Translations under genes and position numbers: made by a program
The notes under the pieces: generated by a model
Database searches by the model: none
The model's input: the letters and a program-made list of their open reading frames with translations, nothing else
What the model was told of the DNA's origin: nothing
Assembly (NCBI RefSeq): GCF_043950625.1
Contig: NZ_CP171007.1
DNA length: 32,000 bases
Strand: one strand, 5' to 3'
From: Alkanindiges sp. WGS2144
GTDB lineage: Bacteria; Pseudomonadota; Gammaproteobacteria; Pseudomonadales; Moraxellaceae
Shown here: in pieces, positions 1 to 32,000 of the stretch
Position numbering within the stretch: position 1 is the first letter of the stretch
Layout of the letters: every line of letters starts with the position of its first letter

Positions 1-2775
1 GCTGAGCGTCGGGGGATTCCGACTGAGCTTGCACTGTTGCCGGTGATTGAAAGTTCTTATGATCCGGCTGCTACCAGTAGCGCGGCGGCCGCCGGGATGT
101 GGCAGTTTATTCCTAGTACCGGCACCATTTATGGCCTGCGCCAGAACTCCATTTATGATGGCCGCCGGGATGTGGTGGAATCCACCCGTGCAGCTTATGA
201 ATTTTTAACCAGCTTATATAACCAGTTTGGCTCATGGGAGCTGGCATTGGCCGCTTATAACGCAGGGCCTGGTCGTGTGCAACAGGCCATTAACCGTAAT
301 GCGGCGGCCGGTTTACCTACCGATTACTGGTCACTCAAGTTGCCTAGCGAAACCATGAGTTATGTGCCGCGCTTTTTGGCTGTGGCGCAGATCATCCGTA
401 ATCCTGAACAATACGGCATATATTTGCCTGCTATTGCCAACCGCCCGCACTTTAGGGAGGTACAGCTACCCGGTGTGGTGGATTTAACGCTGGCAGCCTC
501 TATTGCGGGCTTAAGTTATCAGGAGTTATATGAATTAAATCCGGGCTTTAGAAGCAGTTATACTGACCCGATGGGTCCTAATCGCTTGCTGATACCAGCC
601 GCCTTAAGTGCCCAGGTCGATCAGCGCTTGCGTACCATGCCTACACTGGCACAGACCAACCCCGGTTTAATGGCAAGCCTTGGGCCGGTTGGCGGAGCAG
701 TGATTTTAAATGGTAGTAATCGCTCAGGGAATAGTTTTAGCACTCAGCAGGCTGCGGCACTGATGAGCGCAGGTACCGTAAACCGGAACAATACGTCATC
801 AATTATCACTACACCGGCAAGTAGTAACGCCAATACTACAGTGACTACTACGCTCAGCCAGGGTAATAAAGTATTATCAACCAACACCACGGCAGCTGCT
901 AAACCAGCAGCACCAACTCCTGCTGCTCCTGTGGTTTCTACTCCGGTAGCCCCAGCCAGTAGTGGACTATGGGCGCAAAATACCAAGCGCCAGCCAACGC
1001 CGACATCAGCCAGTGCCTTGGCTGCCTTTGCCAGTCAGGCTGACCTGCCTAGCAGCCCACGAATTCCGGTTGCCGTCACACCGGCGCGTAATGTACAGCC
1101 TATTGGTGAGCCACCTTTGAGTGAGGCAGAACTGCGTGGCCTAAGCGTGGCCAAAAGTCCTGTAGCCCCTAAAGCAGAGCCACAGGCAACCGCTGAAGAA
1201 AAAGCAAAAATTGTTGCTGAACTCCAGGCACTGGCACCGGCCGGAACACAAGTGGTTGACCCGCTGGATGGCAAAATCAAGCTTACTGCTATCCAGACCA
1301 GCCAGTCGGTTGCTGAGTCCAAGGGGCAGGAACTCAAAATCAAATATGAACAGCCTGTCCTACTGGCACAAAAACCAGCGGCCAGTGAGGTCAAGCAAAA
1401 ACCGTCTGCGGTAATTGTGGATACTACCAAAAAGCCTCAGGGCGAGCGTAGTGTACATGTGGTGCAATCAGGCGATACCCTGGCCAATATTGCCAGCCGC
1501 TATGGGGTAAGCTGGCGTGATGTTGCCAGCTGGAACCAGATTGATCCTAATAAATCCTTGTATGTAGGAACCAGTCTGTATTTATACAATGCCAAAAAAC
1601 CTCAGCCAGCGCGTCCAACCAGCTATACCGTACAGGCAGGTGATACCCTGACTGGTGTGGCTGCCAGATTTGGCCTGAGTAACCAGCAGCTGGCAGAAAT
1701 GAACAACCTGAGTCCTACCAGCAACCTGCTGCGCGGTGCCCGCCTGAATCTGGTGGATAGTGGAAACAGTACAACAGTAGCCAGTAGTGCCAGTGATAGC
1801 ACAACCGCCCGCAACACCCGGCCAGCCAGCACAAGTTCAGATAAACAGGACAAAGTTGAAACAGTAAGCTATAAGGTTAAGGCTGGTGAGTCAGTCGGTT
1901 CAATTGCGAATCGCTACAATATAAGCAATGAACAATTGGCATCCCTGAATACTTTTGCCCCTAATAGTTCACTACTGCTGGGGCAAACCATCAAGGTGCC
2001 AGCCACAGGAGCTGCCAACACAGAAAGCAAAGCAGCAGCCCAGCCTGTAGTACCCCTGGAAACAGCCAGCTATACCGTAAAGGCGGGTGATACGCTGGGC
2101 AGGATTGCCAGTCGTTATAATGTCAGCAATGAGGAATTGGCCAAACTCAACAAGATTTCGCCAACCAGCATGGTGATTCTGGGGCAAAAGCTGACTGTGC
2201 CGGGCACTGCTGCTAGTGAAGAGCCAGAGCAGCCTGCGACATATACTGTACAGGCCGGCGATACGCTTATCGGTGTTGCGGCCAGGTTTAACCTGACTCC
2301 GCAGCAATTGGCAGAAATGAATGATCTAAAAGCCAGCAGTAATCTGATTCGCGGGGCTACCCTGAATTTACTTGCAGATAACGCCAGCCCAAAAACAGCA
2401 GGCAAAAGAGCAGAGAAAGAAGAAGCGATAAGCGTTAGCAGTAAAGCGGATTTTTCTGGTGATACGGAAAGCTACACCGTAAAGCGTGGTGAATCGCTCA
2501 ATAGTATTGCTGCCAAGTACGATATTAGCGTGAGTGATTTGGCCAAACTCAACCAGCTACCTGTCAAAAGCATGGTACAAATTGGCCAAAAGCTGAGTGT
2601 GCCCAAACTGACCGTAAACTATACGATCAAGCGTGGGGATACTTTAATTAAGGTTGCTTCCAGACACGGTGTTTCGGTCAATGAACTGGCCAAAATGAAC
2701 CAGATTTCCCCGTCTACCAATGTCAAAATTGGTGAGGTATTGGTAGTACCCAATAATGGAAGCCGTAGCCTATAG
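1..2775 (+). CDS. mltD: Membrane-bound lytic murein transglycosylase D-like protein, 5'-truncated by the window edge. It has an SLT catalytic domain, a long low-complexity linker and seven LysM domains.
   Basis: Frame 1 is open from nt 1 (AERRGIPTELALLPVIESSYDPAATSSAAAAGMWQFIPSTG), which is the classic SLT/MltD active-site region. AYNAGPGRV follows. Seven C-terminal LysM repeats (Y-T/K-V-x-x-G-D/E-T/S-L...N) are present. The stop is TAG at 2773-2775. The track start at 37 is a TTG inside the true ORF. Confidence 0.85.
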   Translation, partial: AERRGIPTELALLPVIESSYDPAATSSAAAAGMWQFIPSTGTIYGLRQNSIYDGRRDVVESTRAAYEFLTSLYNQFGSWELALAAYNAGPGRVQQAINRNAAAGLPTDYWSLKLPSETMSYVPRFLAVAQIIRNPEQYGIYLPAIANRPHFREVQLPGVVDLTLAASIAGLSYQELYELNPGFRSSYTDPMGPNRLLIPAALSAQVDQRLRTMPTLAQTNPGLMASLGPVGGAVILNGSNRSGNSFSTQQAAALMSAGTVNRNNTSSIITTPASSNANTTVTTTLSQGNKVLSTNTTAAAKPAAPTPAAPVVSTPVAPASSGLWAQNTKRQPTPTSASALAAFASQADLPSSPRIPVAVTPARNVQPIGEPPLSEAELRGLSVAKSPVAPKAEPQATAEEKAKIVAELQALAPAGTQVVDPLDGKIKLTAIQTSQSVAESKGQELKIKYEQPVLLAQKPAASEVKQKPSAVIVDTTKKPQGERSVHVVQSGDTLANIASRYGVSWRDVASWNQIDPNKSLYVGTSLYLYNAKKPQPARPTSYTVQAGDTLTGVAARFGLSNQQLAEMNNLSPTSNLLRGARLNLVDSGNSTTVASSASDSTTARNTRPASTSSDKQDKVETVSYKVKAGESVGSIANRYNISNEQLASLNTFAPNSSLLLGQTIKVPATGAANTESKAAAQPVVPLETASYTVKAGDTLGRIASRYNVSNEELAKLNKISPTSMVILGQKLTVPGTAASEEPEQPATYTVQAGDTLIGVAARFNLTPQQLAEMNDLKASSNLIRGATLNLLADNASPKTAGKRAEKEEAISVSSKADFSGDTESYTVKRGESLNSIAAKYDISVSDLAKLNQLPVKSMVQIGQKLSVPKLTVNYTIKRGDTLIKVASRHGVSVNELAKMNQISPSTNVKIGEVLVVPNNGSRSL
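1456..2751 (+). repeat. Array of seven LysM domain-coding repeats inside mltD. Repeats 2-3-4 and 5-6-7 form a duplicated three-repeat module.
   Basis: The protein-level repeats are HVVQSGDTLANIASRYGVS..., YTVQAGDTLTGVAARFGLSNQQLAEMNNL..., YKVKAGESVGSIANRYNIS..., YTVKAGDTLGRIASRYNVS..., YTVQAGDTLIGVAARFNLTPQQLAEMNDL..., YTVKRGESLNSIAAKYDIS... and YTIKRGDTLIKVASRHGVS.... Repeat 2 is closest to 5, 3 to 6, and 4 to 7. Confidence 0.8.
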
Positions 2776-2841
2776 GCGCTATTTAACTTTTTAACTTTAA
2801 AGGCAGTGCCAGCGGATTGGCGCTGTGGAACATCTGATAAC

Positions 2842-4704
2842 ATGCATAAGCCACAATTAAAGCAGCAGGGGTTGAGCCGCTGGCTCCTTGCCGCCATTGC
2901 CAGCAGTATGACCTCACTGGCCGGGGCAGCACCAGTCACCCAAAACTATATTGCCCTGCACAGCGCGCCGCTATACCAGCATGCTATGGCCATGCCCTAT
3001 GCCAATCCAAAAGCACCCAAGGGCGGCATGCTGTCACAAACGGCGGTGCTGGCAACTTTTGATAACTTCAATACTTTAAATGGCAAGGGCACGCCAGCTG
3101 AGGGAGTCGGCCTGATTTATGACACCTTAATGTCGGCTTCCCTTGATGAGCCGGGGGTGCGCTATCCCTTGCTGGCCGAGCGGGTGACTTACGATCCGGA
3201 TGATCCTTCCTATGTAATTTATCATTTAAACCCCAAGGCCCGTTTTAGTGATGGCACGCCAGTACAGGCATCGGATGTGGTATTTAGTTTTAATACCCTG
3301 CTGAGCAAAGGTTCTCCAGGGGTCAAGGTATATCTGGCTGAGGTAGATAAAGTAGAGGCGCTCAATCCATTAAGTGTGCGCTTTAAGTTTAAAAGCAAAG
3401 ACAATGCCGAGTTGCCGCTGATTGTGGGTGAAGTCCCTATTTATTCCCAAAAAGACTGGCAGGGGCATGACTATGAACGGGTATCCCTGCGTGTGCCGGT
3501 AGGTAGCGGCCCGTATTTAATGGATGGTTTTGTTGCTGGTCGCAGTATTACTTACAAGCGCAATCCCAATTACTGGGCAAAGGATTTGCCGGTGAATGTT
3601 GGCCGCTATAATTTCAACCAGATTCGCTATCTATACTATCGCAATCTGGATATTGCTTTTGAGGGTTTTAAGGCTGGCCAGTATTTTTTTCATGAAGAAA
3701 ACAAGGCACGTACCTGGAGCATTGGCTACAATTTTCCGGCTTTTAGACAAAAATACGTGGTCAAGCAAGCCATTCCCAACCAGAATCCGGTCAACTTTCA
3801 GGGCTTTGTATTTAATACCCGTCGCCCCATGTTTGCGGATATCCGGGTGCGGCAGGCCTTAACTTATGCCTATGATTATGAATGGCTCAACAAGGCACTG
3901 TTTTATGGGCATTATGACCGCATTCAAAGCTATTTTTACAATAGTGAGCTGGCTGCTACTGGCACACCATCGCCCGAAGAACTAAAATTGCTGAATCCAT
4001 GGCTGGACAAATTAAACCCACTGCAGCGTAAGGGCGTGTTAGCCAACTGGCAATATCCAAAAAGTGATGCCAGCGGCTTTAACCGTGACAACTTGCTAAA
4101 GGCACGTCAGTTGCTGTTGCAGGCTGGCTATCGTTATCACCATGGAAAGCTGGTAGATCAGCATGGTAAGCCATTTAAGTTTGAAATTTTAATCAGGCAA
4201 GATGGTTTGCAGCGTACCATTTTACCGTTTACCCGTAATCTGGCGCGACTGGGCATTGATGCCACAATCCGGCTGGTAGATGCACCACAATATATGGAGC
4301 GCCAGCGTAGCTTTGATTTTGATATACTGACTCTGGCAACCGCAACCACTATTTCACCGGGTAATGAGCAAGCGCAATACTGGGGTAGTGCTTCTGCCGA
4401 TCAGCCAGGAAACTATAATCTGGCCGGAATCAAAAACCCGGCGATTGACGCCATGATTGACCTGATTATTCGTGCTCCCAACCGTGAGCAGCTGATTATC
4501 CGCACGCGGGCGATGGATCGTTTGTTGCGGTCAGGCTACTATTTGATTCCAACCTATAGTAAAACCGGATACTGGGTGGCTTACTGGGACATATATCGCT
4601 ATACCGCACGGCGCCCCAAATATGATCTGGGTGTAGATTACTGGTGGGTTGATCCTGCCAGAGAACAAAAAGTAATGCAGTATTTACAGCGCCAGCAGCA
4701 ATAA
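2842..4704 (+). CDS. yejA: ABC transporter periplasmic substrate-binding protein, family 5 (peptide/opine/nickel type), YejA-like.
   Basis: About 620 aa with a signal peptide (MHKPQLKQQGLSRWLLAAIASSMTSLAGAAP). It is the first gene of an A-B-E-F arrangement with two permeases and a double-ATPase. The ATG at 2842 is preferred over the GTG at 2806 given in the track. Confidence 0.75.
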   Translation: MHKPQLKQQGLSRWLLAAIASSMTSLAGAAPVTQNYIALHSAPLYQHAMAMPYANPKAPKGGMLSQTAVLATFDNFNTLNGKGTPAEGVGLIYDTLMSASLDEPGVRYPLLAERVTYDPDDPSYVIYHLNPKARFSDGTPVQASDVVFSFNTLLSKGSPGVKVYLAEVDKVEALNPLSVRFKFKSKDNAELPLIVGEVPIYSQKDWQGHDYERVSLRVPVGSGPYLMDGFVAGRSITYKRNPNYWAKDLPVNVGRYNFNQIRYLYYRNLDIAFEGFKAGQYFFHEENKARTWSIGYNFPAFRQKYVVKQAIPNQNPVNFQGFVFNTRRPMFADIRVRQALTYAYDYEWLNKALFYGHYDRIQSYFYNSELAATGTPSPEELKLLNPWLDKLNPLQRKGVLANWQYPKSDASGFNRDNLLKARQLLLQAGYRYHHGKLVDQHGKPFKFEILIRQDGLQRTILPFTRNLARLGIDATIRLVDAPQYMERQRSFDFDILTLATATTISPGNEQAQYWGSASADQPGNYNLAGIKNPAIDAMIDLIIRAPNREQLIIRTRAMDRLLRSGYYLIPTYSKTGYWVAYWDIYRYTARRPKYDLGVDYWWVDPAREQKVMQYLQRQQQ

Positions 4705-4725
4705 ACTGCTTAAAACCGTTTTATT

Positions 4726-4851
4726 TTAAGGGATTGTTGCAATGACCAGAACCACAATGAACCAGACTGACATGATAAAAAGTACAGTAATGAACAGCCA
4801 ACCAGGGAAAAACTGGCCGAACAAAATCAGGCCGACAGGCAGTGCTATCAC
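4726..4851 (-). CDS. Candidate small hydrophobic protein (41 aa, two predicted TM segments) in the yejA-yejB spacer. Speculative.
   Basis: My own minus-strand translation from a GTG gives (M)IALPVGLILFGQFFPGWLFITVLFIMSVWFIVVLVIATIP*. T occupies the second codon position in about 26 of 40 codons. No convincing Shine-Dalgarno sequence is present, and the ORF is below the track's length cutoff. Confidence 0.2.
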   Translation of the reverse strand: MIALPVGLILFGQFFPGWLFITVLFIMSVWFIVVLVIATIP

Positions 4852-4899
4852 TCGTAATGTATCTACCAGACTGCCTCAGTGCGATAAGGGTTAGCAGCG

Positions 4900-5988
4900 A
4901 TGGGAGCTTATGTTGTTAAGCGTTTGCTGCTGATTATTCCTACACTGTTTTTAATTTTGCTTAGCAATTTTTTAATTGTACAGGCTGCGCCCGGTGGTCC
5001 CGTAGAGCAGGCCATGGAGCAGGCTCGACAGGGTGCAGGGCTTGGCAAGGGTGCATCAGTGGGTGGAGACGGTGCAGGGACATCAGGGGTATCATCCAGC
5101 CAGTATCAGGGCGCCCGTGGTTTATCTCCAGAAATTATAGAGCAGATCAGGCAACAATACGGTTTTGATAAACCGGCACCAGAGCGGTTTTGGCTGATGC
5201 TCAAAGGCTATTTACGCTTTGATTTTGGCACCAGCTTTTTTAAGGACAAATCGGTACTGGCGCTGATTGGAGAAAAACTGCCGGTTTCAGTATCTTTAGG
5301 CTTATGGAGCACCTTGCTCATTTATTTGGTATCTATTCCGCTGGGTATTCGTAAGGCACGCCAGCACGGCTTGTTTTTTGATAAAAGCACCTCCCTGTTA
5401 CTGGCCGTTGGCTATGCCGTACCAACCTTTGTATTTGCAGTGGTACTGATTGTATTTTTTGCCGGTGGTAGCTATTTTCAGTGGTTTCCGCTTCAGGGGC
5501 TGGTTTCAGAAAACTTTGCCCAGCTTTCCTGGCTACAAAAAATCAGCGATTATTTCTGGCATTTAACCCTGCCATTGCTGGCTATTACGTTGGGTGGTTT
5601 TGCCAGTCTGACTTATTTAACCAAGTTTTCATTTTTGGAAGAATTAAACAAGCAATATGTACTGGCTGCACGCGCCAAGGGTCTAACAGAAAATAAAGTG
5701 CTATACGGGCACGTGTTTAGAAATGCCATGCTGATTGTGATTGCCAGTCTGCCCAGTGCGTTGATCGGTATTTTCTTTGTGGGTAATTTATTTGTTGAAA
5801 TTATTTTTAATCTGGATGGACTGGGGCTGCTGGGCTTCGAAGCTATTCAAAACCGCGATTATCCGGTGATTTTTGGCACACTGTTTATTTTTACCTTGCT
5901 GGGGCTGGTGCTTCAGTTAGTGAGTGACATCCTGTATCAGGTCATTGATCCGCGTATTAACTTTGAATCCAGAGGGTCTAACGGATGA
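4900..5988 (+). CDS. yejB: ABC transporter permease, YejB-like (microcin C/peptide importer).
   Basis: The N-terminus [37 protein letters not shown] closely resembles the E. coli YejB N-terminus as I recall it. It is a multi-TM protein with an EAA-like loop region. Its stop overlaps the next start (ATGA at 5985-5988). Confidence 0.85.
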
Positions 5989-6995
5989 GCCCGGTACTGC
6001 AAGCGCGTTTGCGCCGATTTAAAAACAACCGGTTGGGCTTTGTGTGTTTTTGCCTGTTTATGCTGATTTTTATTGCCTCACTGGGTGCCAATTTTATTGC
6101 CAATGAGCGACCCTTAATCGTGAAGTATCAAAGTTCGCTGTATTTCCCGGTAGTAAAGGATTACCCGGAAACCACCTTTGGTGGGGTGTTTGAAACCACA
6201 GCTGAATATCGTGATCCAGTAGTACAAAACCTGATTAACCGCCACGGCTGGATGCTATGGCCGCCGCTGCGTTATGCCAATCAGACGACTAATCTGGATC
6301 TAGCGGTGCCTGTGCCGTCTCCTCCTAGCGCCCAGAACTGGCTGGGCACTGATGATCTGGGTCGTGATGTGATTGCACGGATTCTCTATGGGTTGAGAGT
6401 GTCCCTGCTCTTTGGTCTGTGTTTAACCGCAGCGGCAGCAGCAATCGGCGTGGTGGTGGGCGCTGTACAGGGTTATTATGGGGGTCTGGTCGATTTGCTG
6501 GGGCAGCGTATTTTAGAGGTATGGGGCGGCTTGCCTACTCTGTTCATGGTAATTATTCTGGTCAGTTTGTTTACGCCCAATGTGTACTGGCTGTTTGTGA
6601 TCATGCTGATTTTTGGCTGGCCGGCACTGGTGAGTCTGGTTCGCGCCGAGTTCCTGCGGGCGCGCAATCTGGATTATGTACGCGCTGCGCGCTCACTGGG
6701 TGTGAGTAATCGCTCAATCATGTTCCGGCATATTTTACCCAATGCCTTAAGCTCCAGTTTGTCACAGTTGCCATTTATGCTAACTGCCAATATTACTGCC
6801 TTAACCGCACTGGATTTTCTGGGTTATGGTTTGCCACCAGGGTCGGCTTCGCTGGGCGAGCTGTTATTACAGGGCAAAAATAACCTGGATGCGCCCTGGT
6901 TGGCTTTAAGCGGATTTTTTACTATGGCTATTGTGTTGTCTTTACTGGTGTATATTGGGGAGGCAGCACGCGATGCATTTGATCCAAGAAAATAA
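5985..6995 (+). CDS. yejE: ABC transporter permease, YejE-like.
   Basis: 336-aa polytopic membrane protein with the DppC/OppC-type motif [18 protein letters not shown]. It is translationally coupled to yejB. Confidence 0.85.
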
Positions 6996-8553
6996 TAAGC
7001 CGCTACTTACAGTTGAGCATTTAACTATTCAATCAGAGCAGCACCGGCTAGTGCATGATCTTGGCTTTGAATTAAATGCCGGACAGACTTTGGCAATTGT
7101 GGGGGAAAGTGGTTCAGGTAAATCTATATCATCCTTGGCATTGCTGGGTTTGTTGCCTGACAGCTTAACGGTCAATGGCACAGTGAGTCTGGAGGGTCAA
7201 TCACTGCTGGGTCAAAACCAGACGCAATGGCGCCAGATACGCGGCAAGAAAATTGCCATGATTTTTCAGGAACCCATGACGGCTTTAAATCCGCTGCACA
7301 AAGTGGAAAAGCAAATTGGTGAAATGCTGTATTTGTCCGGAATGAATAAGGTACAGGTTCGGCAAAAAGTCATTGAGCTGCTAAATCAGGTGGGCATTCC
7401 TGAACCGGAGCAAAAGCTTCAGCGCTATCCGCATGAACTGTCCGGTGGACAGCGCCAGCGTGTGATGATCGCCATGGCGCTGGCGCAAGACCCGGACATT
7501 CTAATTGCCGATGAACCTACTACGGCGCTGGATGTGACCTTGCAGGCACAGGTATTAAACCTGCTTAAATCCTTGCAAGTCAGCCGTAATATGGCCATGA
7601 TTTTAATTAGCCATGACTTAAATTTGGTACGACGTTACAGTGATGATGTGATTGTCATGCAACTTGGGCAGGTGAGAGAGCAAGGTAAAACAGAAGCTAT
7701 TTTTGCCAATCCGCAGGACAGCTATACCCAACATTTGCTTAATCAAAATTTTGGGCAGGCTTTGCAGGTGGATAGTACGCAGCCCATGTTACAGCTTGAG
7801 CAGGTGGGGGTGCGTTTTCCCATTAAAACTGGCTTACTGAACCGTGTGACTGATCATGTGATTGCGGTTGAGCCACTGAATTTAACTGTGATGCAGGGCG
7901 AGTCAGTTGGCATTGTCGGGGAGAGTGGTTCAGGCAAAACCTCACTGGCGTTAGCCTTGGCACGTCTGATTAAAAGCGAAGGCAAGATTATTTTAAACCA
8001 GAATCATCTGCATCATCTTAACGAAAATCAGCTACGACCCTTGCGTCCGCAGTTTCAAATGGTATTTCAGGATCCGTTCAGTAGCTTAAACCCACGGCTG
8101 ACCATTGAGCAAATTATTGGCGAAGGGGCAGCGCGGTTAATTCCCAACAAAAAAGAGCGTCGTCAGGCCGTTGAACAAGTCTTGCAAAAAGTAGAATTAC
8201 CTGCGGATTTTGCCGACCGCTATCCGCATCAGCTCTCGGGCGGGCAGCGCCAGCGCGTAGCTTTGGCCCGTGCCTTAATTATGAAACCCAAGCTGATGAT
8301 TCTGGATGAACCGACCTCGGCACTGGACCGTACCACGCAGCGCGCGTTGGTGAGTCTGCTACGCAAGTTGCAGCAGGAAGAACAGATTAGCTATGTGTTT
8401 ATTAGCCATGATCTGGCAGTGATTCGCGCCTTGTGTCAGCGCGTGCTGGTATTGCGGCATGGCAAAGTGATGGAATTACAAAATACCGAAGACTTATTTA
8501 ATAGCCCAAAAACGGAATATAGTCAGGCGCTGATTGAGGCGGCAGCAATATAA
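6973..8553 (+). CDS. yejF: ABC transporter ATP-binding protein with two fused ABC ATPase domains, YejF-like.
   Basis: Two Walker A motifs (GESGSGKS twice), two signature motifs (LSGGQRQRV twice) and two Walker B motifs (ILIADEPT, LMILDEPT). The ATG at 6973 ([17 protein letters not shown]) is preferred over the track start at 6931. It overlaps the yejE end by 23 nt. Confidence 0.88.
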   Translation: MHLIQENNKPLLTVEHLTIQSEQHRLVHDLGFELNAGQTLAIVGESGSGKSISSLALLGLLPDSLTVNGTVSLEGQSLLGQNQTQWRQIRGKKIAMIFQEPMTALNPLHKVEKQIGEMLYLSGMNKVQVRQKVIELLNQVGIPEPEQKLQRYPHELSGGQRQRVMIAMALAQDPDILIADEPTTALDVTLQAQVLNLLKSLQVSRNMAMILISHDLNLVRRYSDDVIVMQLGQVREQGKTEAIFANPQDSYTQHLLNQNFGQALQVDSTQPMLQLEQVGVRFPIKTGLLNRVTDHVIAVEPLNLTVMQGESVGIVGESGSGKTSLALALARLIKSEGKIILNQNHLHHLNENQLRPLRPQFQMVFQDPFSSLNPRLTIEQIIGEGAARLIPNKKERRQAVEQVLQKVELPADFADRYPHQLSGGQRQRVALARALIMKPKLMILDEPTSALDRTTQRALVSLLRKLQQEEQISYVFISHDLAVIRALCQRVLVLRHGKVMELQNTEDLFNSPKTEYSQALIEAAAI

Positions 8554-8572
8554 ATTTTGATAATATAAATTA

Positions 8573-9793
8573 ATGGGGGAGATCATGGCAGAGGGAGCCT
8601 TACAATTTAAGCATTCTGATAATTCATGGAAAGAACTCGAAATTCCGGAAGGCTGTGATGATGCAAAAAAGGAAGAGATCGAAGCCAACAGGCAAAAATT
8701 ATCTGACATTTTATTACAAGCTTTGCAAATGCCTAATTTGGCATTTTTTGCGGGGAGTGGAACATCGTTAGGTGAGACTAATGCCCCTAGCATGTGGAAA
8801 TTATGGCAGTTTGCTATGGTGACAAATCCAGATGATAAGGAGTGTGAGGAATTAACGCCTGAAGCAGAGAGAATAGTTAGTATAGTCAACTACAGCTTAA
8901 TGAAGCCAAACATTGAACACTTCTTATCAAACTGTGATGCTTACTTAAATATTTATGAGGATGATACTCAGGTTAAGCAATTCATCATAGAAGTTAAAAA
9001 AATCATTTTAAATAAATGCACTTTAGATTTTGATGAAACTGAGCATGATATTTCCACTTATGAACAATTAATTAATAAGCTCTCTAAAAGACGAGCACGT
9101 GACCCACGTTTAAAAGTATTCACTACTAATTATGATATGTGCTTTGAAACCGCAGCTTCAAATTTGGGGAAAGTTGTCGTTGATGGATTTTCCTATACCA
9201 GAGAAAGAAAGTTCGATGGTAAGTACTTCCAGTACGATATTGTGCAGCGTGATAGCGAAAAGCATGATTTTATAGAAGGAATTTTCCAGCTTTATAAACT
9301 ACATGGTTCAGTTTCGTGGGAAAGAAGTGAGGCTAACCCCAGTGAAGTATATGAAAAATTAAATCCTGATCCTGAGCGTGCAGCAATTATTTATCCCGCA
9401 AAAAACAAATATCAGCAAGCGTTTATTCAGCCACATTTGGAGCTATTAGCACGATTCTTTGATTATTTAAGGCTACCGAATGCTTGCCTAGTTGTTTCAG
9501 GGTTTGGCTTTAAGGATGATCACTTATCTGAACCTATTTGTGCAGCTATAAAATCAAACCCTAGCTTAAAGCTAATTATTGCTGATATAGAGGCATATAA
9601 GCATATTGAAAACCTTAGAATAGATTCAAGTAGTTACTGGCAGGAATTTAAAAATTTAGCTGAAAAAGGTGCAGATATAACTTTTGTTAATGCTGATTTT
9701 AAAGACTTTGTTGTTTTAATTCCCGACTTGCAAAGTTTAACTCCAGCGGAGAAGCTGGCTAAAGCGGTGCAAAATCTGAACCGAAGAACATAA
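8573..9793 (+). CDS. SIR2-like (SIR2_2 type) NAD+-binding/NADase domain protein, the predicted effector of a SIR2-HerA defence pair.
   Basis: Gly-rich dinucleotide loop FFAGSGTS (nt 8744-8767). TTNYD with the conserved Asn (nt 9122-9136, N186). KLHGS with the conserved His (nt 9296-9310, H244). These three motifs in this order and spacing are the hallmark of prokaryotic SIR2-family defence proteins. An alternative start at ATG 8585 lies just after GGGGGAG (8575-8581). The gene is strongly AT-rich relative to its flanks. Confidence 0.8.
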   Translation: MGEIMAEGALQFKHSDNSWKELEIPEGCDDAKKEEIEANRQKLSDILLQALQMPNLAFFAGSGTSLGETNAPSMWKLWQFAMVTNPDDKECEELTPEAERIVSIVNYSLMKPNIEHFLSNCDAYLNIYEDDTQVKQFIIEVKKIILNKCTLDFDETEHDISTYEQLINKLSKRRARDPRLKVFTTNYDMCFETAASNLGKVVVDGFSYTRERKFDGKYFQYDIVQRDSEKHDFIEGIFQLYKLHGSVSWERSEANPSEVYEKLNPDPERAAIIYPAKNKYQQAFIQPHLELLARFFDYLRLPNACLVVSGFGFKDDHLSEPICAAIKSNPSLKLIIADIEAYKHIENLRIDSSSYWQEFKNLAEKGADITFVNADFKDFVVLIPDLQSLTPAEKLAKAVQNLNRRT

Positions 9794-9795
9794 TC

Positions 9796-11520
9796 ATGTT
9801 TAAAGAGCAGCAAGGTATTTTAAGGGAAGAGCTAAGACTAGGTGTGGTTGCTTCCGTCTCTGCCCAGTTTGTAAAGGTCAATTTGGCTCAAGCAGGTAAT
9901 GTAAGTGGAACTTATATTTGCGGTAACCGCTATGGCTTAGGCGAAGTAGGTGAATTTGTCATTATCGAAGCTCAGCGAACTATAAATCTGGGTAGAATCA
10001 CAGAGGTAAAATTACCAGAGCGAGACCGCACCGAAGTTACGCAAGATTATGACGGTAAAGGTGGGCTAGATGCTATTGGTTTTGTACAGCTACTAGGCTC
10101 TGTTGATTTGAATAACCTGAAGGTACAGGCTGGGGTGGTTTCCTATCCAAGGCTAGGCGATAGAGTATATGCTGCACCGTCTATTCTATTGGCATTGATT
10201 CCTAGCCTGCTAAATAGCGGCGTAGAGGATTGTGGCGATGACCCGGACTCAGCGCTTTTAATTGAATTAGGGGAGGTTACAGGGGAGCTAGGCTGCAAGA
10301 TCAGGGTTAGTCCTGAAAAATTATTCGGTCGACATTGTGCTATTTTGGGCTCAACTGGCGGAGGCAAGAGCTGGACGACTGCGAAAATTATTGAAGAGTG
10401 TGCCAAGTTTAAAAATGCAAAAATAATAGTGATAGATGCTACAGGAGAATATCGGGGTTTGGATGAAGGTTATACTGGGCATTATCATTTGTGTAGCCCT
10501 TTAAGTGTTCATCCAAGTTCTGTCCCCATATTAATCCCACCTACAAATTTTGTTGAAAGTGATTTTGTAGCATTATTTGAACCCTCTTCCAAAGTACAAG
10601 CTCCCAAATTTAAGGAAGCTATTAAAAGTTTACGATTAGTTGAGTTGGTTCCTAGCTTGGCTAATAATAAAGGATACCTATCAAAAATAAATTTACCAAA
10701 AAAGCCCTATAATGATGCATTAAAAAAAGATGGCAACTATAAGAGAGTGGATAATCCCGGTTTATCATTTAACGTAGATCTACTTCCCTTGCAGATTAAA
10801 GAGGAGTGTTGCAGAAATGATTCAAGTGAAGGATGGGGCAAGCTTGATGACTTTAATTTCTCCGCTTGTCTAACTTTGTTGACCCGTATCTACTATGTAA
10901 TAAATGCCCCATCCTTTAAGGCAGTTTTTAATAAAGAGGAAAAACTAGACGATTTTGATACTGTATTTAATAGTTTTTTTGAAGGAAATAAAAAAATCTT
11001 CAGATTATGCCTGAGTGATGTAAGTTATGAGTTTAATGCTCGAGAGATTATTTCCAATGTCATCGGTCGAAAACTTTTAGAGCTTGCCCGGGAGGGAAAG
11101 TTTAAAGAACGACCTTTAGTAGTTTTTGTGGATGAAGCGCATAACTTTTTGGGTAAAAAAATCGGTTTGGAAGAACATGCTGCAAAGCTTGATGCATTTG
11201 AGCTTATAGCCAAGGAAGGTCGCAAATATGGTTTAAATATTTGCCTCACAACTCAGAGGCCGCGTGATATTACTGAAGGCGTACTTAGCCAGATGGGTAC
11301 ACTCATTGTTCATCGGCTAACTAATGATAAAGATAGAGAAGTTGTTGAGCGTGCCTGTGGTGAGCTGGATCGCACAGCAACTGCTTTTTTACCCAATTTG
11401 AAGCAGGGTGAAGTCGCGCTGGTCGGTGTGGACTTTCCAATTCCGATGTCTGTACAGGTGGATAAACCGAACGCTCGACCTAAATCTGATGGCGCAGATT
11501 TTCAGAAAAACTGGAATTAA
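9796..11520 (+). CDS. HerA-like (FtsK/HerA superfamily, DUF87-type) hexameric ATPase/helicase, partner of the SIR2 protein.
   Basis: N-terminal barrel-like segment (LGVVASVSAQFVKVNL...GEFVIIE...LGRITEV). Walker A GSTGGGKSWT (nt 10348-10377, K191). Walker B VVFVDEAH (nt 11119-11142, D446/E447). A downstream TTQRPRD and LIVHRL follow. The start ATG is 2 nt after the SIR2 stop codon. Confidence 0.8.
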   Translation: MFKEQQGILREELRLGVVASVSAQFVKVNLAQAGNVSGTYICGNRYGLGEVGEFVIIEAQRTINLGRITEVKLPERDRTEVTQDYDGKGGLDAIGFVQLLGSVDLNNLKVQAGVVSYPRLGDRVYAAPSILLALIPSLLNSGVEDCGDDPDSALLIELGEVTGELGCKIRVSPEKLFGRHCAILGSTGGGKSWTTAKIIEECAKFKNAKIIVIDATGEYRGLDEGYTGHYHLCSPLSVHPSSVPILIPPTNFVESDFVALFEPSSKVQAPKFKEAIKSLRLVELVPSLANNKGYLSKINLPKKPYNDALKKDGNYKRVDNPGLSFNVDLLPLQIKEECCRNDSSEGWGKLDDFNFSACLTLLTRIYYVINAPSFKAVFNKEEKLDDFDTVFNSFFEGNKKIFRLCLSDVSYEFNAREIISNVIGRKLLELAREGKFKERPLVVFVDEAHNFLGKKIGLEEHAAKLDAFELIAKEGRKYGLNICLTTQRPRDITEGVLSQMGTLIVHRLTNDKDREVVERACGELDRTATAFLPNLKQGEVALVGVDFPIPMSVQVDKPNARPKSDGADFQKNWN

Positions 11521-11525
11521 AAAAT

Positions 11526-12218
11526 ATGAAAAGCAAAACTAAAGTTTTTACTTTATTGTCCATTTTAGCTGTTAGCTCAGCTAATGCCACTACTTTCCAA
11601 ATAAACAACGGCTCCAGCTTATACGATACCAAACTCATGGTTGATCACTGCGATAAAGAGGAATGCTCAGGTAAGGGGGAGATTTTCCTGTATAAAAAAG
11701 GCAGCAAGCAGGTTTTTCAGCGTTTAACGTCAGATGATTTGTTTTTTTATTTACAAGAAAACCAGCAACCCAGCGTGAATGTCATTCAGCTGTACGATGA
11801 ACAAAGCCCGCTGATTTTTGAAGATTTTAATTTTGATGGACAACAGGATTTAGCCATTCGCAATGGTAATCAAGGCAGCTATGGTGGCCCCTCCTATGAT
11901 GTGTACGTATTTAATAAAACCCGGCAAAAATTTGTGCCAAGTAGCGAGCTCACTGCTTTAACCTATGAAAATCTGGGCATGTTTCAAACCGATAGCAAGC
12001 GTCAGCGTTTAGCCACCTTTGCCAAATCAGGCTGCTGTTTTCATGTGACTTCAGAATATGCCGTGATTCCCGGTAAGGGCTTAAAGCTGGTGTATGAATT
12101 TGTTGAAGATGCAATGGGTGGCGAGCAGGTCACGGTGACCAGCAGAAGCTATAATTTAAACACTAAAAAATGGCATACTAAAGTCAAAAAATATCCGCTG
12201 GATCAATATTATCAATAA
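11526..12218 (+). CDS. Secreted/periplasmic protein of unknown function with an FG-GAP/calcium-loop-like motif.
   Basis: Cleavable signal peptide MKSKTKVFTLLSILAVSSANA. It contains FNFDGQQDLAIRNGNQGSYGG, a DxDxD-G-like loop. The start is 5 nt after the HerA stop. GC content returns to host-like values after the signal-peptide region. Confidence 0.6.
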   Translation: MKSKTKVFTLLSILAVSSANATTFQINNGSSLYDTKLMVDHCDKEECSGKGEIFLYKKGSKQVFQRLTSDDLFFYLQENQQPSVNVIQLYDEQSPLIFEDFNFDGQQDLAIRNGNQGSYGGPSYDVYVFNKTRQKFVPSSELTALTYENLGMFQTDSKRQRLATFAKSGCCFHVTSEYAVIPGKGLKLVYEFVEDAMGGEQVTVTSRSYNLNTKKWHTKVKKYPLDQYYQ

Positions 12219-12453
12219 GCAAAATTATCGATTATCAAATTGATTGGCATAAAACCTAAATATTAAAATAATGCATGTCCCAATTTGACAAGACTTTAAT
12301 TCTTGTAAAGCAGGCTTTATTTAATTCGCTAAACAAAGCCATGCGACATTTACCTATGTAGGAGAGAGGTAAACCGTACAGCAGTAAAGCAAGCCGCGAA
12401 GCAAATAAGCGAGCCACGTAGCTGTAAGGCAACTCACTGAAAGATAAAATGAA

Positions 12454-13494
12454 CTAAGCAGCTCTTTTAAAGCGTTTAACCACGGTTGCATTTTTTATAT
12501 AGCCATTATTGACAAACCATTCCAAAGAATCATGCAGGGTTTGTTCAAGCGGACGAACCGTTAGGCCAAGTTCATTGCGTGCTTTGGCGGCATTGACAAT
12601 ACAACCCTGTTTTGCCATTTTAATTTCGATAGGCGTAAGCAGCGGTGGAATTTTGGTAAAACGTGCTGAGGCTGTCATACCAATGGCTACGCCTTTGAGT
12701 AGGAACTCAGGCAAGTGCAACACACGGTTCTTCACTCCACAAATACGTAGCACACGGCGCAACATATCAGTATAGGTATAATTTTCACCACCTAAAATAT
12801 AACTTTCACCGGTACGACCTTTTTCCATTGCCAACACATGTCCCATCGCACAGTCGCGCACATCAATAATATTTACTTCAGAGTTAACGGCCAAAGGCAC
12901 AGGAAAACGGAAAATATCCATCACCATACGACCTGTTGGTGTAGGGCCAACATCGCCAGGACCCATGGGTAGGGCAGGGCAGACAATCACTACATCCAGC
13001 CCTTTTTGTGCATAATCTTCAGCAATACGATGTGAATCATACTTGCTTTTGGCGTAAATCATATCGCCTGCGCTAAAGGGCGAGGTTTCATCGCTGACTT
13101 TATCGGGTCCCTGCCCCGTAAAGCAAATCATTGAGCTGGTATACACCACACGCTTTACGTTTTGTTTAAGACATTCTTCCATGAGTAAGCGAGTGCCACC
13201 CACGTTGATACGATCCATGGCAGACATATCAGGCAACCAAAAGGCATAAATCGCTGCCAGATGAAAGACCACATCACATCCATTCACTGCTCGCGCAACA
13301 TCATCGGCATTGGTAATATCTCCAGCCATGAGTTCCAAGCCTTTAGTACCTTCAAGGTTTAAAAGGTTTTCTTTAGGCAAATGTAAAATACGTAGCTTGG
13401 TCGAGGGATAGCGCTCTTGCAGAATCTTAACGATATTTGAGCCAATAAATCCTGCACCACCAGTAAGTAATATTTGCTTGGGTTCAAACGTCAT
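12454..13494 (-). CDS. NAD(P)-dependent epimerase/dehydratase-family (extended SDR) oxidoreductase.
   Basis: N-terminal Rossmann motif LLTGGAGFIGSNIV and catalytic YAKSK (YxxxK). GGGAG Shine-Dalgarno about 10 nt upstream of the ATG. Substrate cannot be assigned from the sequence alone. Confidence 0.8.
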   Translation of the reverse strand: MTFEPKQILLTGGAGFIGSNIVKILQERYPSTKLRILHLPKENLLNLEGTKGLELMAGDITNADDVARAVNGCDVVFHLAAIYAFWLPDMSAMDRINVGGTRLLMEECLKQNVKRVVYTSSMICFTGQGPDKVSDETSPFSAGDMIYAKSKYDSHRIAEDYAQKGLDVVIVCPALPMGPGDVGPTPTGRMVMDIFRFPVPLAVNSEVNIIDVRDCAMGHVLAMEKGRTGESYILGGENYTYTDMLRRVLRICGVKNRVLHLPEFLLKGVAIGMTASARFTKIPPLLTPIEIKMAKQGCIVNAAKARNELGLTVRPLEQTLHDSLEWFVNNGYIKNATVVKRFKRAA

Positions 13495-13656
13495 GCTTCT
13501 TAAGCTCCCTTTAAGTGAATGTGGTAAGACTATTATTTATAAGCTAAAACTGCTGCTTTAAGACACGTGATATACGTATTGTAAGTATTAATACCTCAAA
13601 AAACGGTCAAGAGAAGTGGCAAAATAGTTAAAAATCCTAAATATTTTGGTAGATTA

Positions 13657-13668
13657 AGATTTAAGGTA
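13657..13668. promoter_or_regulatory. Copy (reverse orientation) of a 12-nt motif, TACCTTAAATCT, shared with the acyl-CoA synthetase upstream region.
   Basis: AGATTTAAGGTA at 13657-13668 is the exact reverse complement of TACCTTAAATCT at 15889-15900. It lies in the divergent region between the SDR gene and the 113-aa ORF. Confidence 0.3.
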
Positions 13669-13770
13669 TCAATCTATGCGCACGTGTCGTAAAACCAGAT
13701 AAGGTAATTGGAATATGAGCAATGACTTTATTTTAAAAGGCCTCGCACTCAGTTAGAGCGTAGCGATGCC

Positions 13771-14112
13771 ATGCGCATGCGTTTAATTGAAGTCACGGCA
13801 GAATATTTGATGAAGCGTTTTTACAGGGTGCTTAGTAAGATGTTTCCCGCCATGGATGGATCGGAAGACCGACATATCAATGCGCAATCTGCCGATGCAA
13901 CCATTTTTTTTGAACATTATTTAAAATTGTGGGTTCAGGTTTTGGTTAGCCATCTGCACGGTAAAGTCAAATCTGATACTGAAATTAACCTTGATCAAGC
14001 CATAGCCTGGATAGTGCGTTTCATTTCGATTCAATATCATTTGAAAAAAACTAAGGGGCGCCAATCATTATTTAACGTCCCTTATTTATTGACCATCAGC
14101 AAGTTTGATTAA
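13771..14112 (+). CDS. Hypothetical 113-aa protein, possibly the remnant of a decayed regulator gene.
   Basis: The ORF has no recognisable motifs. The in-frame upstream sequence reads RPRTQLERSDAMRMRLIE, which resembles a TetR-family N-terminus. It is separated by a frame change from a short ORF starting at 13715 (MSNDFILKGLALS*). Its 3' end overlaps the convergent synthetase gene by 4 nt. Confidence 0.3.
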   Translation: MRMRLIEVTAEYLMKRFYRVLSKMFPAMDGSEDRHINAQSADATIFFEHYLKLWVQVLVSHLHGKVKSDTEINLDQAIAWIVRFISIQYHLKKTKGRQSLFNVPYLLTISKFD

Positions 14113-15806
14113 GCCCAGACGATTTTAGTTTGGGCTGACTCCCACTCTGGCACCTGTGTATGGTAATGCTGCTCAATCTGGTGACGGCGAATTTTTAGGG
14201 TAGGGGTCAACAGATCATTTTCAATGCTCCAGCGTTCAGTGATGAGCACCAGCTTAGCCAGTTTTTCATGCGCTTCTAATTGCTGGTTAATATGGGTCAG
14301 TAGCTCATCATAACTGCTGGTCAGTTCTTGCTGGTGGCTGGCGTGCTGTTGCAGTTTGGCGACGCTTTCTTCAGAGAGCATGACCAGGGCGACAGGGCTG
14401 TTCAGGTTACTGCCCACCACGCACACCGATTCTGTATGCGGATGATTACTTAATAATTGTTCAATGGGTACTGGCGCAACATATTTACCTTTGCTGGTTT
14501 TAAACAGATCCTTCACCCGACCAGTGATAAATAAAAAGCCGTCCTTATCAATACTGCCCATATCGCCGGTACGCAAAAAGTTGTCTTTATCTATCGCCTC
14601 TGCAGTTTTTTCTAAATCTTTGTAATAACCCAGCATGGTGGCCGGGCTTTTAACCAGAATCTCACCTTGTTCACTGATTTTGCATTCCACTTCTGGGCAA
14701 GCATGGCCTACCGAACCCGTGCGTACCTGTCCAAGCCGGCTTAGGTGTGAGTAGGCAAAGTTTTCAGTCATTCCGTAGGCATCCTGCAAGGTGAGCCCCA
14801 GTTTTCGATACCAGTTGATAATATCCGGTGCCAAAGGTGCAGAGCCAGTGGCAGCAATACGCACATGATCCAGCCCCAGCTTTTTTAAAATAAATTTCTT
14901 GGCAAATTTTGAAAGTACCGGCACTTTAAAGACGGCATTTTGCAGTTTAGGCGGTAGTTTGGCGTTAATGCCCTGCTGGAATTTGACCCACAGCCGTGGC
15001 ACCGAGAAAAATATGGTCGGTCGTGCGCGTTGCAGGTCTTGTAAAAAAGTGTCCAGACTTTCGGTAAAATACACTTGAACACCATAATATGGTGCGATGG
15101 TTCCTACAATAAAGCGTTCGGCTGCATGTGCCAGTGGCAGATAGGACAATATGCGGTCATCCGGGCTGAGAGGGAAAACACCATGGCCGTGTTTGGCGGC
15201 ATTGATCATATTTTGTTGGTTATGCATTACGCCTTTGGCACGTCCGGTGCTGCCAGAGGTATACATGATGGTGGCTAAATCCTCTGGTTGGGGCAGCTTT
15301 AGGTCATCATTGGTCAGAGGCGAGTAATTTTTAATAATACTGTCCAGGCTCACCGCATTGGCAACGGGTGGAGCAAAAGGCAGCGTGATCTTGGGCAAGG
15401 CATCCGGTACACCCTGTTTCATGTCTGGCCAGGTATCGGTGCTGCCATCCAGCTTGCCAATAATCATTAGCCTGGCTTCGCTGTGCTCAATTACGTAACG
15501 CAAGTTTTCTGCATTCATGGTGTAATACACCGGCACGCTCACATGGCCGGCAGCCATAATGGCTAGATCGGCTAGCAACCATTCAGCCGAGTTTTTACCC
15601 AACAGTACAATATTGCTGTGAGGGGGTAAATCAAGACTAATCAGATAATGTGCCAGTCGCCGTACAGTATCGGCTGCCTGCTTCCAGGTATAGGTTTTGA
15701 CCTGGCTGTTGCCGATGGGCTGGGTGAGCCATATGTTGTCGGGAGTATGGTACTCCCAGTTAAGTAAACAGTGGACGAGTGTACGACGATCAAATGTGTT
15801 GGACAT
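14109..15806 (-). CDS. AMP-dependent synthetase/ligase, long-chain fatty acid-CoA ligase-like.
   Basis: AMP-binding motif MYTSGSTGRAKGV, YGMTE, and TGDMG...DGFLFITGRVKDLFKTSKGKYV. The ATG at 15806 (MSNTFDRR, with AAGG about 8 nt upstream) is preferred over the track start at 15848. Confidence 0.85.
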   Translation of the reverse strand: MSNTFDRRTLVHCLLNWEYHTPDNIWLTQPIGNSQVKTYTWKQAADTVRRLAHYLISLDLPPHSNIVLLGKNSAEWLLADLAIMAAGHVSVPVYYTMNAENLRYVIEHSEARLMIIGKLDGSTDTWPDMKQGVPDALPKITLPFAPPVANAVSLDSIIKNYSPLTNDDLKLPQPEDLATIMYTSGSTGRAKGVMHNQQNMINAAKHGHGVFPLSPDDRILSYLPLAHAAERFIVGTIAPYYGVQVYFTESLDTFLQDLQRARPTIFFSVPRLWVKFQQGINAKLPPKLQNAVFKVPVLSKFAKKFILKKLGLDHVRIAATGSAPLAPDIINWYRKLGLTLQDAYGMTENFAYSHLSRLGQVRTGSVGHACPEVECKISEQGEILVKSPATMLGYYKDLEKTAEAIDKDNFLRTGDMGSIDKDGFLFITGRVKDLFKTSKGKYVAPVPIEQLLSNHPHTESVCVVGSNLNSPVALVMLSEESVAKLQQHASHQQELTSSYDELLTHINQQLEAHEKLAKLVLITERWSIENDLLTPTLKIRRHQIEQHYHTQVPEWESAQTKIVWA

Positions 15807-15888
15807 GATGCTACCTTGTCTGGCAAATGCCAGCTCCCTGAAAGTCATTGTTATTAATCGATTGGCTAAACTTCGGTATTAATCCAAG

Positions 15889-15906
15889 TACCTTAAATCT
15901 AAGGTA
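15889..15906. promoter_or_regulatory. Perfect 7-bp-arm palindrome TACCTTA-AATC-TAAGGTA upstream of the acyl-CoA synthetase gene, a candidate operator.
   Basis: Read directly from the sequence. It lies 83 nt upstream of the preferred start at 15806. Its first 12 nt recur at 13657-13668 on the other strand. Confidence 0.3.
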
Positions 15907-16168
15907 TAAAATTTACCTGATATTCCTGGCTTAATTTTTAAACTATCCTTGGTTCATCTTAAAGTCAACTGTAAAAACGCATGATTTGACCATAGCCAGA
16001 TGAGCTGGTTTTAAAAATATATCTTATTCATGCAGCACAAGCTGCTCTGTGGGGTTAAAGCGTTTGATCAGATAATCACTGCCCGGACGTTAAGAAAATA
16101 CTGAAATGCATGAGGCCAGAAAATTTTTGCTATTATCCTTGCCATTCAGTTTTAAATAAAGGTTCACT

Positions 16169-17014
16169 ATGACCAATAATGCAGCACAGCCCGCAACAAA
16201 TCAATCTGAGCAACGTGGCTTATTACAAGGCAAACGTTTTTTAATTGCGGGCGTTGCCAGCAAATTATCCATTGCCTATGGCATTGCCCAGGCCTTGCAT
16301 CGTGAAGGCGCAGAATTGGCGTTTACCTATCCCAATGAAAAAATGAAAAAACGGGTGGATGAATTTGCCGCGCAAATGAATTCAAGCCTGGTATTTGAAT
16401 GCGATGTGGCCAATGATGCACACATCGAGCAAGCCTTTACTGATTTAAGCCAGCATTGGGATAGCCTGGATGGCGTGGTGCATTCCATTGGTTTTGCCCC
16501 GGCGGATCAACTGGATGGTGACTTTACCGAGGTGACCAGCCGGGAAGGTTTTAAAATTGCGCATGATATTTCTGCTTATAGCTTTATTGCTATGGCACGT
16601 GCGGCTAAACCTTTATTGCAGGCACGGCAAGGCTGTTTGCTGACTTTAACTTATCAGGGTTCCGAGCGGGTATTGCCCAACTATAATGTGATGGGTTTGG
16701 CTAAAGCATCTTTGGAAGCCAGTGTGCGTTATCTGGCCAGTAGTCTGGGTAAAGATGGAATCCGGGTGAATGCTATTTCCGCAGGGCCAATTCGTACCCT
16801 TGCTGCCAGCGGTATTAAAAGTTTTAGGAAAATGCTGGATGTAAATGCCTCAATTGCACCATTACAACGTAACGTCACTATTGAAGAAGTTGGCAATGCC
16901 GCACTGTTTTTATGTTCACCGTGGGCATCGGGCATTACTGGTGAAATTTTATATGTAGATGGCGGTTTTAATACCGTGGGCATGAGCGAAAGTTTACTAC
17001 AAGCAGAAAATTAA
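16169..17014 (+). CDS. fabI: Enoyl-[acyl-carrier-protein] reductase (NADH), FabI.
   Basis: [34 protein letters not shown], the catalytic Y-x6-K context [13 protein letters not shown], and [22 protein letters not shown] Shine-Dalgarno 6 nt upstream. Confidence 0.92.
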
Positions 17015-17069
17015 TTCAGATGGTCGAGAATCCTCGGTCAGAATTTTCCATAAATGGAGACAACAGCAG

Positions 17070-17663
17070 GTGAGCAGCCAGAATAGTAGTCCGGCAGATT
17101 TTGATGTATCCCGTTTTAAAGGCGAAATTGCTTCGGTCAATTATCGTTATATTGCCGCATCCAATGAGTTAAATGCGCGGACTTCGCAGCGGCAGCAGGC
17201 GCTCACTATTTTTATCAGTTTTTTTATTGGGTTGCTGGCTGCTTTAATTGCCTCGCATAATACCAGTAAAAGCAGCAGTGCTCATATTGAATGGATTTTA
17301 CTGGGTTTCCCAGTAGCATCGGCCACCTTTGCGTTTTTAAACTATAAATACGAGCGAATCATCACCAATTTGCGCCAGTATTTGTCGCGCCTTGAGCAGT
17401 ATAATCAGGCACATCTGGCCTTGCCCAGTTATAACACCGACCCTGAATGGGTGAGCAGCGCAAATCATGCCCGGCGCTTTCACGATTATGCCTGTGCCAT
17501 TTTGATTCTGGCTTGTAATAGTATTGGCATTAGTGCGTTTTATGTGCTGTTTCCATTACGCTTTAATCAATCTTACTGGGTGCTGGTGGTGGTGATTCTG
17601 GTGGCTTTTTTAACAGCTGGGCTACACTGGTTATTGCCCAGGTTTGGTTATAAACCGGAATAA
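17070..17663 (+). CDS. Hypothetical integral membrane protein with about four TM segments.
   Basis: GTG start preceded by TGGAGA. Hydrophobic segments are ALTIFISFFIGLLAALIA, WILLGFPVASATFAFL, YACAILILACNSIGISAFYVLF and YWVLVVVILVAFLTAGLHWLL. I recognise no family motif. Confidence 0.5.
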   Translation: MSSQNSSPADFDVSRFKGEIASVNYRYIAASNELNARTSQRQQALTIFISFFIGLLAALIASHNTSKSSSAHIEWILLGFPVASATFAFLNYKYERIITNLRQYLSRLEQYNQAHLALPSYNTDPEWVSSANHARRFHDYACAILILACNSIGISAFYVLFPLRFNQSYWVLVVVILVAFLTAGLHWLLPRFGYKPE

Positions 17664-17726
17664 ACAGCTAAAAATAGTTAAGCCTTTCTAGGTTGCTCTG
17701 TTTGTTAAAAGCAGCCTGAAATAGCT

Positions 17727-17899
17727 AGGGCGTGTCCCTAATTTCACCATGACGTAGCTTCATGGACTAAAGATGGCTAAATCTAGCAAGACGTCGTGAA
17801 ATACCATGCCAATAGTCCACTATTGACTGCGATATTTGCCTTGTTTTGCTGGCAGTTTAACTCACTTTTAGCCATACGATGCAAATAGGGACACGCCCT
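17727..17899. repeat. ~175-bp structured intergenic element bounded by 14-bp perfect inverted repeats. It could be a MITE-like element, an sRNA or a complex terminator.
   Basis: AGGGCGTGTCCCTA (17727-17740) pairs with TAGGGACACGCCCT (17886-17899). Internal perfect hairpins are CCATGA-cgtagct-TCATGG (17747-17765) and CAATAG-tcca-CTATTG (17810-17825). ATGGCTAAA also pairs with TTTAGCCAT. Confidence 0.45.
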
Positions 17900-17904
17900 G
17901 ATAA

Positions 17905-19329
17905 TTAAGGTAATTGCTTCAATGGCCTACCGCCAAGGCTTTGCATGAGTGTAACCATATTGCCAAGCTGGTTAAGCTGGATTTGCAACAGGGAGTTTTG
18001 CGTATTGCGACGAGCCTCTTGCGCGTCAATCCATTGCTTTAAGGCGACCGCACCGGCACGATAGCGCACTTCGTTGAGCTGTTCGGTACGTTGCGCCAGG
18101 CTTAAGGTACGTTCCTGTGCGCTGGCCTGAGTTTGTAGCTGGGTTTTATTGGATAGTGCGTTTTCGACATCTGTTAAGGCACTGTACAAAGACTGGCGAA
18201 AGTTAATAATTGCTGCCTGATATTCCAGTTCGCTAATCGCCAGATTGCGCTGCATGTCGTTGTATTGTAAAAAGGGCAGGGACACGCCTGCCCCTAAAGT
18301 CAGCGCTGGATTTTTAAGCAACTCTGTCAGTGAGGTACTGCTGGAGCCCAGTGATCCGGTCAGGCTAAATGACGGATAGTAGCTGGCCGTTGTCGCATCT
18401 TTACTGGCTAGTACCTTGCGTAAGCGAAGCTCAGCGGCGGCCAGATCAGGACGGCGTGATAGCAGTTCTGCCGGCAAGCCTGCATCAATGGCAGGCAGGT
18501 TTAGCGTCCCTAAATGCTGGGGTTCTTTAAATACCAGCTGGGCAGGTGGCACATCAAATAAAGTGGCTAGCGCATTACGTGCCTCAACCCGCTGCTGAAT
18601 GAGCTGACTTTGGCTGGCCTCTTGTCCTACCAGTGATTGTTCGGCCTGTGCCAGCTCCAGACCAGAAACTGCGCCCGCCCGATATTGTGCCTGAACCAGC
18701 TGAAATAGTTTGCGGCTATTGGCAATACTTGCCTCGCTAGAGGCAATCCGTTCATTTAAATAAGCCAGTTGCCAATACAGATTACATACAGTGCCTACCA
18801 GAGTTTGCGCAGTGGACTGCAAATCCTGTGCCGTGGCAGCGGCTTCCCAGCGGGCAGCTTCGGTCTGATTGGCAAGCTTGCCCCATAAATCCACGGCATA
18901 ACTGACTGAGCCGGACAGGTTTAGGCCACCGGAGCGGTCACTGCCATTGCTCAGTTCCACCTGATGTGAGGCAGAACCACTGGCATTGACACGGGGAAAT
19001 TGCTGGTTGGCTGTTAGTCCGGCTTGCTCACGTGCCTGCCGTAAGCGTAAGCCTGCTACTGCCAGATTATTGTTGGCCGCCAGTGCACGCTCGACCAGAC
19101 TGTTCAACTCGGCATCATTAAAAATAGTCCACCAGTGATCTTCCAGCTGGGCAATATGAACTGCCTGAGTCGCTTGTCCTGGCTGGCTATATTGGGCTGG
19201 AATCTGGACAGCTGGCTGCTGGTAAGGGGTGCGCACAATGGCGGAGCAGCCCACCAGCAGCGAAACCGACAATACGCTTACTGCTAAAACGTGCCGTTGT
19301 GGTTTAAATACTTTTTTAAATGACAGCAT
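17905..19329 (-). CDS. Efflux-system outer membrane lipoprotein (NodT/TolC family), third gene of the macAB operon.
   Basis: Lipobox LLVGCSA follows a signal peptide (MLSFKKVFKPQRHVLAVSVLSVS). Two repeated outer-membrane-factor halves rich in coiled-coil Q/A/L. The ATG at 19329 is preferred; the track start at 19356 is a TTG. Confidence 0.82.
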   Translation of the reverse strand: MLSFKKVFKPQRHVLAVSVLSVSLLVGCSAIVRTPYQQPAVQIPAQYSQPGQATQAVHIAQLEDHWWTIFNDAELNSLVERALAANNNLAVAGLRLRQAREQAGLTANQQFPRVNASGSASHQVELSNGSDRSGGLNLSGSVSYAVDLWGKLANQTEAARWEAAATAQDLQSTAQTLVGTVCNLYWQLAYLNERIASSEASIANSRKLFQLVQAQYRAGAVSGLELAQAEQSLVGQEASQSQLIQQRVEARNALATLFDVPPAQLVFKEPQHLGTLNLPAIDAGLPAELLSRRPDLAAAELRLRKVLASKDATTASYYPSFSLTGSLGSSSTSLTELLKNPALTLGAGVSLPFLQYNDMQRNLAISELEYQAAIINFRQSLYSALTDVENALSNKTQLQTQASAQERTLSLAQRTEQLNEVRYRAGAVALKQWIDAQEARRNTQNSLLQIQLNQLGNMVTLMQSLGGRPLKQLP

Positions 19330-19390
19330 GGTTTGACTCACTGGATATTTATTCAATAGATTCTGTTCAGGTGGTTTTGTTCAGATGGTT

Positions 19391-21388
19391 TTATTCACGA
19401 GAAAGCGCTGCAACGGGATCAAGCTGCGCCGCATTGCGTGCCGGTAAAAACCCAAACAGCACGCCAATAAGCGATGAACAAACAAATGCAGCCACCATAG
19501 AGGTGGTGGAGTAAATCATTTGAAAGCTATCACCGGCAAAGTGACTAAATACCTGTCCAATGCCCAGAGCCAGCAGTACGCCCAGTACACCGCCCAAAAT
19601 ACAGACCAGCACGGCTTCAATTAAAAATTGCTGCAAAATATCGCTCTGCCGTGCTCCAACCGCCATGCGTACACCAATTTCCTGGGTACGCTCAGTCACC
19701 GAGACCAGCATAATGTTCATGACTCCAATACCGCCCACAATCAGGGAAATCACCGCGATGGCAGAAATCAGCAAAGTCATGGTTGCTGTGGTTTGCTGAA
19801 TGGTCTCACGAATATTGTCGCTATTCTGGGTAAATACATCCTGTGCGCCGTGCCGTTGTTCCAGCAGGCTTAAAATGGCATTTTCTGCTGCACTGGTGGG
19901 AGCATTTTCATTAATGCGTACCACAATACTGCGCAGGTTGGGCTGACCCAGCATCCGGCTCATGACTGTGGTATAGGGCATCCAGACATTCAAAGAATCC
20001 GAATTGCCAAATATGCTTTTTTGTGCCTCGGTCACGCCAATAATGCGTGATGGCACATTGCCTAAAAGCAACACCTGACCTAAAGGGTCTTCACCATTAG
20101 GAAAAAAGGTTTTTCTGGTATTCTCATCAATCACCACGTCCTGACTCAGTTCTTTGACATTTCGACTATCAAAAGCCTGACCCTGACTAAACTTGATACC
20201 TTGCACCCGAAAATAATTTTCACCCACGCCGTTGATGGTTGTGCTAGCCTCAATTTCCCGGTAACGCGCTGTCTTTGATGTGTTGACGCTGGGGCTAACA
20301 CTATCTACATAAGGTTGATCAGCAATGGCTTCCGCATCTGCCGGAATCAGGGTTCTGGCCTGACTGGTACGGGAGTTATCACCAAAACCCCGCCCCTGAA
20401 ATACCGTAATGGTGTTGGTACCCAGACTGCTGATATTTTGCAGAATCTGCTGCTGCGAGCCATTACCTAGCGCCACCACCGATACTACCGAGGCAATCCC
20501 AATAATAATACCGAGCATTGTTAAAAACGTACGCAAGCGATGGGCATTCATGGCAAGCAGAGCCATGCGAAACGCTTCACCTAGCCGATCCAGTGCAGAG
20601 CGCAAGGCAGACACCCGTTTGGCGGGCGGGCTGTTTTCTGTGGAGGAGGCGGGTAGGGATGCTGTCTGATCAGCAGTTTCTGTGATTGGTTTATTGGCTT
20701 TGTCACTAATGATTTCGCCATCACTAATTTCAATAATCCTGCTGGCGTTTTGTGCAACGAGAGGATCATGTGTAACCAGAATAATGGTATGGCCTTGCTG
20801 GTGCAGTTCACGCAAAATGCGCATCACTTCAATACCGCTGTTTTTATCCAGTGCACCGGTTGGTTCGTCGGCCAGAATCACCTCACCACCATTGACCAGT
20901 GCCCGGGCAATACTGACCCGTTGCTGCTGACCACCAGATAACTGGCTAGGACGGTGACCCAGACGTTCTCCCAAACCCAGCTGGGTTAATAGTTCAGCCG
21001 CACGTTGTTGCCGCTCTTTGGGTTCAAGGCCAGCGTAAATGGAAGGAACTTCCACATTACCCACCGCGGATAAATCGCCCAGCAAATGATAGCGCTGAAA
21101 AATAAAACCAAAATATTCACGGCGCAGGCGGGCCAGCTCATCTGGGGCTAGTTTGCCGGTTTCCTGACCATTGACCCGGTAACTGCCGCGGGTAGGACGA
21201 TCCAGACAGCCCAGAATGTTCATCAGGGTGGACTTGCCGGAGCCGGACTGCCCGATAATAGCCACCAACTCACCAGCATGAATTTTCAGATTAATATTCT
21301 TAAGTACTGCGACTGTACCTTCACCGGCCGGGAATTCGCGGGTCAGGTTTTCAACTTCCAGCAGCGGTTGAGATGACGTGTGATTCAC
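19391..21388 (-). CDS. macB: MacB-type ABC efflux pump: an N-terminal ATPase fused to a C-terminal FtsX-like permease.
   Basis: Walker [10 protein letters not shown], signature LSGGQQQRV, Walker [12 protein letters not shown]. These are followed by a periplasmic domain and four TM segments ending [21 protein letters not shown] start at 21386-21388, 3 nt after the macA stop. Confidence 0.88.
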
Positions 21389-21391
21389 GGC

Positions 21392-22681
21392 TTAAAACCT
21401 CATCGGACGGCTGTTACCAGAACGTTTGGCAGCGCTATTGGAAGTATCACTGCTATCAGCAATCACTACTTCTTCGCCTTCTTTTAGTCCAGAGATCACC
21501 TGGGCACTAACCCGGTTGTTCAGGCCAATTTGTACTTGCCGTGGCACAGCGTTCCCTTCTTCGTCAATTACCCGTACTGTAGCTGGCGTACCGGCTTTGC
21601 CACCAGTAGGAGCCTGTTCAGGCTGGACAGCTTCCTGAGTTTTACTACTGGTTTTTTGTCTTCCGCTTCTTTTGCTACCTTTTGATCCCATGGACTGAAT
21701 GGCAGCTGCTGGAATACTAAGCACATTTCTGGCTTCGTTGAGCACAATATAAACCTGTGCGGTCATATCAATACGCAATTTACCATCCGGGTTAGGTACA
21801 TCAAATAACGCATTATAATAAATGGCACTATTACTGCCTGAGCTGCTGGTGCTGTTATTACTGTCAGTAATAATCGAGTCTGGTGCAGGTTCAATGGCAC
21901 GCAGGCTGGCATAGATTTTTTTGTCCGGTTCGCCGAGTGTGGTGAAATAAACGGTTTGTCCCTGATTGATTCGCATCACATCGGCTTCACTCACCTGCGC
22001 CTTAATTGTCATGGTTTGCAGTTGTGCCAGTTTTACGATAGTGGGTGCAGACTGGTTGGCATTTACGGTCTGGCCTTCTTCAGTCACAATGGCAACCACC
22101 GTACCGTTAATGGGTGCCACAATACGGGTATATCCTACGTTTTCCTGCGCGGTAGATACGGCCAGCCGGGTTTGTTCAATCTGGGCGTCAATGGCCTTGA
22201 TATTGGCTCGGGCAGTTTCCAGGCCAGCCTGGGCAGATTCATATTCTGCACGTGAAGTAGCATCCTGCGCCAGCATGTCTTTTTGTCGTTTAAAATTGAG
22301 CTCGGCTTCTTTTAAAGTGGCTAGACGTGTGGCTTTTTGGGCTTCCAGGTTATTAATTGCTGCCTGCTGGTTTCTTAATTCGTTTTCTTGGCGCACCGAG
22401 TCAATTTGTGCAATCAATTGCCCCTGTTTCACCTGTTCACCAAGTTTGACATACATTTTTCTGACCTGCCCGGAAACCTGTGCTCCCACACTTACCAGCT
22501 GTTGAGCCTGAAGCACACCTGTTGCCAGTACGGCTTCTTCAATATCCTCACGGCTGACCTGAGCAGTAATATATTGCGGTTTTTGTTCCTTGGGTTTTAA
22601 GAACTTCCAGCCAATGACTGCCATTACAAACAGGGTGATAATAACCAGAAAAATTTTTAGGGGTTTTGATTTTACTAACAT
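21392..22681 (-). CDS. macA: Efflux periplasmic adaptor (membrane fusion protein), MacA-like.
   Basis: N-terminal TM anchor (LKIFLVIITLFVMAVIGW), a coiled-coil hairpin region, lipoyl and beta-barrel motifs (YTRIVAPINGTV). It sits immediately upstream of macB. Confidence 0.85.
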   Translation of the reverse strand: MLVKSKPLKIFLVIITLFVMAVIGWKFLKPKEQKPQYITAQVSREDIEEAVLATGVLQAQQLVSVGAQVSGQVRKMYVKLGEQVKQGQLIAQIDSVRQENELRNQQAAINNLEAQKATRLATLKEAELNFKRQKDMLAQDATSRAEYESAQAGLETARANIKAIDAQIEQTRLAVSTAQENVGYTRIVAPINGTVVAIVTEEGQTVNANQSAPTIVKLAQLQTMTIKAQVSEADVMRINQGQTVYFTTLGEPDKKIYASLRAIEPAPDSIITDSNNSTSSSGSNSAIYYNALFDVPNPDGKLRIDMTAQVYIVLNEARNVLSIPAAAIQSMGSKGSKRSGRQKTSSKTQEAVQPEQAPTGGKAGTPATVRVIDEEGNAVPRQVQIGLNNRVSAQVISGLKEGEEVVIADSSDTSNSAAKRSGNSRPMRF

Positions 22682-23197
22682 ACAGATATCGGATGAATTT
22701 TAAATACAGTGAACTATAAAGAGGGCATGCCATTGAAACGTGGCCTAATTGTTTCTTTATATAACAAAATATTAAAGAATTGTATGGATATCTTGTCATT
22801 GCAAGTTTTTTGTGAATTATCTCGCTTAAGTCTGCTGTAAATTTTTGAGTTTTGCTTCTTTTTTGTGCCTAAGGTGCTTATAAGAAAAGTAATTTATTTT
22901 TTAATGAATAAATTCCACTATAAATTCTCTTATAATAGTAGGAGAGCTTTTTAGGCTGCTTTTTCTTCATAAGAAATACTTATAAAGTCTGCTGCCAGAC
23001 AAAGTGGTAACTGGTTCAGTGAGTGTATAAAAAATAAACAAATATAAGGTAATTAGCTAAACCTTGCGTCCACACATGGCTAGAAACGTTTGGTAAAAAT
23101 CGGGTACAATTCTCCGCAATCTTCAGGGATTTGGCTTTTATGAGCCAATTGTATTTTACCTACCAAAATTATTTGGCCTGCCAGGAGTTGTCCCCGC

Positions 23198-23755
23198 ATG
23201 AGTGCCATTACTCCATATGACTGGGCTATTGTAGCTTTTGTTATCGGTGTCACATTCTTGTGCGCCTTCATGCTGACTGTTCCATTATTACTCGGTGGTA
23301 AAGCATGGGGTCGCGCCAAAAATGATCCCTTTGAGTCCGGGGTGGTTGGAGCAGGTGGTGCGCGCTTGCGTTTATCTGCCAAGTTCTATCTTGTTGCAAT
23401 CTTCTTTGTGGTGTTTGACCTTGAGGTACTCTATCTGTATGCCTGGTCGGTCTCCGTACGCGAGGTAGGCTGGGTAGGTTTCTGGACAGCAGCCATTTTT
23501 ATTACTGTTTTGCTCATTGGTCTGGTCTATGAGCTGAGTACTGGCTCTCTAAACTGGTCGCCGTCTGATCGTCGCAAGCAGGCCGGAATTATGCCAAATG
23601 TAGGCTCACCGGATATGAATCTGGCAGATATTACCCGCTTTACCGATATTTCCGAGCTGGAAATGGATCCAACCGGCAAAGTACCTGCCCAGCTGTCAGG
23701 TAAAATTTCTTCCCGGGCTGACCAGTTGCCTTCTCAAGCCTCTGTTAAGGAGTAA
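23198..23755 (+). CDS. nuoA: NADH-quinone oxidoreductase subunit A with a long hydrophilic C-terminal tail.
   Basis: Three TM segments and the conserved FESGV...[33 protein letters not shown] Shine-Dalgarno 10 nt upstream. Residues 121-185 are a non-membrane extension. Confidence 0.9.
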
Positions 23756-23761
23756 TGCGGC

Positions 23762-24439
23762 ATGAAATATACATTGACCCGCGCCAACCCGAATGCTGAG
23801 CAATACCCATTGCAAGATCGCAGAGAGGTTAATGACCCTGTTGCTGAAGAAGTGAACAAGAATGTGTTCATGACGCGTCTGGAAGACCTGTTACATTCCT
23901 CTGTGAACTGGGGCCGCAAGCATTCCTTGTGGCCTTATAACTTTGGTACATCTTGCTGTTATGTGGAGTATGCTACAACCTTGACAGCAGTCCATGATAT
24001 GTCGCGCTTTGGTGCCGAGGTGATTCGCGCTTCACCCCGTCAGGCTGACCTGATGATTGTCGCTGGTACCTGCTTTATCAAAATGGCACCGGTTATTCAG
24101 CGCCTGTATGAGCAAATGCTGGAGCCAAAATGGGTAATTTCCATGGGTGCCTGTGCTAACTCCGGTGGCATGTATGATATCTATTCGGTCGTGCAGGGTG
24201 TGGATAAAATTATTCCTGTTGACGTGTATGTACCCGGATGTCCACCACGTCCTGAGGCATTGCTGCAAGGCTTGATGTTGCTTCAGGATCAGATTCAAAA
24301 AGAGCGTCGGCCATTGTCAGTAGTCATTGGTGATGACCTAAAACCAGTTTATCGCCCAAAAATGCAGCCTGAACGTGATCGCAAGCAGGCAGAGCGGATT
24401 GCTGTGACCAATTTGCGCTCACCTGACGAGATTAGATAG
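23762..24439 (+). CDS. nuoB: NADH-quinone oxidoreductase subunit B.
   Basis: N2 cluster ligand motifs [17 protein letters not shown] and VPGCPPRPE. Confidence 0.93.
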
Positions 24440-24451
24440 TAAGATAAAATG

Positions 24452-24472
24452 ACGCTGCCTTTGCAGCGTTTT
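24452..24472 (+). terminator. Small intra-operon stem-loop followed by a short T tract, between nuoB and nuoCD.
   Basis: ACGCTGC-cttt-GCAGCGT followed by TTT. The stem is 7 bp and the T tract is short, so it may be an attenuator or RNA-stability hairpin rather than a full terminator. Confidence 0.25.
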
Positions 24473-24542
24473 GCCAGCTTAGGCAAGTCGTTGTTTAAGT
24501 ACTTGCCCGCCAGAATTTGTAGTAAATAGGAAGGCCTAGCCA

Positions 24543-26342
24543 ATGGCTGAAGAATCAGTAGTTTTGCCAGATGCTGCATCACAATCGCCTATAGTTGACA
24601 AACGTCCGGCCTTTGCAGTGCTTGAAGAGTTACGCGGCAAGTTTGGTGATGTATTTAAGGTGCAAACCACCTTTGAAGACTTTCCAACCATTTGGGTAGA
24701 GCGCTCTCAGTTACTTGATGTGCTGATGTTCCTGCGTACCCTGCCACGTCCATACGTCATGCTGTTTGACTTATCCGCCATGGATGAGCGCCTGCGTACT
24801 CATCGACAGGATTTACCGCCCTCTGACTTTACTGTGTTTTATCATTTGTTGTCGCTGGAGCGTAACAGTGATATCCGGGTAAAGGTCGCCTTGTCGGAAA
24901 GTGATCTAAATGTGCCAACAGCGACCCGTATCTGGCCGAATGCCAATTGGTATGAACGCGAAGCGTATGACATGTTCGGCATTAATTTTGACGGGCATCC
25001 GATGTTGCGCCGGATTCTGCTGCCCACCTATTGGGAAGGCCATCCATTGCGTAAAGACTATGCAGCACGCGCAACCGAATATACGCCGTATTATCTGGAC
25101 AAAGCCAAGCAGGACTTTGAGCAGGAGCAACTGCGTTTTGTGCCTGAAGACTGGGGTATGAAACGCGGCACCAAGGATGAGGACTTTATGTTCTTGAACC
25201 TTGGGCCTAATCACCCGTCTGCGCACGGTGCGTTCCGCGTGGTGCTACAGTTAAACGGCGAGGAAGTAGTTGATTCTGTACCTGATATTGGCTATCACCA
25301 TCGTGGTGCCGAAAAAATGGGTGAACGTCAAACCTGGCACTCCTATATTCCGTACACTGACCGCGTTGACTATCTGGGTGGTGTTGCACAAAACATGCCT
25401 TATGTGATGTCGGTTGAAAAGCTGGCCGGTATCACTGTGCCTGACCGTGCACAAGTGATCCGTGTGATGCTGTCTGAGTTTTTCCGGATTAACAACCACT
25501 TATTGTTTATTGGTACCGCCATTCAGGACGCGGGCGGTATGACGCCGGTATTCTATATGTTTACTGACCGTCAAAAAATTTACGATGTGATTGAGGCCAT
25601 TACCGGTTTTCGTATGCATCCGGCGTGGTTCCGTATTGGTGGAACCGCCGCCGATTTGCCGAATGGCTGGCAAAAGCTGGTACGCGAATTTCTGGATTGG
25701 ATGCCAAGCCGCTTAAAAGAATATAAAAAAGCTGCACTGGAAAACAGCGTCATGATTGGCCGTACCCGCAATGTGGCGCAGTATGATGCCAAGCGTGCAC
25801 TGGCATGGGGCGTTACGGGTACAGGCTTGCGTGCGACCGGAATTGACTTTGATGTGCGCAAGGCACGCCCTTACAGTGGCTATGAAAACTTTGATTTTGA
25901 AGTGCCACTGTATTATCACGGAGATGCCTATGATCGTATTCTGGTGCATTACGATGAAATCTGGCAGTCCTTGCGTATTATTGAGCAGTGCTTAAACAAT
26001 ATGCCGTCAGGCCCATATAAGGCCGACCATCCATTGGCAGTGCCACCCCCCAAAGACAAAACCCTGCATGATATTGAAACCCTGATTAATCACTTCTTAA
26101 GTGTATCGTGGGGACCTGTCATGCCAGCAGGTGAAGCCACGGTAATGTCAGAAGTGGTCAAAGGGGCAAGTACCTATTACCTCACGTCCGATAAATCCAC
26201 CATGAGTTATCGTACCCGGATTCGTACCCCGACTTTCCCGCACTTGCAGCAAATTCCTTCTGTCATTAATGGCAGTTTGGTATCTGACTTGATTATTTAT
26301 CTGGCGACCATTGATATTGTCATGGCCGATGTGGATCGCTAA
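24543..26342 (+). CDS. nuoC: NADH-quinone oxidoreductase fused subunit C/D.
   Basis: 599 aa. The N-terminal NuoC part includes [10 protein letters not shown]...[17 protein letters not shown]. The C-terminal NuoD part includes [16 protein letters not shown]...GYHHRGAEK. The fusion is typical of gammaproteobacterial nuo operons. Confidence 0.93.
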
Positions 26343-26365
26343 GGCTGGAATAGGGCAAAAAAACC

Positions 26366-26875
26366 ATGATGATTTTGACTGATAAAAAACCGCGTGTGAA
26401 TGTAGAGGCTATTCTGACAGCACAGGAAATTCATGATATTGAGCACTATATCGAGCATTATCCTGATCCGCGTGCTGCCTCGCTGGATGCGCTAAAAATT
26501 GTGCAAAAGCGCAATGGCTGGGTCGATGATGCCCAGGTGGCAGCCATTGGCCAGGTGCTGGGTATTTCCGCAGCAGACCTTGAAGGGGTGGCCACATTTT
26601 ATAACCGTATCTATCGCCGTCCGGTAGGTCGCCATGTGATCTTGCTGTGCGATTCCATTGCCTGTTATTTGATGGGTGCCGAGCCACTGGCTGACACATT
26701 CAAAAAGCATCTGGGTATTGACTACGGCCAAACCACTGCCGATGGCCGCTTTACCTTATTGCCAATTTGCTGTCTGGGTAACTGCGATAAGGCACCTACG
26801 CTCATGATTGATGAAGATACCCATGATCTGGTCGCTGCCAGTAATATTCCTGCCTTATTGGAGCAATATGTATGA
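26366..26875 (+). CDS. nuoE: NADH-quinone oxidoreductase subunit E.
   Basis: 2Fe-2S ligand context [12 protein letters not shown] and [11 protein letters not shown]. Confidence 0.92.
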
Positions 26876-28245
26876 CTGGGCCAATAAACAATAGTTCCTG
26901 CAATCAGGAGCCAAAACCGATCCATGGAAACGGTACGGCAGAAACCCATCCTTTAACCTGGCGCCTCAAGCATCATGAGTTTTTGCATGATATTGATACC
27001 TACGAGTCGCTGGAAGGCTATGCCGGTATGAAAAAAGCCCTGAGCATGTCACCTGGTGATGTGCTGGAGGCGGTGAAGGCTGCGACAGTAAAAGGCCGTG
27101 GTGGCGCGGGTTTCCCGGCAGGGATCAAGTGGTCGCTGATGGCACCAAACGACGGTGGCCCACGTTATTTGATCTGTAACGCCGATGAAATGGAACCGGG
27201 CACCTTTAAAGACCGTCTGCTGATGGAAAAACTGCCGCATCAGCTGATTGAAGGCATGATCATTGCAGGTTATACCCTGGAAGCCACGCAAGGCTATATC
27301 TTTATTCGTGGTGAATACATTGAAGCTGCCAAATATCTAAATGCTGCATTAGAACAGGTGCGTGCCAAAGGCTATCTGGGTCAGAATATCCTGGATACCG
27401 GCTGGAATTTTGAGATCCATGTTCATACTGGCGCCGGGCGTTATATCTGTGGTGAAGAAACCGCGCTGATTAACTCTTTAGAAGGCCGTCGCGCCAATCC
27501 GCGTACCAAGCCGCCATTTCCGCAAGTGGCAGGGGCATGGGGTCGTCCGACCATCGTCAATAACGTGGAAACCTTTAATAACCTGCCGGCTATTTTGCTG
27601 CGCGGTGCCGAATGGTATATCAATCTGTCAGCGCATAAAAGCAAAGACCCGGGTACCAAGATTTATGGCGCTTCTGGCAAGGTACGTTTTCCGGGGCTTT
27701 GGGAGCTGCCATTTGGTACCACAGCCCGTGAAGTCATTGAAGAGTATGCGGGCGGTATGCGTGATGGGCTGAAGCTCAAAGCCTGGTTACCCGGTGGTGC
27801 ATCGACTGACTTTTTAACAGCAGAGCATCTGGATATTCCCATGGATTCTGACAGTATCATGAAAGCAGGTTCCCGCTTGGGTACTTGTCTGCTGATGGTG
27901 GTGGATGAAACCCAGTGCATGGTGGCGCTGTCGCGTAACTTGCAGGAATTTTTTGCGCGTGAATCCTGTGGCTGGTGCACGCCCTGCCGTGATGGCTTGC
28001 CCTGGGCGGTGAAAGCGTTGTCGGGTATTGAGCAAAAACGCGGCAAGATTGAAGATATTAGCCATTTGCAGGAATTGACCAAGAACCTCTGGATTGGTAA
28101 AACCTTTTGTGCCCATGCGCCCGGCGCCATGGAGCCATTACAAAGCGCTTTAAAATATTTCCGTAGCGAGTTTGAGGCACTGATTCCTAAAGAGGCGACT
28201 TCTTTAGAACCAGCCGCCCAAACCAGCGACGTTGAGCAGGCTTAA
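26872..28245 (+). CDS. nuoF: NADH-quinone oxidoreductase subunit F.
   Basis: FMN/NADH-site motif [32 protein letters not shown], and N3 cluster motif [12 protein letters not shown]. Overlaps the nuoE stop by 4 nt. Confidence 0.93.
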
Positions 28246-28256
28246 GGAACCAGACG

Positions 28257-30989
28257 ATGGCTACAATACATGTCGATGGTAAAGACTTTGAGGTCGATGG
28301 GGCAGACAACCTGTTGCAGGCTTGCTTGTCACTTGGACTGGATATTCCATATTTTTGCTGGCACCCATCTCTGGGTTCTGTAGGTTCATGTCGTCAGTGT
28401 GCAGTAAAGCAATATGCCAATGCTGATGACACGCGTGGCCGTCTGGTGATGTCCTGTATGACCCCTGCCGCCAACGATACTTATATTTCTATTGATGACG
28501 AAGAAGCCAAGGCATTTCGTGAGTCAGTGGTTGAGTTTTTAATGACCAATCACCCGCACGATTGCCCGGTGTGTGAAGAAGGTGGTCATTGCCATCTTCA
28601 GGATATGACGGTAATGACCGGTCATGATCGTCGCCGCTATCGTTTTACCAAGCGTACCCACCATAATCAGGAGCTTGGGCCATTTATTGCCCATGAAATG
28701 AACCGCTGTATTGCCTGTTATCGCTGCGTGCGCTATTACAAGGACTATGCTGGTGGTACTGATCTTGGTGTATATGGTAATGCATCCCGGGTTTATTTTG
28801 GCCGTGAAACTGATGGCGTGCTGGAGAGCGAATTTTCCGGCAACCTGGTTGAAGTGTGTCCGACTGGTGTGTTTACTGATAAAACCCATTCTGAGCGTTA
28901 TAATCGTAAATGGGATATGCAATATGCGCCCAGCATCTGTCAGGGTTGTTCATCTGGCTGCAATATCTCTCCCGGTGAACGCTATGGTGAGCTGCGCCGG
29001 ATTGAAAACCGTTTTAATGGCTCGGTAAACCAGTATTTTCTGTGTGATAAAGGCCGCTTTGGTTATGGCTACGTGAACCGTAAGGATCGTCCACGCTTAC
29101 CACAACTTCATGTTGAAGGCCGTACAATTATCCTAAGTGTTGATGAGGCACTGGATCAAGGCATTGCCAGCCTAAAAGGCCAGAAGGTGCTGGGTATTGG
29201 ATCGCCACGTGCCAGTTTGGAAAGCAACTTTGCCTTACGTGAGCTGGTAGGGATTGATAATTTTTCTACTGGCATGAACCAGCAGGAACAACAACTGGTC
29301 GAATTGGCAGCCAGCTTGCTGCAAACAGAGGGTCTTTATAACCCGAACCTGCGTGAGGTCGAGCAGTATGATGCCGTGCTGATTTTGGGTGAAGACTTAA
29401 CCCAGACTGCACCACGACTGGCTCTGTCAGTGCGTCAGGCAGCCAAGAACAAAGGTTTGGAGATGGCCGCCGAGCGTAAGACACCTGGCTGGCTGGCTGA
29501 ACCGGTGGCGCGTATTGCCCAGGACGCCAAAAGTCCGGTATACATCCTGAGTGTGACCGATACCCGTTTAAGCGATATTGCCGAAGGCCAGGTCGTTGCT
29601 TCTCCTAACGATATTGCGCGTTTGGGCTTTGCCATTGCCGCAGCGATCAAGGCTGAAGCCATGCCAACAGACCTTTCGGATGAAGCCAAGGTCTTTGCTC
29701 TGGAAGTGGCACGTCAGCTTAAGCATGCCAAAAAACCATTGATTATTTCTGGTACCAGCCTGCTGGAACCTGCGCTTATGGAAGCAGCGGCACAGGTGGC
29801 TTTAAATCTGAATGCTGGTCAGGATGATGAGGCGCAAAACCGGGAGCAGGCTGGCTTAACTCTGGTCGTACCAGAAGCCAACTCCATGGGTGTGGCGCTG
29901 ATGGGCGGTATACCGCTGGAACAGGCGTTTGCACAAAATTATGATGCAGTGGTTATTGTTGAAAATGACCTGTACCGTCGTCTGCCAGCAGCACAGGTAA
30001 AGGCTGCGCTAAGCAAAACCAAGCAGATTATTGTGCTGGATCACCAGAGCACGCCTACCGTACAGCAGGCGTCTATTGTGCTATCTGCTGCCAGCTTTGC
30101 GGAGGGCGATGGCACAGTGGTCAGTCAGGAAGGTCGTGCCCAGCGTTACTTTCAGGTCTTTGATCCAGCTTATTACAATCCAGAAATCAGTATTAAAGAA
30201 AGCTGGCGCTGGTTGCATGCTATCCATACTGGTATTCAGGGCAAGCCGATTGACTGGACAGTGCTGGATGATGTGGTTGAAAGCATTGCTACTAATATTC
30301 CAGCACTTGAAGGTATTCTGGATGTGGCACCTGATGCAGGCTACCGTGTTCATGGCTTGAAGATTGCCCGTGAGCCGCGTCGCTATTCTGGTCGTACCGC
30401 CATGCGTGCCGGAATTTCTGTGCATGAACCCAAGCAGCCGACTGATCCGGATTCGGCACTAGCATTCTCCATGGAAGGCTATGTAGGGCCGCAGGAAGCC
30501 TCCTCTTTGATTCCATTTGCCTGGGCACCAGGCTGGAACTCGCCGCAAGCGTGGAACAAGTTTCAGGATGAAGTAGGGGGTCAATTAAAAGCCGGTGATC
30601 CGGGCGTGCGACTGTTTGACCGGTTGCCCAAGCGCCCAGCACGCAGCTTTGTAGCACCTGCTGCTCTAATAGAGAGTCAAAATACCTATCGTCTGGTACC
30701 GCTACATCATATTTTTGCTAGTGGCGAGATGATCATTCGTACGCCGGTAATGCAGTCGCGGATTCCGCAAGCTGCTTTTAGCGTGAGCCGTGATGATGCA
30801 GAACGTTTAAATGTACAGCAGGGTCAGCGCATTACTGTAAAAGCTGGTGATGCGATAGTGAACCTGCCTGTAAATGTAGTGGACTATCTGCCTTATGGAT
30901 GCGTGGGTTATCCGGTGGGACTTGCCCCCGTGGTCAGTTTAACCGATTCAATAGCTATCAGCATTGATGCTGCTGCGGTAGGAGTCTGA
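28257..30989 (+). CDS. nuoG: NADH-quinone oxidoreductase subunit G.
   Basis: 910 aa. N-terminal 2Fe-2S ([17 protein letters not shown]), [18 protein letters not shown] and [10 protein letters not shown] cluster motifs, followed by a molybdopterin-oxidoreductase-like domain. Confidence 0.93.
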
Positions 30990-30990
30990 C

Positions 30991-32000
30991 ATGCGGGTTG
31001 ATCCTTCAGTTCCAACATTTTTGAACGATTACATGACCACCAGCCAGTGGCAAACTACTTTTATGGTGGTGCAGGCGGTAGTGATCTTGCTGGTCGTGGT
31101 GCTGTTTGCAGCACTGATGAGCTTTATTGAGCGCCGGCTGCTGGCATGGTGGCAGGATCGCTATGGCCCAAACCGGGTGGGTCCCGGTGGGATATTCCAG
31201 ATTGTTGCTGACATGCTTAAAATCATGTTCAAGGAAGACTGGACACCCAAATTTGCCGATAAAATGATTTTCCGGCTAGCGCCAGCAATTGCCATGGCAA
31301 CTGCCGTTTTATCATTCATGGTCATTCCAATTAGTCCCACGCTTGGTGTGGCAGACCTGGATATTGGGCTACTGTTCTTTATGGCAATGGCTGGTATTGC
31401 AGTCTATGCTGTACTGTTTGGTGGCTGGTCATCCAATAACAAATATTCATTGCTGGGTGGTCTACGTTCAGCGGCGCAGACCATTTCCTATGAGGTATTT
31501 CTGGGTTTATCCCTAATGGGTGTGGTGGCGATAGCTGGCTCATTTAACCTGCGCGATATTGTGGAATCGCAGCGTGATATGTGGAATATTATCCCGCAGT
31601 TTCTGGGCTTTTGTATTTTTGCCATTGCTGGTGTAGCGGTAACGCACCGTCATCCATTTGACCAGCCGGAAGCCGAACAGGAACTGGCTGAGGGTTATCA
31701 TATTGAATACGGCGGCATGAAGTGGGGTATGTTCTTTGTTGCCGAGTATGTCAACGTGGTGGTGATCTCTGCCCTGATCACGGTACTGTTTTTTGGTGGC
31801 TGGCTGGCTCCATTTAATATTGAAATTCCGTTTGTGCCGCCGGTTTTCTGGTTTGTGGTTAAAACACTGTTCTTTGTCATGATGTTTGTTCTGGCGCGTG
31901 GCTCGCTGATTCGTCCGCGTTATGACCAGGTAATGAACTTTGGCTGGAAAGCCTGTTTACCTTTAACCCTGGTAAACCTTCTGGTTACCGCCGCAGTGAT
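30991..32000 (+). CDS. nuoH: NADH-quinone oxidoreductase subunit H, 3'-truncated by the window edge.
   Basis: Not in the ORF track because no stop falls inside the window. My translation from ATG 30991 gives [84 protein letters not shown]..., the conserved NuoH/ND1 N-terminus. The frame stays open to nt 32000. Confidence 0.88.

What the first reader, a model, noticed from the sequence alone, without database searches (positions are those of the whole stretch)
8573..11520. Two-gene SIR2-like + HerA-like ATPase cassette: a predicted SIR2-HerA (Nezha-type) anti-phage NAD+-depletion system
Seen in the sequence:
- Two tightly coupled genes: the SIR2 stop is TAA at 9791-9793 and the next ATG is at 9796.
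- Gene 1 carries the three SIR2-family signatures in canonical order: FFAGSGTS, TTNYD (Asn186) and KLHGS (His244).
- Gene 2 is a P-loop ATPase with an N-terminal barrel-like segment, Walker A GSTGGGKS (Lys191), Walker B VFVDEAH and a TTQRPRD segment. This is the FtsK/HerA layout.
Established knowledge: pairing a SIR2 NADase effector with a HerA hexameric ATPase is the described two-gene SIR2-HerA defence architecture. In that system the two proteins form a supramolecular complex and abort infection by NAD+ depletion, with reported nuclease activity as well.
Inference: this locus is a member of that family embedded in an otherwise housekeeping neighbourhood. How divergent it is from characterised members cannot be judged without a search. 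That divergence would decide whether it is a new subtype or only a new instance.
Basis: partly seen in the sequence, partly recalled or inferred. Interest (0 to 1): 0.9.

Follow-up and report, generated by a model that had tools for sequence, protein, structure and literature searches.

The report
Ordinary SIR2–HerA anti-phage gene pair
This is an intact two-gene SIR2–HerA phage-defence cassette in an Alkanindiges chromosome, and it belongs to a widespread, already catalogued branch of a known defence family, so it is a routine new instance and not a discovery.

Summary

- Both proteins match PADLOC's SIR2 and HerA defence models over their full length (1.6e-85 and 2.1e-163).
- Their predicted folds match best the subunits of solved SIR2–HerA complexes.
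- The SaSir2 catalytic Asn/His align with N186/H244.
- SIR2 lies directly upstream of HerA in all 12 related loci examined. These include an E. coli P4-satellite defence hotspot and plasmid defence islands.

The cassette is low-GC (GC3 0.30–0.33 against 0.39–0.52 in the flanks). It is under purifying selection (dN/dS about 0.1) and sits at the same site in three related lineages.

It is not Nezha in the narrow sense. Identity to solved members is 16–24%, and it scores far below the NCBIfam equivalog cut-offs. It belongs to a large clade, 53–63% identical in the Gamma/Betaproteobacteria sampled, that PADLOC already models. I found no tested member of that clade.

Two extras: the HerA α-bundle segment is hypervariable between close relatives, and a tightly coupled exported XAC2610-like ORF lies downstream and is not a conserved part of the system.

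Verdict: new member of a known kind, low interest.

The parts
8585..9793 (+). SIR2-like NADase gene. Residue numbers in this report use the 8573 numbering.
   Evidence: ORF. Pfam SIR2_2 6.2e-12. PADLOC SIR2 PDLC04075 1.6e-85, residues 16-404 of 406. 100% identical to NCBI 'SIR2 family protein', Alkanindiges sp. WGS2144, 402 aa. The top 39 Foldseek PDB hits are all SIR2 chains of SIR2-HerA entries.
8575..8581 (+). Shine-Dalgarno-like GGGGGAG, 3 nt upstream of ATG 8585
   Evidence: Sequence. An equivalent GGGGAA(T) plus ATG is conserved in L001 and L003.
8744..8767 (+). FFAGSGTS, the Rossmann-type NAD-binding glycine motif of SIR2
   Evidence: Position. G61, S62, G63 and S65 are invariant in 33 clade members.
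9122..9136 (+). TTNYD, carrying the catalytic Asn186 (N182 from the 8585 start)
   Evidence: Position. Invariant in the clade. Aligns with SaSir2 N226 in the 8yhx_G alignment; N226 is named as a catalytic residue in PMC11514289.
9296..9310 (+). KLHGS, carrying the catalytic His244 (H240 from the 8585 start)
   Evidence: Position. Invariant in the clade. Aligns with SaSir2 H287 (PMC11514289).
9796..11520 (+). HerA-like ASCE/RecA-type ATPase gene (574 aa), translationally coupled to SIR2 (stop TAA 9791-9793, ATG 9796)
   Evidence: Pfam DUF87 2.6e-23 and HerA_C 9.6e-08. PADLOC HerA PDLC04103 2.1e-163, residues 10-574. AF2 pLDDT 81, pTM 0.81. Best Foldseek hits are HerA chains of SIR2/HerA complexes, TM 0.65-0.70.
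9838..10173 (+). HerA N-terminal beta-barrel-like domain (about aa 15-126). In solved systems this domain docks into the SIR2 ring.
   Evidence: AF2 strands E15-21, 25-29, 54-58, 63-72, 94-103, 110-112 and 123-126. The role of the domain is taken from PMC11514289 and PMC11472057. Docking in this protein is inferred.
10348..10371 (+). Walker A motif GSTGGGKS (Lys191)
   Evidence: Position. G185, T187-S192 are invariant in 30 clade members.
10636..10995 (+). Hypervariable part (about aa 281-400) of the alpha-helical bundle inserted in the RecA-like domain
   Evidence: Identity between close relatives is 85-89% outside this segment and 27-50% inside it. The window-L003 nucleotide alignment breaks at 10643-11005. 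The helices are confidently modelled, with 10-residue block mean pLDDT 86-96. It maps to the PsHerA alpha-bundle domain, aa 228-396 (PMC11472057).
11122..11142 (+). Walker B motif VFVDEAH (Asp446/Glu447)
   Evidence: Position. D446, E447, A448 and H449 are invariant.
11248..11268 (+). TTQRPRD segment of the ATPase core. R488/R490 are arginine-finger or sensor candidates.
   Evidence: Position. T486-T493 are invariant. It aligns with QRPSE/QRPSEI in solved HerA chains. The role is inferred.

Best explanation
A functional two-gene SIR2-HerA abortive-infection defence system, acquired horizontally by an ancestor of this Alkanindiges lineage and since inherited vertically.

Likely mechanism, by analogy with solved members:
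- HerA forms a hexameric ATPase ring, and its N-terminal beta-barrels dock into a ring of SIR2 subunits (12:6 in the E. coli and S. aureus complexes).
- Assembly makes SIR2 competent to hydrolyse NAD+ using Asn186/His244. Nucleotide binding at the HerA Walker site (Lys191) holds the complex in check.
- During phage infection the check is released. NAD+ is degraded to ADP-ribose and nicotinamide, probably together with a DNA-directed HerA or complex activity. The infected cell stops growing and the phage cannot replicate.

What is shown here: the gene pair, the family assignments, the conserved catalytic residues, the fold matches, conserved adjacency, the defence-island and P4-hotspot context of clade members, and purifying selection.

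What is inferred: complex formation and stoichiometry, NADase activity, ATP gating, the trigger, and phage protection in this host.
For: - Family models: PADLOC SIR2 1.6e-85 and HerA 2.1e-163, both full length; Pfam SIR2_2, DUF87 and HerA_C.
- Sequence matches to solved structures: the top SIR2 hits are all SIR2-HerA subunits (8yhx, 8j4u, 8w9l). The HerA hits mix HerA of SIR2-HerA complexes (8wiv, 8j4u_M, 8yho) with DUF4297-HerA chains (top hit 9c1m).
- Catalytic residues: SaSir2 N226/H287 align with N186/H244 (PMC11514289). These two residues, together with K191, D446 and E447, are invariant in the 33 SIR2 and 30 HerA clade members aligned.
- Folds: the 39 best PDB matches of the SIR2 model are SIR2 chains of SIR2-HerA entries, while ThsA, DSR2 and SPARSA score far weaker. 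The top 10 HerA matches are HerA chains of SIR2/HerA complexes.
- Adjacency: SIR2 lies directly upstream of HerA on the same strand in 12 of 12 loci.
- Context of clade members: the E. coli P4-like satellite psu-int hotspot at tRNA-Leu (hotspot described in PMC9122126); a Klebsiella IncFII/IncR plasmid between McrBC and AbiJ; an A. baumannii plasmid beside a restriction R subunit and an integrase; V. cholerae beside an integrase remnant, and in one strain MazEF and a giant Eco57I/SNF2 gene.
- Selection and origin: dN/dS is 0.11-0.13 for SIR2 and about 0.085 for HerA. GC3 is 0.30-0.33 against 0.39-0.52 in the flanks. GC dips to 0.33-0.38 in most of the cassette (up to 0.45 near the 5' end of HerA) against about 0.47-0.50 upstream.
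Against: - No member of this particular clade was found to have been tested experimentally.
- Identity to characterised members is only 16-24%, and the NCBIfam anti-phage equivalog cut-offs are missed by a wide margin.
- SIR2-HerA subtypes differ in trigger and DNA activity (PMC13434337), so the gating details cannot be transferred with confidence.
- The SIR2 model has low confidence in residues 201-247 and 273-290, next to the active site.
- The locus has no mobile-element or other defence genes around it and no recognisable promoter of its own. It may be read through from the ABC transporter operon.
- dS is saturated (above 1), so the dN/dS values are approximate.
Confidence: 0.85

Rival explanations
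1. The unit is a three-gene system. The XAC2610-like ORF (11526-12218), which starts 5 nt after the HerA stop, would be a functional accessory of SIR2-HerA, for example a regulator or sensor.
For: The spacing is tight (5 nt), the strand is the same, and no terminator lies between the genes. The same arrangement occurs in L001 and L002. Its dN/dS is 0.094 and its GC is lower than the flanks.
Against: It is absent from L003, which keeps SIR2-HerA at the same site, and from all nine more distant loci. It has an N-terminal signal-peptide-like sequence (MKSKTKVFTLLSILAVSSANA), so it is probably exported, whereas SIR2-HerA acts in the cytoplasm. It matches XAC2610 (4qtq, 1.9e-13; NF047539, 3.1e-29). 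From my own knowledge, XAC2610 is a periplasmic immunity protein against a type IV secretion effector. It has no PADLOC hit.
Confidence: 0.04
2. The pair has been domesticated for a non-defence role, such as DNA repair or translocation with an NAD-dependent partner, or regulation linked to the upstream peptide ABC transporter.
For: It sits at a fixed chromosomal position in three lineages with housekeeping neighbours and no mobile-element genes. It lies 31 nt after the ABC ATPase stop with no terminator between. Its synonymous divergence is similar to that of the flanks. Archaeal HerA works with NurA in DNA end resection (PDB 9x1m and 4d2i appear among the fold hits).
Against: None of the 80 other loci that encode a relative of the ABC ATPase carries SIR2 or HerA. 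Clade members elsewhere sit in classic defence or mobile contexts. The SIR2 fold groups with defence SIR2-HerA subunits and the NADase residues are retained. The atypical low GC3 persists.
Confidence: 0.05
3. It is a SIR2-HerA system, but gated like E. coli type III and not like Nezha. The resting complex would be silent. A phage protein such as an SSB would unlock a HerA nickase, DNA ends would then drive ATP consumption, and only then would the NADase fire.
For: SIR2-HerA subtypes are mechanistically diverse and this clade is as far from Nezha as types I-III are (PMC13434337). HerA D214, in the conserved xxIDATxEY strand after Walker A, is invariant. It could correspond to the type III nickase residue D218; this is inference only. 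The hypervariable alpha-bundle suggests a protein- or DNA-sensing surface under arms-race pressure.
Against: The E. coli members of this clade have HerA K190, Y at position 218 and SIR2 N210. They do not have the K188/D218/N238 reported for type III, so they are not the type III proteins themselves. There are no biochemical data for the clade. This rival concerns only the trigger and gating step, not what the system is.
Confidence: 0.25
4. It is an inactive relic of a defence system, no longer functional.
For: It has an isolated chromosomal position, no neighbouring defence genes and no evident promoter of its own.
Against: Both ORFs are intact and every catalytic motif is present. dN/dS of about 0.1 over deep divergence in three lineages shows sustained purifying selection.
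Confidence: 0.03

Closest known systems
E. coli SIR2-HerA / Nezha (NCTC 11129 system; PDB 8j4u, 8su9, 8sub, 8uae)
   Same: The gene order is SIR2 then HerA. The SIR2_2 domain has catalytic Asn/His, and HerA has an N-terminal beta-barrel plus a Walker A/B ATPase. It gives the best fold matches for the SIR2 model (E 2e-14, TM about 0.6) and is among the best for HerA.
   Different: Only 20-24% identity for SIR2 and 18-20% for HerA. It misses the NCBIfam SIR2_antiphage and HerA_antiphage equivalog cut-offs (113/500 and 171/800 bits). The best PADLOC sub-models are different (04075/04103 instead of 02186/02185). The trigger and gating of this clade are unknown.
Staphylococcus aureus SaSir2-HerA (PDB 8yhx/8yho; PMC11514289)
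   Same: It is the best sequence hit for SIR2 in the PDB (8.3e-21). Catalytic N226/H287 align with N186/H244. HerA is of similar size (562 aa against 574 aa).
   Different: Low identity (17-19% by Foldseek). It is a Gram-positive system. Whether the allosteric helix-to-loop activation also occurs here was not tested.
Paenibacillus sp. 453MF PsSIR2-HerA (PDB 8w9l, 8wiv, 8wld; PMC11472057)
   Same: It gives the best fold hits for HerA (E 7e-32, TM 0.68-0.70). The layout is the same: beta-barrel, RecA-like domain, alpha-bundle.
   Different: PsHerA has a C-terminal arm domain (aa 576-696) that stabilises a split spiral. The 574-aa protein here ends just after the RecA-like domain, so it lacks that arm. 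Identity is 21-23%.
E. coli Sir2-HerA types I-III (PMC13434337, NAR 2026)
   Same: These are divergent, non-Nezha SIR2-HerA lineages, 13-22% identical to Nezha. The window's clade has E. coli members (P0200/P0076, in 22 of 5,426 complete genomes), so it probably corresponds to one of the eight E. coli clusters in that study.
   Different: It does not fit type III by residue numbering. Whether it is type I, type II or one of the four clusters that gave no protection cannot be decided, because no sequences or accessions are available in the held text.
DUF4297-HerA (PDB 9c1m, 8xau, 8ziq)
   Same: The HerA partner is very similar. It is the best PDB sequence hit for HerA (9c1m_M, 2.2e-32), with near-equal fold scores.
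   Different: The effector partner is a DUF4297 nuclease, not SIR2. Here the upstream gene is unambiguously SIR2.
Other defence SIR2 proteins (ThsA of Thoeris, DSR2, SPARSA SIR2-APAZ)
   Same: They share the SIR2 NADase core and the NAD+-depletion logic.
   Different: Their fold matches are much weaker (E 1e-5 to 1e-3, TMq about 0.36-0.40). They have different partner domains and no HerA.

Membership tests
SIR2-HerA defence systems (broad family, as in PADLOC) | A SIR2_2-type protein matching curated defence SIR2 models | tested here: met
   PADLOC SIR2 PDLC04075 1.6e-85, covering residues 16-404 of 406 and profile positions 18-411 of 414. Pfam PF13289 46.2 bits against a cut-off of 24.5.
SIR2-HerA defence systems (broad family, as in PADLOC) | A HerA-type ATPase (DUF87/HerA_C) matching curated defence HerA models, with intact Walker A and Walker B | tested here: met
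   PADLOC HerA PDLC04103 2.1e-163, residues 10-574. Pfam DUF87 83.7 bits and HerA_C 31.5 bits, both above their cut-offs. K191 and D446/E447 are present and invariant.
SIR2-HerA defence systems (broad family, as in PADLOC) | The two genes are adjacent, co-oriented and conserved as a pair across genomes | tested here: met
   There is a 2-nt gap in the window. SIR2 lies directly upstream of HerA in 12 of 12 loci retrieved through either protein. By my count more than 30 contig lengths are shared between the two homologue lists, and Erwinia carries the adjacent locus tags ERHA54_06080/06090.
SIR2-HerA defence systems (broad family, as in PADLOC) | The SIR2 catalytic Asn and His needed for NADase activity and defence | tested here: met
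   N186/H244 align with SaSir2 N226/H287 (PMC11514289). They are invariant in 33 clade members. Equivalent Asn/His mutations abolish defence in V. cholerae (PMC11559045).
SIR2-HerA defence systems (broad family, as in PADLOC) | The SIR2 fold is closer to SIR2-HerA subunits than to other SIR2 proteins | tested here: met
   Foldseek ranks 1-39 are all SIR2 chains of SIR2-HerA entries (E 2e-14 to 2e-6). SPARSA, ThsA and DSR2 score 1e-5 or weaker. Caveat: the model's mean pLDDT is 69.6.
SIR2-HerA defence systems (broad family, as in PADLOC) | A HerA N-terminal beta-barrel that inserts into the SIR2 ring | tested here: inconclusive
   An all-beta N-terminal domain is predicted (aa 15-126) and the Foldseek alignments span the full length. 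The pLDDT there is only 33-84, and no complex model could be made, so docking is inferred.
SIR2-HerA defence systems (broad family, as in PADLOC) | Assembly into a supramolecular SIR2:HerA complex (12:6 or 14:6) that activates the NADase | not testable with these tools
   No multimer prediction or biochemistry is available here. The feature is known for the Ec, Sa and Ps systems (PMC11514289, PMC11472057).
SIR2-HerA defence systems (broad family, as in PADLOC) | Protection against phage, with NAD+ depletion on infection | not testable with these tools
   This needs an experiment. No tested member of this clade was found in the literature.
SIR2-HerA defence systems (broad family, as in PADLOC) | Clade members are enriched in defence islands or mobile-element hotspots | tested here: met
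   E. coli P4 psu-int hotspot. Klebsiella plasmid between McrBC and AbiJ with IS elements. A. baumannii plasmid beside a restriction R subunit and an integrase. V. cholerae integrase, MazEF and Eco57I/SNF2 neighbourhood. This is a sample of a few loci, not a statistical enrichment.
Nezha in the narrow sense / NCBIfam SIR2_antiphage (NF042942) and HerA_antiphage (NF042943) equivalogs | A score above the curated equivalog cut-off, that is, the same orthologous group as the first characterised systems | tested here: not met
   113.6 bits against a cut-off of 500, and 170.7 bits against 800. Structural alignments give 20-24% and 18-20% identity to the E. coli Nezha subunits.
E. coli type III Sir2-HerA (PMC13434337) | HerA Walker Lys at position 188, nickase Asp at 218, and Sir2 catalytic Asn at 238 | tested here: not met
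   The E. coli members of the window's clade have HerA K190, Y218 and SIR2 N210, with F at position 238. This is a numbering test only, because no type III sequence was available.

The most novel reading that the evidence does not exclude
This cassette represents a large SIR2-HerA subtype (PADLOC sub-models 04075/04103) that has not been characterised experimentally. Its phage specificity would be set by the HerA alpha-helical bundle. That module is swapped or diversified even between close relatives (27-50% identity inside it, 85-89% outside). It would be the sensor surface for a phage trigger, with gating different from both Nezha and type III.
Probability: 0.2. Interest if true: 0.45.

Novelty: new member of a known kind. 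Interest (0 to 1): 0.18.

Why it matters
It matters little beyond annotation. The result adds one defence system to the inventory of a poorly studied genus (Alkanindiges, Moraxellaceae). It also shows a SIR2-HerA cassette that has been fixed at a housekeeping site, directly behind an ABC transporter operon, across related lineages instead of riding on a mobile element. The one point that could repay follow-up is the hypervariable HerA alpha-bundle segment. If it determines which phages are sensed, the three natural alleles (window, L001, L003) offer a ready-made swap experiment for a family whose triggers are largely unknown.

Tried and rejected
1. Empty site. I scanned genome contigs with the upstream ABC ATPase. 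No close Alkanindiges genome came back. The best hit was a 65%-identical Acinetobacter MAG whose downstream genes are unrelated (an old-yellow-enzyme-like ORF and a 198-aa ORF). So the insertion borders are defined only by GC and by comparison with L001 and L003.

2. Mobile-element signatures. No direct or inverted repeats frame the cassette. There is no tRNA and no integrase or transposase.

3. Promoter and terminator scan. It was uninformative. The only promoter-like site near the start overlaps the start codon, and there is no + strand terminator.

4. Assigning the clade to types I-III of PMC13434337. No accessions or supplementary text are held. Residue numbering speaks only against type III.

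5. Linking the clade to the validated V. cholerae A103 Nezha. The V. cholerae clade member P0189 has N220/H278 and lies in a different locus from the tonB-trmA Gabija island; A103 SIR2 has N168/H227. I therefore rejected it as the same system.

6. Literature searches. Searches for the RefSeq accessions of the E. coli and Klebsiella members and for Alkanindiges defence systems found nothing relevant.

7. HerA fold as a discriminator of partner type. I rejected this, because DUF4297-HerA and archaeal HerA score almost as well as SIR2-associated HerA.

Full report
**Observation.** The two ORFs exist exactly as described. The first runs 8573–9793 (+, 406 aa, stop TAA at 9791–9793). The second runs 9796–11520 (+, 574 aa).

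All six motifs are at the stated residues:
- SIR2-like protein: FFAGSGTS 58–65, TTNYD 184–188 (N186), KLHGS 242–246 (H244).
- HerA-like protein: GSTGGGKS 185–192 (K191), VFVDEAH 443–449, TTQRPRD 485–491.

One correction: the true SIR2 start is probably ATG 8585. It is preceded by GGGGGAG, and the same Shine-Dalgarno-plus-ATG arrangement is conserved in two related contigs. NCBI also annotates a 402-aa protein.

One omission: a third ORF (11526–12218) begins 5 nt after the HerA stop.

**Identity of the proteins.**
- Pfam gives SIR2_2 (6.2e-12) for gene 1, and DUF87 (2.6e-23) plus HerA_C for gene 2.
- PADLOC's defence models match both end to end: SIR2 PDLC04075 at 1.6e-85 and HerA PDLC04103 at 2.1e-163.
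- NCBIfam's anti-phage equivalogs are hit but far below their cut-offs, 113.6 against 500 bits and 170.7 against 800 bits. The pair is therefore in the family but not in the orthologous group of the first characterised systems.

**Comparison with solved structures.**
- By sequence, the best PDB relatives of the SIR2 protein are all SIR2 subunits of solved SIR2–HerA systems: 8yhx (S. aureus), 8j4u (E. coli Nezha) and 8w9l (Paenibacillus). The HerA hits mix SIR2-associated HerA (8wiv, 8j4u_M, 8yho) with DUF4297-HerA chains, and the top hit is 9c1m.
- In the HMMER alignment, the experimentally defined SaSir2 catalytic residues N226 and H287 (PMC11514289) fall exactly on N186 and H244.
- The AF2 model of SIR2 is moderate (pLDDT 69.6). 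Its 39 best PDB matches are all SIR2 chains of SIR2–HerA entries, with 16–24% identity. ThsA, DSR2 and SPARSA score orders of magnitude weaker.
- The AF2 model of HerA is good (pLDDT 81, pTM 0.81). It shows an all-β N-terminal domain, a RecA-like core and an inserted helical bundle.
- The best HerA matches are HerA chains of SIR2/HerA complexes (TM 0.65–0.70, 19–23% identity). DUF4297-HerA and archaeal HerA follow closely. The HerA fold alone therefore does not identify the partner; the SIR2 gene does.
- Compared with PsHerA, this HerA lacks the C-terminal arm domain (PMC11472057).

**Source and distribution.** The window is from Alkanindiges sp. WGS2144; both proteins are 100% identical to NCBI entries from that genome.
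- Homologues at 53–63% identity (SIR2 52–61%, HerA 55–63%) occur widely in Gamma- and Betaproteobacteria. Many SIR2 and HerA hits lie on contigs of identical length, and Erwinia carries adjacent locus tags.
- In the 1.84-billion-representative library, the window's SIR2 is closest to the E. coli protein P0200 (56% identity).
- Below that there is a continuum of 185 representatives at E ≤ 1e-30 and 749 at E ≤ 1e-10.

**Co-occurrence and context.** SIR2 lies immediately upstream of HerA on the same strand in all 12 loci retrieved through either protein. Clade members were seen in these contexts:
- E. coli: the pair occupies the P4-like satellite hotspot between psu/δ and int, next to tRNA-Leu. 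It is present in 22 of 5,426 complete genomes. Rousset et al. list SIR2+HerA among the known systems at that hotspot (PMC9122126).
- Klebsiella: on an IncFII/IncR plasmid it lies between McrBC and AbiJ, among IS elements.
- A. baumannii: on a plasmid it lies beside a restriction R subunit and an integrase.
- V. cholerae: it lies beside an integrase remnant and phage portal fragments. In one strain it is also next to MazEF and a giant Eco57I/SNF2 gene.

**The locus in this lineage.**
- Composition: GC falls from about 0.47–0.50 upstream to 0.33–0.38 in most of the cassette, with a local rise to 0.45 near the 5' end of HerA. GC3 is 0.30 for SIR2 and 0.33 for HerA, against 0.39–0.52 in the flanks.
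- Mobility signs: no repeats, tRNA, integrase or transposase mark the site.
- Position: three related metagenomic contigs (HerA 74–77% identical) carry the pair, and the two that extend upstream (L001, L003) place it directly behind the same ABC ATPase gene. The content between HerA and FabI differs. The window has the XAC2610-like ORF, an epimerase, orf113 and an AMP-binding enzyme. L001 has only the XAC2610-like ORF. L003 has only the epimerase.
- Divergence: the cassette's nucleotide and synonymous divergence are about the same as those of the ABC genes. dN/dS is 0.11–0.13 for SIR2 and about 0.085 for HerA (dS is saturated).
- Linkage: none of the 80 other loci encoding relatives of the ABC ATPase has SIR2 or HerA.

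I read this as an old horizontal acquisition that has since been inherited vertically and kept functional.

**Mechanism.** By analogy with the E. coli, S. aureus and Paenibacillus systems (PMC11514289, PMC11472057, PMC13434337), the likely mechanism has three parts:
- A HerA hexamer docks through its β-barrels into a ring of SIR2 subunits.
- Assembly makes the SIR2 NADase competent, and nucleotide binding to HerA restrains it.
- Infection releases NAD+ hydrolysis, probably with a DNA-directed activity, and this aborts the infection.

The trigger and the gating details cannot be transferred. The 2026 classification shows that E. coli SIR2–HerA lineages are only 13–22% identical to each other and differ in trigger and DNA activity: Nezha is a passive sensor of falling ATP with helicase and nuclease activity, whereas type III is an SSB-triggered nickase cascade.

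The E. coli members of this clade do not fit type III by residue numbering. They have HerA K190, Y218 and SIR2 N210, against K188, D218 and N238. Whether they are type I, type II or one of the clusters that gave no protection could not be determined. The validated V. cholerae A103 Nezha is a different locus from the V. cholerae member of this clade.

**Extras.**
1. HerA residues about 281–400 lie in the α-bundle inserted in the RecA-like domain and are confidently modelled. They are hypervariable between close relatives: 27–50% identity inside the segment against 85–89% outside. L003's segment is nearer to distant clade members than to its close relatives. This suggests module exchange or diversifying selection on an exposed surface.
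2. ORF3 is an exported XAC2610-like protein (NF047539 at 3.1e-29; 4qtq at 1.9e-13; signal-peptide-like N-terminus). It is tightly coupled to HerA here and in L001 and L002, but absent from L003 and from all distant members. It is not a conserved component of the system.

**Verdict.** The locus is a new instance of a known, catalogued kind. PADLOC models this clade, RefSeq annotates both genes, and a close analogue of the arrangement sits in a published E. coli hotspot. Interest is low. The only mildly novel angle is that no member of this clade was found to have been tested, together with its hypervariable HerA module.

Noticed in passing
window 11526-12218 (+): A 230-aa ORF starts 5 nt after the HerA stop. 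It has a signal-peptide-like N-terminus (MKSKTKVFTLLSILAVSSANA) and an XAC2610-related domain (NF047539 3.1e-29; PDB 4qtq 1.9e-13). It is coupled to HerA here and in L001 and L002, but absent in L003 and in all distant SIR2-HerA loci. It may be an orphan immunity-type gene that hitch-hiked into the same spot.
   Followed up: partly
window 10636-10995 (HerA aa ~281-400): The alpha-helical bundle insertion of HerA is hypervariable between otherwise close relatives (27-50% identity inside, 85-89% outside). L003's version is closer to distant clade members than to its close relatives. This suggests module swapping or diversifying selection.
   Followed up: partly
window 11520-16170 compared with L001 7725-8540 and L003 4797-6130: The stretch between HerA and FabI is a small variable region in this lineage. 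The epimerase (12454-13494, -), orf113 (13771-14112), the AMP-binding enzyme (14109-15848, -) and the XAC2610-like ORF are each present or absent in different relatives.
   Followed up: partly
window 8553-8585: Only 31 nt separate the stop of the ABC ATPase gene from the likely SIR2 start. No terminator and no convincing promoter lie between them, so the defence genes may be transcribed by read-through from the peptide ABC transporter operon.
   Followed up: no
SIR2 aa 174-290 (window ~9092-9442): The AF2 confidence is very low in residues 201-247 and 273-290, around the catalytic Asn/His, even though these positions are strongly conserved. This may reflect a mobile lid like the helix-to-loop element described for SaSir2, or it may simply reflect the shallow 33-sequence alignment.
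   Followed up: no
phage record MT837022.1, 4320-5966 (hit H1): A 10.7-kb unannotated 'Bacteriophage sp.' contig from human faeces encodes a HerA 39% identical over 97% of the query. It may be a phage- or satellite-borne relative of the system.
   Followed up: no
L084 10611-12113 / L092 12084-13586 (E. coli): The E. coli housekeeping gene yjgR (helicase HerA-like C-terminal domain protein) happens to lie just outside the P4-like satellite that carries the SIR2-HerA pair. Domain-based neighbourhood scans could be confused by it.
   Followed up: no
window 37-2775 (+): A large ORF carries an SLT lytic transglycosylase domain followed by seven LysM repeats (Pfam LysM 8.7e-96). Its N-terminus is probably cut off by the window edge.
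   Followed up: no
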